From the NCBI GenBank assembly GCA_965207065.1, contig OZ242260.1, forward strand, positions 3,008,001 through 3,072,000: a stretch of 64,000 nucleotides of DNA, in the 5' to 3' direction. The stretch comes from a bacterium. GTDB taxonomy: Bacteria > UBA8248. The notes under the pieces were generated by a model. It was not told the DNA's origin. It did no database searches and saw nothing but the letters and a program-made list of their open reading frames with translations. Position 1 is the first letter of the stretch; each line of letters begins with the position of its first letter. Position numbers and translations under genes: made by a program. Below, in pieces: positions 1 through 64,000 of the stretch.

Positions 1-928
1 CTTGTGCAGTTAGCGTACTCCCGCCACAAACGACGCCGAAGCGGAATAGCCAGCTTCTCTCGTTTATAGCGCCAAAACGCTCACGCATGATTTTTGCCCA
101 AAGCGTCCGCATGGCTCTGTATTTGGCGATTTCTTCGAAAAAATCCATGTGGGTGTAAAAATAAAAACTGAGCCTGGGGGCGAACTCGTCGATATCAAGT
201 CCGCGGTCCAGACATCTCTCTACGTAAACGATGGCGTCCGCGAGCGTAAAACCGCCTTCCTGGACGGCAGTTGCGCCGGCATCCCTGAAATGAGCTCCTG
301 CAGCGCTGATGGTATTGAACCTCGGAGTGTTTTTCACCCCGTATTCAACAGTATCGACGATCAGCCTTAAGGATGGCTCGGGCGGGAATATCCATGTGCC
401 GCGGGAAACATATTCCTTCAGAATGTCGTTCTGGATGGTGCCGGTTAGTTGAGCGGGCGAAACGCCTTGTTTCTTGCCGACTGCGACGTACATGGCATAA
501 AGGATGGCGGCCGTTGAGTTGATGGTGAAGGACGTGCTGATCCTGTCGAGCGGAATATCTTGAAAAATGGTCTCCATATCCGCCAGTGAGTCGATGGCTA
601 CCCCGACTTTGCCGACTTCGCCGGATGATTTTTCATTGTCGCTGTCGAGTCCCAGTTGTGTCGGGAGGTCGAGGGCGACGGAAAGCCCGGTGTTCCCCTC
701 GTCTAGTAGAAAGCGGTATCGCTGATTCGTATCTTCGGCGGTTCCGAAACCCGAATACTGGCGCATCGTCCACAAGCGTTTTCTGTACATCTCGGGGTGA
801 ATGCCGCGCGTGAGAGGATATTCGCCTGGTTTGCCAGGGGAATTGCCCGGAGGCAAATCTCTCAGGCCGTACGTGTTTTCAACGGCGAGACCTGAACGAG
901 TTTTTATCTGTGGGGGTTCTTTTCCCAT
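1..928 (-). CDS. Methylmalonyl-CoA mutase family protein, substrate-binding (N-terminal) domain; runs off the window edge
   Basis: Not in the ORF track. Manual translation from ATG 928 gives MGKEPPQIKTRSGLAVENTY...PGEYPLTRGIHPEMYRKRLWTMRQYSGFG...GLSVALDLPTQLGLDSD...GEVGKVGVAIDS...GTIQNDILKEY, all acyl-CoA mutase motifs. The frame is open to position 1. Confidence 0.95.
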   Translation of the reverse strand, partial: MGKEPPQIKTRSGLAVENTYGLRDLPPGNSPGKPGEYPLTRGIHPEMYRKRLWTMRQYSGFGTAEDTNQRYRFLLDEGNTGLSVALDLPTQLGLDSDNEKSSGEVGKVGVAIDSLADMETIFQDIPLDRISTSFTINSTAAILYAMYVAVGKKQGVSPAQLTGTIQNDILKEYVSRGTWIFPPEPSLRLIVDTVEYGVKNTPRFNTISAAGAHFRDAGATAVQEGGFTLADAIVYVERCLDRGLDIDEFAPRLSFYFYTHMDFFEEIAKYRAMRTLWAKIMRERFGAINERSWLFRFGVVCGGSTLTAQ

Positions 929-935
929 CTTGCGA

Positions 936-1715
936 TTATCTCCCCTTGAAAACGGGGTTTCGCTTTTCGAAAAATGCTTTTACCGCCTCATCATGATCTT
1001 CTGACACCCAAAGATCTGCAAATAGCGACGATTCCATACCCTTCGTTTCATTCAGTGTATTTTCTAATCCGAATAAGAGCAATTCCTTCAAAGAGCGGAT
1101 AGCCGTCGGCGCGCTTTTGGTAATTTCATCCACCATCGCTTTCGCGACGCGAAGACCGTCTCCTTTGTGTACCACGGCGTTGGCAAGTCCCATCTTGAGC
1201 GCATCTTGGGGGCTCAGTTCTTTGCAGGTGGTCAACAATTCCATCGCGCGTCCATAGCCGATAGCGCGGAGAAGACGACCCCCGCCTCCCCAACCCGTCA
1301 TGAGGCCGACGCGGGCTTGCTTGAAGCTCATGTAGGCGTGTTCTTCGATTATTCGCATGTCACAGGACATGGCGATTTCGGTCCCACCGCCCAGAGCGTA
1401 TCCATTCAAAACGGCGATGACAGGCACTGGCAATTCGGACAGACGCCCCAGGATTCCCTGCATGCGTCTGCTCATCCCCAGACCCGCCTCGTGAGATTCA
1501 AATGACTGTAGCCACTTCAAGTCGCCGCCTGAGCAGAACGCCTCCTCGCCCGCACCCGTGAGGACGACGGCTCTCAGTTCTCGAGATGCTTCGAGGTTGA
1601 CCAGGGCGTCTGAGAGCCCCTGCATGATTTCTTCGTTGATGGCGTTGCGAACGTTTTTTCTGTTGAACTTCAGGATGGAAAGTCCGCCCTCGGCTTCATG
1701 AATAAAATCGGGCAT
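936..1715 (-). CDS. Crotonase (enoyl-CoA hydratase/isomerase) family protein, possibly alkylmalonyl-CoA decarboxylase-like
   Basis: RNAI, AFCSGGDL, LNGYALGGGTE, CDMRI motifs and a C-terminal AFFEKRNPVFKG. Confidence 0.92.
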   Translation of the reverse strand: MPDFIHEAEGGLSILKFNRKNVRNAINEEIMQGLSDALVNLEASRELRAVVLTGAGEEAFCSGGDLKWLQSFESHEAGLGMSRRMQGILGRLSELPVPVIAVLNGYALGGGTEIAMSCDMRIIEEHAYMSFKQARVGLMTGWGGGGRLLRAIGYGRAMELLTTCKELSPQDALKMGLANAVVHKGDGLRVAKAMVDEITKSAPTAIRSLKELLLFGLENTLNETKGMESSLFADLWVSEDHDEAVKAFFEKRNPVFKGR

Positions 1716-1771
1716 GAGACCTCCTGCTGATTTCGTCTACTAGAGCCGAGGTAAGGTGTAAAACTAAGGTC

Positions 1772-2716
1772 TTACCAGTATTTCTCGTAATGGATGTTTC
1801 CCTTTGTCTGGCCATAGTCCATCGTGAAGCCGCGATCTTCCATGATCTGAATGACGCCCGGCGCGCCTTCGGGCCATATTTTCTCGCCTTCCCGAACTTT
1901 CGGGATACCGATCATGTCTGGGTTTCCGCACAAGAACAGATGCGTGTTCGCAGGGTCCATCTTGCGGCCGATGTTTTCCTCGAACATGCCCGTGGCCAGA
2001 TAATCCTGCACATATATCTTGTTGTTGATGGTATCCGCCTCGCGCGTGGTGAGCGCGTGATATGAGAGCGTGGGATATTTCTTCTCGAGTTCTCTATAGA
2101 GGGGTTCGTATGCAAGGTCGTTATTGTATCGAACGACGTTGATGCTGGCGATTTGCCCTTTGTAGCCCGTGCGAAGAAGCTCCCAAATCATGTGGTTATG
2201 CGGACCTTCTCCCGTCCCCGTGCCTGCGAAGACGACGAGAGAATTGTCATCGTTACGAATATCGTTCATGCATTCGAGCGTGTATTCACCAGTAAATTTC
2301 TGGCCCATGTGAATACGATCGCCAGATTTCAGGAGGAAGAGCCTCGGGGTAAGAAGAGGCGCGGGCTCTCCTTCCGCACCGATGACCATGACGATGTAGA
2401 ATTCCAGAAAATCCAAATCATCCGGCGGAAACAGTTCTCCCGCTCCGTTGACTACAGGGTGGGACACGGAATAGGCGCGTCTTCCCAATCGCCTGATTCT
2501 CTTCTCGTCGAGTTCTTTTTCCTTGACAGCGTCTTCGTGGCGAGGCTCCCAATTTCCTAAGCCCAGCGTCGTATATTGCCCTGATTTATATTCGGGAAAG
2601 TCGAAATCGGGTTTTACGCGAAAACATGCGAGCATCTCATGCTGCCAGACGATATCCACGACTGTGGCGTTGTAGTGTTTTTCCCTTAACTCTAGTTTTG
2701 TTGCATCATCAAGCAT
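1772..2716 (-). CDS. Ferredoxin--NADP(+) reductase (bacterial FNR type)
   Basis: GQYTTLGL, RRAYS, GTGTGEGP, LCGNP motifs and a C-terminal HYEKYW. Confidence 0.88.
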   Translation of the reverse strand: MLDDATKLELREKHYNATVVDIVWQHEMLACFRVKPDFDFPEYKSGQYTTLGLGNWEPRHEDAVKEKELDEKRIRRLGRRAYSVSHPVVNGAGELFPPDDLDFLEFYIVMVIGAEGEPAPLLTPRLFLLKSGDRIHMGQKFTGEYTLECMNDIRNDDNSLVVFAGTGTGEGPHNHMIWELLRTGYKGQIASINVVRYNNDLAYEPLYRELEKKYPTLSYHALTTREADTINNKIYVQDYLATGMFEENIGRKMDPANTHLFLCGNPDMIGIPKVREGEKIWPEGAPGVIQIMEDRGFTMDYGQTKGNIHYEKYW

Positions 2717-2835
2717 TCATTCCCTCATCGGATGTATAAATCATTCTAAGATAGTGCATCACAGCCAAACTGCAGGCGAATACTACCCAATTCGCTTGAG
2801 AAGATATAGCCTTGAGCCACATTTTTTTCAGATAA

Positions 2836-3561
2836 TTATATCGTGATCGCCTCGAACGATACCGCAAATTTGTATCCGGCATGCTTCCCTGTTTCGATGG
2901 CCGCCTGGGTGAGAAAAGCGACAGAGTCGAACCCTTGCGCGAGATTGTCGATGTAGAGCTTATGGGCTTGTAAGGATGCGATTCCTGTATCGAGGTGCTC
3001 AGTGACATCCACGGCAATTGTGGATTCAGGAGAGCCGCTGAGCAAAATCATTCGAACGCCCGTCCAGGGTTCGAGTCCTTCGTCCAGTAGTTCGGGAAAA
3101 ATCCAGCGGTTTCCAGCATCGCGGCTCGCGTCCATCACGCCATAGGCGAGCCAGCGATGATCCGCCATGTTCAACGGGCCGCCCGGCCAGGTGAGGTGGT
3201 GGGAAAGCGTGATCACGATTTCAGGTCGGTAGGTTCTGATTTTCCGGGCGAGTTCGCGTCTTAAATCCAGATTGTACTCGATGATCCCATCCGTATAGCC
3301 CAGGAATTCGACATTTCCCACACCGACGATGGCGGCGCTTTTTATTTCTTCCTCTTCTCTCGCGGGGCCGGCTTCTTCCGGCGACATCCCGTCGATGCCC
3401 GCCTCGCCACTCGTCATGAGAATGTATGAAACTTCCTTACCTTGGGCCGTCCACCTTGCGACCGCGCTCGAGGCGCCGAATTCCATGTCATCCGGATGAG
3501 CCACGATGGCCAACGCTCGCTGCCAATTTTCATCGAGAGTAAGTAGTTTGTTCGCCGTCAT
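2836..3561 (-). CDS. PIG-L family deacetylase
   Basis: AHPDD, TSGEAG, ADHR motifs; ATGA overlap with the upstream gene. Confidence 0.92.
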   Translation of the reverse strand: MTANKLLTLDENWQRALAIVAHPDDMEFGASSAVARWTAQGKEVSYILMTSGEAGIDGMSPEEAGPAREEEEIKSAAIVGVGNVEFLGYTDGIIEYNLDLRRELARKIRTYRPEIVITLSHHLTWPGGPLNMADHRWLAYGVMDASRDAGNRWIFPELLDEGLEPWTGVRMILLSGSPESTIAVDVTEHLDTGIASLQAHKLYIDNLAQGFDSVAFLTQAAIETGKHAGYKFAVSFEAITI

Positions 3562-5783
3562 TTTTTCACCTTTTTCACAAAAATGGGGCTGCTCCAGGCG
3601 AATGCTCCGTCTTCTTGCATCAACCTGATGAAGTAGGGGTTCCAGCCGTCATGAAAATCACTTTCATCGACGTCGAATATGACGTTCGTGTGAGGGTTCC
3701 CAGGCGTTGGGCTGATGCGCTGCACTTCCACTTGTTGGCGAACGCCGCCTGCATCCACCACATAGGGAATGGCCCCGATGGTATCGAGATTCACATCAAA
3801 GGAAACGACGTCGGTTTCAAAAAAAAGCGTTGCGCCTTCTCCGCCTGAAATACGGAATTCGACGCCGTCCGCATCCCCGGTCGTTCGGCTCAACCACCGG
3901 ATGCTCTGCTCATCGGCCGACTGTATGCCTTCCTCAAGATTATCCACTTGCCAGTCTCTGGGCTCTTCGATTCTCCCTTTACCGACCCGCAAACCTCCGT
4001 GCCAGTGGGTTTGGCGGTTGCGCTGGTGTATGCGGGCGCCGCTCCAGGAGACTCGAAACCAGACAGAATTTTGGGCAGCCGTATCTTTAGGGCGATAAGA
4101 GCAGATGGTTTGTGAGGCGCGCTTTAGCTCAATCGACTCAATCCCGCATTCGCCCGTTGCGCGGACTTTGAACACGGGCGGATCGGTGGATTCGAACTCC
4201 TCTCCCATAAAATGTTCGCCAGCCGAAAAGGAGAGATGAATTTTCTTGCCCGTCGTCGCATAGACGCGCCTGGCCTGGATCGCTTCCCAAAGGCTCTCGC
4301 GCGTGAGTTCTGTTGCATAAATGCAGGCGTAACCGCCATAGACTCCGAAAATAGCCGCTCCCGGGTAGCTCGCTCCCGGTCGACCCTTGTGCCCATCGCT
4401 CCCTGCCGTGATGCCCACGCGCCAACCCTTTTCCAGGGCTTCCTCCACGAACCATTCGAATCGTCCCCAGGAAGAATATATTTCCATGACGCGCTCAAGT
4501 TCTGCTTGGTGATAGTCCAGGCTCGCCCGCCGGCCCCCGATATGGGGGACTAAGGTGACGTCCCGGCTGCCTTCCAAGGCGCCGTAGAGTGCATCTAGGG
4601 GATACCTGTCCTTTTCCTGATCTGTCCAGTCCTCCAGTTGCCAGTGGCTGGTACGGTGCAGAGGGCCATCGTCGCCTAGATACATGACGTTCCTGTCCCC
4701 GCCCATACCCGTCACGGCGGACCATTCAACGCCCAGGAACGTAACGAAGCGTCCAGGTTCGTTGTATTTCCTCGTGGTCGCTCGAATGGCGCTCCAAGTG
4801 TCTTTCGTGACTTGAAAATCATTCCCCTGATGGCAGGAAAATTGCGCTCCGGCCATGTTACGGGCAAATGCGAAGTAGTCATCGACGGTGTTCGTGCCTA
4901 CCGTTTCCTCGCTTTGGCCGTGCAGATCGCCCCAGAATGGCCGCCACTGGTGGGTTTTCTCCATGGCGTATATGTAATTGCTGTATGCAGGAGGGATGTC
5001 GCCCCCTGCGTCACCTCGTATGCGCCCCCATTCCCCGGATTCCCAGAACAGATTCTCCAGGCGGACAACTGCTGGTTCGCCACGCTTGAATTGAACGGTT
5101 CCTGGCAGCCCCTCGCAGATTCCGCCCTCGGCAGCGAGCGAAACTTGCGCATCTATGCCGCGGCATGGATTTCCCCAGATGTCCTCGAGTTTCACCTGCA
5201 TCCAGGATGTCTCATCGGGTGCCTGTTCGGTCGGCCCGTGAATGACGAGGCGGGCGGGATTTCCCGGTACGATGGAAAAAGCGGGCGTATCGGCGGCTTC
5301 GATGAATCGATTCGAGCCGAAGCAATCAACGAAAAGCCTGAGGCGGAAATTTTTTTCGCAAAAGGTTTGAGCGCGGGTTCCCGCTCCGCCCCCGCTACGG
5401 TCTCCCAGAACGATAGTTACCGTATCGCCTTCCGCCAGATAGCTATCAAATACATCGATGGCCAGGCCTTGCTGCCAGGGCCTGATGTTCGATTTCGGAT
5501 CCCATCTAACCCTGAGCGAGGCGCTCCCGCTCGTACTTACACTCGCATAGTGAGGCTCACCGGGCGCGTCGGTTTGCGGCTTGGCCCAATCACTGGCGAA
5601 ACGTCGCGAAAGGACGATAGTCCCGCCATCATCCACGCCGTATCTGCCAACGTGGTAAGTAAGCTCCCACGTGCCCCATGCGCCTGCTTCCACTTCACCG
5701 GCGGGAGCGAGTTCGCTCCATCCCACCCATTCGCGAACCCAGGATTCACTCTTTCCGTGTCTGCCGTCAGGTGTCGTATCCAT
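3558..5783 (-). CDS. DUF3604-like protein with a PHP-type metallohydrolase domain
   Basis: FWGDLHGQS, GVEWS, PHIGG, GSDGH, RRVYATTG motifs and a C-terminal AWSSPIF. Confidence 0.8.
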   Translation of the reverse strand: MDTTPDGRHGKSESWVREWVGWSELAPAGEVEAGAWGTWELTYHVGRYGVDDGGTIVLSRRFASDWAKPQTDAPGEPHYASVSTSGSASLRVRWDPKSNIRPWQQGLAIDVFDSYLAEGDTVTIVLGDRSGGGAGTRAQTFCEKNFRLRLFVDCFGSNRFIEAADTPAFSIVPGNPARLVIHGPTEQAPDETSWMQVKLEDIWGNPCRGIDAQVSLAAEGGICEGLPGTVQFKRGEPAVVRLENLFWESGEWGRIRGDAGGDIPPAYSNYIYAMEKTHQWRPFWGDLHGQSEETVGTNTVDDYFAFARNMAGAQFSCHQGNDFQVTKDTWSAIRATTRKYNEPGRFVTFLGVEWSAVTGMGGDRNVMYLGDDGPLHRTSHWQLEDWTDQEKDRYPLDALYGALEGSRDVTLVPHIGGRRASLDYHQAELERVMEIYSSWGRFEWFVEEALEKGWRVGITAGSDGHKGRPGASYPGAAIFGVYGGYACIYATELTRESLWEAIQARRVYATTGKKIHLSFSAGEHFMGEEFESTDPPVFKVRATGECGIESIELKRASQTICSYRPKDTAAQNSVWFRVSWSGARIHQRNRQTHWHGGLRVGKGRIEEPRDWQVDNLEEGIQSADEQSIRWLSRTTGDADGVEFRISGGEGATLFFETDVVSFDVNLDTIGAIPYVVDAGGVRQQVEVQRISPTPGNPHTNVIFDVDESDFHDGWNPYFIRLMQEDGAFAWSSPIFVKKVKK

Positions 5784-5789
5784 TATGAG

Positions 5790-6800
5790 TCAACTGTCTT
5801 GTTTGTCGTTGTTTGAATTTAGTTCGGCTTGTTTTTTTCTCACATCTTGCGCTTTATGTGGTTCTGTAGTTTTGGGCAAGTGGTTTTTGAGGAATACCAA
5901 CGCGAGCCGTATCGAGTCTTCTCTCTCGCGAGGAGTTCTCCTTCTGAGAACGAAATTGTGGCCGGTGCCCTCGTAAAGTTTCAATTGAGCGTTGCCTGAC
6001 CCTCTCTCGCGCAGCTTTCTCATCATCGTGAATGATTGCTGCACGGGAATGAGCCCATCCGCCACGCCATGAAACATCAAGGTGGAAGCCTGCGTGTTCT
6101 GTATCTTGTTGGCGGGGCTGTGAAGTTCCAGATATTCTTTCCAGCGCAGCAAATCCTCTGTCGCCAGAGCGAGGACCACGGAATTGATGCGCTTTTTGAT
6201 GAGAGCCTCATAATCATATGGACCATAATAGGCTACCACGGCCTTCACGACCGGAAGCGACGCGGCCGCACGGAACGCCTTGTCCGCGCCTAGCGAGAAT
6301 CCGATGAGACCGACCTTGTTTTGTATGCAATGCGCGCTTTTCGCAAAAGCGGAAACGGCTCGGTTGATGTCTTCATTCTGGCGTTCGAAATTCGATTTTC
6401 GTTGGACGAAAGGTGTTCTGAGACCCTCGAGGTCTACCTGGTGCACCGAGTAATAATTGATGACCAAGGATGAGAATCCATGGCTCGCGAGTTTTCGGGC
6501 GTAGCGGATGTATGCCCGCCACCAACCGCCTTTTCCGTGCAGCAATACGACGCAAGGATATCTCCCGGTTCTCGAGGGACGCACCAGATATCCTGTCATC
6601 GAGGCGGTTTCGATGCTCGATGGCAGTTCGACGTAGCTTCCCTTGTGGTCGTAGTTTCCAGCAGGAGCAGGCGCCAGGTTCAGCGTGCGGGGCCGGGCGC
6701 AGCTTGTCACCATCAACACGACTAAGATGAAAAGCAAGAGGGCTCTTATGCGGATGATCTTGAAGAAGCGATGAATTATGCTAAGTACAGATCGAATCAT
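5790..6800 (-). CDS. Dienelactone hydrolase-family alpha/beta hydrolase, probable lipoprotein
   Basis: Lipobox-like VTSC; LLHG, GFSLG nucleophile elbow, HGVAD, GHNF. Confidence 0.8.
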   Translation of the reverse strand: MIRSVLSIIHRFFKIIRIRALLLFILVVLMVTSCARPRTLNLAPAPAGNYDHKGSYVELPSSIETASMTGYLVRPSRTGRYPCVVLLHGKGGWWRAYIRYARKLASHGFSSLVINYYSVHQVDLEGLRTPFVQRKSNFERQNEDINRAVSAFAKSAHCIQNKVGLIGFSLGADKAFRAAASLPVVKAVVAYYGPYDYEALIKKRINSVVLALATEDLLRWKEYLELHSPANKIQNTQASTLMFHGVADGLIPVQQSFTMMRKLRERGSGNAQLKLYEGTGHNFVLRRRTPREREDSIRLALVFLKNHLPKTTEPHKAQDVRKKQAELNSNNDKQDS

Positions 6801-6922
6801 GCGAAACCCAGTTTTTGCACGGCGGCAAAAGAATCGGCAGGTTCATACCGTCTCTGAGAATAGTCCGGGAGGACGATTTCGGCAACATCTCGGCGAATTT
6901 AGTTTATGTGAAGGAGGATTGA

Positions 6923-8263
6923 ATGTCGGCGGTGATTGATTTCCTGCGATCCAGGAGAGAGCAGAGGCTGGCGGAACTCATCGAATACCTCAAGATACCC
7001 TCTATCAGCACGTTGGGCGTCGGTGTCGAGGAGGCGGCTGCGCACCTGGTGGCGTTGATGCGTAGCGCAGGCATCGAGGCGCAGATTCTGCCGACCGAGG
7101 GTATTTCTCTTGTATACGGAGAGGTGAAGGGGCCTCCGGATGCGCCCACGATGCTCATCTATGGCCACTATGACGTTCAGCCGGCCGATATTTCCGAGGG
7201 TTGGCGTTCCGAACCATTTGAACCACAGGTGCGAGATGGCCGCCTTTATGCTCGTGGTTCAGGAGACAACAAGGGACAGCATTTCGCCCAGATCAAGGCG
7301 GTTGAAGCTTACCACCAGACGAACACGAAAATGCCCATCACCCTCAAATTTTTGATTGAAGGGGAAGAAGAGATGGGTTCGCCTAATTTGAGAAAATTCA
7401 TACAAGCGAACAAGGAGTTGTTGAAAGCCGATATCGCCTGCTCATCCGATGGCTCCGTACATCCATCGGGCAGGCCGACGCTCTCTTTGGGCTGCAGAGG
7501 ATTGCTTTATATCGAACTAATCTCGCGCGGCGTCGGAAAAGACCTCCATTCCGGGGCTTATGGAGGGCCGGCGCCGAACCCGTTCTGGCGCCTCATGGAG
7601 GCTGTGCAATGCCTGCGAGATGATGAGGGAAGGGTGCGCGTGCCGGGGTTTTATGAGTCAGTGCTTCCGATAGGGGATGCGGATCAGGATGCGCTGGAAG
7701 GAATTCCTGATCCGGAGGCGGAGCTACGGGCCGTCATTGGAGAAGGCGCCTCCCGTATTCCGGATCTTTCCGCTTTTTACAGAAAAGTTCTCACCCATCC
7801 GAACCTGAACATTTGTGGATTTCAAGGAGGGTATTCCAACGATGGCATGAAAACGGTCCTGCCAGGTTCCGCGCGGGCCAAGCTGGATTTCCGCCTCGTC
7901 GTGGAGCAGGACCCGGACAAGCTGTTCGGGGATGTGTGTTCATTTTTGAGAGCAGAAGGTTTCGATGATATCGAAGTACGCAAGATGGCCACGTTCGACC
8001 CGAGCAAAACGCCTGCGGACAACCTCTATGTACAAAAGGTGATCCAAGCCGTCGGCGGTTACGGGGTTGAACCGGTCATCTATCCCAATTTCGGCGGCAG
8101 CGTTCCCGACAGCATGTTCACGAGAGACTTAGGGGTTCCGTCCGTCTGGTTCCCCCTTGCCAACGCGGATTCGAACGCTCATGCGCCTGATGAGAACATT
8201 GACGTAGAGATTTTTCATCGTGGATGCGAGATTGCGGCGACTCTCATGGGAGGATTCGCTTGA
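6923..8263 (+). CDS. M20 family metallo-dipeptidase
   Basis: YGHYDVQP, ARGSGDNKG, EGEEE, DLHSG, HAPDE motifs; strong SD (AAGGAGG). Confidence 0.93.
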   Translation: MSAVIDFLRSRREQRLAELIEYLKIPSISTLGVGVEEAAAHLVALMRSAGIEAQILPTEGISLVYGEVKGPPDAPTMLIYGHYDVQPADISEGWRSEPFEPQVRDGRLYARGSGDNKGQHFAQIKAVEAYHQTNTKMPITLKFLIEGEEEMGSPNLRKFIQANKELLKADIACSSDGSVHPSGRPTLSLGCRGLLYIELISRGVGKDLHSGAYGGPAPNPFWRLMEAVQCLRDDEGRVRVPGFYESVLPIGDADQDALEGIPDPEAELRAVIGEGASRIPDLSAFYRKVLTHPNLNICGFQGGYSNDGMKTVLPGSARAKLDFRLVVEQDPDKLFGDVCSFLRAEGFDDIEVRKMATFDPSKTPADNLYVQKVIQAVGGYGVEPVIYPNFGGSVPDSMFTRDLGVPSVWFPLANADSNAHAPDENIDVEIFHRGCEIAATLMGGFA

Positions 8264-8763
8264 AGCACCCGCTCTGGACGATAGGCCACAGCAACCACTG
8301 CGCGGAGAAATTCCTTGACTTGCTAGCTCGTCATGAGATCGCATGCGTTGTGGATGTTCGCAGCATCCCCTACAGCAGGAGAAATCCACAGTTCAGTAGA
8401 GAGAAGATGAGACAAAGCCTCTCATCGCGAAATATCGCATACGTCTGGGAAGGAGAGGCGCTGGGCGGGAAACGCAACTTTAGTGAAAACCCAGAATTCT
8501 TTGACTCTGATGGGCGCATCGACTGGAAGAAAGTGAGGCGTGATGAGAGTTTCATCCTTGCGATGGAGCGCTTGAGAAAGCAAGTGGGAAAAGAACCCAC
8601 GGCGGTTCTTTGTGCGGAGGAGAACCCGAGAAACTGTCATCGCCTGCATCTGGTATCGGCGGCCTGGACGGAGAGTTGTGACGAAAACATTTCGCACATT
8701 CGCGGGCACGGGCGTGTGGAGACACACGCGCAAATGGTTCCGCAGCCCGAATTGTTTTGTTGA
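8260..8763 (+). CDS. DUF488 family protein
   Basis: WTIGHSN, VDVRSIPYSR, LCAE..P..CHR motifs; TTG start overlaps the upstream stop (start inferred). Confidence 0.88.
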   Translation: MKHPLWTIGHSNHCAEKFLDLLARHEIACVVDVRSIPYSRRNPQFSREKMRQSLSSRNIAYVWEGEALGGKRNFSENPEFFDSDGRIDWKKVRRDESFILAMERLRKQVGKEPTAVLCAEENPRNCHRLHLVSAAWTESCDENISHIRGHGRVETHAQMVPQPELFC

Positions 8764-8836
8764 TAATTCTCCCATACCCTGTCGATAGGCGTCTTTTCGC
8801 GGCCAGTGAGCTTTCATCCGTTCATATGAGGAATTC

Positions 8837-10909
8837 ATGAATCAGCCCCTGCAGAAGAACCGCCTCGCACAGGAGACGAGCCCGTACCTCTTGCAGCATC
8901 AATACAATCCGGTGCAGTGGTATCCCTGGGGCGAGGATGCGCTCCGCAAATCAAGAGAAGAGAACAAACCCATTTTCTTGTCCGTCGGCTATTCCGCCTG
9001 CCATTGGTGCCACGTGATGGAGCATGAGAGTTTCGAGGATGAGGGGATCGCTGAAATACTGAACAAGCATTTCGTTTCCATCAAGGTGGACCGGGAAGAA
9101 CGGCCTGATATCGACGGTATCTATATGGAAGCGGTGCAGATGATGACGGGCCAGGGCGGTTGGCCGATGAGCGTTTTCCTGCTCCCGGATTTGAGGCCCT
9201 TCTTCGGGGGCACGTATTTTCCGCCGGATGACAAATGGGGGAGGCCCGGCTTCAAAAACGTGCTCTTGAGGCTGGCCGAAGTTTATCAAACGAGACAGGA
9301 CGATTTGCATACGAACGCAGAAAGCATCACTGCGAATCTGCAGCAAATGGGGGTCGTAACGCCTGCGGAAGGTGATTTGAAAACGGAGTGGATCGACCAG
9401 GCCGCTCAGGAACTCAAAGATCGATTCGATTCCACCTGGGGCGGTTTCGGGAACGCTCCCAAATTCCCGCCCTCCATGGCGCTGATGCTACTTTTAAGAA
9501 AATGGAAGCGGTCCCCGGATCAGGAATTGCTGAAGATGGTCGAGATAACGCTTCAAAGAATGGCGCTGGGCGGGATGTATGATCAACTCGGCGGCGGTTT
9601 TCACCGCTACAGCGTGGATGCTTACTGGCTCATTCCGCACTTCGAGAAAATGCTTTATGACAACGGCCTTCTCGCCAGAGTCTACCTCGAGGCCTACCAG
9701 GCGACGGGAAGCGCGTTTTACCGCTCCGTGGTGGCGGATACCCTCGATTACGTTTTGCGCGAGATGACCAGCCCGGGCGGGGGATTCTACTCCGCGCAGG
9801 ACGCCGACAGCGAGGGTGAGGAGGGCAAGTTCTTCGTATGGCGTCCTGAGGAGATAGAAGAGATTCTCGGCAAAGAAGAAGCTGACATATTCTGCCGGTT
9901 CTACAGCGTGACGGAAGAGGGGAACTTCGAGGGCAAAACCTCCGCCTTGTTCATTCAGAAACCACCTCGCGTTTTCGCTGAGGAGTCGGGGATCACGGAG
10001 GAGAAGCTCTTTGAAGTCTTACAAAGAGGGCGCGCAAAACTCTTCGCCGAGCGGGAAAAACGTGTGAAACCTGGTCTGGACGATAAAATTCTTACGAGTT
10101 GGAACGGGCTCATGATCGGCTCGATGGCTATGGCGGGCAGGATTCTGGAACACCCCCCCTATGTGGAAGAAGCGGGCAAGGCGGCGGATTTTATTTTGAA
10201 CAACATGCGCGATGAACGCGGATTGCAGAGAAGCCACCGGGAGGGTGTGAGCAAGTTCAACGCGTATCTGGATGATTATGCTTTTCTGATCCTGGGCCTG
10301 GTAGATTTGTACGAGGCGAGCTTCGAGCCCCGGTGGATTCGAGCGGCCTCTGATTTGGCGCGGGAGATGATATCGCGCTATTGGGATGATGAAGGGGGCG
10401 CATTCTTCTTTACGGCCCACGATCATGAACAGCTCATCGTGAGGAAGAAGATGACGCAAGACGGCGCCGTTCCGAGCGGGAACTCGATGGCGGCGCTGGC
10501 GTTACTGAAGCTGGCGAAACTCTCGGGCGAGACGGAATTCGCAAAACGCGGCGAGGAAGTTTTGCGCTCGTTCGGCGATTATTTGGGCCGCGTTCCGGCC
10601 GCCTTCCACATGATGCTGGTGGCGCTTGATTTTCATCTGGATTCCCCGGTGGAGGTGGCGATTGTCGGTGAGAAAAACGCAGAAGATACACAAGCGGCCC
10701 TCAGGGTCGTTGATTCCCGCTTCATTCCCAATAAAGTATTGGCTCTCAAGTCCGAATCATCAGGCGAAGAAGCAGATGCCACAGTGCCTCTGCTCGATGG
10801 AAAGGCCATGGTGGAGGGACGAGCCGCCGTCTACTTGTGTGAAAATTTCACGTGCAAGGAGCCTCTTACGGACCTAAGCGCAATTGAGAAAGCGCTCGAG
10901 AGCGGTTGA
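8837..10909 (+). CDS. Thioredoxin domain-containing protein, YyaL/SPATA20 family
   Basis: [41 protein letters not shown] motifs. Confidence 0.95.
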
Positions 10910-10914
10910 ATCGT

Positions 10915-11577
10915 TCATTTCGCCCGTACGATGAATGCCCCGTACCCGTTGCGCTGCAGCTTTTCCACCAATCGCTTCGCTTTACTCTCGCCGACAAGGC
11001 CTTTGATCTGCACGTGGTAGTGGGCGTAGTTTCCATGCCACCCGGGCCGAATTTCCGACGTTGTGCCGTTTCTATGAAAGTAATCGGCGAATTCTTGCGC
11101 CTCCGGTTTTTCCATAAACCCGCCCACCAGGATCATCCACTTGGGGTTCGGCTCTCGGGGAATATAGAGGGGTTCAATGGAAACCTCGGTGGTGCCCCTG
11201 CGCAGCATCCCGATTCTACGGGCCGCCTCTCGAGAAAGGTCGATAACGCGGTTTATGAAAAAAGGCCCACGATCGTTGATTCGCACTTGCACTACCCGCC
11301 CATCGTCGCTTCTACGAACTCTGACGATGGAACCGAAGGGCAGGGTGCGGTGCGCGGCGGTGAGGGCGTGCATGTCGTAGGTTTCACCATTTGCCGTTTT
11401 GCGCCCGTGGTAGGGATTGCCATACCACGAGGCGATGCCGTGGGTACCGCCCCCTTCGATGTCATCACTCCTTTGAGTGGGCAGAAAGCTGCATCCACTC
11501 AGGAGAAAGGAAATTGCGAGGCTGATGATAAGAGCCCGCAAGGGGAGAGCATACGAAGGGTTGGTCATTAAATTCAT
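10915..11577 (-). CDS. rlpA: RlpA septal ring lytic transglycosylase lipoprotein with a C-terminal SPOR-like domain
   Basis: Lipobox LSGC; GIASWYG, TANGE, TAAHRTLPFG, VRINDRGPF, IDLS motifs; start uncertain (11577 or 11568). Confidence 0.9.
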   Translation of the reverse strand: MNLMTNPSYALPLRALIISLAISFLLSGCSFLPTQRSDDIEGGGTHGIASWYGNPYHGRKTANGETYDMHALTAAHRTLPFGSIVRVRRSDDGRVVQVRINDRGPFFINRVIDLSREAARRIGMLRRGTTEVSIEPLYIPREPNPKWMILVGGFMEKPEAQEFADYFHRNGTTSEIRPGWHGNYAHYHVQIKGLVGESKAKRLVEKLQRNGYGAFIVRAK

Positions 11578-11700
11578 CGGGATACGTCTGGGGCGGATTT
11601 CGTAAAAAGACGAAGTTATTATATCAGTTTCATCCGGCGCTGCCATAGAAGCGCGTCTTTCGGACGAATTTTGCAAAATCGCGGTTATCGTGGCCTCATG

Positions 11701-12342
11701 CTAGTTTCGGTGCCTGGAGAATGCCTCACCAATGCTCATGCCTTTATCGAGTTCCGCGATGATTTTTTCTTCGATTTCCGCCAGCTCATCCATCTTGTCG
11801 ATGACTTCTTCGAGCCTTTCCCCGGGGATGACGACAACGCCGTTGACGTCGCCAAGAATGATGTCTCCCTGCCTCACCGCGACGCCCCCGCAATTGATCG
11901 GCTCTCCCACACTGATGGGAACCGTATACCCACCGCTGCCGTGAACCGATACCCCTCTGGCGAATACGGGAAAACCCGCCTGGCGGTGTTCTTCGATGTC
12001 CCTTGCCCTGCCGTCCAGGACGACGCCACCTAAATTCATCACCTTCGCGCGCGTGGTCATCATCCCGCCCCAGTTGGCCGTCGTGACTCCGGGCGGGATG
12101 CTGATGACGACGATGCTCCCCTCGGGCGCCGCGTCGATGTGGTGTACCTCGCGTTTGGGCAGCGGTCCGCCGCCGGCGGGAACCATTCGAACGTTATGGG
12201 CTTCCCCCACCATCCTGTAATCCGGGTCGGGCGACAACAGGATGATGTCGGGCATGTGGCCCCTGATTTTCAATTTGTCAAAAGCGTCCGCTACCTGACA
12301 GGCTGAATAGCCCCTTAAGCGATTTACCAAGTCATTGCTCAT
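11701..12342 (-). CDS. RraA family protein (HMG aldolase/oxaloacetate decarboxylase-like)
   Basis: VADA, WGGMM, DGRARD, FPVFARG, GDIILGDVNGVVVIP motifs. Confidence 0.88.
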   Translation of the reverse strand: MSNDLVNRLRGYSACQVADAFDKLKIRGHMPDIILLSPDPDYRMVGEAHNVRMVPAGGGPLPKREVHHIDAAPEGSIVVISIPPGVTTANWGGMMTTRAKVMNLGGVVLDGRARDIEEHRQAGFPVFARGVSVHGSGGYTVPISVGEPINCGGVAVRQGDIILGDVNGVVVIPGERLEEVIDKMDELAEIEEKIIAELDKGMSIGEAFSRHRN

Positions 12343-12427
12343 GAAATTCTCCTGAATCAGTCGTGCCGGAAGAAATTGGCGTCAAATTGTGAAGGGAATG
12401 ATACTCGTTTCGTCGAAAGATTGGGGT

Positions 12428-13180
12428 CTAAAAACGGAATTCCGTAAAGCGTACGCCATCCGGGTCGAGTTCCTCCAGGGCATCCAGTTCTTCGGCGCTT
12501 GGCGCGTGGGTTTGCGCCACGACGCTCGGGCGTTCCAGTTCGAAGCCGGTATTCTTGATCACTTCATCCACCGAGTGTCCAGGGTGAACACTGGCAATCT
12601 CGAGCCCGGTGGATTTTTTCTCGAACAAGGCAATGGGCGTCACCAAGTGGCTCAGTCTGCCTGATTGGGTAGAGAAGTCGACCCGGGGTACGAGAAATCG
12701 CCTGTCGTGCACAGTTCGCCATATGACGGTGCGTTTCACCTGAGGCATGATGACGGCGCCTCCCCCTCCACCGGGAAGCCTCACTTTCGGCTGGAACGGG
12801 TCGCCGATGTAGCTCATGTTGGCTCGCCCTTGTTTGTCGAGTTGAGCGGCTCCCAGGAAAGCCATGTCCACCCCGCCGCGCGCAAAAAGATCGTACATGT
12901 CCGGGTTGTAGAACATAGATGCCGCACCGTGGCAGAGTTCAGGGTCGGCCGTGCTGTTCGGCATGAAGCGCGGTTTTGGGTCCACCGAACCAGCGACTTC
13001 TATGAGCGAGCAATTGGGGGCATGTCGTTTCTTGGCCAAAAAGATCGCGATCATGGGAAGCGGGGAGTTAACCCCGTGAAACACATTCTCGCCGTCTTCG
13101 ATGAGGCGCGAGAGCGTGACGGCCATCTGGTTTCCGGCGCGGATTACGTGCTCGGGCAACGAGGCCAGGCGGCTGCCCAT
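12428..13180 (-). CDS. Class I CoA-transferase-fold beta subunit (GctB/IpdB/AibB-like)
   Basis: HAPN, FLGAAQLDKQGRANMS, VRLPGGGGG, VDF, LVTP, SVHPG, TGF, LDP motifs; starts 2 nt after the alpha-subunit stop. Confidence 0.88.
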   Translation of the reverse strand: MGSRLASLPEHVIRAGNQMAVTLSRLIEDGENVFHGVNSPLPMIAIFLAKKRHAPNCSLIEVAGSVDPKPRFMPNSTADPELCHGAASMFYNPDMYDLFARGGVDMAFLGAAQLDKQGRANMSYIGDPFQPKVRLPGGGGGAVIMPQVKRTVIWRTVHDRRFLVPRVDFSTQSGRLSHLVTPIALFEKKSTGLEIASVHPGHSVDEVIKNTGFELERPSVVAQTHAPSAEELDALEELDPDGVRFTEFRF

Positions 13181-13182
13181 CG

Positions 13183-14010
13183 CTAATTTGTCACCGCATC
13201 TTGTGCGTGTGATTCGTCGGTGCTGGCCAGATATTCCCGAAGCCCGTTCTGGCTTTGGGTCAAGGTCATGTAACGACTCATTTCAGTTTTGTCGACCCCA
13301 TAGTATGGGTGGCAACTGCAGGGAGACGCCCCGCCCGGCGTTTCCACGACTGCTTTGACGAGGAAGCCTGGAATAGTGGTTCTCTCCGGTTCCGCTGCGA
13401 TCTCTTCAGAGCCAACGATTTTTTCGGTCGTGAGAATGACCCCTTTTTGCGCCGCGCGCGTCATTTCAACGTCGAATTGCTGGTTGCCCAGGATTTGCGC
13501 GTTTCCCTGCGGGTCAGACTTCTGGACGTGTATCAATGCCCAGTCCGGCTTGAGAGCGGGAATCGCATAGAGTTCCTCTTTCGTGTAGGGGTCTTCCATC
13601 GTGAAGATGCCGCTTTGCTCCGGGATGTCGCTCCCGTCGAAACCGCGAATGGGCTGGAAGGGAACGCCGTAGGCTGCGGCCCGCAGCCCAGCAAGAACGC
13701 TGGCTCAGGCGTGCTCGGTCAGGCCGGCAAGTCCTTTCTCTATCGCCTTCCGGTAGTGAGGCGCCAATCCGAATTCCGCCTCGAAGGTGACGATGCCGCT
13801 GATGATTCTCTTCACGGCCCCTGCGGCGCAAAGGAGATCGGCGTCGTAACCGGGAGAGGGTTTGATGAGCGTGAGATCCCGAAGGTCCGCGCGCGCGATT
13901 TCACGGATGAGGGCGGCGGGCGTTCTGTGCAAGAGGGTGCCGCCGGGACTTATTGCGTCTCCTCCTTCAATGAGAGAAACGGCTTCTCGTAAGGACATTT
14001 GCTTGCTCAT
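13183..14010 (-). CDS. Class I CoA-transferase-fold alpha subunit (GctA/IpdA-like) with an in-frame UGA at codon 102; predicted selenoprotein
   Basis: Track ORFs 13705..14055 and 13183..13599 share a frame and are joined by a single TGA (13705-13707). Read-through gives TEHA-U-ASVLAGLRAAAYGVPFQPIRGFDGSDIP, the continuous family motif. 275 aa. Confidence 0.85.
13670..13704 (-). promoter_or_regulatory. Candidate bacterial SECIS element
   Basis: mRNA UGA-14 nt-UGGGCUGCG[GGC]CGCAGCCUA forms a 9-bp stem with a G-initial loop 23 nt after the UGA. Confidence 0.6.
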
Positions 14011-14242
14011 GGCAGCTTCCATCCACTCGTTTTGGGCGCATGATGTGGGCAACACAAATTATGGGGCATAGTTTAACAAATGTTGATGATTTGTGCTTGC
14101 GCTCATGCGCCTTCATGCCGTCAGAGAAGTGAATTTGACGCATTCATTGACCGAGAACCCGGTGTGGCGTAAATATCGATGAGATGAGAGTTGCTCTCAT
14201 GCGCAAGTATACTTCCAGATGAATCAATCGAAGGAGCATGGA

Positions 14243-14755
14243 ATGCCACGGATTTCCTTGTTAGAGCCCGAGCAGGCGGAAGCATCCGCGAAACGCATCA
14301 TGGAGAATCTGAAAAAACAATTCGGTGTCGTGATTCCGCCTGTGAAGGCACTGGCCCACAAACCGGATTTTTTGCGTTCTTTGCTGAGCTTGACCACGGT
14401 GGCGGACGGCCCGGGGGAGATCGACGTCGGCTTCAAGGAAATCTTGAACATTCGCGCATCGGTGCTCAACGGGTGTCATTTTTGCACCAACATGCATTCC
14501 AACATGGCAAGGATGCACAAGGCAGGAGACGAGAAGACGAAAGCCGCGCAAGAGGGTTCCTCGAGTGACGTCTTCGATGAGAAGGAGAAGGCGGCGCTTC
14601 GCCTTTGCGAGGAGAGCACGCAGGGGGTGAGCGTTTCGGACGGGACGTTTGAAGCGCTGAAGGCACACTATTCTGAAGCGCAGATAGTGGAGCTTCTCGG
14701 CGCCATCGCACTCATCAACACCTGGAATCGACTGATCGTGGGAATGGGCTTTTAA
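14243..14755 (+). CDS. AhpD/carboxymuconolactone decarboxylase family protein
   Basis: E....RAS.LNGCHFCTNMH (CxxC..H) and INTWNR motifs; SD AAGGAG before ATG 14243. Confidence 0.9.
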   Translation: MPRISLLEPEQAEASAKRIMENLKKQFGVVIPPVKALAHKPDFLRSLLSLTTVADGPGEIDVGFKEILNIRASVLNGCHFCTNMHSNMARMHKAGDEKTKAAQEGSSSDVFDEKEKAALRLCEESTQGVSVSDGTFEALKAHYSEAQIVELLGAIALINTWNRLIVGMGF

Positions 14756-14802
14756 TACGAAGACCTAAATAATTACCAACCATGTAGGCTGCGAACGAGA
14801 TT

Positions 14803-15981
14803 TTAGAGGCTTAATGCGGCCCTGCTGACCGTGAGTTCGGTTTCTCCGAGAAGCTCCGATGTCGTGAGTTTACCGCTCATCACCGCTATCAGTTCTTTTT
14901 CGAGCAGATCTCTCGCCTCATCGATTCGCATCGTCCCCTCCATGACGCCGCTGATGTCCACGTCGATGTTCTCGGCCATCGACCGCGCGGTACGGGGATT
15001 GCCGGTCACTTTGATGGTGGGAGAGATGGGATGGCCGATGGGGTTGCCGATTCCGGTCGAGAAAACGATCGCCTGCGCTCCGCTGGCCGCCAAAGAGGAA
15101 ATGTTCTCTACGCCCGCGCAGGGAGCGTCGGCGAAGATGGTGCCTTTCTTCGAAGGACGCTCTCCCACACCGACGACTTCGACAATGGGGTGACTGCCCG
15201 CTTTCTTGATGGCTCCCAGGCTTTTCTCCTCGATGGACGACAGACCGCCCCGGATGTTATCCGGCGCCGGGTTCGAGCCGATGAAGTCGACGCCGATGCT
15301 TTCGGCGTAATCGACGGCGCTCTTTGCGGAATCGATGATTTTTCGCGCCGTTTTTTTGTTTGTAGCCCGGCGGGCGAGTAGATGCTCGGCGCCCACGATT
15401 TCCAGCGTCTCGGAAAAGATAACCGAACCCCCCGCTTCCACGACTCTGTCGGCGACCATGCCCGTCACGGGGTTCGAGATGACGCCGCTGGTCGTATCCG
15501 AGCCTCCGCATTCCGCCCCGATGGTGAGTTCGCCCAACTCACAGCGGACTCGCTTGGCCGATGCGAGATGGGCGGAAAGTTTCGTGGCGAGTTCCACGAC
15601 ATGCGAGGTGGTGCTGAGCGTGCCTCCAATCTCCTGGATGTTCACGGCTTCTATGGGCATCCAGGGAGACGTTTTTGCGGCTACTTCCGCGATGGCGTTG
15701 GCGCTCTTGGGTTCGAGGCTCACGATGATGGCGGCCCCGACGTTCGGGTGGGCGGCGGTGTGTCCCATAACCCGCCAGTGTTGCGTCTCGTCCTCGCCCA
15801 TCAGGGCGCGTCCGAACGAGGTGTTGACAGGGGTGGCGTCTCGCACCAGCGAACCGATTCTGCGGACGATGGGGTTGGAATTGTCCATTCCGCTGACGAT
15901 GGCGAGATGATTCCGGCCACCCGGAGGACCTTCAAGTCTCCTGTAGCCCCAGAAAGTGGGAGTTGCTTTTTTCCGGGCCAT
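14803..15981 (-). CDS. UxaA/GarD family dehydratase large subunit, SuyB (sulfolactate sulfo-lyase beta)-like
   Basis: FWGYRR, HPNVGA, ECGGSDTTSG, SNP, FSET, NIRGGLSSIEEKSLG, FSTG.GNP motifs. Confidence 0.85.
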   Translation of the reverse strand: MARKKATPTFWGYRRLEGPPGGRNHLAIVSGMDNSNPIVRRIGSLVRDATPVNTSFGRALMGEDETQHWRVMGHTAAHPNVGAAIIVSLEPKSANAIAEVAAKTSPWMPIEAVNIQEIGGTLSTTSHVVELATKLSAHLASAKRVRCELGELTIGAECGGSDTTSGVISNPVTGMVADRVVEAGGSVIFSETLEIVGAEHLLARRATNKKTARKIIDSAKSAVDYAESIGVDFIGSNPAPDNIRGGLSSIEEKSLGAIKKAGSHPIVEVVGVGERPSKKGTIFADAPCAGVENISSLAASGAQAIVFSTGIGNPIGHPISPTIKVTGNPRTARSMAENIDVDISGVMEGTMRIDEARDLLEKELIAVMSGKLTTSELLGETELTVSRAALSL

Positions 15982-15983
15982 GC

Positions 15984-16256
15984 CTAGCCTCTTGTGCTCT
16001 TGATGTTATGGACGTGAACGTGACAGCCTGCGGGTATTTCTTGTGTGGCGGTGCCGATGACCTCGCCGTATTTGAGCACTTTTGCGTTCGAGCGGATCTT
16101 GCGCAGCGCAATTTTGTGTCCAAATGGAATGGATTCAGTTGCGGATAGCGTGATTGTCTCATCCCCGCCTTCGATTTCCACGCTATGCCCTGAGGAGACG
16201 TCCTCGAGAACAGTGGCCACGTTGTCTTTCGGGTGCATCACCAGCGCTCGGCTCAT
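15984..16256 (-). CDS. Stand-alone SAF domain, UxaA small subunit (SuyA-like)
   Basis: HPKDNVA, IPFGHKIAL, KYGEVIG, HVHVHN motifs. Confidence 0.92.
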   Translation of the reverse strand: MSRALVMHPKDNVATVLEDVSSGHSVEIEGGDETITLSATESIPFGHKIALRKIRSNAKVLKYGEVIGTATQEIPAGCHVHVHNIKSTRG

Positions 16257-16277
16257 CGGCTGTTCTCCATGGCGGGT

Positions 16278-16619
16278 CTAGTCGTCGCTTCCGACATTAC
16301 CGGGGAGCCTCAACCGCAGCCGCTCGACGGGGCGGCCGTTTTTCAAGTGTTCCTCGATGACTTCGGGAACGTCCTCCACCTTTACGCCCGTGTACCAGAC
16401 GCCCTCGGGGTAGACGACCAGGGTGGGGCCCATCGTGCACGGACCCAGACAAGTGGCGCCTGCCATGGCCGTATCCGAGGCGAGTTCGTCATCCGAGCCA
16501 ATCGCCTCCGTGATCGCTTGCGCGACCTCGATGCTGCCCTTGCTCTGGCAACAGCCCATCGGGTGAGTCGGCGGGCGTTGATTGATGCAGACGAAAACGT
16601 GTCTTTTGATGTGTTCCAC
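16278..16619 (-). CDS. Thioredoxin-like [2Fe-2S] ferredoxin
   Basis: HVFVC...GCC...CLGPC..GP..VVYPEGVWY, EHL.NG motifs; GTG start after SD GAGG. Confidence 0.92.
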   Translation of the reverse strand: MEHIKRHVFVCINQRPPTHPMGCCQSKGSIEVAQAITEAIGSDDELASDTAMAGATCLGPCTMGPTLVVYPEGVWYTGVKVEDVPEVIEEHLKNGRPVERLRLRLPGNVGSDD

Positions 16620-16820
16620 GATTATCCTCTTTTCGAATTATGGGTAGTCACTTTTGGAATTGTTCAGAGCGAGGCTTCGAAATCTTCCAACATCATCCCT
16701 GAATGACTTTGCCAGGAGAGGATGATACGCTCCGCTCACTAGAAGTCAAGGGATTCGCCGCTTTCGGATTGAGGGCAAGTCGAGTTGGTCGTCTTGGCCT
16801 GGAGTGAGCCTGTTTCGATA

Positions 16821-19568
16821 ATGTTCAAGGAATTTCCAAGCGACGTTAGCGAAGTTTTCTCCGAAGATAGAAAACCTCTCACCTACCGGATGAAGAGCGG
16901 CCCCACCTGTCTTTTCCTGCCGGACTCCACCGCTCCCGCCGTGAGTGTTCAGGCATGGCTTCGTGTCGGCAGTCTTACGGAAACGGACCCGAACGAGGGC
17001 ATCTCCCATTTCCTGGAGCACATGATATTCAAGGGTTCGGATAATCTCGAAGTAGGGGAGCTCGCCTCTCTGGCCGAGTCTTCCGGCGGAGACATTAACG
17101 CCTTTACGACGAGCGAAACCACCCATTACGACCTGATATCGATGCCGGATGAATTCGAAGGGTGTCTCGAAGCATTACTCGATGCCCTTTGGTGGCCGCG
17201 ATTCGAGGAGAGCGAAGTCCGCCAGGAACGACAGGTTATTCTCTCGGAATTCAATCGCACTTATGAGCAACCCGATCACTTGCTTCAGTATCACCTCTAC
17301 CGTGAGGCATACGGCCCCCGGCATCCTTACGGCCGCGCCATTTTGGGCACGCGGCAGACGCTCAAGAACATAGGCGCGGCAGAGTTGAAGAAATATCACA
17401 AGCGATTCTATGCGCCCTCATCCGCCGTGCTGGTGTTTGCCGGAGCATTTGACGTTATGCGGGTAAAATCCATTTTGAGAAGAAGGCAAAAGGGCTTTCT
17501 CGCCAAATGGCCAAGACCGCAGCGCAGGAAAATGCCGAAAGTTCCCCGACCGGCTCCCCTGAAAGCAGGTCCGCGCGTCGTTGTTCGGCGTGGCCGCTCG
17601 GGAACGGCGCACCTGGAACTCGCTTTCGAAATTCCTCCTGTGACGAACCGGGATGCTCCCGCGCTGGAAGTTCTTGGCATCGTTCTCGGAGCGGGCGAAA
17701 GCTCCCGCTTGTATGAACATCTTTGCATGGACACGTCGCTGATGTTTGATGTTTCTGCCGATGTCTATCTTTCCGGCGGGCCGGGGCTGTTTTTCCTGGG
17801 TGGATATACGGCTCCGGAAAACGCCGAGAAGGCCATAGAGCAAATTCTTCAGGTAGCGAAACAAATCATTGAGGACAGGCCGCTCACCCCGGATGAGTTG
17901 GATAAAGTGCGGATGAATTATCTGACGGGCCTGGAATTCAGGCGAGAGAGAATGACAGGCCGCGCTCATGTGGCGGGCTATTCCGAGTTGATCACTGGAG
18001 ATCCGAATTATTACGTGAAGTACATGAAAAAGGTGATGGCCCTGGATGCAAATGATGTCTCTGACGTGGCGAGGCGGTATCTGTCATCATCAAGATTAAC
18101 AGCGGGCGTATTCTTCCCCAAGGGAGAAGCGCCGCGAGTCGGGGTGCGAAGGATTCGAAATGCGATATGGAACGGATTCGAAAATCATCTTGAGCGAAAC
18201 CAGGATAACACGAATGGAAACCAGAGTGTAACGGAAAAATCTGCCGCGTCTAGTCGTACCCGCACCGTTTCACGAATGAGAAGCTCCCCCAAGTATGCGA
18301 GTCGCTCTAGTGACAAGAACAAGCCGATTGAGAAAAAGCTTCCGGGTGGCGGGCGGTTGGTCATGCTGCCAGATGGCGGCCCGCTGGTTTTCTCAATGCG
18401 AGCCGTATTCCTGGGAGGGCAAAGAAATGAATCCGCCCGCCAGGCCGGACTGCACGCCTTGATGACGTCCGCCGCTCCCATGGCGACGGAGAATTGTCCA
18501 TCTTTTATCCATACCAAAGAGGTCGAGGGTTTGGGCGCCAGTATCAATGGGTTTTCGGGGAGAAATACGTTTGGGCTAACGGCTTCCGGTCTCAGCGCGG
18601 TTTTACCCGAAGTGATGGAAAGATTCGTGGAAGTAATTTTTGCGCCCGCTTTTGATGAGGGTGATGTCGAATTCACTCGCGCGGAATTAAGTGCGGAGCG
18701 CGACAGCGAACTTGATGATTTGGGGCAATGGTGCCGGTTCAAGGGCTATCAGCTACTGTATGGCAAACACCCGTTGGGCCGTCATCCACTCGGGACTAAC
18801 AAGACGATGGCCGCATTCAACCGTAATGTTTTGAGGCGGGAATGGCGTAAAAGAGTAACGCCTGCGGAACTTGTCATCACGGCGGCCGGGAATTACGACA
18901 CTTCGTATCTGGAAGAACATCTCTCTAAAATGCTAAAGCCCTGGGCCGCGAGCGCTCCGCTTAAAACACCTGTTCTTCAGCCCGCTACGCCCAGAAGCCT
19001 CTCAAGAAAGCGCTTTCGCTCATATCAGATTGATGGGGCCTCGCAAAGCCATATTCATATGTCGTTTTTGGGAACGACTTTTCATGATCCAGCCAGACAT
19101 GCGCTTGCCGTTATAACAGCGGCCTTGGGGAGTCAGGGTGGAGGACTATTTCTGGAATTGAGAGAAAAGCGAGGCCTTGCCTACGATATAAGCATTTCCT
19201 CTTACGAGTCTCTGGACCCGGGGCCGATTTCGATTTATGCAGCCACGCCTGCGGGCAAGGAAAATTTCGTTATTGACCTCATATGGCAAGAAATTACCCG
19301 TGTAAGCACAGAGGGTCTTGGTGAAGAAGCGTTTCAGCGGGCGAAGGCTTATCTTGTCGGTGTGTTGTCTCGCAGCCATCAGCGGGCTTTTGCCCGAGCG
19401 GCCGACCTGGCGGGCCGATTCGTCCATGGATTGGGATGGGAGACGCTTGAAGAAACTAAGCGCCAGATTGAACGGGTGGAAATAAACACCGTCAGAGAAG
19501 CCGCACGTCATTTTATGAAGCCGAGCAAAGAATGCCTGGTGATCGTATCGGGCAATACTTTGAAATAG
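16821..19568 (+). CDS. M16 (pitrilysin) family zinc peptidase, fused two-half form
   Basis: HFLEHMIFKGS (HxxEH), INAFT, HPYGR, LREKRGLAY motifs; start uncertain. Confidence 0.9.
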   Translation: MFKEFPSDVSEVFSEDRKPLTYRMKSGPTCLFLPDSTAPAVSVQAWLRVGSLTETDPNEGISHFLEHMIFKGSDNLEVGELASLAESSGGDINAFTTSETTHYDLISMPDEFEGCLEALLDALWWPRFEESEVRQERQVILSEFNRTYEQPDHLLQYHLYREAYGPRHPYGRAILGTRQTLKNIGAAELKKYHKRFYAPSSAVLVFAGAFDVMRVKSILRRRQKGFLAKWPRPQRRKMPKVPRPAPLKAGPRVVVRRGRSGTAHLELAFEIPPVTNRDAPALEVLGIVLGAGESSRLYEHLCMDTSLMFDVSADVYLSGGPGLFFLGGYTAPENAEKAIEQILQVAKQIIEDRPLTPDELDKVRMNYLTGLEFRRERMTGRAHVAGYSELITGDPNYYVKYMKKVMALDANDVSDVARRYLSSSRLTAGVFFPKGEAPRVGVRRIRNAIWNGFENHLERNQDNTNGNQSVTEKSAASSRTRTVSRMRSSPKYASRSSDKNKPIEKKLPGGGRLVMLPDGGPLVFSMRAVFLGGQRNESARQAGLHALMTSAAPMATENCPSFIHTKEVEGLGASINGFSGRNTFGLTASGLSAVLPEVMERFVEVIFAPAFDEGDVEFTRAELSAERDSELDDLGQWCRFKGYQLLYGKHPLGRHPLGTNKTMAAFNRNVLRREWRKRVTPAELVITAAGNYDTSYLEEHLSKMLKPWAASAPLKTPVLQPATPRSLSRKRFRSYQIDGASQSHIHMSFLGTTFHDPARHALAVITAALGSQGGGLFLELREKRGLAYDISISSYESLDPGPISIYAATPAGKENFVIDLIWQEITRVSTEGLGEEAFQRAKAYLVGVLSRSHQRAFARAADLAGRFVHGLGWETLEETKRQIERVEINTVREAARHFMKPSKECLVIVSGNTLK

Positions 19569-19577
19569 ACTGACTTT

Positions 19578-20213
19578 CTAGCGATTGGTTTCTTGAATCT
19601 CGAGCAAATCTCCTTGTAGCTTTCTTAGCCGGCGGCGTAATTGAGCCATTTCCTCAATAATGTTTTCTTCTTTTTGATATGTGAGCAGCATTCGCTCCAG
19701 TTCCTTCAATTCAGCAGCCAGTCTGCGCCTTGCAGCGGGATTTTTCGAGCGAATCCGCACTTGTTCGATCTCTAGAATGCGTTGACGCAATTCTTCGAGA
19801 GTCATTGTCGTACGTGGTGGCAAAGGCATTTCTTTCGAGGTTGCATCTCGAGTAATTCCCCTGGTTGATTGCCGGACTTGGCCGGGCCTCAGGTTTTCCT
19901 CCATTTCTGCAGGAGTTCTGGAAGGAAAGCGATCATTCTTGCGGGGCGTTTCGGCGGGGCGGGCAACAGGTTTTCTATTGTTTTTTTCGTTCTTGGCTCG
20001 TGTTTCTCCGGTGTCTTCTCGTCCGTATGCGTGGTCTCGCTGGTATTTTCCGATGGAGATCAAGGTATTCGTAACGGCTCGCTGGGTCTTTACGTATGCG
20101 GATCGAACGGTGGTTTTCGTCTTCTCCCACACATCTTGTGAAGAATAGTTGCTTCCAGCACAACCCCCAGCCAGGATACTCAGCAACATGGCGGGTAAAA
20201 GAAAAAATTTCAT
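19578..20213 (-). CDS. Hypothetical lipoprotein with a C-terminal coiled coil
   Basis: MKFFLLPAMLLSILAGGC signal/lipobox; heptad-rich C-terminus; fills the space between hflX and the convergent M16 gene. Confidence 0.65.
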   Translation of the reverse strand: MKFFLLPAMLLSILAGGCAGSNYSSQDVWEKTKTTVRSAYVKTQRAVTNTLISIGKYQRDHAYGREDTGETRAKNEKNNRKPVARPAETPRKNDRFPSRTPAEMEENLRPGQVRQSTRGITRDATSKEMPLPPRTTMTLEELRQRILEIEQVRIRSKNPAARRRLAAELKELERMLLTYQKEENIIEEMAQLRRRLRKLQGDLLEIQETNR

Positions 20214-20226
20214 TTCAGAATAGAAA

Positions 20227-21942
20227 TTAGTTTGCGATCTGTTCGTATTCTTGCGTCTCATCCTGCTTGTCCATGCTCGATAGGCGGGAGGCTGCCTCGT
20301 CCACCAGTGGCACAAGGCTTTCGGGGGCTATGCCGCTCACGGCGATGCCGTCGAACCGGCGGCACAAGTTGGCCAGACGGATGTCATCCGTCTGGTCCAT
20401 TTTGTTGAATACCCGAATGAGAGGCGTGTCTTTTAGGCCAATTTCATCAAGGATTTTCTCCACGGCATGAAGGTTGTCCTCACAATGCGGAGAAGAGGCG
20501 TCGATCACATGAAGGAGAAGGTCCGCCTCACTCAGTTCCTCCAATGTCGAGCGGAATGCCCCTATCAACTCCTGGGGGAGGTCGTGAATAAAACCGACGG
20601 TATCCGTGATGATGACTTCCTGATCGCGCGGGAGCCTGAGTCTACGGCTCGATGTGTCCAAGGTGGCGAATAGGCGATTCTCGGCAATTACCTCGCTATT
20701 CGTTAAGGCGTTCAGCAGTGTCGATTTACCCGCATTGGTATAACCCACCAGAGAGAGAACCGGTACTTCACGACGCTGGCGGAGTTGCCTGCCTTGAGAG
20801 CGTTTTTTCTGCAAGTTTTCGAGTTCTTTCTCCACCCTTCGAATTCGTTCGAACGCGCGGCGGCGGTGAATCTCCAGCTTCGTTTCGCCCGGTCCCCTGC
20901 CGCCAATGCCACCGGTGAGTCTACTCAAGGCTGTGTGTTGAGAGGAGATGCGGGGCAGGGTATATCGCAATAAAGCCAGTTCCACCTGAAGTTTTCCCAC
21001 GCGGCTCTTCGCTCTTTGGGCGAAAATATCGAGAATGATTTGCGTCCGGTCGAGGATTTTCAAATCGGTGAATTCTGATAAGTTTTTAATTTGCGAGGGG
21101 GTCAACTCATTGGAGAAGAACAGCACCTCGGCCCCCACCTGCATCGAGTTCATGAGGACCTCCGCAAGCCGACCCTTACCGATGACGAAGCGAGGGTCCG
21201 GTTTTTTCCGGCGCTGGAGGATTTGTCCGCATGGGATGAAACCGGCCTCACGTGTGAGCAGGGACAATTCCTCGAACTCGGTCTCGGGAGAGCGGTTCGA
21301 TTTCTGCCCCGTATCGAGATGCACAAGCAAGGCGCGCTCTCCATCTTCGAGATCAATTGATGATTTTTGCAGTCGTGCGAATTCATTCTCGAGAGAGTTA
21401 ATGAGGGCCTCGATGTCGACCCGGGTCGATTCGAGGTTAGGGAACGACTGAATTTCCCAGGGAGCGCGATTTCCCGCGAAGGTCGAGTGGCCGTTGGCTT
21501 GCCCACTATCATCGGGAGGCCGGGTTGTAAGGTGGGCGAAATGGAAGCGGCCCGCATTCCCGTCTTCCACGACTTCTATAACTCCCATAGCGTCGAGTCG
21601 CAGGAGAGCCATGTCCGTCAGATCTTCCTGAGATAGCGGTGAGGCGTTCAAGTGGGTGTGTACGCACCGAAGTCCTCTGAGTCTGGCCATCCCGGCGCGT
21701 GCGCGGCCCAGTTCCGGTATTTCGATTCCACGCGCATCGCCGATAATCACGTAGCGCACTACACCGAGTCGATCGATGAGCAACCCAATCTGACGCGATA
21801 TTTCATAAGATAGATATGTTAATTCGCGGCCGAGTTCTAAATGAATGAATTGATCGGGTGGAATTTTGCGGCGGTATAGCCTTTCCAAAATTTTCATTTG
21901 CTTAGGCTTCAGCCCGGTGAGGCGACCATGAAGTCTAGCGAT
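20227..21942 (-). CDS. hflX: GTPase HflX, long form with an N-terminal extension; probable ATC start
   Basis: ILDIFAQRA, GRGPGETKLE, VGYTNAGKSTL, LFATLD, DTVGF, NKMD motifs. The track start at ATG 21897 cuts off the conserved-looking HGRLTGLKPKQ. Confidence 0.95.
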   Translation of the reverse strand: MARLHGRLTGLKPKQMKILERLYRRKIPPDQFIHLELGRELTYLSYEISRQIGLLIDRLGVVRYVIIGDARGIEIPELGRARAGMARLRGLRCVHTHLNASPLSQEDLTDMALLRLDAMGVIEVVEDGNAGRFHFAHLTTRPPDDSGQANGHSTFAGNRAPWEIQSFPNLESTRVDIEALINSLENEFARLQKSSIDLEDGERALLVHLDTGQKSNRSPETEFEELSLLTREAGFIPCGQILQRRKKPDPRFVIGKGRLAEVLMNSMQVGAEVLFFSNELTPSQIKNLSEFTDLKILDRTQIILDIFAQRAKSRVGKLQVELALLRYTLPRISSQHTALSRLTGGIGGRGPGETKLEIHRRRAFERIRRVEKELENLQKKRSQGRQLRQRREVPVLSLVGYTNAGKSTLLNALTNSEVIAENRLFATLDTSSRRLRLPRDQEVIITDTVGFIHDLPQELIGAFRSTLEELSEADLLLHVIDASSPHCEDNLHAVEKILDEIGLKDTPLIRVFNKMDQTDDIRLANLCRRFDGIAVSGIAPESLVPLVDEAASRLSSMDKQDETQEYEQIAN

Positions 21943-22063
21943 GGCAGGTTACTCCCCAAATCAAACGGGCAGAAAATTACGAAGCTGCGCCAGAGATTAT
22001 CTCCATTGCGTAAACAACAATCTATCAACAAGATATGCTAAGTTTGCCCGTAACACAATATGA

Positions 22064-22092
22064 TTGACACTCCCAATGGTGTTCAATAGACT
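22064..22092 (+). promoter_or_regulatory. Sigma70-type promoter of mgtE
   Basis: TTGACA-17 nt-TAGACT, about 50 nt upstream of the mgtE ATG. Confidence 0.6.
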
Positions 22093-22143
22093 CTACGCCC
22101 TTTAGACACCGTGTTTGCTTGCTTGAAAATTTGGGGATCAGCC

Positions 22144-23511
22144 ATGGTGAACGAGCGTGATCCGAGACTTCTTCGCGTAGAGGACATGGTGCGTCGGCTT
22201 TTAAGGCATAAGGCCGATGCCAATCTCTCCAATGCGCTGGAAAAAATGCACGCGGCTGAAGTGGCGCAGATTTTTCAGCATTTTCTGCCCGAAGAACGCC
22301 AAGAAGCGTTTTCCCTCGTCCGAAACCGGGAACACCGCGCCTCCATTCTGACGGAATCGGATTCCCACATCGTACGGGAACTCCTCGAGCCGGTACCGAA
22401 CGATGACGTCGTCCCACTGATCAAGGAATTGGACAGCGACGACGCGAGATATATTCTGGAGACCTTGCCCGAGGAGCGTTCCCAGGAAATAGTTGCGCTC
22501 TTAGATGCGCCGGAAACGGAAGCCATACAGGACATGATGGCGTATTTGCCGGAAACCGCAGGCGCCATCATGACGGATTCATATGTGGCTCTTCCAGAGG
22601 AACTCACGGTTGATGAAGCCATCGCCCGGGTGCGAAAAGCCAGTGAAGTTGACTACATTTTCTATGTGTACGTCATAGACTCCAATGGTTGCCTGAGAGG
22701 GGTGATTACCCTACGGCAACTTTTGCTGGCGGATCCTTCCAAACCCTTGTCTGAAATCATGATCACCAATGTCTGGAGCGAAAACGTACATGCCGACCAG
22801 GAGCACGTCGCACGCGTCGTCTCGCGCTACAACATTTTGGCCATTCCCGTTGTGGATGACGACAACGTCCTGGTCGGGATCATCACGGTGGATGACGTGC
22901 TCGACGTCATCAGGGAGGAAGCGACCGAGGACATCTTGAAGATGGCGGGGACGCACTCCTATCAGGACGAGGTGACGTCGCTTTCCGCAAGGCGCCTTGC
23001 GTGGATTCGTTTGCCCTGGCTCTTTTTCAGTTGGCTGGGCGGCATACTCGCTGCTCAGTTAATCCATCAGTACTCAGACCAATTGAGTAAAATAGTGGCT
23101 CTCGCCGCATTCATGCCGGTGATCATCGGAATGGCGGGTAACGTGGGCACCCAAAGCGCCACAATCGTTGTCCGAGGTATAGCGACAGGGCGAATCGATC
23201 CCAAATCATGGCTTCGCGTTATCTCGAAAGAGGTGACCGTCGGGTCGCTTCTGGGCGTTTGTTATGGCCTGTTATTGGGATTGTTGGCGACGTATCAGTT
23301 CTCCTCAGTCGCGTGGCTGGGTTTTGTCGTGGGGCTTGCGATTTGTGTGGTGATGATGTTTTCTGCGCTTCTCGCATCGGTTCTGCCGCTCGTGCTCCAT
23401 CGGTTTCGCGTTGACCCCGCCGTGGCGACGGGGCCTTTTGTGACGACCGGAGTCGATGTCCTGGGGCTTTTGATTTACTTTAACATCGCTCGTTGGTTTC
23501 TTTTTTCATAA
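22144..23511 (+). CDS. mgtE: Magnesium transporter MgtE
   Basis: N-domain, CBS pair (TAGAIMT...GIITVDD), RLPWL, GNVGTQ, DPAVATGPFVTT..D motifs. Confidence 0.96.
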   Translation: MVNERDPRLLRVEDMVRRLLRHKADANLSNALEKMHAAEVAQIFQHFLPEERQEAFSLVRNREHRASILTESDSHIVRELLEPVPNDDVVPLIKELDSDDARYILETLPEERSQEIVALLDAPETEAIQDMMAYLPETAGAIMTDSYVALPEELTVDEAIARVRKASEVDYIFYVYVIDSNGCLRGVITLRQLLLADPSKPLSEIMITNVWSENVHADQEHVARVVSRYNILAIPVVDDDNVLVGIITVDDVLDVIREEATEDILKMAGTHSYQDEVTSLSARRLAWIRLPWLFFSWLGGILAAQLIHQYSDQLSKIVALAAFMPVIIGMAGNVGTQSATIVVRGIATGRIDPKSWLRVISKEVTVGSLLGVCYGLLLGLLATYQFSSVAWLGFVVGLAICVVMMFSALLASVLPLVLHRFRVDPAVATGPFVTTGVDVLGLLIYFNIARWFLFS

Positions 23512-23532
23512 CCGCTCATAGGTTTATCCGGC

Positions 23533-23955
23533 TTGGCTCTGTCTATCGATTTCCGTGTAAGGTATGCCGAAACCGACCAGATGGGAGTGGTGCATCACTC
23601 GGTCTATTATGTATGGTTCGAGCAGCTTCGAACAGAGTATTTTCGTAAAATCGGATTCCCCTACGGGCAGCTCGAAGAACAGGGCGTTTTCTTTCCCGTG
23701 GTGGAGAGCCGTTGTCAGTACAAGGAAGGCGCGCGGTATGACGGCGAGGTGAAAGTCACCGGCTGGTTCAGGGAGCCCGAGGGTATACGCGTGCGGATCG
23801 ATTACCTGGTGGAGCAAGTAGGGCGCGTTCTGGTGAAAGGCTATACGCTTCATGCGAGAACCGATTCGGGCGGTAAACCGAGGCGCATTCCGCCAGATAT
23901 TCTCCAGAAGATAACGGAGGAGGCCGTACCCATCTCGGAGGGACCGCATCTTTAG
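23533..23955 (+). CDS. Acyl-CoA thioesterase, YbgC/4HBT family
   Basis: RVRYAETDQMGVVHHSVYYVWFE motif. Confidence 0.92.
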   Translation: MALSIDFRVRYAETDQMGVVHHSVYYVWFEQLRTEYFRKIGFPYGQLEEQGVFFPVVESRCQYKEGARYDGEVKVTGWFREPEGIRVRIDYLVEQVGRVLVKGYTLHARTDSGGKPRRIPPDILQKITEEAVPISEGPHL

Positions 23956-24034
23956 AGCAGCGCGAACATTTTGAAGCAGGCGGAACGCCTGCATTGGAAT
24001 TCAAGAAACATATACCGAAAAATTGAGGAATTTC

Positions 24035-26644
24035 ATGCTCGGCGAATATAGTCCATCCAGTTATGAGGGGAAATGGCAGAATCTGTGGGCGGAGGAGAAG
24101 TTATTCGAGACCTCCGATCACCCGGGTGATAAGCCTACTTACTATTCCCTGATGATGTTTCCCTACCCATCGGGCGACCTACACATGGGTCACGCCTGCA
24201 ACTACACGATGGGTGACGCCATCAGCCGCTACCGGAAGATGCGCGGCTTCGAGGTCTTGCACCCGATGGGTTGGGATGCCCTGGGGCTGCCCGCGGAGAA
24301 CGCCGCCATCAATGCCGGCGCGCATCCCGCCGCGTGGACGAAAAAAAATATCGACAACATGAGACGCCAGCTTCGAATGGCGGGTCTCGCTTATGACTGG
24401 CCGCGCGAGATTTCCACCGCGCATCCGGGCTATTACAAATGGACACAGTGGATTTTCCTCCAGATGCTCGAAAATGGCCTGGCGTATAAGCGCGAGGCCC
24501 TCGTCAACTGGGACCCGGTGGATGGCACGGTTCTGGCGAACGAGCAGATTCACGACGGCATCGCCTGGCGCAGCGGCGCCAAGGTGGAAAAACGCTGGCT
24601 CAGCCAGTGGTTCCTGAAGATTACCGATTATGCGCAGCGCCTGCTGGACGATCTCGATGGTCTCGTCGGCTGGCCCGAGCACGTAAAGCAGCAACAAAGA
24701 AACTGGTTGGGGCGCAGCGAGGGCGCGCGGATAGATTTCAGACTCGAGACGACCGGCGAGACGCTCTCGGTTTTCACCACCAGGCCGGATACGGTCTATG
24801 GCGTCACCTTCATGGTCTGCGCGCCGGAGCACCCTCTAATCGATCAATTGCTGGAGGGGAATCCACAGGCGGATTCCATCCGCGAGGCCGTGGAAGCCAT
24901 GCAGACCCAAAGCGCCGCGGAACGCATGAGCGAAGACAGTGAAAAAACAGGCGTCGATACGGGTCATTTCATTATCAACCCCGTCAATGGAGACCGCGTA
25001 CCCTTGCTCGTGGCCGATTACGCTTTGATGGAATATGGCACGGGCATCGTGATGGGTGTGCCCGCGCACGACCAGCGCGATTTCGTTTTTGCGAGAAAAT
25101 ACGGGATCCCGGTCAAGGTGGTCATCCAGCATCCTGAAGGGGGACTCAATGGCGACACGATGGAGGAGGCATACATCGAAGACGGCGTCATGGAAAACTC
25201 CGGCCCATTCGACGGGCAGCCGAACCGCGAAGCGTATCCAAAGATGATCGATTATTTCGCGGAAAAGTGTTTCGGGGACAAGACAATCAACTGGCGCCTC
25301 AGAGACTGGCTCATTTCTCGCCAGCGTTATTGGGGGGTGCCGATACCCGTCATTTATGAAGAAGACGGCAGCATCACCCCTGTGCCGGACGATCATCTGC
25401 CCGTCATGCACCCGCGTGACGTCGAGTTCACGGGCCGAGGGGGGAATCCCCTGGCTCAGAGCGAGGATTTCGTGAACGTCATCAGCCCGAAAACAGGAAG
25501 GCCCGCCCGCCGGGAGACGGACACGATGGACACTTTTGTGGACTCATCCTGGTATTACCTGCGGTACGTCAGCCCGCGCGACGATAGCGCCGTGTTCCAG
25601 TCGGAAAACGTGAACCACTGGCTGCCGGTGACGCAGTACATCGGGGGCGCGGAACATGCCGTCATGCACCTGCTGTACTCGCGGTTTTTCACAAAAGTGC
25701 TCTACGATCTGGGGCTTGTTTCTTTCGAGGAGCCCTTTGAGAATCTGTTCACCCAGGGAATGGTTTGCAGGATGGCCTACTATGTGGCAGATGCGCGCGG
25801 CCGTGTTTGGGTACCCTATCAGGACGTGGACGAGGAATCTCTTATCGTTACGGCAGACGGCCCGAGCGGCAGCGGCTACGAAGCCGGGCAGAAGGTGCTC
25901 CCCGAGATGGCCTCGATGAGCAAGTCGAAGATGAACGGAGTCTCGATTGAAGAATGCACGGGAAAATACGGGGCCGATGCGGGCCGCCTGTATACGCTGT
26001 TCATCGGTCCTCCCGAGCGCTCGAAGGAATGGCGCGATGATGGATTGATAGGCGTGCACAGGTTCCTGCAAAGGCTTTGGGTTACGTTCGCGGAGCGGCT
26101 CGAAGCCTGGAGGGAGACAGATGCCTATTCCGGAGACGGGAGCGGGTTGACCGCATCCGGGAGAAAGCTCAGGCGCGACGCCCACGCCACCTTGAAGGCG
26201 GTGACGGAAGTTTATGAGCACTCCTTCTCCTTTAACACGGCGGTGGCGCGCATCATGGAACTGGCCACGTCGCTTCGCTCGGAGGCCGAGGCGGACAATG
26301 CGGTGCAGCGCGAGGCGGCCGAGATTCTGCTTCGCTGCATGGCGCCCATGGCGCCTCACGTGGCGGAGGAACTCTGGCAGGCTCTTAGCGGAAGTGGGGG
26401 AGAGGTCAGTATCTTCCGGGTGGCGTGGCCCCAAGTGGATGAATCGGCCATTGCCGCCGAGGAGAAGGAATTCGCCGTGCAAGTGAACGGAAAGACGAGG
26501 CGCACGTTCATGGCGCTGCCGGATGCGCCCGAGGAGGAACTGAAGGAAAAAGCGGAAGCCGTCACAGCTGGTTACATCGGTGATAAAGAGATCGTGAAGC
26601 ACATTGTCGTGCCGGGACGCCTGGTGAATCTGATTGTGAAGTGA
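24035..26644 (+). CDS. leuS: Leucine--tRNA ligase
   Basis: MFPYPSGDLHMGH (HIGH), FTTRPDT, VPAHDQRD, DWLISRQRYWG, MSKSK motifs; C-terminal VPGRLVNLIV. Confidence 0.98.
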   Translation: MLGEYSPSSYEGKWQNLWAEEKLFETSDHPGDKPTYYSLMMFPYPSGDLHMGHACNYTMGDAISRYRKMRGFEVLHPMGWDALGLPAENAAINAGAHPAAWTKKNIDNMRRQLRMAGLAYDWPREISTAHPGYYKWTQWIFLQMLENGLAYKREALVNWDPVDGTVLANEQIHDGIAWRSGAKVEKRWLSQWFLKITDYAQRLLDDLDGLVGWPEHVKQQQRNWLGRSEGARIDFRLETTGETLSVFTTRPDTVYGVTFMVCAPEHPLIDQLLEGNPQADSIREAVEAMQTQSAAERMSEDSEKTGVDTGHFIINPVNGDRVPLLVADYALMEYGTGIVMGVPAHDQRDFVFARKYGIPVKVVIQHPEGGLNGDTMEEAYIEDGVMENSGPFDGQPNREAYPKMIDYFAEKCFGDKTINWRLRDWLISRQRYWGVPIPVIYEEDGSITPVPDDHLPVMHPRDVEFTGRGGNPLAQSEDFVNVISPKTGRPARRETDTMDTFVDSSWYYLRYVSPRDDSAVFQSENVNHWLPVTQYIGGAEHAVMHLLYSRFFTKVLYDLGLVSFEEPFENLFTQGMVCRMAYYVADARGRVWVPYQDVDEESLIVTADGPSGSGYEAGQKVLPEMASMSKSKMNGVSIEECTGKYGADAGRLYTLFIGPPERSKEWRDDGLIGVHRFLQRLWVTFAERLEAWRETDAYSGDGSGLTASGRKLRRDAHATLKAVTEVYEHSFSFNTAVARIMELATSLRSEAEADNAVQREAAEILLRCMAPMAPHVAEELWQALSGSGGEVSIFRVAWPQVDESAIAAEEKEFAVQVNGKTRRTFMALPDAPEEELKEKAEAVTAGYIGDKEIVKHIVVPGRLVNLIVK

Positions 26645-26723
26645 AGGAGGACTCCGGTATCATTTTGGAGCGATAAATCGGGAATAATTCATAACGTCAT
26701 GAATTTTCGAGAGGAGATGGAAA

Positions 26724-27176
26724 ATGGCCGAGCGCCCGACCGAAATGGATGAATTTTTACAGGAACCCCACATGGCGAGAATCGCCACCACGAATGCGGA
26801 TGGTTCCCCGCACGTAATTCCGCTTTTGTATCTGTTCAATCCCGAGGATGCCAGTTTTTTCATCAGCACGGGTGAGGATTCCGTTTCGGCAAGGAATTTA
26901 AGGAGAAACCCGGCGTTTTCCATCTGCATCGACGATGATGAAGCTCCTTTCCGCGCTGTTGTCGTGGAGGGGGAGGCGCAGGTCTCCGAGGTGATGGGTA
27001 AAGACCACGAGGGGCTTAAAAGCGTGGTGGATCACTTTTTTGGGCCGGAGATGTGGGCGAATTACGTAAATACGCCCATCGCGCAGAAAATACGTGTGCG
27101 AATCACCATGGTTCCCAAGAAATGGAAATGGTGGGATTACCGCAGAATGTTGATGGGTTCGGTGACGGTAGACTGA
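26724..27176 (+). CDS. Pyridoxamine 5'-phosphate oxidase family (split-barrel flavin-binding) protein
   Basis: ARIATTNADGSPHVIP, RNLRRNP, AVVVEG motifs. Confidence 0.85.
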   Translation: MAERPTEMDEFLQEPHMARIATTNADGSPHVIPLLYLFNPEDASFFISTGEDSVSARNLRRNPAFSICIDDDEAPFRAVVVEGEAQVSEVMGKDHEGLKSVVDHFFGPEMWANYVNTPIAQKIRVRITMVPKKWKWWDYRRMLMGSVTVD

Positions 27177-27192
27177 GTTTGCCGATGGCTGG

Positions 27193-27226
27193 AAAGCCCC
27201 GGAGAGGAATCTCCGGGGCTTTTTTC
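27193..27226. terminator. Intrinsic terminator between convergent genes
   Basis: AAAGCCCCGGAGA-GGAA-TCTCCGGGGCTTT perfect hairpin followed by a T-tract. Confidence 0.85.
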
Positions 27227-27230
27227 TTTT

Positions 27231-28058
27231 CTATTTCTTTCTCGCCATTTGAATCATACGGGCAAGCTGAGCCGAACTGAGCGCGCCCGGGAAGAGTTGT
27301 TCTCCCACTACGAAGGCTGGTGTGCCGCGTATACCTAGCGAGCGCGCCAGAGCGCGGGTTTTGCCTATCTGGGCCTGGATGCCTGGCGCTTGCATGTCCT
27401 TTTTCAGGCGAGCCGTGTCGATGCCCACCGCTGTGGCGATTTTCATGATGCTCGCTTCGTCATAGGAAATTTTAGCCTTCATGAGAGCCTTGTGAAAAAC
27501 TATATATTTACCCTGTGCGCGTGAGGCGAGCGCCGCCCGGGCCGCCAATACGGAATTAGGTCCCAGGACAGGGAATTCCTTGTAGACGATGCGGATTTTG
27601 TTATCTTTTGCGAGCGCTTCATTTACGACTGGGGCCACACGTTTGCAAAACCCGCATCGGTAATCAAAAAACTCCACAATCGTCACATCTCCGTTGGGGT
27701 TCCCGCCAACGGGGTCATCGGGGTCCTCATAGATTTGTTTCCTGTTTCTCAGGATAGAGGTTTGGGCCGCAGCCAGGCGCTTTGCTTCTCGCTTTGTTCT
27801 TAAAGCCCTGATGGCCTCCTCAAGCACTTCAGGGTTTTCAATTAGATATTCTCGGATGATTTTCTCGATTTGCCTTTTGTCGATGCTTTGCGCCATGAGG
27901 GTGGGGGCGGGCGCTGCTTTTGGTTTGGCTTCGTTCGATGCGAGTGCTATTGCGGAGAGTTTCTCATTTTTGCTATTCGCGGATGAAAGCAGGAAAACGA
28001 CGGAGAAGAGTATTCCGCCGGCAAGCAATAGGGCGGTAAAGCCCGTTTTTTTCGACAT
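27231..28058 (-). CDS. DsbA/Com1/ScsC-like periplasmic thiol-disulfide oxidoreductase
   Basis: Signal peptide; YLIENPE, EFFDYRCGFC, KEFPVLG, GTPAF motifs. Confidence 0.92.
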   Translation of the reverse strand: MSKKTGFTALLLAGGILFSVVFLLSSANSKNEKLSAIALASNEAKPKAAPAPTLMAQSIDKRQIEKIIREYLIENPEVLEEAIRALRTKREAKRLAAAQTSILRNRKQIYEDPDDPVGGNPNGDVTIVEFFDYRCGFCKRVAPVVNEALAKDNKIRIVYKEFPVLGPNSVLAARAALASRAQGKYIVFHKALMKAKISYDEASIMKIATAVGIDTARLKKDMQAPGIQAQIGKTRALARSLGIRGTPAFVVGEQLFPGALSSAQLARMIQMARKK

Positions 28059-28202
28059 TCGAATGTCCTTTCATTCAGGTAAAGCGACTGAAGTACAAAC
28101 ATGGACCCGCACGCGCGAACCGCGCCCGCGCATGTTATGATGCCGCACCATTTTAGGCAAACGAATTAATTCTGCTCTGCATACGTTCTTGGAGGGATAG
28201 GA

Positions 28203-28712
28203 ATGGGTTGTAATGTCGCACGGCTTGGTCACATGGGAATCCACGTGAGTGATGTTGAACGCTCCATCAAGTTCTATCGTGAGGTGGTGGGGTTGAAGCT
28301 GACTGGCAAATGGGGTCCTCCGGATTTCTTTCGCCCGATCTGTTTCATGCGCTGCGCGGAGAAACACCACACCCTGGTTCTATTTGAGTTGCCAGATGAC
28401 GCCGTGAAAGCCGGGTTGACGAAGACCGACTCCGAGCATCGAACGGATGTCGGATTACACCATATCGCTTTTGAGGTTGATGACCGAGAAAATTGGCTTC
28501 TCGCTCAGGAACACGTGAAATCCTGTGGCGTGGAGTTTGTCTCGGGTCCCTATGTTCATGCGCATGAAGGGTTGGATGAGAACGGGTTTATCGGCGGTAG
28601 CGGGAGCCATGCTTTCTACTTTTTAGACCCTGACGGCAATCGGATAGAAATTTATTGCTGGATGATGCATGTCACCAAGCCGAGCGTTTCCGCTCCCAAC
28701 CCCGATCTTTAG
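28203..28712 (+). CDS. VOC (glyoxalase/extradiol dioxygenase) family protein
   Basis: RLGHMGI, HHTL, GLHHIAF, YFLDPDGNRIE motifs. Confidence 0.9.
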   Translation: MGCNVARLGHMGIHVSDVERSIKFYREVVGLKLTGKWGPPDFFRPICFMRCAEKHHTLVLFELPDDAVKAGLTKTDSEHRTDVGLHHIAFEVDDRENWLLAQEHVKSCGVEFVSGPYVHAHEGLDENGFIGGSGSHAFYFLDPDGNRIEIYCWMMHVTKPSVSAPNPDL

Positions 28713-28734
28713 AAACGGAAAGGTTTTTTCGCAC

Positions 28735-29787
28735 ATGAGTCAAGATAAAGAGCGCATCGTCAACGCAGACGCTCTGCGCGATTTGATGGAGCGCATCCTG
28801 ACGGCCGCGGGGTGTTCGCACGAGCAATCGATGGCGACGGCCGACGTATTGATAGAAGCCGACCTCAGGGGGTATTCCACCCACGGCCTCATTCGCCTGC
28901 CGAACATGATCCGGAGAATCCAGAGCGGGATGATTAACGCCAATGCCAGACCCCACGTCGTGCACGAGCGGGAGGGGTCCGCGCTGGTGGAAGGCGACCG
29001 CGCAATGGGACCCGTGGGCGCAACCTATGGCGCGAGCATTGCTGCCAGAAAGGCGGAAAAGGCCGGTTCCTGCGCCGTGGGTGTCGTGAACAGCGACCAT
29101 ATCTGCATGACGGGCTATTACGCTGAACGCATCGCCCGGGCCGGCTGCGTGGGGATTGTCGCCGGCGTCACGCAGCCGCTCGTGCATCCATTCGGGGGCG
29201 TGGAGCGCCTTATGGGCACGAACCCTTTTTCAATAGCCGTTCCAAAGGGCGGGGACGAGCCCGTACTCCTCGACTTTGCGACGAGCGCCATTCCTTACGG
29301 GATGATCTTGAAGGCGAGCGTCACGGGAGAGCCTATTCCGGAAGGCGTGGCGGTAGGGCCGGATGGAGAACCGACGACGGATGCCAAAACGGCCGCCTCG
29401 GGTGCGGTTGCGCCTTTCGGGGGGCACAAAGGCTATGGCCTTTGCCTGTTGATCGGTCTTCTGGCGGGGCCATTGCTCGGAGCCAAGGTCGGCAAGCCTC
29501 TCAGCCAGTCGGTGCAAGAGGGACATTACGACAAGGGGGATTTGTTCATTGCCATCGACCCCTCCGCATTTGGGGATCCGAAAGTGTTCAGGGAGATGGT
29601 CGATTTCCATGTCGCCGAGGTCAAGAACACACGCAAGGCTCCTGGCGTCGAGGAGATTCGCGTGCCGGGGGAACGCAGCTTCAGGGAAAAGGAAAGAAGG
29701 CTGCGGGAAGGAATCCCGGTGGATGATGGCGTGTGGAAGCAGGTGGGGCAGATCTCCGACGAGCTCAAAGTGGCGATGCCCGTCTGA
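28735..29787 (+). CDS. Ldh_2 family (malate/L-lactate/sulfolactate-type) dehydrogenase
   Basis: ADLRGYSTHG, GTNPFS, DFATS, GGHKGYGL, RVPGE motifs. Confidence 0.92.
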   Translation: MSQDKERIVNADALRDLMERILTAAGCSHEQSMATADVLIEADLRGYSTHGLIRLPNMIRRIQSGMINANARPHVVHEREGSALVEGDRAMGPVGATYGASIAARKAEKAGSCAVGVVNSDHICMTGYYAERIARAGCVGIVAGVTQPLVHPFGGVERLMGTNPFSIAVPKGGDEPVLLDFATSAIPYGMILKASVTGEPIPEGVAVGPDGEPTTDAKTAASGAVAPFGGHKGYGLCLLIGLLAGPLLGAKVGKPLSQSVQEGHYDKGDLFIAIDPSAFGDPKVFREMVDFHVAEVKNTRKAPGVEEIRVPGERSFREKERRLREGIPVDDGVWKQVGQISDELKVAMPV

Positions 29788-29942
29788 TGCCGATGCGAAT
29801 TACATGCTCCTGATGGCTCGCCTCAGTTGCGCTTCGTTTTATACCGAGGGCTGGTGTCTCCCGAAGAGATTTTTCATCGCCCGCGCTTGTGAGCGGGGGG
29901 CCTGGCGTCTCACGTCTCCGAGTGTGAGGGCGGAATTTTGTA

Positions 29943-30764
29943 ATGGCTGATTTTTTTGCTCGTGTCGTAACCTGGGTGGAACAAGAAAACCACAGGTTCA
30001 TCAGGATATTGCGAGGCTTGAGCGAGCAAGGGTGGCGCGCGTCCACCTTTTGTCCGGGCTGGTCTGTGGCCGACGTGGTGGCGCACATGACGCTGGGCGC
30101 GCGTTTTTATGCGCACGTTATCCCCGCAGGCGCCGCCGGACGCCTGGAGATGCCATTCGGCGCGGCGGATATGGAATCGTTCTGGTCGTACCGAAAAAAA
30201 GTGGGGGATGAACTCGTTGCGCTCTCGGACGAAGAGTGCATAGACGCTTTTGGCGAATCCGTCTGGGGGCTGCAGGAAGTCTTTGAGGGGGTTCAGCCTG
30301 ATAATCTTGACAAACAAGCCTGGCACTGGCTCGCCCCATGCCCGATTCGTACGTTTCCCGGGCAAAGGCTCTATGAACTGATTCTCCACGACTGGGATAT
30401 TCGGAATCAGCCCGATGGCGATTTGCATGCACCGTCCCTGCCCGTTGCGGTGGATTGTCTCCTCGAGCGTTTCCCCATCTTCTTCGGTGCGCGGGGGGAT
30501 AAGGATTTCAGCGGAACCATCTGCTTTGAAACAAACGAACCCGAACGCAAATGGGCGCTCCGCATCCAAGAGGGGAAATCAGAAATCTTGTTGTCCGATG
30601 ATGGGTATTGCGACGCGCGCGTCGTATGCTGCGGGAGCGACCTGGTTCTGCTCACCACGGGCCGGGCGAGCCTGGAGCATAAGGAAAGAGCGGGTCGCCT
30701 CCGTATCGAGGGCGACAGGGCGAAGGCTACCAGAGTGCTCGAGGTTTTGAGCCGGCCCTTTTGA
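29943..30764 (+). CDS. DinB-superfamily MDMPI-type metalloenzyme with a C-terminal SCP2-like domain
   Basis: CPGWSVADVVAHM, ELILHDWDIR motifs; C-terminal LL.TGR...GRLRIEGD. Confidence 0.82.
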   Translation: MADFFARVVTWVEQENHRFIRILRGLSEQGWRASTFCPGWSVADVVAHMTLGARFYAHVIPAGAAGRLEMPFGAADMESFWSYRKKVGDELVALSDEECIDAFGESVWGLQEVFEGVQPDNLDKQAWHWLAPCPIRTFPGQRLYELILHDWDIRNQPDGDLHAPSLPVAVDCLLERFPIFFGARGDKDFSGTICFETNEPERKWALRIQEGKSEILLSDDGYCDARVVCCGSDLVLLTTGRASLEHKERAGRLRIEGDRAKATRVLEVLSRPF

Positions 30765-30778
30765 CGCCCGCCGCGAGC

Positions 30779-32056
30779 TCAAGAGGTCCCTCGGGGCGTT
30801 TCATAGACGAACAGGCTCATGAAGATGCAGAACAGCAGGCCGATCGCTATCCCGGCGAATGGGATCATGTAGCTTCCCGTATAGTCGAAAATGAAACCCG
30901 CCAGCGGAGGGCCGATGAATCCGCCGAGACCAAAGAAAATTTCGAGCAGTCCGATAGTGGCGCCGAACGAGGGACCCCTGAACGCATCCGCGGACATGGA
31001 GGAGTAGCATACGCTCATTCCCCCGAGGCCCATACCGTAGACGAAAATAAAGACCCAGCCCATCAAGATTTTCGACGACACATGGGGGATGGAGAGCAGT
31101 ATCACTATTCCGCAGACCGTTATGAAAGAGGAGAGTCCCTGTGCGCGCTTCCTGCCGATGAAATCGCTGAGCCAGCCCATGGAAAACGTGGCGAGCATCC
31201 GGATCGCGCCCAGCATTCCGAAGAAAAAAGCCGCCAGAGCCGTGCTGTATTCGGCGTCGACCAGATACAACTGGAGTTGGCTCAATATAGAGTTGTTGTT
31301 CAACCCCATGAAGAAGACGATGATGAGGAGCGTCCAGAAATTTTTCTGCTTGCAAACCTGGCGAAACACTTGAAATAAGGGAGGGCTGTGCAATTTTTCG
31401 CTTGATTTGGTTGCTGAATGGGCGGGAGGTTCGGATTCCCCGTCGATGTATTGGTCCACATCCTCGGGCCCTCTTCGAAGTAATAGCGCCGTAATGGGAA
31501 CGACGATGAAAAGTACGGCAAAGCCGAAAATCAGATAGGTCAGGCGCCAGCCTTTCGTGGAGATCAACCATTCGATGAGCGGTATGAAAAGCAGTATTCC
31601 CGTCCCGCTGCCCGATAGGGCAAGCCCCGTGGCTAGACCCCGTTTTTTCTGAAACCACTGCGGCATGAGAGCGCTGTGCATCGCAAAGCCGCTCAGCGCC
31701 ATCCCGAGACCCACGAACAGGCAGGGAACGAGGTAGACGTGCCAGAGTTCGCTGATGAAATAGGCCAGCGTGAAGCCGACACCGACGAGAACAGACCCCC
31801 AAGGCATGACGGCGCGCGCGCCTTTTTTGTCGAACAAGTTACCCGTGAAGGGACTGACCAACGCGTAGCTGCCCAGCATCAGGGCGTATGCCCCGCCCAG
31901 GGCGCCGCGTCCCCAGCCGAACTCCTGAATCAGGGGAACTTGAAAAATGGAAAAAGAAAAACGCGCCGTTTGATGAAACGCCATGGCAGTGAAGGACGTG
32001 CCGACGATTACCCACCCGTAATAAATCCAGGGGCGGGTGGTTTTTCCTCCTCTCAT
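30779..32056 (-). CDS. MFS transporter
   Basis: About 12 hydrophobic segments; WF.KKRGLATG, GWLSDFIGRK, FDYTGSY motifs. Confidence 0.92.
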   Translation of the reverse strand: MRGGKTTRPWIYYGWVIVGTSFTAMAFHQTARFSFSIFQVPLIQEFGWGRGALGGAYALMLGSYALVSPFTGNLFDKKGARAVMPWGSVLVGVGFTLAYFISELWHVYLVPCLFVGLGMALSGFAMHSALMPQWFQKKRGLATGLALSGSGTGILLFIPLIEWLISTKGWRLTYLIFGFAVLFIVVPITALLLRRGPEDVDQYIDGESEPPAHSATKSSEKLHSPPLFQVFRQVCKQKNFWTLLIIVFFMGLNNNSILSQLQLYLVDAEYSTALAAFFFGMLGAIRMLATFSMGWLSDFIGRKRAQGLSSFITVCGIVILLSIPHVSSKILMGWVFIFVYGMGLGGMSVCYSSMSADAFRGPSFGATIGLLEIFFGLGGFIGPPLAGFIFDYTGSYMIPFAGIAIGLLFCIFMSLFVYETPRGTS

Positions 32057-32062
32057 GGCGGT

Positions 32063-33364
32063 CTATTTCTCGGTGCTGAAGACGAAATGACAGACAAGGA
32101 GCGCAACCGCCTGGAAAATGACCACGATGCAGAAGGGCAGAACATAGCTTCCCGTGTAGTCGAACATGAAGCCCGCCATCGGGGGGCCGATGAATCCCCC
32201 GAGGCCGAAGAAGATTTCCAGCAACCCGATGATGACGCCGAACGAGCGTCCGCCGTAGGCGTCCGCGCACATGGCCGCATAGGACGTCGACATGCCGCCG
32301 ACGCCGAACCCGTAGAAGGCGGCGAACAAAAAGGCGAAGACGACGCCGTTGCCCATATGCGGCACGGAAAGCAAGATGAGGACGCCAAGTCCAGACAGGA
32401 AAAGGGCGATGGCCTGGGCCCTTTTGTGCGATATGCGATCACCTGCCCAACCCATGACCACGCTGCCCAGAATCCGGACGGCGCCCGTGAACCCAAAAAC
32501 GAAAGCGCCGAATGCGGTGCTGAATTTCGCGTCGACGAAGAATATCTGAAGCTGGCTCCAGATGGAGTTGTTGTTCAGGCCGATGACAAAAACAAGGATC
32601 AGCAATGCCCAGAAATTCTTCTCCCGCATTACCTGTCGGAATACTCCTCCTACTTTCTGGGAGTGGGTGGCAGGTGGTTTTGGAAACCCGGCGGCTTCTT
32701 CGTCCGATGCGCCGTCGATGTTCTGCCCGACGTCTGAGGGATGATTTCTGAGCAGGAGCAATTTGAGCGGAAGGATGATGAGAAGTATCGAGGCGCCGAA
32801 AATAAGGTAGGCGTAGCGCCAGCCGAAGTAGGCGATGAGTCTTTCGATGGTGGGCATCAGGATGAATGAGCCGATGCCGATGCCCGAGAGGGCGATGCCC
32901 GCCGCCAGTCCACGATTTCTGAAGAACCACCGCGGCAGAAGCGCGCCGTGCGTTACGAAACCGCTCATCGCGATCCCCACGCCGATCATGACGCCGATGA
33001 ACACATACACATGCCAAAGAGATGAGATGAAAAAGCCCAACATGAGTCCCAGGCCAATCGAGACCGAACCCCACGGGATCAGTGTCCTAGGGCCTTTTCT
33101 TTCGAGGATGGAGCCCGCCTTGGGGCTGCAGATGGCGTAGAGGCTCATGGTTGTGGCGAATGCGCCTCCCAGGGCACCTCTGCTCCAGCCGAATTCCTGA
33201 ATGAGGGGAACCTGAAACAGGGAAAACGAGAAAGTGGCCGACATGTGGAAGGCCATGCTAATGAAAGATACGCCGACGATCACCCATCCGTAGTATAAGC
33301 CGCCTGCTCGCCCGCGCCTTGTGGAACGGCCCGAAGCTGGGATGGAGCCGCCGGATTTGTCCAA
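32063..33364 (-). CDS. MFS transporter, paralog of the adjacent gene
   Basis: Same motifs as 30779..32056; TTG start uncertain. Confidence 0.92.
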   Translation of the reverse strand: MDKSGGSIPASGRSTRRGRAGGLYYGWVIVGVSFISMAFHMSATFSFSLFQVPLIQEFGWSRGALGGAFATTMSLYAICSPKAGSILERKGPRTLIPWGSVSIGLGLMLGFFISSLWHVYVFIGVMIGVGIAMSGFVTHGALLPRWFFRNRGLAAGIALSGIGIGSFILMPTIERLIAYFGWRYAYLIFGASILLIILPLKLLLLRNHPSDVGQNIDGASDEEAAGFPKPPATHSQKVGGVFRQVMREKNFWALLILVFVIGLNNNSIWSQLQIFFVDAKFSTAFGAFVFGFTGAVRILGSVVMGWAGDRISHKRAQAIALFLSGLGVLILLSVPHMGNGVVFAFLFAAFYGFGVGGMSTSYAAMCADAYGGRSFGVIIGLLEIFFGLGGFIGPPMAGFMFDYTGSYVLPFCIVVIFQAVALLVCHFVFSTEK

Positions 33365-33462
33365 GAAGTCACCTTTCTATTCGTTTTTTTCAGTAGCATG
33401 GGTATAATGGTGCTACTCTAATGTGTTTTTGTTCATTCAGGAAGCACCGCGAGGGTTTTGAG

Positions 33463-34908
33463 GTGGATAGCGCTGGATTCATTCAGAAATTAACCGATGT
33501 GGTGGGGGAGGAATTCATCCACACGGATCCGGTAGCGCTCAGGACGTATGATTGCGACGGCCTCACGATTTACAAAGGCATTCCGTCGGCAGTCGTATTG
33601 CCAGAGAGCACTGAGGAAGTCAGCCAGATCGTGGAAACCTGCCGCGATTACCGAGTGCCCCTGATCGCCAGAGGCGCCGGCACAGGCCTCTCTGGAGGAG
33701 CGACGCCCTTGCCGGGCGGCGTGCTCATTGTCTTCACACGGATGAACAAGATTCTGGAACTCGACTATGTGAACCGCCTGGCGCGCGTGCAACCGGGGGT
33801 TGTGAACCTCCATCTCTCCCGCGAAACGCTGCCGCATGGTTTTCATTACGCGCCCGATCCTTCCAGCCAGGCGGCCTGCACCATCGGCGGCAACGCAGCG
33901 GAGAACTCCGGCGGCGCGCATTGCCTGAAATACGGGATGACGACGAACCACATCATGGAGATGACCGTCGTCCTGCCCACGGGCGAGGTGGCGCATCTGG
34001 GCGCCGACGGGGAGGATACGCCGGGTCTGGACCTGCGTGGGTTCTTCATTGGTTCGGAGGGCACTTTCGCGGTCATCACGGAACTAACCGTACGACTCAC
34101 GCCGAACCCAGAGAGCGTGCGCACGATGCTCGCCTGTTTCTCCCAGGTGGGGGATGCCTGCCGCACGGTGAGCGAGGTTATTGCCGCGGGAGCCGTGCCC
34201 GCCGCGATGGAGTTAATGGATCGCTACACTATCGAGGCGGTCGAGACCGTGGTGCAGGCAGGCTATCCCAGGGACGCCGAGGCTGTCTTGCTAATCGAAC
34301 TCGACGGACTGCCGTCTTCCATCGGACCGCTCGAAACCCTTATTCGCGATATCAGCGAGAAGAACAACTGCTCCTCGTTCCGGATCGCGCAGACAGAAGA
34401 AGAGCGAGAGGGGCTGTGGATGGGCCGGAAAAAGGCGTTCGGCGCCTTCGGGGTGATTGCGCCTACCTACTACTGCCTGGACGGCACCGTACCCCGCTCG
34501 AAGCTGGCGCAGGTGCTCGAGGAGTTCGATGAGATCTCCGCGCGCTATAATTTGCGCATCACAAACGTGTTTCATGCCGGCGACGGGAGTCTGCATCCGA
34601 ACGTCTTGTTCGACGATCGGGTGCCAGGAGAGACAGAGCGTGCGATAGAGTGCGGAGCAGAAGTGCTCCGCGCCTGCATTCGCGCCGGGGGCGTTCTCTC
34701 CGGCGAGCACGGCATCGGCATCGAGAAGATCAGGGAGATGAAGGACCAGTTCGATGAACCCACGCTCGAGATTATGGAACGCGTGCGCGACGCCATCGAC
34801 GAGGATGGCCTGATGAACCCCGGTAAACTCATACCTGATGAGGAAAACGTGTTCCCGGTTGCTCTCGGCGGCGCCGTCGCCCGGATGGGCGGCGGGATGA
34901 CGAAGTAG
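33463..34908 (+). CDS. glcD: Glycolate oxidase FAD-linked subunit
   Basis: ARGAGTGLSGG, YAPDPSSQ, GAHCLKYG, FHAGDG, GEHGIG motifs; start GTG 33463 or ATG 33421. Confidence 0.9.
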   Translation: MDSAGFIQKLTDVVGEEFIHTDPVALRTYDCDGLTIYKGIPSAVVLPESTEEVSQIVETCRDYRVPLIARGAGTGLSGGATPLPGGVLIVFTRMNKILELDYVNRLARVQPGVVNLHLSRETLPHGFHYAPDPSSQAACTIGGNAAENSGGAHCLKYGMTTNHIMEMTVVLPTGEVAHLGADGEDTPGLDLRGFFIGSEGTFAVITELTVRLTPNPESVRTMLACFSQVGDACRTVSEVIAAGAVPAAMELMDRYTIEAVETVVQAGYPRDAEAVLLIELDGLPSSIGPLETLIRDISEKNNCSSFRIAQTEEEREGLWMGRKKAFGAFGVIAPTYYCLDGTVPRSKLAQVLEEFDEISARYNLRITNVFHAGDGSLHPNVLFDDRVPGETERAIECGAEVLRACIRAGGVLSGEHGIGIEKIREMKDQFDEPTLEIMERVRDAIDEDGLMNPGKLIPDEENVFPVALGGAVARMGGGMTK

Positions 34909-34914
34909 GAAACC

Positions 34915-36294
34915 ATGGCCCTGAAACTAGATTCGTTCGCTCAATCCATAGAAGCAGATTCAGGCGATTCCGTCTTGTTGTCGGATGAGAGGGCGGAGTC
35001 GTTCAAACTCGGAGGCAAGACACCCTCGGTGGTGGTGAGTCCCGCCGATCATGAAGCCTTATGCCGCGTTCTCGCGCGCGCGAATGAAGCGGGCCTGGCC
35101 GTATTCCCCTGGGGAGGAGGCACGAGTCGTGGAACGGGTTATGCGCCCGAGAAATACGACGTAGCCCTCTCTTTAGAGCGCATGTCGAAGGCGGTGGAGT
35201 TTTTGAAAGACGACCTCACCGCCGTTGTCGAAGCGGGAATGAGCGTCGAGGACCTCGATAAATTAACGAACGCAGAGGGCCAGACGGCGGGTCTCGACCC
35301 CCCAAATCCGGGAGCTGCCACGGTAGGGGGAACCATCATCGCGGATCGCTCGGGCCCCATGCGGGTGCGCTGGGGCAAGGCGCGAGACCGCGTGATGCGC
35401 ATGAAGGTGGCCCTGGCCGACGGCGAGACACACACTTATGGCGCGCTGGTGGTGAAAAACGTTACCGGCTACGACATGAACCGCCTTTTGTCGGGCAGTT
35501 GGGGGACGCTGGCCGTCGTCACCGAGTTGGCGATTCGCCTGTATAAAGCCCCTGAGCACATTGGAGCGCTGGCGGCTTCTTTTCCATCCACAGACACTGC
35601 GTTCAAAGCCGCGAGGGCGCTGATGGCCTCACCTCTTATGCCCGTTTGGGCGGAAGTGTTGGATGATGCACGCATCGCCTCGCTGGCGTCAGACGATGGC
35701 ATCGCCTTGCCCGGCCCCGTGAGCCTTGTGGCTTCTTTCGGGGATTTTGAAGAAGGGCTCAACGATCAGTTGGCCCGCTTCGAGGAAATCCTCAAAACAG
35801 AGAGCGGAGACGATATCTTGCGCCTCGATGATGAGCAAACCGCTCGATTGGGCCCCGCCTTGGCCGATCCGCCGGGAGAGGATTTCTCCGGTCCCGAGAC
35901 GCTCGCTTTCAGGGCCTCGGGCCGTCTCGATCAGCTGCCCCGCTTCGCGGAGGCGACGAGACGAGCCGCCGAGGCGGGGAGTTACGACTTCGCGATTTCG
36001 GCGCACGCGGGAAGCGGCGTGCTGCGCTGCTGGCTTGCGCCCGAGGATGAGGAATCCTCTCCGCTCGAGGCGTGGCGTATCTTCTCTTCACTTTGCAGGG
36101 AGGGGAAGGATGAAAGCCAAGCTCGTTCGATTCACCTGCGCCTGGATTCGGGGCCGAATTTACTTAAAGAACAGGTATCCGTGTGGGGTGAGGACGCGCT
36201 CGAATCCGCGGTGCTGCAGGTAATGCGCAACATCAAGAAAACTTATGACCCGGAAGGAACTTTGAGCCCCGGCCGCTTCGTGGGCCGGCTGTAG
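34915..36294 (+). CDS. glcE: Glycolate oxidase subunit GlcE-like
   Basis: DLTAVVEAG, ATVGG, VVKNVTGYD, GSWGTL, YDP.G.LSPGR motifs; lies between glcD and glcF. Confidence 0.85.
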   Translation: MALKLDSFAQSIEADSGDSVLLSDERAESFKLGGKTPSVVVSPADHEALCRVLARANEAGLAVFPWGGGTSRGTGYAPEKYDVALSLERMSKAVEFLKDDLTAVVEAGMSVEDLDKLTNAEGQTAGLDPPNPGAATVGGTIIADRSGPMRVRWGKARDRVMRMKVALADGETHTYGALVVKNVTGYDMNRLLSGSWGTLAVVTELAIRLYKAPEHIGALAASFPSTDTAFKAARALMASPLMPVWAEVLDDARIASLASDDGIALPGPVSLVASFGDFEEGLNDQLARFEEILKTESGDDILRLDDEQTARLGPALADPPGEDFSGPETLAFRASGRLDQLPRFAEATRRAAEAGSYDFAISAHAGSGVLRCWLAPEDEESSPLEAWRIFSSLCREGKDESQARSIHLRLDSGPNLLKEQVSVWGEDALESAVLQVMRNIKKTYDPEGTLSPGRFVGRL

Positions 36295-36308
36295 GAGGAA
36301 AGCCCTAA

Positions 36309-37664
36309 GTGGCCACGGATCAAAAAGTAGATTTCGCACAGGTTTTTCCTGAATACGAAAACCCCTTCGTCGGACCGGACGCTCCCGACAGGGAGATGAT
36401 TCAGCGTTGCATCCACTGCGGGTTCTGCGGCACGAGTTGCCCCACTTTCACGCTGCTCGGCAACGAGATGGACTCCCCGCGCGGGAGAATCTACCTCATG
36501 CGCATGGTGACGGACGGCGAGATGGCTCCCAACGAGACGGTGATGAAACATCTCGATCGTTGCCTGGACTGCCGCGCCTGTGAGACGGCGTGCCCGTCCG
36601 GCGTGCCTTATGGCTCATTGATAGAAGCGGCGCGCGAAGGACTCGAAAAGATAAGAAAACGTCCCTTGTCGGTGCGGATTTTCAGAAGATTCCTCTTTCG
36701 CTGGCTTTTGCCGAACAGGACGCTGCTCAACCTGGCGGGCGTGGCCACCCGGCTTTATCAGACCACGTTTTTGAAAAGCGTGGTGAGAGGCCTGGGTCTT
36801 TTACCCAGAAAACTGGCCGAACTCGAACCCATGATGCCCCAAGCTCCGCCCGTATCCTCGATGAGGGCTCTCCCCCCCGAAGTTGCGCCCATCGGGGAGG
36901 AAAAATACCGCGTCGCCTTCTTCGGCGGTTGTATTCAATCCACCTTGTTCGGCGACGTGAACCGGGCCGCCATACGCGCGCTGGCGGCCAACGGAGTGCG
37001 CGTGGTGTTTCCCGCTTCGCAGACCTGCTGCGGCGCGCTGCAGGCTCATGCCGGGGACAGGGAGGCGGCGAGAATCCTGGCGCGCGAGAACATAGACGCC
37101 ATAGACGCAGGTGCGTTCGACGCCGTCATCCTGGCCGTCTCCGGCTGTGGAGCCATGCTGCACGAATACAAGGATTTGCTCGCGGGGGATCCCGTCTACG
37201 CGAGCCGCGCCGAGGTGTTCAGCGACAAGGCGATGGACGTCACCGTGTTCCTCTCCAGAATCGGGGTCCGGGAAGCGGCGCACCCTTCGCCCCGGAAAAT
37301 CGCGTATCACCACCCCTGCCATCTGTTTCACGCGCTCAAGGTCCGCAAGGAGCCGCTCGAGGTTCTTTCCGCGATTCGCAATGTCGAGACGGTGCCCCTC
37401 GAGGAGAGCGATTGGTGCTGCGGCTCCGCAGGCAGCTACAATCTCACCCAGACGGAGATTTCCATGCGCCTTCTCGACAGGAAGATGGGGCACGTGAAAG
37501 ATTCTGAAGCCCCCGTGGTCTGCACGGGGAACCCTGGTTGTCAGATTCAAATCGCGTTCGGCGCCCGCGAGCGGGACATGGACCTTCGGGTGGTGCATCC
37601 CGTCGTCCTGCTCGATGAGGCGTATGAGGCGGAAGGCGTGTATCGAAACGCGACGCTTCCATGA
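36309..37664 (+). CDS. glcF: Glycolate oxidase Fe-S subunit
   Basis: CIHCGFC...CPT, SPRGRI, CLDCRACETACPSGV and two CCG motifs. Confidence 0.92.
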   Translation: MATDQKVDFAQVFPEYENPFVGPDAPDREMIQRCIHCGFCGTSCPTFTLLGNEMDSPRGRIYLMRMVTDGEMAPNETVMKHLDRCLDCRACETACPSGVPYGSLIEAAREGLEKIRKRPLSVRIFRRFLFRWLLPNRTLLNLAGVATRLYQTTFLKSVVRGLGLLPRKLAELEPMMPQAPPVSSMRALPPEVAPIGEEKYRVAFFGGCIQSTLFGDVNRAAIRALAANGVRVVFPASQTCCGALQAHAGDREAARILARENIDAIDAGAFDAVILAVSGCGAMLHEYKDLLAGDPVYASRAEVFSDKAMDVTVFLSRIGVREAAHPSPRKIAYHHPCHLFHALKVRKEPLEVLSAIRNVETVPLEESDWCCGSAGSYNLTQTEISMRLLDRKMGHVKDSEAPVVCTGNPGCQIQIAFGARERDMDLRVVHPVVLLDEAYEAEGVYRNATLP

Positions 37665-37690
37665 CCTTATAACCGGCGAGGTGATTGAAG

Positions 37691-38638
37691 ATGACCACAC
37701 ATACTTCCAGAGCCGTCCCCACCACGATTGTCCGTTTCGCCGAGATCATGCCCGACTGGGACGCATCGCCCGACGCCCGCGAGGAAGGGCATCACCGGGC
37801 GGTTTATCGCTATATCGGGGGACCTCGCGATAAAGAGCCGAGAGCGGCGCTTCCCGGCTGGGAATTCGCCAACGGAATCGTGATGGCGCCTCCCGGAAAC
37901 GGCGCTCCTCTGCACAGCCACGGGTTCGAGGAAGTTTTCATGGTGTGGGAGGGCGCGTTCGAAGTCTTCTGGGTCGACGCGCGCGATGGGGAAATCAAGA
38001 CAGTTGAACTCGAACGTCATGACGCCATCCGGATGCCGCCAGGTGTGATGCGCGGCTACAGGAACACAGGCGATGACGATGGATTCCTCTACTACATTCA
38101 CGGGCGCGGCGCGTACGAGCCGCCCGTATTCCAGGGAGAAGTGGAGGCGGCGGAAGTCGAGGGCGCCTCTTTCGTCGATCCCCTCTCCCAGGTGGTTCGT
38201 TATGATGAGTGTCCTAAGAATTTCCAAGTTTATCATGAATCCTCTCTTCCAGAAGGAGTGCGGGGGATTCGCCGCTATATAGGCCACGTGGGCGGTGAGC
38301 TCGAGGGCGTGGGTCCGCCTCCGTCTTTGTCTGAGGGAGAATTCTCCTTCGTCATCAACGAGAACCGGGTGGGTTCCGGCGCTCCGCTGCATGATCACCC
38401 CGATCTTGAAGAAGCCTTCATTCCTCTTGAGAGCGACTGGACGGTGTTCTGGACGGATGAGAGGGGAGATTCGCATCAAGAGGTCCTCGGGCCGTGGGAC
38501 ATGTGCTGGGCGCCGGCGGGCGTACAGCGCGGGTTTCGCAATTCAGGCCGGGGGTGGGGTAAGCTGCACGTCATTCAGGGGCAGGGAGGCGCGCTGCCGC
38601 CCGCGTATGACCAGGATTATTCACACTTGAAAAATTAG
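37691..38638 (+). CDS. Bicupin protein
   Basis: Two internal repeats, GNGAPLHSHGFEEVF and GSGAPLHDHPDLEEAF, each followed by P.GV.RG[YF]RN. Confidence 0.85.
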   Translation: MTTHTSRAVPTTIVRFAEIMPDWDASPDAREEGHHRAVYRYIGGPRDKEPRAALPGWEFANGIVMAPPGNGAPLHSHGFEEVFMVWEGAFEVFWVDARDGEIKTVELERHDAIRMPPGVMRGYRNTGDDDGFLYYIHGRGAYEPPVFQGEVEAAEVEGASFVDPLSQVVRYDECPKNFQVYHESSLPEGVRGIRRYIGHVGGELEGVGPPPSLSEGEFSFVINENRVGSGAPLHDHPDLEEAFIPLESDWTVFWTDERGDSHQEVLGPWDMCWAPAGVQRGFRNSGRGWGKLHVIQGQGGALPPAYDQDYSHLKN

Positions 38639-38650
38639 GGTAATCAGGAT

Positions 38651-39664
38651 TTGAGCGCTTCACCGCGAAAGAATGTGGCTCTGAAGGGAATCGAGCGAAT
38701 CGACCACTACATCGATTCGCTCGATCCCGGCATTACGCTGCACGTGAGAGAAAAACGCCCCAGGGGCAAGAAGAAATTCGAGGATCAGGCCACACTCCTC
38801 ATCGTGCACGGACGGATGGCGCCCGGTCCCGTGGCTTACGACCTCCCGGTCCCCGGTTATTCATGGATGGATTACATCGCCTCGCGCGGGTTCGACGTCT
38901 TCGCGCTTTCGATTCGGGGTTTTGGCGAATCGACCTGGCCGCAGGAGATGCTCACCAGCCCCAGGGGCAAGCCTCCCGCGGTACCGGGGAATGTGGCCGT
39001 AAGGGACATCAAGGCGGCGGTCGATTTCATCTGTGAGCAGCGAGGCGTGAATAAACTCAGCATTCTGGGCCGTTCCTGGGGAACGACGACGAGCCCGGCA
39101 TATGCGGCCGACAATATGAGGCGGGTGAATAAGCTCGTTCTGTATGCCCCTTATTACGCCTATGATAATCCCGCCCGCACGAAACAGATGGAAGACCCCA
39201 AAAAGCCCGGAGAATTCGACGCGAGAAGAGGTGCGTGGTCGTGGTGCACGGAAAAAGACGTGCACCATCGCTGGTGGGGCCACATACCGGGAGACGCCCA
39301 CCATAAATGGCGAGAACCCAGGGTGTTCAAGACGTATTTTCGCGAACTGCTTCGCTACGACACGCAAGGCGCCAGGCGCAAGACGCCCGCGTTCCGGCTG
39401 GCGAACGGCTCTCTGGCGGATCTATACGATAGGGCGAGGAACATACCCCTCTATGACGCGGGCGAGATAACGTGTCCCGTGCTGCTCATCAGAGGAGATC
39501 AGGACGGCGCCTCGGCTGACCCTGAAGCCTGGGGGCTGTACAGAGCCCTCTGCAACAGCCGGGGCAAGCGCTACGTCATCATAAACGACGGTACGCATTT
39601 CATGGAACTGGAAAAGCGCAGGATGGAGCTGTTGAGCGAGGTTCAGTTGTTTCTGGAAGGGTGA
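38651..39664 (+). CDS. Alpha/beta hydrolase
   Basis: LIVHG, RGFGES, GRSWG, RGDQD, GTHF motifs. Confidence 0.88.
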   Translation: MSASPRKNVALKGIERIDHYIDSLDPGITLHVREKRPRGKKKFEDQATLLIVHGRMAPGPVAYDLPVPGYSWMDYIASRGFDVFALSIRGFGESTWPQEMLTSPRGKPPAVPGNVAVRDIKAAVDFICEQRGVNKLSILGRSWGTTTSPAYAADNMRRVNKLVLYAPYYAYDNPARTKQMEDPKKPGEFDARRGAWSWCTEKDVHHRWWGHIPGDAHHKWREPRVFKTYFRELLRYDTQGARRKTPAFRLANGSLADLYDRARNIPLYDAGEITCPVLLIRGDQDGASADPEAWGLYRALCNSRGKRYVIINDGTHFMELEKRRMELLSEVQLFLEG

Positions 39665-39775
39665 AGACTCATCCTCATCGGCTGCGCCCTTGCGCTCTGA
39701 GAAGCGAACGACTAGATTAGGCCACCTTCGAGAGAACGGGAATTTCCATATCGTTTCCAATCAAAAGGAGCACCC

Positions 39776-40228
39776 ATGTCAGCCATATCCGCACCTACCA
39801 AACAGCGCTGGTGTCTCATCGATTCCACGGCCATCGGCGTGGACAAGAAGTACGAGCCGCCCCTCATCATCGCATGGGGCGTGGACAGCAATGCCACCGG
39901 CACCCAGACCATCACGATGGGACGCACCATCATTCCTCCCAAGGGCCGCAACCAGAGGCACTACCACGTGTGCGACGCGACGTTCTACATCGTCAAAGGC
40001 CCGATCATCGTCTGGATGGGAGAGGACAGGGAAGAACATACGGTGCCCTCGGGCACTTTCGTCTATTGCGCAGCGGGCGAGATTCACGGCCTCTACAACC
40101 CGAGCGAGACAGAGGACGCCGAACTCGTCTTTACTTATGGCAATTGTCCCAACCGCGACGCCGCCAAGACGATTTACGTGGAAAACGAGTGGATGGAAGA
40201 GGATACGAGGGACAAGATTCCCGGCTAG
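39776..40228 (+). CDS. Cupin domain protein
   Basis: RNQRHYH and GEIHGLYN motifs; SD AAGGAG. Confidence 0.85.
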   Translation: MSAISAPTKQRWCLIDSTAIGVDKKYEPPLIIAWGVDSNATGTQTITMGRTIIPPKGRNQRHYHVCDATFYIVKGPIIVWMGEDREEHTVPSGTFVYCAAGEIHGLYNPSETEDAELVFTYGNCPNRDAAKTIYVENEWMEEDTRDKIPG

Positions 40229-40240
40229 GCCCTAAGCGAG

Positions 40241-40276
40241 AAAAAGAAAAAGCCGGCCCTTACGGCCGGCTTTTTT
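40241..40276. terminator. Bidirectional intrinsic terminator
   Basis: AAAAAGCCGGCC-loop-GGCCGGCTTTTTT with A- and T-tracts on either side, between convergent genes. Confidence 0.85.
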
Positions 40277-40288
40277 CATAATGAATTG

Positions 40289-40825
40289 CTAGTTGAGCAT
40301 CGACACCAACTCCAGAAAATTCTTTTTTAGACCCTCCACTTCGGGGGCGCGCCTGACGGCCTCGTAAATCTCGCCTTGCGCCTTGCCGTACTCTTTTTTC
40401 TGCAGGTAGATGCGTCCCAGGTTCATGTAGGGGAAATGGCGCGGCTCGTATCTTGGCGCGGACTTCGCTTTCTCGAGCCATTCGGCCGCCTCGTCGAGTT
40501 CGCCCAGCTGCATGAGATAACAGCCGATGTCGTTGTAGGGGTTTCCGAACTCATCATCGACCTCGATGGCCATGTGGCACTCCTCGATGGCTTCCTCGAG
40601 GCGGCCCTGCTTGCTGTACATCCAGCCCAGATAGGTATGTGCGTCCGCTGTGGGGTAGTAGGCGATGGAGTCCCTATACAATTCGATGGCCTTGTCGAGA
40701 TTTCCTTTCGCATGGGCAACGCCGCCCTGGCCCAAAAGATCCAGGGCGCGCTTGAGGTCGGAGTTGACCTTGGATTCTTCTTCATATTTTCCGTCGAAAC
40801 TCACGTCTTCGTTTTCATCCGTCAT
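40289..40825 (-). CDS. Tetratricopeptide repeat protein
   Basis: Repeated TPR units (AHTYLGW...AIE, PYNDIG..L...A, PYMNLGRIY); SD GGAG before ATG 40825. Confidence 0.88.
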   Translation of the reverse strand: MTDENEDVSFDGKYEEESKVNSDLKRALDLLGQGGVAHAKGNLDKAIELYRDSIAYYPTADAHTYLGWMYSKQGRLEEAIEECHMAIEVDDEFGNPYNDIGCYLMQLGELDEAAEWLEKAKSAPRYEPRHFPYMNLGRIYLQKKEYGKAQGEIYEAVRRAPEVEGLKKNFLELVSMLN

Positions 40826-41068
40826 CACAATAGTCTCCAAGATCGAACCCACGCGTCACATGAAATTATGCCACTTCACTTCGGTTGTTTGTCAAGGAAA
40901 AATCGGCTTTGGGCTATGGCGATCCCGCCGGATGATATGAAAGAATCAAGGGTGGTTGCGTTGAGGCGGGGGCGGCGGATAAGTTCTTTTATATCAAGGA
41001 GAAGATGCGGTTTGGCGAAAAGGTGACCTTCGCTTCAACCCATTGATTTTGCCGGGAAGGAAAGGCGC

Positions 41069-41944
41069 ATGGCCGATTCGGTACGAAAAAAATTCAGAAA
41101 AATTCTTGAACGACCGGGGACGACGATCATCCCCGGAGCGCACGATGCGCTGACGGCCAGGCTCATCGCCTCCAGGGGATTCGAGGCCGTCTACATGTCT
41201 GGGGCGGGCGTGGTGAACGCTCTCGCGGGACTGCCCGATAACGGCCTGGCGTCTTTTAGCGAGGTGCTCATGAATGCGAGATATATTGCGGACGCCGTGG
41301 AAATCCCGCTGGTGGTGGACGTGGATACCGGTTACGGCAACGCGGTGAACGTCGTGCGCACAGTGCGGGATTTCGAAAGGGCGGGCGTTGCATGCATTCA
41401 GATAGAAGATCAGGTGCTGCCGAAGCGATGTGGTCATCTGGACGGAAAACAAGTGGTGAGCCGCGATGAGTTTATCGGAAAAATCCGCGCCGCGGTGGCG
41501 CATCGTACAGACCCGGATTTCGTCATTATGGCGCGAATCGACGCCAAATACATCCACGGCATGGGTGAGGCCGTCGAACGCGGCAATGCGGCGCTCGACG
41601 CCGGGGCGGACGTTATCTTCATCGAAGCACTTGAGACGCGCGATGAGTTCATCGAGTACGCCGAGCGCTGTCCGGGGCCTCTGCTCGCCAACATGACGGA
41701 GTTCGGTAAGACGCCCCATATCTCCAAAACCGATTTCGAGGAGATGGGCTATAAACTCGCACTGTTTCCGGTGAGCATCTTGCGCGCGATGCTCAAAGCG
41801 GGTGAATTGCTGCTCGACGAACTCAAGACAAAGGGCACGATGGCGGATTATCTGGACAACATGATGACGCGCAAGGAACTCTACGAACTCCTGGATTACG
41901 ACGCGTATCACGCCATAGAAGCAGAATATCTGCCCAGGCAGTGA
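41069..41944 (+). CDS. prpB: 2-Methylisocitrate lyase-like enzyme (ICL/PEP mutase family)
   Basis: YMSGAG, GLPD, DVDTGYG, IEDQ..PKRCGH, LLANMTEFGKTP motifs. Confidence 0.82.
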   Translation: MADSVRKKFRKILERPGTTIIPGAHDALTARLIASRGFEAVYMSGAGVVNALAGLPDNGLASFSEVLMNARYIADAVEIPLVVDVDTGYGNAVNVVRTVRDFERAGVACIQIEDQVLPKRCGHLDGKQVVSRDEFIGKIRAAVAHRTDPDFVIMARIDAKYIHGMGEAVERGNAALDAGADVIFIEALETRDEFIEYAERCPGPLLANMTEFGKTPHISKTDFEEMGYKLALFPVSILRAMLKAGELLLDELKTKGTMADYLDNMMTRKELYELLDYDAYHAIEAEYLPRQ

Positions 41945-41951
41945 GGTGACG

Positions 41952-43316
41952 ATGAACGGCCACACGCGCGAACTCGCGCGATTTATCAGTGAAACTTCCT
42001 ATAGCGATTTATCCGAGAACCTGCGCGCCTGTATCGCCAAGTATTTCCTGGACGCCCTCGGTTGCGGCCTATACGGTACGACCACTGAATCAGGGCGAAT
42101 CCTGTCTCGCTTCGTCCAGGAACAAGGCGGAAGCGCGGAAGCCACTCTCTGGAAAAGCGCCTGGCGTGGACCGGTGGGACCCGTTGCGCTTTGTCTGGGC
42201 ACCTGGATGCACGCGTTCGAACTCGATGATTACCACAGCGGCGCGAAGCTCCACCCGGGTGCAGTGGTCTTCGCCGCCGCGTATCCACTTGCCGAGAAGT
42301 TGGGCGCAGGTGGCAGAATGTTCATGACGGCCTGCGCCGTGGGCTATGAAACCATGATCCGCGCGAGCATCGCCGCCGACTGCCTGGAGGTGCGCAGGCG
42401 GGGGTTTCACCTCACGGGCCTGTGCGGTCCCTTTGGAGCCGCCGCCGCCGCTGCGCATCTGATAGGCTTGAACCCCGAGCAAACGGCCAATGCCTTAGGC
42501 CTCGCGGGAACCCAGGGGGCGGGGACCTGGGCCTTTCAGTGCGATGGTTCCGAGACCAAGCGCTTTCACGCGGGACGTGCGGCCCAAAGCGGCCTCATGG
42601 CCGCTTCTCTGGCTCAGGGTGGCTATACGGGGCCCAAGGAGATTTTCGAGTACGAAGACGGCGGGTTCATTCGGGCGTTCAGCGGTTGCGGGGACCCTGA
42701 GCCGCTGACGAGGGATCTGGGCGCGCATTGGGAGGCGGAAGGTGTCTCGTTCAAGCCCTATTGCTGCTGCGGAAGCACCCACTCGACAATCGACGCCGTT
42801 CTCGCCCTGCGAAGGGAGCACGGCGTCGCGCCCGATGACGTACAGGAAATGGAGATCATGAACCACAGCGTAGTGAAACAGCAGTGTTCCTGGCGTTATG
42901 AGCCGGTGAGTTCACTCCGCGCGCAGATGAACATCGAGTATTGCGCCGCGGTCGCGCTCACTGACGGGGAGGCAGGACCCGGCCAGTTCACGCCTGAGCG
43001 CATCGCCGACCCCGAGTTGGTAGGTCTCGCGCGGCGGGCGCGCTTTACCGTGGACCCTGAAATCGAGCAACTCTATCCAAAAACTTTTCCCGCCAAGGTG
43101 GCGATTCGCACTCGTGATGGCCGCGAACTCAAGAGCCATGTCGCCGGTCCCAAGGGTTCACCCCAGAACCCGATGGATTTCGACATGGTGGCCGGGAAAT
43201 TCAGACAGATTACGGGCGGCGTAATTCCGCCTGATGCACAGGACATGTTGATAGAGGCCGCCTCAGGCCTGGATGATACGGAAACGATGGGCGCACTGGT
43301 GGCGCATCTTGCATAG
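41952..43316 (+). CDS. MmgE/PrpD family protein
   Basis: HAFELDDYH, HPG, KRFHAG, FKPYCCC..TH, PKGSPQNP motifs. Confidence 0.9.
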   Translation: MNGHTRELARFISETSYSDLSENLRACIAKYFLDALGCGLYGTTTESGRILSRFVQEQGGSAEATLWKSAWRGPVGPVALCLGTWMHAFELDDYHSGAKLHPGAVVFAAAYPLAEKLGAGGRMFMTACAVGYETMIRASIAADCLEVRRRGFHLTGLCGPFGAAAAAAHLIGLNPEQTANALGLAGTQGAGTWAFQCDGSETKRFHAGRAAQSGLMAASLAQGGYTGPKEIFEYEDGGFIRAFSGCGDPEPLTRDLGAHWEAEGVSFKPYCCCGSTHSTIDAVLALRREHGVAPDDVQEMEIMNHSVVKQQCSWRYEPVSSLRAQMNIEYCAAVALTDGEAGPGQFTPERIADPELVGLARRARFTVDPEIEQLYPKTFPAKVAIRTRDGRELKSHVAGPKGSPQNPMDFDMVAGKFRQITGGVIPPDAQDMLIEAASGLDDTETMGALVAHLA

Positions 43317-43348
43317 AGCCGGGCCGAACATAAGCTCAGGAGACGAAC

Positions 43349-44725
43349 ATGGAAACGATGAGCGACAAGCTGGCGCGCTTCGCCGCCGGTTTATCTTACG
43401 AGGACATTCCCGGGCAGGTTGTCGAGAAGGCGAAACACCATCTTCTGGACGCCCTGGGGATAGGACTCGCCGCAACGCGGGAGCCATACGCCGACGCGGT
43501 GACGAAAACGGCGCGCGATTGGGGCGGAACGCCTCAGGCCAGCGTCTGGCGCTACGGGGACAAGCTGCCCGTCGCGCACACCGCCATGGTCAACGGCAGT
43601 TACGTGCACGGCCTTGATTTCGACGATACGCATACGGATTCCATCACCCATATGAGCGCCTGCGTGGTGCCCACAGCGCTGGCTGCGGGCGAGGCAGTGG
43701 GCGCAAGCGGCCGGGAGATTCTGGCTGCCATGGTGGCGGGTTATGAAGTGATCGCCAGAATCGGAGGCGCAGTGCCGGGGAAATTTCACGCCGAGGGCTA
43801 TCACGCCACGCCGATATGCGGCGCCTTTGGCGCAGCGGCCATTATGGGGCGTCTGATGAACCACTCGCCGGAAACCATCGCCAACGCTTTCGGCGTGTGC
43901 GGAAGCCAGGCGGCGGGGATTCAGGAGTTTCTCGACGATGGAAGCTGGGTCAAGCGCTTTCACCCGGGCTGGGCTTCCCATGCGGGCGTCACCGCCGCGC
44001 AGATGGCGGGCCATGGGTTTATGGGCCCCCGGAAGGTCCTGGAAGGCAGGTTCGGCCTCTACGCCACGCACTTGAGTGATCCCTCTTACGACGCGGAAAT
44101 CCTGTCGGGCGGACTCGGTGAGCGATGGGAGACGCTGCGGATTTCGTTCAAACCCTATCCTTGCTGCCATTTCAATCATGCGGCGATGGATGCGGCGAAA
44201 AATCTGGTGAGTGAGGTGGAAATTTCCCTAAATGAAATCGATGAAATCGAGACGATTACGCCCGAGCCTATCCTCCACATCGTGTGCGAGCCCATCGAGC
44301 ATAAGCGAAAGCCCAACACGCAGTATGCGGCGCTCTTCAGCCTGCCATTTTGCCTGGCGGTCAACGTGGTGAAGGGCCGCGCAACACTCGATGATTTCGA
44401 GGAAGAACATCTGGGCGACGCGCAGGTGCTCGAACTGGCCGGGAAGGTGAGATGCACGGGAGTGGATTCGGATCGCTTTCCCAAATACCTGCACGGCGGC
44501 GTGAGGATGACACTCAAAGACGGACGCGTCCTGGAGCGGGATGAACCTGTCAACTGGGGCAATCCTGAAAACCCGATGGAATGGGTGGACGTGGAGGCCA
44601 AGTTCCGGGGGAACGCACGCCGCGTTCTGCCCGAGAGTAAAGTCGATTCCGCCGTGGAAGTCGTCCTGGGGTTCGAGGCGGCGCCCGATGCAGGCGCCTT
44701 GATGAGCGCGTGCAGGGCGGATTGA
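43349..44725 (+). CDS. MmgE/PrpD family protein
   Basis: HGLDFDDTH, KRFHPG, FKPYPCCHFNH, FSLPF, GNPENP motifs. Confidence 0.92.
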   Translation: METMSDKLARFAAGLSYEDIPGQVVEKAKHHLLDALGIGLAATREPYADAVTKTARDWGGTPQASVWRYGDKLPVAHTAMVNGSYVHGLDFDDTHTDSITHMSACVVPTALAAGEAVGASGREILAAMVAGYEVIARIGGAVPGKFHAEGYHATPICGAFGAAAIMGRLMNHSPETIANAFGVCGSQAAGIQEFLDDGSWVKRFHPGWASHAGVTAAQMAGHGFMGPRKVLEGRFGLYATHLSDPSYDAEILSGGLGERWETLRISFKPYPCCHFNHAAMDAAKNLVSEVEISLNEIDEIETITPEPILHIVCEPIEHKRKPNTQYAALFSLPFCLAVNVVKGRATLDDFEEEHLGDAQVLELAGKVRCTGVDSDRFPKYLHGGVRMTLKDGRVLERDEPVNWGNPENPMEWVDVEAKFRGNARRVLPESKVDSAVEVVLGFEAAPDAGALMSACRAD

Positions 44726-45420
44726 TGACGAAAGACGCCTGGGGGGAGGGGAGTTTCGCCCAAAACTGGGATGCGGTGAACGCTGCGCGGGACAATCCCG
44801 ACCGGGCGAATCAACTCGATTTGTTGATCACCCTTCTCGAAAGTGTGGGGCCGGATGATGGCTGGATGCTGGATATGGGTTCCGGTTCGGGGCAGGTGGA
44901 AGCCCTCATTCTCGAACGCATTCCCCATGCAAATATAGTATGCCTCGATAGCTCGGAGGAGATGCTGAAACTCGCCTCGGAGCGCCTGAGCGCTCATCAG
45001 GACAGATATCATCCGCTTCCGGGCGATATGAACCGTCTGGGGGCGGTCGAGTTTCCCCATGCGCCTTATGCGGCGGTATTCAGCAGCCAGGCCCTGCATG
45101 AGATTTCGCACGAGAGCAAACGCGCTGTCTACGAAAAAGTGTTCGAATTGCTTCGTCCGGGAGGCGCTTTTTACATCCTGGACCGGTTCCAGACGCGCTT
45201 CGACGACCTGCCCGATGCGTATGAGCGCGTGTGGAATCGTCAGAACCGGGGTGTGGATGCGCCGATGAGCTTTCAGGAATATCGAGAGCGCTACGATTCG
45301 AAAGACGATTACCCCGCAAAACTGGATGATCAACTCGCGTGGCTTGCGGCCGCGGGCTTATTGGCCGCGCCGTTGTATTTGCACTACAACCGCGTGCTCA
45401 TAGTGGCGCGAAAGCCCTAA
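44725..45420 (+). CDS. Class I SAM-dependent methyltransferase
   Basis: LDMGSGSG, LDSSEEML, ALHE, LRPGG motifs; TGATG overlap with the upstream stop. Confidence 0.88.
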   Translation: MTKDAWGEGSFAQNWDAVNAARDNPDRANQLDLLITLLESVGPDDGWMLDMGSGSGQVEALILERIPHANIVCLDSSEEMLKLASERLSAHQDRYHPLPGDMNRLGAVEFPHAPYAAVFSSQALHEISHESKRAVYEKVFELLRPGGAFYILDRFQTRFDDLPDAYERVWNRQNRGVDAPMSFQEYRERYDSKDDYPAKLDDQLAWLAAAGLLAAPLYLHYNRVLIVARKP

Positions 45421-45845
45421 TCCCCCATTCTCAGCAGGAATTCTTCCAGGATACTTTTAAGCGTTTCTCCCGAGATGGTATCCAGGGCGTCCTCGGGGGA
45501 GAGCCAGACGCGCCTTCGCTCGTGGCTCTCGGGCCAGTCGTCCTCGACGACGTCGACCTCGATTTCGTAAATGTCGACCTTACACCTGCCCGCGCCGATG
45601 TCGTATTCGTAATGCGCAATGGGCTCCTCCGACGCCATGCCGCGGACACCGCCTTCCTCCCAGGTTTCGGCGATGGCGGCTTCCTGGGCGGTCTGCCCCG
45701 GCTCCACGCCGCCCTGGGGTACTATCCACCAGAAATTGTCGTCGTCCAGGGGTCTGTCGCGCGCCGTGATGAGGAGGATTTCCAAGCCATCCTCGGTCTT
45801 ACGCCAGGGTACGGCCCCGGCCAGGTGAAATCTGTTTTGCTTCAT
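45417..45845 (-). CDS. NUDIX hydrolase (diadenosine/diphosphoinositol polyphosphate hydrolase-like)
   Basis: LEILLIT, WIVPQGG...AAIAETWEEGG, WPE..ERRRVW motifs. Confidence 0.88.
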   Translation of the reverse strand: MKQNRFHLAGAVPWRKTEDGLEILLITARDRPLDDDNFWWIVPQGGVEPGQTAQEAAIAETWEEGGVRGMASEEPIAHYEYDIGAGRCKVDIYEIEVDVVEDDWPESHERRRVWLSPEDALDTISGETLKSILEEFLLRMGD

Positions 45846-45864
45846 GGTGGTGTCCTTATCTCGC

Positions 45865-46947
45865 TCAGGCTGCCTGGATGCGCGCCCAGGTTTTCTCGAT
45901 CAGGCGTTCGTAGTCCTCGCCCAGATATACCGGAAACTTCGACGCTTTGGTGACTTCAGGAGGCGGAAAAATGGCCGTATTATTCTGGTAGTCAGCCGAC
46001 GTTCTGGCCTTCGCCGCCGCGTTTGGAGTGGCGTACTGGATGAAGTCGGCAATCGAAGCGCCCACGTCGGCTCTCAAAAGAAAATTGATGAAATTGTGCG
46101 CGTTTTGCGGGTGTGGCGCACTTTTGGGAATGCACAGGCAATCCTGCCACAAGAGTCCCCCTTCCCTGGGTACGACATATCCGATGTCGGCGTCTTTTTT
46201 CATGACCTGGAGTATGTCGCCGTTCCACTCCATGGCCAGATCGACCTCGCCTGCGAGCAGCAAGTCCTGGCCATCATCCTCGGCGAATAACTTGATGTGG
46301 GGCTTCTGGCGGATGAGCATATCCTCCACCTGCTTTACCAAGGAGCCGTCGGTTGTGTTCAGGGAGTGACCCAATAGTTTGAGCCCCATCTGAATTGCTG
46401 TGCTCTTATCACCCATAAGGGCGATGCGGCCCTTGTATTTATCCGAAGCAAGCAGCCACTTCCAACTGTCAGGAATGCCCTCGACGCGGGATTTCCGGTA
46501 GCCTATCCCGGCCGTGCCCCACATATAGGGCTGGGAATACTTGTGGCCCGGATCATAGGCGGCGTTCTGAAAAATCGGGTCGATGTTCGCTTTGTTGGGG
46601 ATCAGGGAATGATCGAGCGGCATCAGAATACCGGCAGCGATCATGCGATCGACGTAGTTGTTTGTCGGCACGATGACGTCATAGCCGGGATTGCCTTGTT
46701 TAAGTTTGGCGAATAATTCATCGTTGTCGGCGAATATATCCATCTTCACTTCAACCCCGCTGGCGGCCTTGAAATCGGCCAGCGTGGTTTCGCCGATATA
46801 GGTGTCCCAGTTGTAGAAGTTCAGCTTTTTGTTTTCGGTGCTCCAGGCGTTCCGAGGTGAAAGACTCAGGCCAGCCGCCGCAGCGCCGAGACCTAGGAGA
46901 AAAGTGCGGCGGGTTAAGCCGGTCGAATAATTATTGGGTTTCGGCAT
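45865..46947 (-). CDS. Polyamine ABC transporter substrate-binding protein (PotD/PotF family), Tat-exported
   Basis: TRRTFL twin-arginine signal; YNWDTYI, GYDVIVP, PYMWGT, PREGG..W.D, YATPN motifs. Confidence 0.92.
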   Translation of the reverse strand: MPKPNNYSTGLTRRTFLLGLGAAAAGLSLSPRNAWSTENKKLNFYNWDTYIGETTLADFKAASGVEVKMDIFADNDELFAKLKQGNPGYDVIVPTNNYVDRMIAAGILMPLDHSLIPNKANIDPIFQNAAYDPGHKYSQPYMWGTAGIGYRKSRVEGIPDSWKWLLASDKYKGRIALMGDKSTAIQMGLKLLGHSLNTTDGSLVKQVEDMLIRQKPHIKLFAEDDGQDLLLAGEVDLAMEWNGDILQVMKKDADIGYVVPREGGLLWQDCLCIPKSAPHPQNAHNFINFLLRADVGASIADFIQYATPNAAAKARTSADYQNNTAIFPPPEVTKASKFPVYLGEDYERLIEKTWARIQAA

Positions 46948-46971
46948 CGGATAAGCTTCTTGCGATTTCCA

Positions 46972-47355
46972 TCATGACTCTTCCAGCGTGCAGAACACCT
47001 CCACGAGGTTGTCCGAGGGATCTCTGAAGAACAGTTGCCGCAATCCCAGCCCGGCGTTGACGCCGTCTTTCACGTCCACGCCAGCGATCTCGAGCCTTCG
47101 CTTCACGGGCTCCAAATCAGACGCCGCGAAGGCGAAATGAGTCTCGCCGGCTCCGGTGCCCGGGATGCTCGTTTCGCTCGCGCGATCCTGGCGTCCCGTG
47201 AGATGAAGCTGGCAGGCTCCCGCCTGGAACCAGTAGCCTGGATTCGGCAGGTCCGGGCGTTCGATTTCCGCAAGTTCCAGCAGCCCGGCGTAAAAATCGC
47301 GCGCTTCCTCCAGGTCATCGACGCTGATGGATATGTGGTGCATTCCCTCCAGCAT
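46972..47355 (-). CDS. VOC family protein
   Basis: MHHISI, ERP, QLHL, HFAF, FFRDPSDNLVE motifs. Confidence 0.88.
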   Translation of the reverse strand: MLEGMHHISISVDDLEEARDFYAGLLELAEIERPDLPNPGYWFQAGACQLHLTGRQDRASETSIPGTGAGETHFAFAASDLEPVKRRLEIAGVDVKDGVNAGLGLRQLFFRDPSDNLVEVFCTLEES

Positions 47356-47372
47356 GAATCCGCCTCCGCTTG

Positions 47373-48224
47373 TCAGCCGGTGGATGAGGCCACGAACTCC
47401 GGCTCAATTTTTTTCGGTATGATGCCCGCCTCCGCGGCGCGGCTCAACAGCGTGGAGACGGCCTTTCGCCCGGCGTCGCCGTATGAGCGCGTCCATTCGT
47501 TCACGTACATGCCGACGAAAACGTCCGCCTTATCGCGCGGCAGGTCCCTGGCGTAGGCCATGGCGTGGTCGAGCGCTTCGTCCCGGTTCTCGAGCGCGTA
47601 GACGATGCTCTGGTGAAGCAGGCGGCTCACTTCGCCCACGACCTCGGGCCCCAGGTCCTTTCGGATGACGTTGCAGCCCAGGGGCAGGGGACCACCGGTT
47701 TCGCTCATCCACCACTTGCCGAGGTCCTCCACGAGATGAAAACCTTCCTGCTCATAGGTGAGCTGGCCCTCGTGGATGAGAAGTCCCGCCGGGGAGGCTC
47801 CTTTTTTCACCTCGTCCATGATGTCGTCGAAATGCACCACGCGGTGTTTGGGCTCCTCGCCTCCCATATACAGGCGAAGCGTAAGATACGCCGTGGTCAG
47901 CAGGCCGGGGATGGCGATTTCCACGTCCCGGAGCGCCTCGGGCGTCATCGGTTCGCGCGAGATGATGACGGGGCCGTAATTCTCCCCGAAACTCGCCCCG
48001 TGCGGCAAAATGGCGTAGCGCTCCGCCAGGTGACAGTACGCATGGAAGCTGATGGCGCTCACCTCGTATTTGCCCTCGAATGCGGCCTGGTTCAGCGTTT
48101 CGATGTCGTGGAGTTCATGGATGAATTCATATTCTCCCTGCGCGATCTTCCCGTTCGCCAGCGCATGAAACATGAAGGCATCGTCCGAGTCAGGGCTATG
48201 GGCGACGCGAATCGTTCTGGACAC
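47373..48224 (-). CDS. mqnD: 1,4-Dihydroxy-6-naphthoate synthase (futalosine menaquinone pathway)
   Basis: AHSPDSDDAFMF, DIETLN, PG.LTTA, IHEGQLTY, DLG.WW, PLPLG, MYVN motifs; start GTG 48224 or TTG 48266. Confidence 0.82.
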   Translation of the reverse strand: MSRTIRVAHSPDSDDAFMFHALANGKIAQGEYEFIHELHDIETLNQAAFEGKYEVSAISFHAYCHLAERYAILPHGASFGENYGPVIISREPMTPEALRDVEIAIPGLLTTAYLTLRLYMGGEEPKHRVVHFDDIMDEVKKGASPAGLLIHEGQLTYEQEGFHLVEDLGKWWMSETGGPLPLGCNVIRKDLGPEVVGEVSRLLHQSIVYALENRDEALDHAMAYARDLPRDKADVFVGMYVNEWTRSYGDAGRKAVSTLLSRAAEAGIIPKKIEPEFVASSTG

Positions 48225-48262
48225 TGGTTTTTCTTCTCCAAAAATGCGGTTTTTGTGAGATT

Positions 48263-49390
48263 TCAAGCATCAGAGGACGACAAATAATCCCGCCTCAGAT
48301 CCGGCGCTCCCCCCTCGGCGGCGGAGCGCAAAAGTGCGCCGATGAGAGCCGCCATGGCTTCCAGGTCCGATTCCATGAACGTCTCCACCGGGCTGTGGGA
48401 ATAGCGCCTGGGCATATTGATCGGCACAGTGGGAAGCCCGCCGGGCCGGGATTTGCTCAATGTGGCGGAATCGAGAAACGTGCCCACGAACACGTCTTCC
48501 TGTAAGGGCACGTGGGCGTCGCTCGCCACGTCCTTCACCCACTGGATAAGCTCTGGCGGGGTGATGTAGCCGTAAAGACTCGTGGGCTGGTGATCATACC
48601 TGCGCAATACAGGCCCTGCTCCGATCTTGGATCCACGGGCGTCGGAGCGCCCCGGACCGTCCGAGGGCACGTTGTCGAGCACGATGGCGAGAATGGGCTT
48701 GTCGGCTCCCGTTTCATCCACCGATAGCACCGATGCGCCGCGCCCGCCGATTTCCTCCTGCGCGCAGAAGGCGGCGCTCAGGCGGAGCCTGTCCGAGAGT
48801 GAGTTGGCCGTGTTGATGAACGCCTCCACGCACAGGGCGCATCCCGAGCGGTTGTCCACCGCCTTCGATTTCCAGGCTCCGCCGGGGAGTTGCACAAAGG
48901 GGCTGTGAAATACGCCCGGCGTGCCCGCCTCGATGCCGAGCGCGCGAATGGGCGCGTCGTCGGTAGCGCCTAAATCTATCCACATATTATCGACGCCGGG
49001 GTGCTCCTGGCCCTGTAAGGACTGGAGATGTCCGCTGCGCACGTTAACAACGCCGCGATGAAGTTGCCCGTCCAGCGTCAGGAGCGCGACCTCGCGGCCC
49101 GGGAAGATCGAATCCGCCACGAGCCCCACTTTTTCGAAGCGAATCGCGCCGCCCGCCTCCACGTTCGTGACGACGAAGCCGACTTCGTCCATGTGGCATT
49201 CCAGGAGGATGTGAGTGGCTGCCTCGTGCGCTTCGTGGCGGGCGATGAGGTTGCCGATGGGGTCGCGCCGCAACCCGCTCGCGCTGTCTTTCACCATCTC
49301 CGCAATGGCGTCGCGCACAGCGCCCTCATGCCCCGGCGGGCCGGGCAGGGAGCAGAGCGTCTTCATTCTCTCGAGCAGGGGCGACGGCAT
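48263..49390 (-). CDS. M42 family metallo-aminopeptidase
   Basis: HMDEVG, KAVDNR, QEEIG.RGA, RYSHSPVE motifs. Confidence 0.88.
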   Translation of the reverse strand: MPSPLLERMKTLCSLPGPPGHEGAVRDAIAEMVKDSASGLRRDPIGNLIARHEAHEAATHILLECHMDEVGFVVTNVEAGGAIRFEKVGLVADSIFPGREVALLTLDGQLHRGVVNVRSGHLQSLQGQEHPGVDNMWIDLGATDDAPIRALGIEAGTPGVFHSPFVQLPGGAWKSKAVDNRSGCALCVEAFINTANSLSDRLRLSAAFCAQEEIGGRGASVLSVDETGADKPILAIVLDNVPSDGPGRSDARGSKIGAGPVLRRYDHQPTSLYGYITPPELIQWVKDVASDAHVPLQEDVFVGTFLDSATLSKSRPGGLPTVPINMPRRYSHSPVETFMESDLEAMAALIGALLRSAAEGGAPDLRRDYLSSSDA

Positions 49391-49604
49391 TTCATTATCC
49401 CGAAAATTTGGTAATTTGCGATGAATTCCTGGGCGCGGCAATACTCTCACGGAGGGCAACGCTTGCCAAGCCGGAGAGCCTTTGGAGTCAAGAATAAATT
49501 GACCGTGCGGGATTGAGGTTGTAGGCTTTGGCGCGATGCCCTCGTAAACGAATGACGTGCTCGTCCCATTGATGGAGAGAACTGCGGTGAGCGGCGGTGG
49601 TCAA

Positions 49605-50291
49605 ATGACGGATTTATTGAGCGTGGTGATGCCGTGTTTCAACGAACGGGACACGATTTGCGAAATTGTCGCCAGAGTCCGGGCGGTGCCGATGAACATC
49701 GAGCTCATCATCGTGGACGACGGCAGCACGGACGGAACACGGGACATCCTGGCCGAGATCGAACAAAACGGCGCGCGCGTCATTTACCGGGAGAAAAACG
49801 AGGGTAAGGGAGCCGCCCTGTGCGACGGCTTCGCGGCGGCGAACGGGGATGTGATCGTCGTGCAGGATGCGGACCTGGAATACGACCCTGACGAATACGC
49901 CGATTTGTATGACCCCATCCGCCGGGGGGCGGCCGACGTGGTCTACGGCACGCGCTTCGGCGGAAAGCCCCAGCGCGTGCACATGTTCTGGCACAAGGTG
50001 GGAAACCACATGCTGACCACTCTCGCCAACATGTTGTTCAACTGTACGCTCACCGACATGGAAACCTGTTACAAGATGTTCCGCCGTGAGGTGGTGAAGG
50101 ATATGACAATTCGCGCCAGGGGGTTCGACTTCGAGCCGGAATTCACCGCGAAAATCCTGAAACCGGCGAAGTGGCGCATCTACGAGGTGCCGATATCCTA
50201 CTACGGCCGAACCTACGCAGAAGGCAAGAAGATAACCTGGCGAGACGGTTTTATCGCCGTGTGGACGCTCCTGCGCGAGCGGTTCTCCTGA
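49605..50291 (+). CDS. GT2 glycosyltransferase (DPM1-like)
   Basis: PCFNE, VDDGSTDGT, QDADLEYDP, TDMETCYK, EGKKITWRDG motifs. Confidence 0.93.
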   Translation: MTDLLSVVMPCFNERDTICEIVARVRAVPMNIELIIVDDGSTDGTRDILAEIEQNGARVIYREKNEGKGAALCDGFAAANGDVIVVQDADLEYDPDEYADLYDPIRRGAADVVYGTRFGGKPQRVHMFWHKVGNHMLTTLANMLFNCTLTDMETCYKMFRREVVKDMTIRARGFDFEPEFTAKILKPAKWRIYEVPISYYGRTYAEGKKITWRDGFIAVWTLLRERFS

Positions 50292-50292
50292 A

Positions 50293-51366
50293 TCATCCCC
50301 TGACGCGGGCGCATACCGCCTCGGTGATGGCTTTGGAGCCGTCGACAGAGCGCCCCTTGTTGTCCAGACGGATCTCCCCGGCCTCGAGCGCTCCCCACAC
50401 GCTGGTTTCTATCTGGTTCGCGGCCTCGCTCTCCCCGATGTGGGCGAGCATGAGGGCGGCGGAGAGAATGAGGCTCAACGGATTGGCGATTCCCTGACCG
50501 GCGATGTCGGGGGCTGAGCCATGCACCGCCTCGAAAAACGCGAATTTCTCCCCGATGTTCCCGGACGGACACATGCCGAGGCCGCCGGCCGTGGCGCCGC
50601 CCAAATCGCTCAACAAATCTCCCAGCATGTTCTCCATCACCAGCACGTCGTAGTGCGCCGGGCGAATCACCAGATGGTTGGCGCAGGCATCCGAATAGAC
50701 CGCCTCGGCCTCGATGTCGGGGTAATCCGCCGCCACCTCGAAGAATACCTCGCGGAACAAGGCCATGGAGCGAAGCACGTTGCTCTTGTCCACGCAGGTG
50801 ACGCGCCGCACGCCGTCTTCTGGCGCGCCGTTTCTTGTGCGCGAGAGTTCGAAGGCGAACCGCACGACGCGCTCCACGCCCGGGCGGGTGATGATCATGG
50901 TGTCGGCCACGGCGTTGGGGCCGCCTACCCCCTTGTCGCGCGAGGCGTAGAGGCCTTCGGTGTTCTCGCGGATCACGACGTAGTCGATGCCGCCGGGCGC
51001 ATAGCCCGCCAGTGGACTCCGGATGCCCGGGTAGAGTTTGACGGGCCGCATGTTGGCGAACAGGTCGAGCCCCGTTCTGAGCACGCCGCCCAGAAGCCCC
51101 GCCTCGGTACCCTCCGGCGTGCGGACGGCCGGATTCCCGACCGGCGCCTTGAGGACGCCGTCCGCTTCGCGGCAGGCCTGCATGGTTTCATCGCTGATGC
51201 GCTTGCCGTACCTGGCGTAGCGGCCCGCTCCCGCTTCGTGTTCTTCCAGTCTCAGCGTTAAGGTCTCGTTTGTGCGCTGCACGGCTTCGAGAACGGCGAT
51301 GGTGGATTCCATGAGTTCCGGGCCGATCCCGTCCCCCGGGATGGTGATGATTCGATATTCCTTCAT
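50293..51366 (-). CDS. Isocitrate/isopropylmalate/tartrate dehydrogenase family protein
   Basis: PGDGIGPE, RENTEGLY, VDKSNV, GDLLSD, EAVHGSAPDIAG.GIANP motifs. Confidence 0.93.
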   Translation of the reverse strand: MKEYRIITIPGDGIGPELMESTIAVLEAVQRTNETLTLRLEEHEAGAGRYARYGKRISDETMQACREADGVLKAPVGNPAVRTPEGTEAGLLGGVLRTGLDLFANMRPVKLYPGIRSPLAGYAPGGIDYVVIRENTEGLYASRDKGVGGPNAVADTMIITRPGVERVVRFAFELSRTRNGAPEDGVRRVTCVDKSNVLRSMALFREVFFEVAADYPDIEAEAVYSDACANHLVIRPAHYDVLVMENMLGDLLSDLGGATAGGLGMCPSGNIGEKFAFFEAVHGSAPDIAGQGIANPLSLILSAALMLAHIGESEAANQIETSVWGALEAGEIRLDNKGRSVDGSKAITEAVCARVRG

Positions 51367-51484
51367 TTTCTCTCCTGGAGTATTTTGTTTGGCGGATTAC
51401 TGCCTCTACATCTGCGCGGAGAAGCGGGTATAATCACTCCTCCAAGGGAGCGGCGTTTCCATCAGTAAGGGAGTTTAACGAAAA

Positions 51485-52258
51485 TTGATTCGGTTGGAGA
51501 ACCCCCGGAGCGAATCTATCCAGAAATTCCTGCGCTCGCAGGGGCCGCTCGGGATACGCATTACGGGAACAATCGCGGAAGGGGGAAGGGAGGTCCCCCT
51601 CTGGGTGGACGATCTTGCTGCGCCCCAGATGGTGGTGAACACCGGTCGCGGCTGGCTCGCGCCGCTGGGGCGGCCCGAGGCGATACTCGCGAAACTGGGA
51701 GACATGGAGGGCCTTTCCGCGCAGATGGAGGAGAGCGACGGCTATCTCAAATTCTCCTCTCTATCGCTCGAGGTGCAAAAGGCGATCGAGAGACGAAGGA
51801 AACTCATCCGCGCGTCGCCCGTGGGCATGTTCATTCTGGAGAAAAAAGATTTCAGGCCCGTCTTCAGCACCCACCGGATTGAGAGCCTCAAAACCGAGGA
51901 TGCGAAGACGCTGGCCGAGAATTCCCCCTACGACCAGGGGGAGGAATACGCCCTGGCGAGAATCACGAATGCCCCCACCGCGGCGATACGCATCGAGGGC
52001 GAACTCGCCTCCTACATAGTCGTTCACGCGAACGGCTCCATCGGCATGCTGCACACGATGGATCACTTCCGCGGCCAGGGCCTTGCGCGCGTGGTGGTGT
52101 CCGCCCTCGTCGAGGCGCAATTCGCCAGGGGACGCGAGGCGTATTGCTATATCGTGGAGGGAAACGAGGCGTCCGAGCGCGTGTTCGAAAGCGTGGGCTT
52201 CAAGCGGGTGATGGACGTCTACTGGAGCGCCTTCGAAAGGCGGGAGGCCGCACCCTGA
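51485..52258 (+). CDS. GNAT acetyltransferase (C-terminal FR47-like domain)
   Basis: IGMLHT.DHFRGQGLA and N.AS..VFESVGF motifs. Confidence 0.82.
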   Translation: MIRLENPRSESIQKFLRSQGPLGIRITGTIAEGGREVPLWVDDLAAPQMVVNTGRGWLAPLGRPEAILAKLGDMEGLSAQMEESDGYLKFSSLSLEVQKAIERRRKLIRASPVGMFILEKKDFRPVFSTHRIESLKTEDAKTLAENSPYDQGEEYALARITNAPTAAIRIEGELASYIVVHANGSIGMLHTMDHFRGQGLARVVVSALVEAQFARGREAYCYIVEGNEASERVFESVGFKRVMDVYWSAFERREAAP

Positions 52259-52367
52259 CTCCCGATCTCGCAAGTGCGAGGCTGTTCTCCCCAAAGGAAT
52301 CGACAAAATCCCGAAATTGGACTAATTTTCCGTATTCGCCATTCATCTTTTCATGGGAGGTTGATAG

Positions 52368-53006
52368 ATGCAGAAAGAAGACTATATCGACAGGCCGCCC
52401 GGCCCTCTCGGGGGCTTGTGGAGCATGTGGTATCTGGATCCGTTCCTGATGATCAAGCGCGAGTTGAGCGGGTTCAGGAAAGTCCGCCACAAGGCGTTTG
52501 AGGATCAGCTGAAACCCGGCCAGCCAGCCCCTCCGGTGAAGCTTGAGAGCACGTCGGGCGAAACCGTGGACCTGGCCGATTTTCTCGGGAAGAAGAACGT
52601 CGTCCTGGAATTCGGCGCCATCACGTGACCGCCATTCCGCCGGCAGGTGCCGGGCATGGACGAGTTGCAAGAGCGCTACAAGGACAAGGACGTCGAGTTC
52701 TTCGTGGTCTATTCCAAGGAACCCCACGCGCAGGAGCGCAAGTACTTCAAAAAATACACCCAGCACACCACCTTCGAGCACAAGATGGACTACGCGAAGG
52801 AGCTGGTGGCCGAATTCGGCATGAAAATCCCCGTACTGGTGGACGACGTCGACGAGGCGGTGGTGAACGCCTTCGGGCGCATGCCGAACATGGTCTTCGT
52901 CATCGACAAGGAGGGGAACATCGCCTACAAGGCGAGCTGGACCGAGCAGCCGAGAATCGACCGGGTGCTGGATGAACTCCTGGCCGAGCAGGCCGTTACA
53001 GCTTAA
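52368..53006 (+). CDS. Deiodinase-like (thioredoxin-fold) selenoprotein with an in-frame UGA
   Basis: Track ORFs 52368..52628 and 52647..53006 share a frame. Read-through gives VVLEFGAIT-U-PPF...FFVVYSKEPH...VLVDD...FGRMPN.VFVID..G.I.YK, the deiodinase signature. SD GGGAGG; 212 aa. Confidence 0.9.
52629..52659 (+). promoter_or_regulatory. Candidate bacterial SECIS element
   Basis: After the UGA: CCAU..CCGGC[AGGU]GCCGG..AUGG. The upper stem starts 11 nt after the UGA and has G at loop position 2. Confidence 0.7.
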
Positions 53007-53018
53007 GCGAAGCGACAC

Positions 53019-53052
53019 AAAAGAGGCGGCTCCTCGGGGCCGTCTTTTTTTT
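53019..53052 (+). terminator. Intrinsic terminator
   Basis: AAGAGGCGGCTC-CTCG-GGGCCGTCTTTTTTTT, between convergent genes. Confidence 0.8.
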
Positions 53053-53061
53053 ATGTGAGAA

Positions 53062-54264
53062 TCAGCGGACCTTCGGCAGGAAGAGCGCGAACGCGCACGC
53101 GGCGATGAAAAAGCCGGGCAGCGCCCAGAAGGCGTTGGCGAGGCCGAACCACTCGCCGAGAACGGACATCGGATAGACCGAAAGGCTCGCGATGAACCAC
53201 GAGAGGCCGAGCGTGATGGAGCTGGCCAGCCCCCGGTTGTGCGGCATCAGTTGCTGGGCGAAGGCCATCGTCACCCCCATCGGGAGGTAGGTGGCGACGC
53301 CCAGGAAAGCCAGCAATACGAAGCCCCACTCGGGCGGCGCGATCAAAAATGCACAGACGCACAAGGCGCCTATCCCGATGCCGCCGACGATAAGTTCTTT
53401 TTTCCCGAAACGGTCTCCCAAAAAGCCGCCTACCAGGACGCCCACTGCGCCCGAGGTGAGCATGATGGCGCTGGCCGCTCCCCCGCTCCAGATGCTCATG
53501 CCGTGTTCGGCGTACAGCGAGGGTATGAGGCTGATGAAATTGATGTTCACGACGGCGCGGCAAATGGTGACGCCCGAGAGAAGAAGCAGCGGCGTGCCTG
53601 CAGAGCGCAGCGCTGTGACGAAATCCCAGATGGAGGCTTTTTTATCTCCGCTGCTTGGGGGTGACTCAGGCTTCGGCAGCCCGTATTTCACCGTCAGGGC
53701 CATCGCGACGGCGACCAGGGTGAACGCCCACAGCCATTTCATGCCCCCGAGCGAGACGATGCCGATGGCGATGACGGGCCCAAGGCCGTGGCCCACGCGC
53801 CCTCCGGCGATGAAAACGCTCACCACCAGCCCCTTGCGGTTTTCCGAAAGCGCGCCCGCGCGCGACGCCATGTCCGGATGGCACAGGCCGACCATCGAAC
53901 CGCCGACCGCGACCATGAGGGTGAGCACCGTGAAGTTGGGCGCCCAGCCGATGGAGGTGATGAACAGCGCGCTGCCCACCATCCCCACGGCGAGCCAGGG
54001 AAGAGTCGGCCAGCGGTCCACGAGAATCGCCGTCACGGGTTGTGAGAGCGCCGCGCTCATCGAGGCGAACGTGAGGAGTAGACCGCCCGTTGAGAGGGAA
54101 ACCTGGAATTGCTCCCGAATCAGGGGCAGCAGAGGTGCGATGAAATTTATCGTGCCGTCCACGACGAAGTGGGCGGTGAACAGGATGGCGAGCGCCCCCC
54201 AGGGGATATCCTGCGCCGGGTCTTGCGCGCCTGCCCCCGTATCGATCTCTTCCGCCCGGCTCAT
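53062..54264 (-). CDS. MFS transporter (Fsr-like)
   Basis: AHFVVD, QP, CHP, GGRVG.GLGP, GDRFGKK motifs. The real start MSRAEE at 54264 overlaps the upstream stop (ATGA); the track's longer N-terminus is spurious. Confidence 0.9.
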   Translation of the reverse strand: MSRAEEIDTGAGAQDPAQDIPWGALAILFTAHFVVDGTINFIAPLLPLIREQFQVSLSTGGLLLTFASMSAALSQPVTAILVDRWPTLPWLAVGMVGSALFITSIGWAPNFTVLTLMVAVGGSMVGLCHPDMASRAGALSENRKGLVVSVFIAGGRVGHGLGPVIAIGIVSLGGMKWLWAFTLVAVAMALTVKYGLPKPESPPSSGDKKASIWDFVTALRSAGTPLLLLSGVTICRAVVNINFISLIPSLYAEHGMSIWSGGAASAIMLTSGAVGVLVGGFLGDRFGKKELIVGGIGIGALCVCAFLIAPPEWGFVLLAFLGVATYLPMGVTMAFAQQLMPHNRGLASSITLGLSWFIASLSVYPMSVLGEWFGLANAFWALPGFFIAACAFALFLPKVR

Positions 54265-55457
54265 GATTCGCTCACTTGCACCTGGGGTTGGAGGGCGTTT
54301 TCCCTGTGCAGGAAGATGGCGATGCACCCGCCGACCATGAACATCGAGGCGTAGAAGGTGAAGGCCATTTGAAGCCCCATCGCTTCGGCCACGAGGCCGC
54401 CGATGAGAGGCGAGAGCGCGCTTGCGGCCTCGTTGAAGCCATAGATCATTCCCACCGAGCTCGATCGCACCCGCTCGTCCACGAGTTCCGTGCCGACGGC
54501 AAGCACCAGGGTCGGCACCGGCGTGAGGATACAGGCGACGGCGAAAAGCGCGAGCAGCAGCGTCGTGAGGCTCGAGACCCAGGTGAGAGAGGCCATGGCG
54601 GTGGCGCACATGAAGGTGAGCACGACGATGAGCTTCGTCCTGCCCGTTTTGTCCGACCACCTGCCGATAATGATGGACATTGTCGAACCGATGAGGAAAT
54701 AGGCGCTGAGCATCCAGCCCACCCCCTTGGTGTCGAAGCCGAATTGCTCCGCCAGAAGGAGCGGCAAAAAGGCCATGAAGCCGCGAAAGCCCATGATCCG
54801 GAACGAGGAGAGGGCGATGAGGAGCATCAACGACTTGTTGCGGAACAGCGCGCCGAAGGTGGACCTCGCCGCCTGGCGGAAGGGGAGGCGTTCTCCGAGT
54901 TGATCCTGAAAGCGGAACCAGATGAGCGCCGCCCAGATGACGCCGGGGATGACGTAGAACTGCGCCGCCATGCGCCAACTCGCCAGATAGACGGCGAGCC
55001 AGCCGACGATGGCGGGCGAGATGATGTTCCCCATCTCGCCCCCGCCGTTGAACAGGCCCGTGCAGAACCCACGCCTCTCGGGGAGTTCACGCGTGATGAG
55101 CGCCACGGCCGGCGGATGGTAGGCCGCGCTCCCGATGCCGCCGATGAAGACAAACAGCAGCAGAAGGGAGTAGTTGGCCGCGTAGCCGTAGAGCAGAACG
55201 GGAAGCGCCTGGGTGAGCAGGGAGAGGGCCAGTACGGTCCGCCAGCGCCGGGTGTAGTCCGATATGAAGGAAAGGGGGAACTGAAAAACGCTGTTCGCCA
55301 CCGAGTAGGTCGTCACGATGAGGCCCGCCTGGACGTAGTTGAGCTCGAATTCCGCGACGATGAGCGGGAGCACGGGGATGAGAAGCTGGGTATAGAAGGC
55401 GTTTATGGCGTGGCTGCCCGCGATCGCGAAAAGGTTGAATATCTTCGATGGGGCCAT
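54261..55457 (-). CDS. MFS transporter (Fsr-like)
   Basis: SHAIN, AYHPP, RRG...G.FNGGG, GRWSDKTGR motifs; about 12 transmembrane segments. Confidence 0.9.
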   Translation of the reverse strand: MAPSKIFNLFAIAGSHAINAFYTQLLIPVLPLIVAEFELNYVQAGLIVTTYSVANSVFQFPLSFISDYTRRWRTVLALSLLTQALPVLLYGYAANYSLLLLFVFIGGIGSAAYHPPAVALITRELPERRGFCTGLFNGGGEMGNIISPAIVGWLAVYLASWRMAAQFYVIPGVIWAALIWFRFQDQLGERLPFRQAARSTFGALFRNKSLMLLIALSSFRIMGFRGFMAFLPLLLAEQFGFDTKGVGWMLSAYFLIGSTMSIIIGRWSDKTGRTKLIVVLTFMCATAMASLTWVSSLTTLLLALFAVACILTPVPTLVLAVGTELVDERVRSSSVGMIYGFNEAASALSPLIGGLVAEAMGLQMAFTFYASMFMVGGCIAIFLHRENALQPQVQVSES

Positions 55458-55739
55458 AAGACTTCCAGTGATGACGGAGGATGCGAAAAATAAGTTCACT
55501 AGGCTTATAGGTTCTGGGGAAAACGCGCGTCAATGCCGTGCGGCTCAAGCGCGTGAAAAGGAGAGAGTGAGTCGTCTGGTCTCCAAGCCTTGATTTCGGA
55601 GAATAATTGGCGCGAAACGCCCTGTGAATAGGCGATTTTCCTGTTGGTTGTGACGCCCAAAGCGCTTGACTTCCCCCGGCGCGGACGAGGACACTTGGCC
55701 TTTCGTTCGGGTCAACACAGCGATGAGAGAGAATGACGC

Positions 55740-56531
55740 ATGAACCAGCCCCCGGGATTCGATGAAAAGGCGGCACGGCGCGTTGAGGCCGTCTATACAA
55801 CGGCGGACGTGGCCGCGCAGCGCGACGCTCTCTTGGAGATTGTCGCTCCCCGGCCGGGCGAGCGCGTACTCGATCTGGGTTCCGGCCCCGGCTTTATGAC
55901 GCTGGAAGCCGGACGCATGGTGGGGGAGGGGGGCGCCGTTTCCGGTGTGGACAAGAGCGCGCCCATGCTGGCCCTCGCCGAGAAGCGTTGCGCGTCGCAG
56001 CCTCAGGTGTCGTTCCGTGAGGCGGACGCCCTGAGCCTGCCTTTCGAGGATGGCGGTTTCGATGCGGCCATCATCTCCCAGGTGTATGAGTACGTCACCG
56101 ACATGGAGGCCGCCCTGGCGGAGCTCTACCGCGTGCTGCTGCCCGGCGGCCGCGCCCTCATCATGGACACCGACTGGGGTTCGCTCGTCTGGAACGCGGA
56201 GGACGCCGCGCGGGCGGAGAGGATATTCAAAGCGTGGGACGCGCATCTGGCGGATCCTCATCTGCCGAGAAGGTTATCGACCCTGCTCAAAGTCGCGGGT
56301 TTCGAGATTGCGAGCGTGAGGGTTTTGCCGCTGCTTAATACGGAGTATCCTGCGGAGAACTACAGCCACGGGATGGTGAGCGTCATCGTGCCCTTCGTCA
56401 TCCAAAAGGGCGGTGTGCCGAAAGAAGAGGCAAAAGCCTGGGCCGAGGATTTATTGGCGCTGGGCGAACGTGGCGAGTATTTCTTCAGTCTCAACCGCTA
56501 CGTGTTTCTGGCGAGAAAACCAGGGGCCTAG
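55740..56531 (+). CDS. Class I SAM-dependent methyltransferase (UbiE-like)
   Basis: VLDLGSGPG, GVDKS..ML, LPFEDGGFD, RVLLPGG, DTDW motifs. Confidence 0.9.
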   Translation: MNQPPGFDEKAARRVEAVYTTADVAAQRDALLEIVAPRPGERVLDLGSGPGFMTLEAGRMVGEGGAVSGVDKSAPMLALAEKRCASQPQVSFREADALSLPFEDGGFDAAIISQVYEYVTDMEAALAELYRVLLPGGRALIMDTDWGSLVWNAEDAARAERIFKAWDAHLADPHLPRRLSTLLKVAGFEIASVRVLPLLNTEYPAENYSHGMVSVIVPFVIQKGGVPKEEAKAWAEDLLALGERGEYFFSLNRYVFLARKPGA

Positions 56532-56532
56532 A

Positions 56533-57423
56533 ATGGACAGATACATCGACTGCCACAACCACCTGCACGGGTTCAGCTTCGACGACTGGGAGCTACAGGG
56601 CATGTGCGGGATGGTGGGTTCCATTCTCTCGTGCGGGAATCCCCACGTGCACCGCGAGATTTGGAAGCGCGCGCCCGAATCAGAAGATGTGAAGAGGCTT
56701 TGGGAGAGCCCCCTCAGAATGGCGGAAGCCGCCGAGGCCAAACACCATATTCGCGCCATGTGCGCCGTGGGGGTCAGCTCGATGACGCGGGTGGACGGCT
56801 GGGAGCGACTCATCGACGCGCTTCCCGGCTATCTGGAGAGTGAGCGGGTGGCCGCTCTGGGCGAAGTGGGCCTGGACCCGGGGCAGTATTTCGGCTTTTC
56901 CTGGGACCTGGAAGATCAGGCCAAATGCCTGGAAGCGCAGGCGCGCATCGCGGTGGAACTCAAAAAGCCCCTGATTCTTCATACGCCGACGTACAAGAAC
57001 CCGAAAGAATTCCTGGGCGGCGTGGACACGCAAGGAGAAGTTTCGCCAGAAGCGTTCAGGCTCCATTACCTGAAGATGGACCTGGAAGTCATTGATGCCG
57101 CAGGGCTTGATCACTCACTGCTCGTGATCGACCACGTGGATGCGACGATAGTGGATTTCGTTCACGAAGAGACAGGCGCATGGTGCGCGACGAGCCTCGG
57201 CAGCCGCCTTCGGCCGATTCCCCCGGCTGCCGTCGTGGAGTGGGTGCGGCGTCATGGTGCGGGACGGATGATGCTCAACTCCGACCTCATTCCCTACACG
57301 TCGAACGACCTCTACTGCATCCCCCGGGCGATCCGCGCCATGCGCCGGGGTGGCATCGCCGAGGCGGAGATTGAAAAAGCCGCCTTTGGAAACGCGAACG
57401 CGCTCTTCGGCTTCGACCTCTAG
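56533..57423 (+). CDS. TatD-related metallohydrolase
   Basis: YIDCHNH, ALGEVGLD, LILHTP, VIDH, LNSD, NA..LF motifs. Confidence 0.85.
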   Translation: MDRYIDCHNHLHGFSFDDWELQGMCGMVGSILSCGNPHVHREIWKRAPESEDVKRLWESPLRMAEAAEAKHHIRAMCAVGVSSMTRVDGWERLIDALPGYLESERVAALGEVGLDPGQYFGFSWDLEDQAKCLEAQARIAVELKKPLILHTPTYKNPKEFLGGVDTQGEVSPEAFRLHYLKMDLEVIDAAGLDHSLLVIDHVDATIVDFVHEETGAWCATSLGSRLRPIPPAAVVEWVRRHGAGRMMLNSDLIPYTSNDLYCIPRAIRAMRRGGIAEAEIEKAAFGNANALFGFDL

Positions 57424-57424
57424 A

Positions 57425-58135
57425 TCAGTCCAGAACCGCGACGGCGCGCACCGGCGAGCCCGTCGCGTCTTTCAGCTTGATGGGCAGGCACAGGAAGGTG
57501 AAGCGCTTGCCCACCAGACGCCTGGGTATCACAAGGTTTTCCGTGTTGAGCATCCCCCGCTCCTTGCACACCTGGTGAGAGGGGTAGGGCTCTTCCGATT
57601 CGGGGAACATCTGCGTGGGGTTTTCTATCGTAAACGCCTCACACCCGATGTTGCGCACCCCCCGGTCGGCGAGATACTCGGTGGCGGGCCGGCTCAGGCC
57701 CGCGAATTCTTTCCACCAGATATCGGGATTCGGGTCCTTATAGGACTTCTCGAAATGACCCGTATAGTACAAAAAGGCGTCGCCCTCTTCGATGGAGAGT
57801 CCGTGTTTTTCGAGTTCGCGCTCAATGTGTTCGGTTTCGATGTAGGTCCTGGGCGCGATGTCCGAAAAATCCACGCAAATCGCGCTCGAATAGAAACGAT
57901 CGAGCGGCAACTGGTCGATGGAGGGAGCGTCTCCGGGCACATAGTGGTTCAGGGCGTCCACGTGGCTTCCGGTGTGATCCGAAAGCGTGAGCTTCATGGC
58001 CGCGAAGGAGAATTTCCCCAAAAATCTCTCCGAAGACTCCTCGTGCGTCATCATCGGCTCAATCGCCACCTTGGGGTGAAACGGACGCTCGAATCCACCC
58101 GCCGCCACAGTTTGTGAGAGGTCGATCAGTTCCAT
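57425..58135 (-). CDS. Cyclase family (kynurenine formamidase-like) metal hydrolase
   Basis: IDLSQ, HTGSHVDA..H, ENL, LPIK...TGSPVRAVA motifs. Confidence 0.9.
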   Translation of the reverse strand: MELIDLSQTVAAGGFERPFHPKVAIEPMMTHEESSERFLGKFSFAAMKLTLSDHTGSHVDALNHYVPGDAPSIDQLPLDRFYSSAICVDFSDIAPRTYIETEHIERELEKHGLSIEEGDAFLYYTGHFEKSYKDPNPDIWWKEFAGLSRPATEYLADRGVRNIGCEAFTIENPTQMFPESEEPYPSHQVCKERGMLNTENLVIPRRLVGKRFTFLCLPIKLKDATGSPVRAVAVLD

Positions 58136-58180
58136 GAAATTTTATCCTTTCCTCGTAGAACGCGAATCAAATCTTCGTCT

Positions 58181-59767
58181 TTACGCCATCATGGTCTCGA
58201 CGGGCGCCCAGAAGCGATCGATGTGCAGATCTTCGGCTATCGCGTTCGCGCAGTTGTAGCCGGGCGCTCCCGTCACCGCGCCGCCCACGTGTGAACTCGA
58301 ACCGCAGAGATACAGTTTCCCGACAGGCGTGCGGAAGTCGCTCACATCGGGGTGCGGGCGGTTGTAGCCCAACTGTTCGGGAACGTAGGCGCCCACGTGG
58401 TGGCTCGCCCGGACGAAGTTCGGGTTCATGCGCACGATGTCGAGCGGCGTGTAGAGATAGCTGCCCATGATGTTGTCGTGGTTGATGTTGGGCGCATAGG
58501 GCTTCCAGGAGTCGATGAAGTGCTGGGTGTATTCCTCGCGCCGCGTGTCCCACGCTTCGGCCCCGCCGTCTTTCAGTTCATAGGGCGCAAACGGCCACCA
58601 GTAGCCCACGTGCGTGCCGTCGGGCGAGTAGGTCGGGTCGAAGTGGCTGTTGCTCCCGCCGTTGCCCATGAGCTTGGGCAGTTCGCCGTCGTGGATCGTC
58701 TCGAAGCACTCGTTGATCTCCTCGGTCGAATCCGCGCCCCAGAAGATGTTGAACGTCTTGTTGATGTCGGGATCGAATTTCGCAGCTTTGAAGTCGGGCG
58801 CTTCCTTGAGCGCGAGGTGGATGGTGCAGAGCCCGTGGCTCGCCCACTGGAACTCCAGCGCCGCCTTGGCGAGTCTGCCGCCGAAGTAATCCTCCCCTGC
58901 CAGGCGCACCGTGAGCGGCCAGTTTACCCCGCTTGCCACGAACTCGGTGGCTTCGATGCGGGTTCCGTCTTCCAGAATGACGCCGGTCGCGTCCCCGCTT
59001 TCGACCGTGATCTCGCGGACATCGGCGTTGGTAAGCACCTTGCCGCCGCCTCGCACGACCACGCGCTCCAGCGCCCGTGTGAAGTTCACCGACCCGCCCA
59101 CGGGCAGGGCGAAGCTAGCGATGCGCGAGAAGATTCTCGGGAAGAAGATGCCGGTCGTTGGCGTGTTTTCGAGGGTGAAGGAGCCGAGGAAGAGCTTGAA
59201 CAGCACGCGCAGCCTGTCGTCCTCGAAATGCTGGTCCACCGCCTCGTACATGCTGAGGTTCGCATAGCTCAGGAATTCGCGCCCCAGCGGCCCCGCGAAG
59301 CGCTCTTTCAGTTCTTCTGGCGGCAGGGGAGCGCAGTACATGAAGGAGGTGATGATGTCGAGCATCCCCTCGGTGAATTTGACGTGGAGGTCGCGGTAGG
59401 TTTTCGCGTCGTTCTTGTTGATGCGCTCGATAGATTTGACGGTCTTCTCCACGTCGCGGTGGATGACGAACGCCGTGTCGTCGCTGAACAGGCAGCCTTG
59501 CTGATATTCCGGGAAGATGAGGCTGAAGCCGTATTCGTGGAGTTCCAGGTCGCGCAGGATGGGGCTTCTCTCCAGACCCACGTAATAGTTCGAGTGCAGG
59601 TTGTGCTTGAACCCCGGGAGGGTCACTTCGTGCGTAGAGCAGCCACCGCCAGCGACATCGGAGCGTTCCAGAACGGCTACCTTTTTCCCGGCTTTCGCCA
59701 GATAGGCGGCGCATACCAGGCTGTTGTGCCCTCCGCCGACGAACAATCCATCGTAAGATTCGGTCAT
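58181..59767 (-). CDS. Phytoene dehydrogenase-like FAD-dependent oxidoreductase
   Basis: VGGGHNSLVCAAYLA, PVGG, TPLD, RTPV.KLYLCGSS.H.GG.VTGAPGYN motifs. Confidence 0.9.
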   Translation of the reverse strand: MTESYDGLFVGGGHNSLVCAAYLAKAGKKVAVLERSDVAGGGCSTHEVTLPGFKHNLHSNYYVGLERSPILRDLELHEYGFSLIFPEYQQGCLFSDDTAFVIHRDVEKTVKSIERINKNDAKTYRDLHVKFTEGMLDIITSFMYCAPLPPEELKERFAGPLGREFLSYANLSMYEAVDQHFEDDRLRVLFKLFLGSFTLENTPTTGIFFPRIFSRIASFALPVGGSVNFTRALERVVVRGGGKVLTNADVREITVESGDATGVILEDGTRIEATEFVASGVNWPLTVRLAGEDYFGGRLAKAALEFQWASHGLCTIHLALKEAPDFKAAKFDPDINKTFNIFWGADSTEEINECFETIHDGELPKLMGNGGSNSHFDPTYSPDGTHVGYWWPFAPYELKDGGAEAWDTRREEYTQHFIDSWKPYAPNINHDNIMGSYLYTPLDIVRMNPNFVRASHHVGAYVPEQLGYNRPHPDVSDFRTPVGKLYLCGSSSHVGGAVTGAPGYNCANAIAEDLHIDRFWAPVETMMA

Positions 59768-59876
59768 GATCCCTCTCCTCTGAAAGGACTCAGCCTCACG
59801 GGCTGCTTCACTGTTTGGTCTGACTGTGGCCCTATTCTGCCCTTTTGCGGCGGATATCTCAATACGCCATTACATC

Positions 59877-60269
59877 TCAGGCCTCGGGGATATAAGCCGT
59901 GGCGTCGATTTCCACGAGAAAATCCTCTGAAGCCAGCCCGTCCACGATGACGCCCGTGCTTGCGGGCGCATGGGGGCCGAAGTATTCCGCGATCACCGCG
60001 TAGACGGGTTTCCGGTACGCCCTGTCGGTGATGTAGTTTGTGAGCTTCACGACGTGGGATAGGTCGCCTCCCGCCTCTTCGAGAAGCTGCTTTATGTTCT
60101 CGCACGCCTGACGGGCCTGGGCGGCGGCGTCGCCGAGGGCGGGCGGGGCGCCGTCGAGCCCCTCTCCCGTCTGGCCCGCGAGATAGAGCGTCCTGCCCGC
60201 CAGAAGGGCCTGGGAGTAGCTCCCCGGCCCGGCGGTGACATGCGTGGTGTGGAATTTTAGAAAGGACAT
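59877..60269 (-). CDS. RidA/YjgF family protein
   Basis: YSQA, LYLAGQ, PAST, LVEIDA motifs. Confidence 0.92.
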   Translation of the reverse strand: MSFLKFHTTHVTAGPGSYSQALLAGRTLYLAGQTGEGLDGAPPALGDAAAQARQACENIKQLLEEAGGDLSHVVKLTNYITDRAYRKPVYAVIAEYFGPHAPASTGVIVDGLASEDFLVEIDATAYIPEA

Positions 60270-60402
60270 GGTCTGGTCTCCAGAGATCAGCGGAAAAGCG
60301 GGAATGCGTCGTTGGTGGCGCTCCTGTGGCGCATATATGATCTTTACTGCCAGGGTATAAGGGGAACACGGCGGGCTGCGGACTGCCCACGACGCGCGCC
60401 GG

Positions 60403-60798
60403 CTACTCCATGTCGAACATCGCCGTGGACGCGACCTCGATCAGGTTGTTCTCCGGGTCTCTGAAGAAGATTTGGGGGTAGCCGTAAGGTTCATCATGAA
60501 ACGGGACGCCGTGCGCCTTGAGCCTCTCCTTCATCCCCTCGAGATCTTCGGTCACCATCCCGAAATGATGGTCCATGTATCCATCCTCATTGTCGCTGAT
60601 GGAGTGGGACACATGCGTATCGCTCACCTTGGCGAGATGGATCTGGTGGTCCTCTCCCGCCTCATACCAATAGCCCGGGAAGGGGAAGTGGGGGCGGGGC
60701 ATTTCGGGAAGTTCCAGAATTTCGTTGTAGAATTTGTGCATGGCCGGCAGATCCCGGCAATAGATGCTGAAATGCTGCAGGAATTTGATCTTGGACAT
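60403..60798 (-). CDS. VOC family protein
   Basis: LQHFS, PRP.FPFPG.W, QIHL, HHFG, FFRDPENNLIE motifs. Confidence 0.9.
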   Translation of the reverse strand: MSKIKFLQHFSIYCRDLPAMHKFYNEILELPEMPRPHFPFPGYWYEAGEDHQIHLAKVSDTHVSHSISDNEDGYMDHHFGMVTEDLEGMKERLKAHGVPFHDEPYGYPQIFFRDPENNLIEVASTAMFDME

Positions 60799-60941
60799 CG
60801 GCGTCTCTCCTCAAGGTGTCGGTTTTTCTCTCACACTAATAATGCTCTTTTCCCTCTCTGGCAAGGCGCGGCTTACAGCGGAGATACTCAAATCCGCCCG
60901 ATTGTCGTATTCTGCTGAAACATCTAACAGGAGGATTTCCC

Positions 60942-62345
60942 ATGGCGGGTCGTTTCGTGATCGAAAACGCCTGCGTCCTGACGCAAAACGAGACGCGTCA
61001 GGTCATCCCTCGCGCATCCGTGCTGATCGAGGATGGCCGGGTCGCCGATGTTTCAGAGTCCAAGATTAATGCCGGCGCAGCGCAGGTGGTAGATGGCGAG
61101 GGAATGGCCCTCATGCCGGGGCTGGTGAACGCCCACAGCCACATCATGTGCATTCTGCTGCGCGGCGGCCTGGGCGCGGACAGGCGGCTGATGGACTGGC
61201 GACTGAATGTCATGGCGCCCGGCCAGGTTGCCTATACGCCGGAGGATGCGGCGCTTGCCGTCAAGCTCTTCGCTTGCGAGGCGATTCGCTCGGGCACCAC
61301 GGCGGTAGTGACGAACGAGCGCGTCCCCATCCCCTTGGCCGAAGCGATGATAGAGGCCATGGACGATTCGGGTATGCGGAGCGTCTTCGCTTTGAGTTTC
61401 AACGAAATGTCTCCTTCTGGAAAACTCGCCGAGCGGGCGCACTCCCACATCGCCGCATGGGGCAAGACCTTTCCGCCAAGCTTGAAGACAAGGGAAGAGG
61501 TGTTGGAGGAGACATCCCATCTGGTGGATAAATACCACGGCCGCTCGGCGGGACGGGTTCTCGTCTGGCCGGGGCCGAACATTCCCGTCTACGTGAAGCC
61601 CGAGACCTTCCGCGAGGTGGATGAATGGGCCGGAAAGCGCGGGCTTCGCGTTTCCACGCACGTATCGGAAGACCCGATGGAGTCGGAAGTCGGCGGTCTT
61701 CCCGTCGTGCAGCACCTGGCGGCCTGGGGGCTGCTCTCGGAGCGCCTCGTCGCCGGCCACTGCATCCACTTGAGCGAGGAGGACATACGGCTCTTGAAGG
61801 AATCAGGAACTCAGGTGGTGCATCTCCCATCGAGCAATATGTATCTGGGTTCGGGCGTCTCGCCGGTGCCCCGCATGCTGGGCTACGGAATACCCGTGGC
61901 CTTGGGGACTGACAACGCTAACTGCAACGATCTGGTAAACATGTTCTGGGAGATAAGGCTCGCCTGCCTGCTCCATAAAGGGGTGCATCAGGATCCCGCC
62001 GCCATCACGGCGCAGCAGGTGCTTGATATGGCCACGCGCAACGGGGGGCGCGCGCTCGGACTCGAAGCGGAGACAGGGAGCATAGAGGTGGGCAAGCGGG
62101 CGGACATGATTCTGCTCGACATGAGCGGGCCGCATATGCACCCGAATCATCATTTGCCTTCTGTTCTCGCGTATCAGACCCACGGGACTGAGGTGCGCTG
62201 GGTCTGGGTGGATGGCGAGCCGCTCATGGAGGCAGGGCGGTTGGCCAAGATGAGCGAGGATGAGGAGCGCGCGATTCGCGAGGAGGCGCAGGCGGCATCT
62301 GCCGCCATCGTCGAGCGGGCGGGCCTGGTGGTTCCGGGAGCATGA
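60942..62345 (+). CDS. Amidohydrolase, AtzA/TrzA/MtaD deaminase family
   Basis: PGLVNAHSH, HVSE, AGHC, LGTD, GSIEVGKRAD motifs. Confidence 0.9.
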   Translation: MAGRFVIENACVLTQNETRQVIPRASVLIEDGRVADVSESKINAGAAQVVDGEGMALMPGLVNAHSHIMCILLRGGLGADRRLMDWRLNVMAPGQVAYTPEDAALAVKLFACEAIRSGTTAVVTNERVPIPLAEAMIEAMDDSGMRSVFALSFNEMSPSGKLAERAHSHIAAWGKTFPPSLKTREEVLEETSHLVDKYHGRSAGRVLVWPGPNIPVYVKPETFREVDEWAGKRGLRVSTHVSEDPMESEVGGLPVVQHLAAWGLLSERLVAGHCIHLSEEDIRLLKESGTQVVHLPSSNMYLGSGVSPVPRMLGYGIPVALGTDNANCNDLVNMFWEIRLACLLHKGVHQDPAAITAQQVLDMATRNGGRALGLEAETGSIEVGKRADMILLDMSGPHMHPNHHLPSVLAYQTHGTEVRWVWVDGEPLMEAGRLAKMSEDEERAIREEAQAASAAIVERAGLVVPGA

Positions 62346-62396
62346 AGCGGCGTTCGTGCATCGGATGCCTTAGACGCACAGTGAGGAGGATTTACC

Positions 62397-63503
62397 GTGT
62401 TTGATACCCAGGTGGTGAAGTTTCAGATGTCGGGACCCGAGGACGTCTCGGGCCTTGCGGATGCAGTGGCGGAAGGCCGAATTCAGGCGGCGGACATTCA
62501 GGCCATCATCGCCAAGACGGAGGGAAACGGCCGGGTGAACGACTATTCGAGGCCCTACGCGCTTCATTCCTTCGAGGATTACATGATGGAAAACTTGGGC
62601 CTCTCCCGCGACGAGGTGCAGGGCATGTGCGCGATGGTGATGTCGGGCGGATGCGAGGGGGTCATGAGTCCCCACGCGGTGGCGTTTTCCAAAACCGACG
62701 TGGGCGACGCCGAAAGCCCCGGGGAGAAGCGCCTCTCGATGGGAGTCGCCTTCACCCGTGAGCTTCTGCCCGAGGAACTGGGCACGATGGCGCAGGTGGA
62801 CTTGGTGGCCGAGGCGGCGGAGGAGGCGCTCGAGCGAGCGGGCGTGGATTCGCTGGATGACGTGGGCTACGTGCAGGTGAAATGCCCTCTGCTCACGTCG
62901 GACCGCATCAACGACGCAGCCTCGCGCGGCAAGAAGGTGGTGAGCACGGACACCACGCGCTCGATGAGCCTCTCGAACGGCTGCTCGGCCCTGGGCGCTG
63001 CGGTGGGCATCGGGGAGATTGCCCGCGATTCGTTCGAGATAACCGACGTGTGCAGCCGGGGTGATCTCTATTCCGAGATGATCTCCTGCTCTGCGGGCGT
63101 GGAACTCATGCGCTCTGAAGTCGTCGTACTGGCGAATTCCGCGCAGTCGGTGAGCCGCTATAAGATTGGCCGGGCTGTGATGCAGCACTTGATCGACGCG
63201 GACGCCGTCCGTCAGGCGCTCAAAAACGCGGGACTGGCTTTCGACGGCCTGCCGGGTGCGGAGGATTTGAGCAGAGTGGTGCACGCGTTCGCGAAGGCGG
63301 GCGCGCCCTGGGACGGCAGGCTTCTGGGCAAGCGCGTCACGCTGCTTACGGATTCGGTTCTGGGTACGCGGCCCGTGCGCGCCGTGGCGAACGCGGTCAT
63401 CGCATCGGTGGTGCAGGACCCGGCGGTTTACGTCTCGGCCGGCCTCGTCTTCCACCAGGGGCCGGTGGGCGGAGGGGTGGTCTCCGCCATCATCGAGGCG
63501 TAA
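62397..63503 (+). CDS. Ring-opening amidohydrolase (cyanuric acid hydrolase AtzD/barbiturase family)
   Basis: KTEGNG.VNDYSR, VMSGG.EG..SPH, QVKCPLLT, SCSAGVE, HQGP.GGG motifs. Confidence 0.93.
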   Translation: MFDTQVVKFQMSGPEDVSGLADAVAEGRIQAADIQAIIAKTEGNGRVNDYSRPYALHSFEDYMMENLGLSRDEVQGMCAMVMSGGCEGVMSPHAVAFSKTDVGDAESPGEKRLSMGVAFTRELLPEELGTMAQVDLVAEAAEEALERAGVDSLDDVGYVQVKCPLLTSDRINDAASRGKKVVSTDTTRSMSLSNGCSALGAAVGIGEIARDSFEITDVCSRGDLYSEMISCSAGVELMRSEVVVLANSAQSVSRYKIGRAVMQHLIDADAVRQALKNAGLAFDGLPGAEDLSRVVHAFAKAGAPWDGRLLGKRVTLLTDSVLGTRPVRAVANAVIASVVQDPAVYVSAGLVFHQGPVGGGVVSAIIEA

Positions 63504-63617
63504 GAGGCGGGCGCGTCGTGCCGGATGGGCGGGTGAGTCGTCAATGAAAAATATGCGGATAAGTTATTGAAATGTATGGGGCTGAGATTTTCTCGCGCTT
63601 TTGAGGGCAAAAAATTC

Positions 63618-63646
63618 TTGACACGATTCCGGGCCTTTGCTAGGAT
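63618..63646 (+). promoter_or_regulatory. Strong sigma70-type promoter
   Basis: TTGACA-17 nt-TAGGAT, with an extended -10 TG and an A-tract upstream. Confidence 0.75.
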
Positions 63647-63678
63647 TTGTTTGCACATATAGAAAGAGGAGGGCTGTC

Positions 63679-63774
63679 ATGGTAAGACGACTGATAGTAA
63701 CCGCCCTTGACGCAAATCTCCGGAGGGTTCTGAAAACGGCTCACCACCGGAAGAGGGTTCTCAAGAAACCCTAA
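63679..63774 (+). CDS. Small basic peptide (31 aa) MVRRLIVTALDANLRRVLKTAHHRKRVLKKP; small protein or leader peptide
   Basis: SD GAGGAGG 6 nt before ATG 63679; TAA at 63772-63774; flanked by a promoter and a terminator. Confidence 0.6.
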   Translation: MVRRLIVTALDANLRRVLKTAHHRKRVLKKP

Positions 63775-63827
63775 GTTGACCCTTGGTGTTACCTGAAACG
63801 GAACATTGAGGGAAATTCAATAAACAG

Positions 63828-63860
63828 CAGGCGGCGTCGACGGGCGCCGCCTGTTTTTTT
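63828..63860 (+). terminator. Intrinsic terminator
   Basis: CAGGCGGCGTC-GACG-GGCGCCGCCTG followed by T7. Confidence 0.85.
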
Positions 63861-64000
63861 GTGCGTTTTTGGAGGAGGGGCGGGGAAAATCCCACTTCCC
63901 CGGCAGCGACGAAGCACCCCCGTTTTCCTCACCCGCCGGGAGGATGGCAGCCCCATCCCTCGATACGGCGCTGCGCGCCTGCTCAGGATGAGAGGCGATG

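Follow-up and report, generated by a model that had tools for sequence, protein, structure and literature searches.

The binding of alpha to beta subunits in enzymes of the CoA-transferase fold is a textbook case, and in SCOT-type transferases the thioester-forming glutamate of the beta subunit sits in an S-E-N-G motif. In glutaconate CoA-transferase (GctAB) from Acidaminococcus fermentans (PDB 1poi), this residue is named Glu54-beta and is described as catalytically essential in the excerpts available from PMC5380842. Two solved relatives do without the canonical beta glutamate, and an earlier, sequence-only reading of the locus described here had stated that neither is a transferase. Excerpts of the literature bear this out (PMC7756340, PMC5380842 and PMC6678751): AibA/AibB from Myxococcus xanthus (AibAB; PDB 5mzw and 5n00-5n03) is a 3-methylglutaconyl-CoA decarboxylase, and IpdAB from Rhodococcus jostii RHA1 and Mycobacterium tuberculosis (PDB 6co6, 6co9, 6coj and 6con) is a COCHEA-CoA retro-Claisen hydrolase without CoA-transferase activity. 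For AibAB, excerpts from PMC7756340 report that a cysteine of AibB is the proposed proton donor and Glu72 the proposed proton relay, that AibB can do without its residue at the Glu position and that Ala133/Gly134 are placed against the substrate enolate. As the AibB residue is dispensable, the absence of a nucleophile at the Glu position says little about the site of catalysis. IpdB likewise lacks the canonical Glu and has Gly57-beta, and IpdAB acts after the crotonase EchA20 (excerpts from PMC5380842). The CoA-transferase fold is known to have taken on non-transfer chemistry on at least two occasions (AibAB and IpdAB), and the family described below would be a further case, in which the catalytic residue is of a different kind and on the other subunit.

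The gene pair that we analysed lies in a window of 64,000 nucleotides, the whole stretch of DNA under study. Its beta subunit gene and the codons at issue in it are as follows.

12428 to 13180, minus strand: beta subunit gene of a glutaconate-CoA-transferase-like heterodimer (250 aa plus TAG stop; Pfam PF01144).
12995 to 12997, minus strand: Val62 codon, in the column of GctB Glu54 and AibB Cys56 (from alignments and PDB variant titles).
12998 to 13000, minus strand: Glu61 codon, the 'shifted' Glu (clade-specific, not conserved family-wide).

The beta subunit, which reads ...KKRHAPNCSLIEVAGSVDP..., matches the PF01144 CoA_trans profile with E 7.4e-19 (68.4 bits against a cut-off of 23). Its closest solved relative is AibB (32% identity; HMMER E 6.8e-35), followed by GctB (9.8e-22) and IpdB (1.3e-6), and Foldseek gave the same order (TMq 0.81, 0.76 and 0.75, respectively). 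The IpdB match is distant and confined to the C-terminal half, so that the motif discussed below lies outside the aligned region. The alpha gene precedes the beta gene, as in GctAB and AibAB, and its TAG stop (13183-13185) lies 2 nt upstream of the beta ATG; both genes are PF01144-positive, which places the pair in the class I CoA-transferase superfamily fold. With GctAB the pair also shares the fold and, in beta, the frame HAP-x6-[E/V]-x-G. The glycine loop of beta (P136, G137, G138 and G140, each at least 97% conserved among 93 non-redundant betas) aligns with the AibB stretch PGVAGA, within which AibB Ala133/Gly134 would fall. Relatives are known from Nitrospinota, Tectomicrobia, Chloroflexota, Methylomirabilia and Thermodesulfobacteriota, as well as from Betaproteobacteria, Vicinamibacterales, Bacillus and Methylobacterium. 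Bacillus sp. and Paraburkholderia humisilvae provide examples of pairs whose alpha naturally has Cys in place of Sec.

The sequence-only reading had proposed that the canonical beta glutamate is absent, with Val62 in its column and a Glu one residue earlier, and alignments to AibB and to a Gct-type paralogue agree on this. Against AibB (5mzw_D, HMMER E 6.8e-35) the alignment of the motif is gap-free, and Val62 falls on the single column that differs among AibB entries 5mzw and 5n00-5n03, whose PDB titles name C56A, C56S, C56N and C56V variants; the residue in the query is thus that of the active AibB C56V variant. As the five best beta alignments to solved structures are all to AibB variants, the GctB column was linked through the Gct-type paralogue of the same genome, whose motif HAPGVTILFEGG carries a Glu that aligns both with the GctB Glu and with Val62 of the query. 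This paralogue matches GctB 1poi_B (...YAPDCHIIVESG...) with E 1.7e-43, and the GctB motif in that alignment is the one that the earlier reading had given. The replacement is general in the family: column 62 is Val or Ile in 93/93 non-redundant betas, in 80/80 contig loci and in all 119 motif-covering sequences among 120 database homologues. The SCOT-type and Gct-type betas of the same genome retain the Glu.

The partner gene carries an in-frame TGA, followed by a candidate recoding element.

13183 to 14010, minus strand: alpha subunit gene (275 aa through one TGA; PF01144 E 6.2e-21, 75.2 bits against a cut-off of 23).
13705 to 13707, minus strand: in-frame TGA, selenocysteine (Sec) 102 in the motif E99-H100-A101-U102 (from TGA/Cys alternation in homologues).
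13672 to 13688, minus strand: core of a SECIS-like hairpin with a 7-bp stem GGCUGCG/CGCAGCC and the loop GGC.

The alpha start at ATG 14010 was picked by alignment, and GTG 14055 further upstream is also open. Solved relatives of alpha are AibA (3.2e-32), IpdA (8e-32) and GctA (1.6e-31), and the best structural match by Foldseek is IpdA (6con_A, TMq 0.85). In the 76 readable alphas from the 80 loci, codon 102 is TGA in 41, TGC or TGT in 35 and no other codon; the 41 TGA loci span several phyla and their frame holds no other stops. Among 88 non-redundant alphas, column 102 is Sec in 39 and Cys in 49, and the residues before it are almost as constant (E99 in 88, H100 in 83 and A101 in 87). The Sec is predicted to stand at the N-terminus of a helix (102-113) directly after a strand (96-99), and a helix N-terminus is a typical placement of reactive thiolates or selenolates.

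The core of the hairpin spans 20-36 nt from the U of the UGA, with the apex some 27-29 nt beyond that codon. With the helix accepted in either of two registers, a perfect 7-bp helix was present in 33/37 non-redundant UGA genes and 0/35 Cys genes, counts that ignore relatedness, and compensatory C:G to A:U changes occur in the hairpins of Chloroflexota and Methylomirabilia sequences. The 76 nt after the UGA, folded alone, are no stabler than shuffles (z = 0.49), so a single-sequence fold is uninformative and comparison across homologues is needed; across non-redundant genes, folding energies differed modestly between UGA and Cys genes (-15.0 versus -12.2 kcal/mol, p = 0.004). The genome encodes Sec machinery, with SelA (3e-155), SelB (2.2e-115), SelD (7.8e-100) and a tRNA-SeC with anticodon tca. 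The locus therefore resembles bacterial selenoprotein genes in the alternation of UGA and Cys at one codon, the downstream bSECIS hairpin and the accompanying SelA, SelB, SelD and tRNA-Sec, but differs from them in that its host protein has a CoA-transferase fold. On this sequence evidence, the TGA at 13705-13707 is a genuine Sec codon. The sequence-only reading had further taken the loss of the beta glutamate as independent support for a functional UGA; the UGA stands on the Cys alternation, the hairpin and the machinery, but the loss of Glu is by itself no proof of it.

The earlier reading had called for a test of whether Sec or Cys at alpha 102 co-occurs with loss of the beta Glu. The three Glu-bearing PF01144 pairs of the same genome have Gln (SCOT-type), a gap (the other SCOT-type) and His (Gct-type) at alpha column 102, and its two Glu-less pairs have Sec or Cys. 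In the Gct-type pair (C1:144962-146816), beta Glu62 accompanies alpha His102, as against Val62 and Sec102 in the query, and GctAB itself combines GctB Glu54 with a Gln in GctA at that column. We then considered 40 further pairs, all from the same phylum. At column 102, the alphas that accompany the 25 Glu62 betas have His in 22 cases and Asn in 2, one is unaligned there, and none has Cys or Sec; the 15 betas with Val or Ile at column 62 had Cys in 13 cases and no alpha in the stretch examined in the other 2. Across all the loci and pairs sampled, every V/I62 beta with a readable partner was paired with Cys or Sec. The co-occurrence is clean across the sampled pairs, but a single tree split separates the Glu62/His-Asn type from the V/I62/Cys-Sec type. 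It thus amounts to one evolutionary event rather than repeated independent evidence, and functional coupling is not proven by it. As a sequence rule, beta Glu62 with alpha His, Asn or Gln marks a glutaconate-type transferase, and beta Val or Ile62 with alpha E-H-A-U/C marks the present class.

All the computational tests that could have gone against the sequence-only reading came out in its favour. We consider it fairly likely, on sequence grounds, that the pair is an alpha/beta enzyme of the Gct/AibAB/IpdAB lineage that does not carry out ping-pong transfer and in which Sec/Cys102 serves as the catalytic residue. The pair probably represents a new type of selenoenzyme, not a transferase. The beta Glu, the CoA thioester carrier of true class I CoA-transferases, has been replaced family-wide by Val or Ile, and ping-pong transfer would be ruled out because no thioester can arise between the thiol of CoA and a Cys or Sec. 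Catalysis may instead have moved to alpha Sec102, whose distance from the site of the thioester and from residue 62 of beta we infer from homology. The IpdA structures offer a point of comparison. U102 stands opposite the residue at which 6coj_A and 6co6_A differ, and as the title of 6coj is 'IpdAB E105A COCHEA-COA complex', its column is that of IpdA Glu105, which we take to be the key catalytic residue of IpdAB. Alphas of the present family have Sec or Cys there in 88/88 cases and never Glu.

Most likely, a CoA thioester would be bound at the subunit interface and its acyl part transformed there, as in AibAB and IpdAB, with Sec/Cys102 as the nucleophile on the thioester or beta-keto carbonyl or on the beta-carbon of an enoyl thioester; beta would supply substrate binding and an oxyanion loop rather than the nucleophile. 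A more specific form of this proposal, which we put forward tentatively and rate below even odds, is that the family is an undescribed, widespread class in which an alpha selenolate or thiolate replaces both the beta Glu of the transferases and the alpha Glu of IpdAB and performs covalent catalysis on a CoA thioester. The covalent route could run through an acyl-selenoester, or through an adduct of Se with a beta-keto or enoyl carbon that leads to thiolase-like C-C cleavage or to isomerisation. If this were correct, the class would represent a fourth catalytic solution in the fold, after Glu-beta (Gct), substrate-assisted or Cys-beta (AibAB) and Glu-alpha (IpdAB), and the covalent chemistry would be one of the few roles of selenocysteine outside redox reactions.

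The genes that flank the pair bear both on the nature of the substrate and on whether the Sec might have a redox role.

11701 to 12342, minus strand: RraA-like gene (aldolase / oxaloacetate-decarboxylase family; PF03737 5.2e-31).
14219 to 14755, plus strand: CMD/AhpD-like protein with a CxxC motif (GCHFC), divergent (PF02627 5.1e-14).

The RraA-like gene lies 85 nt downstream of beta and stands behind beta in 21 loci (64-96% identity); it scores below the cut-off of every NCBIfam model. In the Nitrospinota/Tectomicrobia-type clade, the product of the pair may feed this co-transcribed RraA-like aldolase/decarboxylase. The CMD/AhpD-like gene is found upstream of alpha in 21 loci, and its product resembles NCBIfam 'YciW-related (seleno)protein' only weakly (78 bits against a cut-off of 310). 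Gene context differs between clades. Of 35 Cys-type loci, 33 encode at least one of two enzymes within 4 kb of the pair, a family III CoA-transferase in 22 and an AMP-forming ligase in 31, and an enoyl-CoA-hydratase-like gene often stands beside Cys-type pairs, a neighbour comparable with the crotonase that precedes IpdAB. The presence of a CoA-activating enzyme beside Cys-type pairs fits a pair that acts on a thioester rather than making one. In the Sec-type clades, the window included, such a gene is nearby in only 2/41 loci, and the context here therefore gives a CoA-thioester substrate no support. A coherent pathway is absent from the wider window and from the surroundings of the Cys-type paralogue of this genome, and there is no steroid-catabolic gene context around the query pair. 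As a guide to the substrate, the neighbourhood was set aside, the conserved neighbours in the window being the RraA-like and CMD genes and the context being clade-dependent.

Most known selenoproteins are oxidoreductases, and Sec/Cys102 might accordingly act in redox or thiol exchange, cycling through a selenenyl-sulfide whose partner could be a protein Cys, CoA-SH or the neighbouring CxxC AhpD-like protein; reduction or desulfurisation of a CoA-linked substrate would be an example. We regard this as unlikely, although it fares best among the alternatives. The divergent CxxC gene upstream of alpha would suit it, but this neighbour is confined to Nitrospinota/Tectomicrobia-type loci, and the genes beside Cys-type pairs (for CoA ligase, family III transferase and hydratase-like proteins) are typical of non-redox thioester catabolism. 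Alpha Cys61 (81/88) and Cys233 (78/88) are frequent enough that they could be resolving cysteines, but no second Cys is invariant, and by Pfam neither subunit contains a flavin, NAD or metal-cluster domain. A gene for a thioredoxin-like 2Fe-2S ferredoxin also lies nearby, scoring under the Pfam cut-off, and could be counted on the redox side.

Among solved structures AibB comes nearest to beta, which raises another possibility, namely that the pair decarboxylates or isomerises an unsaturated dicarboxyl-CoA in the manner of AibAB, with Sec/Cys102 as a general acid/base and no covalent intermediate. AibAB demonstrates that decarboxylation is possible on this fold, a Cys being the proposed proton donor (excerpts from PMC7756340). 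The AibB catalytic pair, however, appears not to be kept in the query: Cys56 is replaced by Val62, and the Glu72 column adjoins a gap and, in our own reading of the alignment, holds Ala78. The Sec or Cys also sits on the other subunit from AibB Cys56, at a position that is Gly in AibA, and AibAB works without selenium. Moreover, at neutral pH most of a selenol is in its deprotonated form, which makes it a poor proton donor and a good nucleophile. We consider the acid/base explanation very unlikely.

Slightly more doubtful still is an ordinary class I CoA-transferase in which Glu61 extends into the active site and is the residue that carries CoA as a thioester, leaving Sec102 an accessory residue. 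The CoA-transferase fold and the glycine loop are indeed retained, and Glu61 is present in the window and in 22/93 non-redundant betas. These 22 all belong to the Nitrospinota/Tectomicrobia-type clade, however, and column 61 is otherwise Asn (64), Thr (4), Ser (2) or Gly (1), that is, not Glu in 71/93; the Gly is in locus L027, where the RraA-like gene is still downstream of beta. Because the column varies, the shifted Glu61 is not a conserved nucleophile. The motif is gap-free between two fixed anchors (HAP ... G) across four families. A beta-strand predicted at 58-61 ends with Glu61, immediately before Val62, and the side chains of these two residues should therefore point to opposite faces. 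An ordinary transferase would also leave the invariant Sec/Cys102 unexplained. The case that the earlier reading had named against itself, a shifted Glu standing in for GctB Glu54, is thus unsupported, since column 61 varies and the gap-free alignment puts Val62 in that place. We give almost no credence to the last alternative, that the TGA is a plain stop, alpha broken and beta a functionless relic: alpha does split into two ORFs under translation table 11 and the downstream RNA folded alone is not unusually stable, but the recurrence of TGA at one codon with Cys in the rest, the hairpin specific to TGA genes, the complete Sec machinery and the conservation of both subunits at the protein level all argue against it.

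For this alpha/beta pair, we found no ready-made annotation. No NCBIfam model reaches its cut-off for alpha or beta, a search of full-text papers, as distinct from the family lists in selenoprotein catalogues, turned up no description of a CoA-transferase-like protein that contains Sec, and the main text of BSepDB names no CoA-transferase family. One paper from that search, PMC7176365, concerns formate dehydrogenase. Gene callers cut the Sec forms at the UGA, so annotations of alpha are probably wrong in genomes that use Sec. The family provides a test case for why selenium is preferred to sulfur in what is perhaps a non-redox enzyme, as natural Sec and Cys forms exist and are interspersed on the tree.

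The beta gene and its upstream partner are predicted to encode the two subunits of a glutaconate-CoA-transferase-like heterodimer:

12428..13180, minus strand: beta, a 250-aa ORF containing KKRHAPNCSLIEVAGSVDP; Pfam CoA_trans PF01144, 7.4e-19
13183-14010, minus strand: alpha, ending two bases upstream of beta; PF01144, 6.2e-21

The alpha frame stays open only when the TGA at 13705-13707 is decoded as an amino acid (U102). Among solved proteins, beta best matched AibB (6.8e-35), GctB (9.8e-22) and IpdB (1.3e-6), and alpha best matched AibA (3.2e-32), IpdA (8e-32) and GctA (1.6e-31). Predicted structures agreed with this choice of relatives, with TMq values of 0.81 to AibB, 0.76 to GctB and 0.75 to IpdB for beta (mean pLDDT 76.9), and of 0.85 to IpdA, 0.83 to GctA and 0.80 to AibA for alpha (mean pLDDT 81.1; confident in only one of five models).

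The beta motif aligned with AibB without gaps (HMMER), placing Val62 (12995-12997) on the only column at which the AibB entries differ from one another; by their PDB titles, these are C56A, C56S, C56N and C56V variants. In AibB, Cys56B takes the place of the catalytic Glu that glutaconate CoA-transferases conserve (PMC7756340). As a bridge to GctB, we used the beta of a Gct-type paralogue that this genome also encodes (C1:144962-145786, on the genome's own contig C1), whose Glu in HAPGVTILFEGG aligned both with the Glu of GctB YAPDCHIIVESG (1poi_B, 1.7e-43) and with the query Val62. The GctB residue is the catalytically essential Glu54-beta, and its IpdB counterpart is Gly57-beta (PMC5380842, excerpted text). 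Together, these alignments and the residue equivalents in the two excerpts equate Val62 with GctB Glu54, AibB Cys56 and IpdB Gly57. The sequence-only reading had placed a Val at the canonical Glu position and a Glu one residue before it; the AibB alignment and the paralogue bridge confirmed the first, and the second is Glu61 (12998-13000). Column 62 held V or I in all 119 motif-covering sequences among the 120 best database homologues, in 80/80 loci from genome contigs and in 93/93 non-redundant betas; as judged from these alignments, loss of the Glu is a family-wide trait.

In alpha, U102 corresponds to IpdA Glu105, because the IpdA chains 6co6_A and 6coj_A differ exactly at the U102-aligned column (REMDEGMV versus REMDAGMV) and 6coj is titled ‘IpdAB E105A COCHEA-COA complex’. 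We take Glu105 to be the proposed catalytic residue of IpdAB. The equivalent residue is Gly in AibA and Gln in GctA. The alpha model puts U102 at the start of helix 102-113, straight after strand 96-99, which is a usual kind of site for a reactive thiolate or selenolate.

Codon 102 was TGA in 41 and TGC or TGT in 35 of the 76 readable partner alphas, with no other codon seen (four of the 80 loci were left out for contig ends or poor alignment). Among 88 non-redundant alphas, column 102 was U in 39 and C in 49, and it was preceded by E99 (88/88), H100 (83/88) and A101 (87/88). In the UGA genes, a hairpin lies 18-37 nt past the UGA, in one of two registers. The first, GG(C/A)UGCG-GGC-CGCA(G/U)CC, was found in Nitrospinota, Chloroflexota and Methylomirabilia, with a compensatory change from C:G to A:U; the second, GGGGCUGC...GCAGCCUC, was found in Betaproteobacteria and seems to have met the same requirement independently. 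A perfect 7-bp helix in either register occurred in 33/37 non-redundant UGA genes versus 0/35 Cys genes (Fisher 2e-12, a value that ignores kinship and uses registers taken from the UGA sequences themselves), and the Cys genes encode a nearly identical peptide (A-G-L-R-A-A) through different synonymous codons. Folded as a single sequence, the RNA after the UGA showed no significant stability (z = 0.49), and the folding-energy contrast between UGA and Cys genes was modest (p = 0.004, non-redundant sets). The genome encodes SelA, tRNA-SeC, SelB and SelD:

C1:543537-544499, minus strand: SelD match in the same genome, outside the window, with one in-frame TGA

This TGA suggests that SelD is itself probably a selenoprotein. 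The alternation of TGA and Cys at one codon, the UGA-specific hairpin and the Sec machinery uphold the earlier claim of a functional UGA and argue that it is a selenocysteine codon. In BSepDB, this type of Nitrospinota ranks with the organisms that have the most selenoprotein genes (PMC13326102). Six loci from betaproteobacterial MAGs (L034, L040, L042, L051, L066 and L067) have the register-two hairpin 18-35 nt after the UGA, and the UGA genes of L043, L054, L060 and L081 have a helix of only 5 bp.

A check proposed earlier was whether Sec or Cys at alpha column 102 accompanies loss of the beta Glu. The genome holds five PF01144 pairs, among them the query pair (Val62, Sec102), two SCOT-type pairs with the beta motif AENG or SENG, and the following:

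C1:144962-146816, minus strand: Gct-type pair (L123), beta Glu62, alpha His102; best PDB match GctB, 1.7e-43
C1:840115-841937, minus strand: Cys-type paralogue pair (L124, L125), beta Ile62 (YLNIPGG), alpha Cys102 (VEHACST)

The Gct-type pair, probably a true glutaconate-type CoA-transferase, is conserved throughout the phylum, and the Cys-type paralogue has orthologues in most of its genomes. The latter adjoins a gene for a PfkB kinase; farther downstream are two Amidohydro_2 genes. Searching 51 phylum genomes with beta gave three groups of relatives, from which 40 places were sampled. Gct-type betas had Glu62 in 25/25, with His in 22 partner alphas, Asn in 2 and 1 unaligned; Cys-paralogue betas had I or V in 15/15, with alpha Cys in 13 and 2 lacking an alpha in the stretch sampled. 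No pair examined in the own genome or the 40 places combined beta Glu62 with alpha Cys or Sec102, in keeping with such co-occurrence. However, in a FastTree tree built from 80 betas (alternate loci from L003-L082, together with L083-L122 and the window), 55 V/I tips parted from 25 Glu tips at a single split (support 1.0 on the Glu side), so the association reflects one historical event; it is family-defining, and coupling stands unreplicated. Sec and Cys forms are intermixed inside the V/I clade. The 2043-nt contig of L022 (beta motif LISVAG) is too short for a partner alpha upstream of its beta; a Cys-type alpha-like gene elsewhere on it could belong to a tandem second pair.

With the canonical nucleophile absent, the IpdA Glu105 column always occupied by Sec or Cys, and Sec decoding signals present, we consider it probable that the enzyme is not a Glu-dependent transferase and that Sec/Cys102 is its catalytic residue. 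Ping-pong transfer would be excluded, because a thiol or selenol could not hold CoA as a thioester. A thioester substrate would instead be bound at the alpha/beta interface, where Sec/Cys102 may attack its acyl part to give an acyl-selenoester, a thiolase-like retro-Claisen cleavage or a Michael adduct; we have much less confidence in any particular chemistry than in Sec/Cys102 acting in a non-transferase. Both subunits fell under the cut-off of every NCBIfam model, and in the full-text literature searched no Sec-containing CoA-transferase-like protein was found.

The pair might have a redox role, which we regard as unlikely, or Sec/Cys102 might act as a general acid/base, as in AibAB, which seems more doubtful still. 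There is also little to favour a transferase in which Glu61 stands in for Glu54, the case named earlier as refuting: column 61 is variable (N64, E22, T4, S2 and G1 among 93 non-redundant betas), and the beta model has a strand at residues 58-61 with Val62 next, so that a catalytic shifted Glu is unlikely and its side chain would lie on the opposite face. Glu61 is limited to a Nitrospinota/Tectomicrobia-type clade; L022 has Ser, and L027 has Gly with an RraA-like gene still downstream of beta. That the pair is a pseudogene is very hard to credit.

The surrounding genes include the following:

11701..12342, minus strand: RraA-like gene, following beta in 21 loci of the window's clade
14219-14755, plus strand: CMD/AhpD-like protein with a CxxC (GCHFC), divergent from alpha, in the same place in 21 related loci
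14803-16256, minus strand: split altronate/galactarate-dehydratase-like enzyme, with 90-aa SAF and 392-aa GD_AH subunits
16278-16619: small gene before the SAF/GD_AH pair, sub-threshold match to thioredoxin-like 2Fe-2S ferredoxin
8837-10909, plus strand: 690-aa DUF255/thioredoxin-domain protein (YyaL-like), just downstream of an RlpA-like lipoprotein gene

The best NCBIfam match of the CMD/AhpD-like protein was ‘YciW-related (seleno)protein’ (78 bits, well under the 310 cut-off). The split dehydratase, whose layout resembles that of the sulfolactate sulfo-lyase SuyAB, accompanies the alpha/beta pair only in the 15-16 closest loci. The DUF255 protein has a conserved counterpart in L003, the nearest relative.

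Cys-type loci have a family III CoA-transferase (22/35), an AMP-forming ligase (31/35) or either (33/35) beside the pair, often with an enoyl-CoA-hydratase-like gene in between. Such dedicated thioester-making enzymes fit an alpha/beta pair that processes a thioester, much as IpdAB acts after the crotonase EchA20 (PMC5380842, excerpted text). Only 2/41 Sec-type loci have a CoA-activating neighbour, so a CoA-thioester substrate for the window's pair rests on homology and on the beta loop P136-G140, which is conserved among non-redundant betas and aligned with the AibB stretch PGVAGA. This stretch would hold Ala133/Gly134, which in AibAB lie against the enolate (PMC7756340). The betaproteobacterial Sec-type pair at L034:5622-7416 (minus strand) has a context unlike all others: its neighbours are genes for AtuA and DUF4387 proteins of the acyclic terpene utilisation family, for two TctC receptors and for an alpha/beta hydrolase.

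Follow-up and report, generated by a model that had tools for sequence, protein, structure and literature searches.

A probable selenocysteine-containing alpha subunit in a Cys/Sec clade of the glutaconate-CoA-transferase fold

The window, which is the whole 64,000-nucleotide stretch of DNA that was analysed, contains adjoining genes for the alpha and beta subunits of a protein of the CoA-transferase fold, and these are accompanied by an RraA-like gene and a CMD/AhpD-like gene (Table 1). The alpha frame comprises 275 codons followed by a TAG stop, and a TGA at codon 102 is its sole in-frame stop, with no frameshift; the peptide around this codon reads ...LTEHA-U-ASVLAGLRAAAYGVPFQPIRG. The read-through protein is matched by Pfam CoA_trans (PF01144) over residues 5-223 at E 6e-21, and the frame and the Pfam match together bear out the first-pass annotation, which had described one TGA at codon 102 in an otherwise intact GctA/IpdA-like gene of this length. 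Under translation table 11 the same frame is broken into two ORFs, one of 116 aa from an upstream GTG (14055..13705) and one of 138 aa from an ATG (13599..13183); the stretch from the TGA to Met138 contains no ATG, GTG or TTG. Neither alpha nor beta has a specific NCBIfam model, and both give only sub-threshold matches to models of 3-oxoacid CoA-transferases.

Table 1. Features of the alpha/beta locus, in positions of the window; the selenocysteine assignment and the hairpin are predictions.
Feature	Position	Strand	Details
Alpha subunit gene, GctA/IpdA/AibA-like (CoA-transferase fold), predicted Sec at codon 102	13183..14010	-	275 codons
UGA codon 102, predicted to be read as selenocysteine	13705..13707	-	Conservation, Cys homologues, dN/dS
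SECIS-like hairpin	13671..13689	-	8-bp stem and GGC loop, codons 108-114
Beta subunit gene	12428..13180	-	250 aa; Pfam CoA_trans 7e-19; starts 3 nt after the alpha stop
RraA-like aldolase/decarboxylase-family gene	11701..12342	-	Pfam RraA-like 5e-31; downstream of beta
CMD/AhpD-like gene, CxxC motif (CHFC)	14219..14755	+	Pfam CMD 5e-14; divergent

The TGA at codon 102 is retained throughout the orthologues of the gene. A scan of species-representative genomes found it in 21 of 21 loci (79-95% identity), mostly from metagenome-assembled genomes labelled Nitrospinota, with the frame otherwise open; when all 51 genomes of the window's phylum were searched, each of the 35 top matches (63-100% identity) had a single TGA, and these matches are spread over 34 genomes and five genera. 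Matches at or below 53% identity in the 51 phylum genomes have no stop, save one fragment (G028:C3, 40% identity, 1 TGA). The 21 loci and the 35 phylum matches were pooled into an orthologue set of 31 distinct coding sequences, and all 31 have an ATG or GTG exactly 101 codons 5' of the TGA. A metagenome scan yielded 76 loci, of which 53 have TGA at the site, 14 TGC and eight TGT, the remaining one leaving this codon uncovered. TGA-split C-terminal fragments served as seeds of the scan, which biases its 53:22 ratio of TGA to Cys, so that the ratio cannot be read as a prevalence. At least eight divergent sequence (motif) groups can be told apart among the metagenome TGA forms, the most distant having about 40% identity to the window.

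Full-length database homologues of 40-56% identity have Cys at the codon-102 column, within the motif E-[HN]-A-C, and more distant homologues have Glu, His or another residue there. The split between Cys and UGA on which the first-pass annotation had staked the selenocysteine reading is therefore present, the nearest homologues having Cys and neither Trp nor a variable residue. The genomes that carry the TGA gene also encode a Cys paralogue (45-53% identity) and a third paralogue (37-41% identity); the copy of the latter in the window's genome has His in this column. In a quick maximum-likelihood tree of 114 sequences, non-redundant at 85% identity and obtained by a short search with no bootstraps and several long branches flagged, the Cys and Sec forms make up one clade of 90 rows with an SH-aLRT of 99, and the proteins of Glu type and His type are placed elsewhere. 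Within this clade at least five switches between Cys and Sec are needed, four of which are forced by strongly supported branches. The alpha protein thus appears to belong to a distinct clade in which position 102 is always Cys or predicted Sec, with sister clades that have Glu (IpdA-like) or His.

Selection on the gene is similar on both sides of the TGA. The median pairwise Nei-Gojobori dN/dS over the 31 orthologues is 0.106 upstream and 0.117 downstream, or 0.108 downstream with the hairpin codons left out; as these values are about equal, the 3' part is not decaying. Codons 103-137 are conserved at the protein level while synonymous change is free. The relaxed selection typical of a pseudogene, which the first-pass annotation had raised for the 3' half, is not seen among these orthologues, this half being as constrained as the 5' half.

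Downstream of the TGA, nucleotides 13689..13682 can pair with 13678..13671 around a GGC loop (13681..13679) to give eight pairs including one G-U. The hairpin RNA, G-GGCUGCG-GGC-CGCAGCC-U, occupies nucleotides 18 to 36 after the U of the UGA, so that the stem begins 15 nt and the loop 23 nt 3' of the TGA; this distance was judged by the bSECISearch distance rule. A hairpin with a G-initial loop at 23 nt had been proposed from the window's sequence, and it holds in the orthologues with covariation present; of the nine pairs then counted eight are common, and the ninth, U-A (13690/13670), is found in the window's sequence only. At codons 108-113 (GGG CTG CGG GCC GCA GCC) the synonymous entropy averages 0.13 bit in the 31 orthologues, the lowest of any six-codon window in the gene, for which the mean is 1.21 bit over 110 conserved codons of four-fold or greater degeneracy; the same AGLRA[AS]AYG peptide occurs in the Cys paralogues of the same genomes with freely varying codons. 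Across 60 distinct TGA sequences standard pairs occupy 97.7% of cells, versus 35-50% in controls with the partner shifted by 1-3 columns, and the GGC loop is invariant; compensatory changes are seen at three pairs (C-G to A-U, n=14; G-C to C-G, n=5; G-C to A-U, n=5). All 44 distinct TGA forms have at least seven of the eight pairs together with a GG loop, and only four of 40 Cys forms have at least seven pairs, GG being present at the loop positions in 26 of the 40; the Cys forms have 61.6% of cells paired, a high baseline that is set by the shared peptide. Because the stem sits in codons of a conserved peptide, part of the hairpin's conservation is protein constraint. Its folding energy is unremarkable (z -1.24, with 21 of 200 shuffles folding at least as well) and hence not distinctive, so that support for the hairpin is drawn from conservation and covariation instead. 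The recoding signal is predicted to be this 8-bp hairpin with its GGC loop, inside codons 108-114.

The window's genome, a single contig of 4.48 Mb, encodes selA (579 bits) and an adjoining selB (386 bits), a selD (334 bits) that has its own in-frame TGA at the known Sec site, and a tRNA-Sec (75.9 bits) with the anticodon TCA; the selA/selB/selC/selD complement that the first-pass annotation had looked to is therefore all present. Its further expectation, that UGA alleles occur only alongside sel genes, stands as far as consistency goes and fails to discriminate, because selA is near-universal in the phylum (49 of 51 genomes; the two without it are 79% and 67% complete). Nitrospinota-labelled genomes of the GTDB phylum UBA8248 are listed among the most selenoprotein-rich bacteria, with 48-54 genes (BSepDB, PMC13326102, in part). 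In the RNA libraries X17 and X18 a 178-nt contig each (13657-13834) bridges the TGA with 0 differences; the two contigs agree in both length and depth and could stem from a single data set. Contigs of the libraries X16 and X19 contain parts of the 3' half of the alpha gene. Transcription of alpha receives a weak hint from these contigs, which are shallow and come from RNA libraries that can carry DNA. That the TGA is genuine, as the first-pass annotation had taken it to be, is supported by the 31 distinct orthologues, the 53 metagenome contigs and the bridging RNA-library contig.

From the comparative evidence, UGA-102 very probably specifies selenocysteine through the SelB/SECIS route that is standard in bacteria. 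If the TGA were a true stop, the locus would be either a pseudogene or two separately translated pieces; gene callers treat the codon in this way, and C-terminal pieces of relatives of 161-170 aa are found in the protein database (seven among the 120 matches listed). This is extremely improbable, and of the alternatives for the codon the less credible, given the equal dN/dS on both sides, the retention of the TGA across genera and clades to about 40% identity, the covarying hairpin and the Cys at the site in homologues; moreover, a separately translated second piece would find no start codon before Met138, yet the codons ahead of it are conserved as protein. UGA is the leakiest stop codon, and beyond this leakiness nothing specific speaks for a reading of the codon that involves no selenium, whether as Trp or Cys by a near-cognate tRNA or through a variant genetic code. 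Such a reading is highly unlikely in a genome with complete Sec machinery, whose selD has an in-frame TGA of its own at a known Sec site; the alpha gene has only one TGA, and the hairpin is conserved only in the TGA forms.

Alpha is related to three characterised two-subunit proteins, with PDB profile matches to 1poi_A (7e-60), 6con_A (5e-59) and 5mzw_A (7e-54). An AlphaFold model of the alpha monomer, built on the alignment, has a pLDDT of 94.7 and is most similar to IpdA (TM 0.89-0.91), followed by GctA (0.89) and AibA (0.86-0.87). IpdAB, the COCHEA-CoA ring-cleaving hydrolase of steroid catabolism (PDB 6CO6, 6CO9, 6COJ, 6CON), is thus the best structural match, and likewise has the two-subunit glutaconate-CoA-transferase fold with its key residue on the alpha subunit in the same alignment column; IpdA has Glu105 where alpha has the predicted Sec, and identity is only 30-32%. 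AibA/AibB, the 3-methylglutaconyl-CoA decarboxylase of Myxococcus xanthus (PDB 5MZW-5N03), is among the top matches of alpha (3e-32) and is a non-transferase enzyme of the same fold that acts on an acyl-CoA; AibA has Gly at the column. The glutaconate CoA-transferase GctAB (PDB 1POI) has the fold and the two-subunit organisation in common with alpha/beta, and GctA has Gln at the column. In the model, residue 102 is predicted to be the N-terminal residue of helix 102-114 and to follow immediately on strand 96-99. Both profile and pairwise HMMER alignments place it on the Glu of 'MDEGM' in 6co6_A and 6con_A; 6coj_A, an entry titled 'IpdAB E105A COCHEA-COA complex', has Ala in this column. In 2018 Crowe et al. 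reportedly found Glu105 to be the catalytic residue of IpdAB. An alignment of the UGA on this Glu, made in the first-pass annotation, is upheld by the HMMER alignments and the E105A entry title, and Sec102 would occupy the position of the IpdA residue that was mutated to trap substrate.

The beta subunit also has the CoA_trans fold, and its closest solved relative is AibB (5mzw_D/5n03_D, ~1e-35). In GctB the catalytic Glu54, on the beta subunit, carries CoA, and IpdB of RHA1 has Gly57 (PMC5380842, in part); AibB has Cys56 in place of the Gct catalytic Glu, and this Cys is discussed as a general acid (PMC7756340, in part). The canonical catalytic position of the window's beta was placed via AibB Cys56, which aligns, in an ungapped and well-anchored stretch, with Val62; E61 lies one residue earlier. 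The window's beta accordingly has no Glu at the AibB-inferred equivalent of GctB Glu54, and has Val62 where AibAB carries its beta-subunit Cys; like IpdB, it is without the transferase Glu. All other clade beta subunits inspected have Ile or Val at the canonical position. The residue before it is Asn, Thr or Ser in the other Sec/Cys clades and Glu in the window's clade only, where E61 is invariant in an 'L-x-E-V-A-G-S' motif. As judged from these alignments, the family as a whole is without the transferase Glu, and since beta lacks the catalytic Glu at the canonical position the enzyme is probably not a CoA-transferase.

The gene neighbourhood is conserved within the window's lineage and varies beyond it. 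Down to 63% alpha identity the module consists of a divergent CMD/AhpD-like gene, alpha(Sec), beta and the RraA-like gene. Among orthologous loci with sufficient flanking sequence, most have the last of these after alpha-beta, and the CMD/AhpD-like neighbour accompanies the Sec gene in orthologues from genera g1, g2, g4 and g8 and at related loci of the metagenomes; it is missing from genus g9 and from the other Sec clades. Over ~6.9-19.6 kb, the part of the window that was annotated, lie RraA-like, CMD, UxaA/SAF, RlpA and peptidase genes; of the loci inspected, only those of the window's genus have the split UxaA/SAF dehydratase upstream. This part contains neither a CoA ligase nor any other gene related to CoA, and the steroid-catabolic context of IpdAB (the crotonase EchA20, a thiolase and others) is likewise missing from these neighbours. 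Genus g9 has a tandem of alpha(Sec), beta and then alpha(Cys). Neighbours in the other Sec clades are mixed, including transporters, an aminotransferase, a radical SAM protein and a methyltransferase, and across the Sec clades beta is the only common neighbour; in metagenome loci the neighbour genes were read as same-strand ORFs. A proteobacterial-type Cys clade has its alpha/beta pair between a family III CoA-transferase, a crotonase and an acyl-CoA ligase, and these CoA-gene neighbours suggest an acyl-CoA substrate for that clade.

As a whole, the locus is best explained as encoding a two-subunit non-transferase enzyme with a selenocysteine-containing alpha subunit, a reading to which a probability of roughly 0.88 is assigned. 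Like the hydrolase IpdAB and the decarboxylase AibAB, the enzyme would probably transform an acyl-CoA or a keto-acid at the alpha/beta interface. Placed where IpdA has Glu105, Sec102 would serve as a nucleophile in catalysis or as a proton shuttle; a catalytic role is considered somewhat more likely than not, and the chances that the substrate is a CoA thioester are put as even. Action of Sec on a CoA thioester is argued from homology and from the gene context of Cys-type relatives. In the window's lineage the product would probably be handed to the co-transcribed RraA-like aldolase/decarboxylase, and reduction of the selenol may fall to the CxxC AhpD-like protein encoded next to it. More tentatively, the Cys/Sec clade may constitute an enzyme class in which an alpha thiolate or selenolate replaces the IpdA carboxylate as the catalytic group; its attack on an acyl-CoA or beta-keto substrate would form a transient acyl-thioester or acyl-selenoester in C-C cleavage or acyl transfer. 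This is possible and rather doubtful.

Two other functions can be considered for a genuine Sec102. The residue could have a redox or regulatory role, as a selenol/thiol switch or as a redox centre serviced by the AhpD-like protein; the CHFC-containing CMD/AhpD-like gene is a conserved divergent neighbour in the window's lineage, most selenoproteins are redox proteins (PMC13188914), and residue 102 could pair with the conserved C233 or, in the majority of members, with C61. Such a role is unlikely, as residue 102 falls on the IpdA position that was mutated to trap substrate, no UxxC or CxxU motif surrounds it, and the CMD neighbour is missing from genus g9 and the other Sec clades. The candidate partners fit it poorly as well: C233 is conserved family-wide, with the clades of Glu type and His type included, and of the 181 Cys/Sec-type rows 133 have C61 and 48 do not, so that these 181 rows contain no strictly conserved Cys partner specific to the Cys/Sec clade. 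Alternatively, the enzyme of the window's clade could be a genuine CoA-transferase of family I in which beta Glu61 does the catalysis, with the alpha Sec/Cys as an auxiliary active-site residue. The invariance of E61 in the beta motif of the window's clade and the CoA_trans matches of both subunits (PF01144 at 6e-21 and 7e-19) are in keeping with this; E61, however, stands one residue before the canonical position marked by AibB Cys56, residue 61 is Asn, Thr or Ser in the other Sec/Cys clades, whose canonical site holds Ile or Val, and IpdAB and AibAB demonstrate that the fold works with chemistry other than transfer (PMC5380842 and PMC7756340, each in part). A Glu61 transferase is accordingly held to be quite improbable, more so than a redox role.

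The two-subunit non-transferase enzyme with a Sec alpha subunit would be an addition to the recorded selenoprotein families. The first-pass annotation knew of no CoA-transferase fold among the classical families, and Table 1 of a May 2026 review, which covers 119 prokaryotic selenoprotein families and subfamilies, agrees in having no CoA_trans (PF01144) entry (PMC13188914). Likewise, no CoA_trans family appears in the parts covered of the deep-Sep report with its nine new families (PMC12013277) and of BSepDB (PMC13326102), the supplementary lists of which could hold one, nor in the parts covered of a 2022 review (PMC9312934) and the GOS paper (PMC2398784). A full-text literature search returned nothing relevant that joins selenocysteine or selenoprotein with CoA-transferase or glutaconate CoA-transferase. 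Alpha has the same signature as the catalogued families: Sec is paired with Cys among the homologues, the UGA is closely followed on its 3' side by a SECIS hairpin, and the host lineage is rich in Sec; unlike alpha, those families are mostly thiol oxidoreductase-like (PMC13188914). On this sequence evidence alpha is almost certainly a selenoprotein, in a Cys/Sec clade of the glutaconate-CoA-transferase fold that is uncatalogued as far as checked.

If Sec does occupy a catalytic position of the CoA-transferase fold, selenium biochemistry would be extended to acyl-CoA or C-C bond chemistry. A catalytic Sec102 would moreover provide a natural series of Glu, Cys, Sec and His at one active-site position, which could be compared with IpdAB and AibAB; should the thiolate/selenolate reading be true, these would be the first selenoenzymes of the fold and a rare use of selenium in non-redox carbon chemistry. 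Because gene callers split the gene at the TGA and leave C-terminal pieces in the databases, the selenoproteomes of these sponge- and soil-associated, Sec-rich lineages are under-counted, and the family needs an annotation model of its own.

The CMD/AhpD-like protein gene is a divergent neighbour of the selenocysteine (Sec) gene, which encodes the CoA-transferase-fold alpha subunit, and is conserved beside it in genera g1, g2, g4 and g8; its CHFC protein is a possible reductant of the selenol of the Sec gene product. The known selenoprotein families include the CMD-like proteins. Two further neighbours are of redox type, namely the DUF255/thioredoxin-domain gene and a gene with a weak ferredoxin-like match; the latter is kept upstream in genera g1 and g8. 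Among the loci seen, the UxaA/SAF pair, which presumably resembles the sulfolactate sulfo-lyase SuyAB, is confined to the window's own genus as a neighbour of the Sec operon.

Features near the Sec gene and at related loci
Feature	Position	Strand	Remark
CMD/AhpD-like protein	window 14219-14755	+	CHFC (CxxC) motif
Thioredoxin-like [2Fe-2S] ferredoxin match	window 16278-16619	-	weak, E 1e-4, under Pfam cut-off
DUF255/thioredoxin-domain protein	window 8837-10909	+	690 aa
Split UxaA/altronate-dehydratase-like pair, SAF-domain small subunit	window 15984-16256	-	
Same pair, large subunit	window 14803-15981	-	
selD	G000:C1:543537-544499 (L011)	-	same genome as Sec gene
Sec-alpha/beta/Cys-alpha, genus g9	G047:C378:30000-38000 (L081); also L124		
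Third paralogue	G000:C1:145830-146612 (L077)	-	38% identity
Fragmentary match	G028:C3:194103-194543		residues 115-262

In the window's genome, selD has a TGA in frame at its classical Sec site (…VKAGG-U-GSKLG…). By eye, one can draw a short, GC-rich hairpin with the loop GGA ~17 nt downstream of this codon; the MFE prediction for the 60-nt stretch is another, longer structure. Genome G028, which lacks the Sec orthologue, holds a fragmentary match of 40% identity that bears one in-frame TGA.

In genus g9 the Sec-type alpha gene and its beta partner are directly followed by a Cys-type alpha gene of the paralogous clade; here the enzyme's Sec form and its Cys form lie in tandem. The third paralogue of the window's genome displays His (…EEWSHMSIG…) at the column occupied by Sec, Cys or, in IpdA, Glu; therefore one active-site position holds Sec, Cys or His within a single genome.
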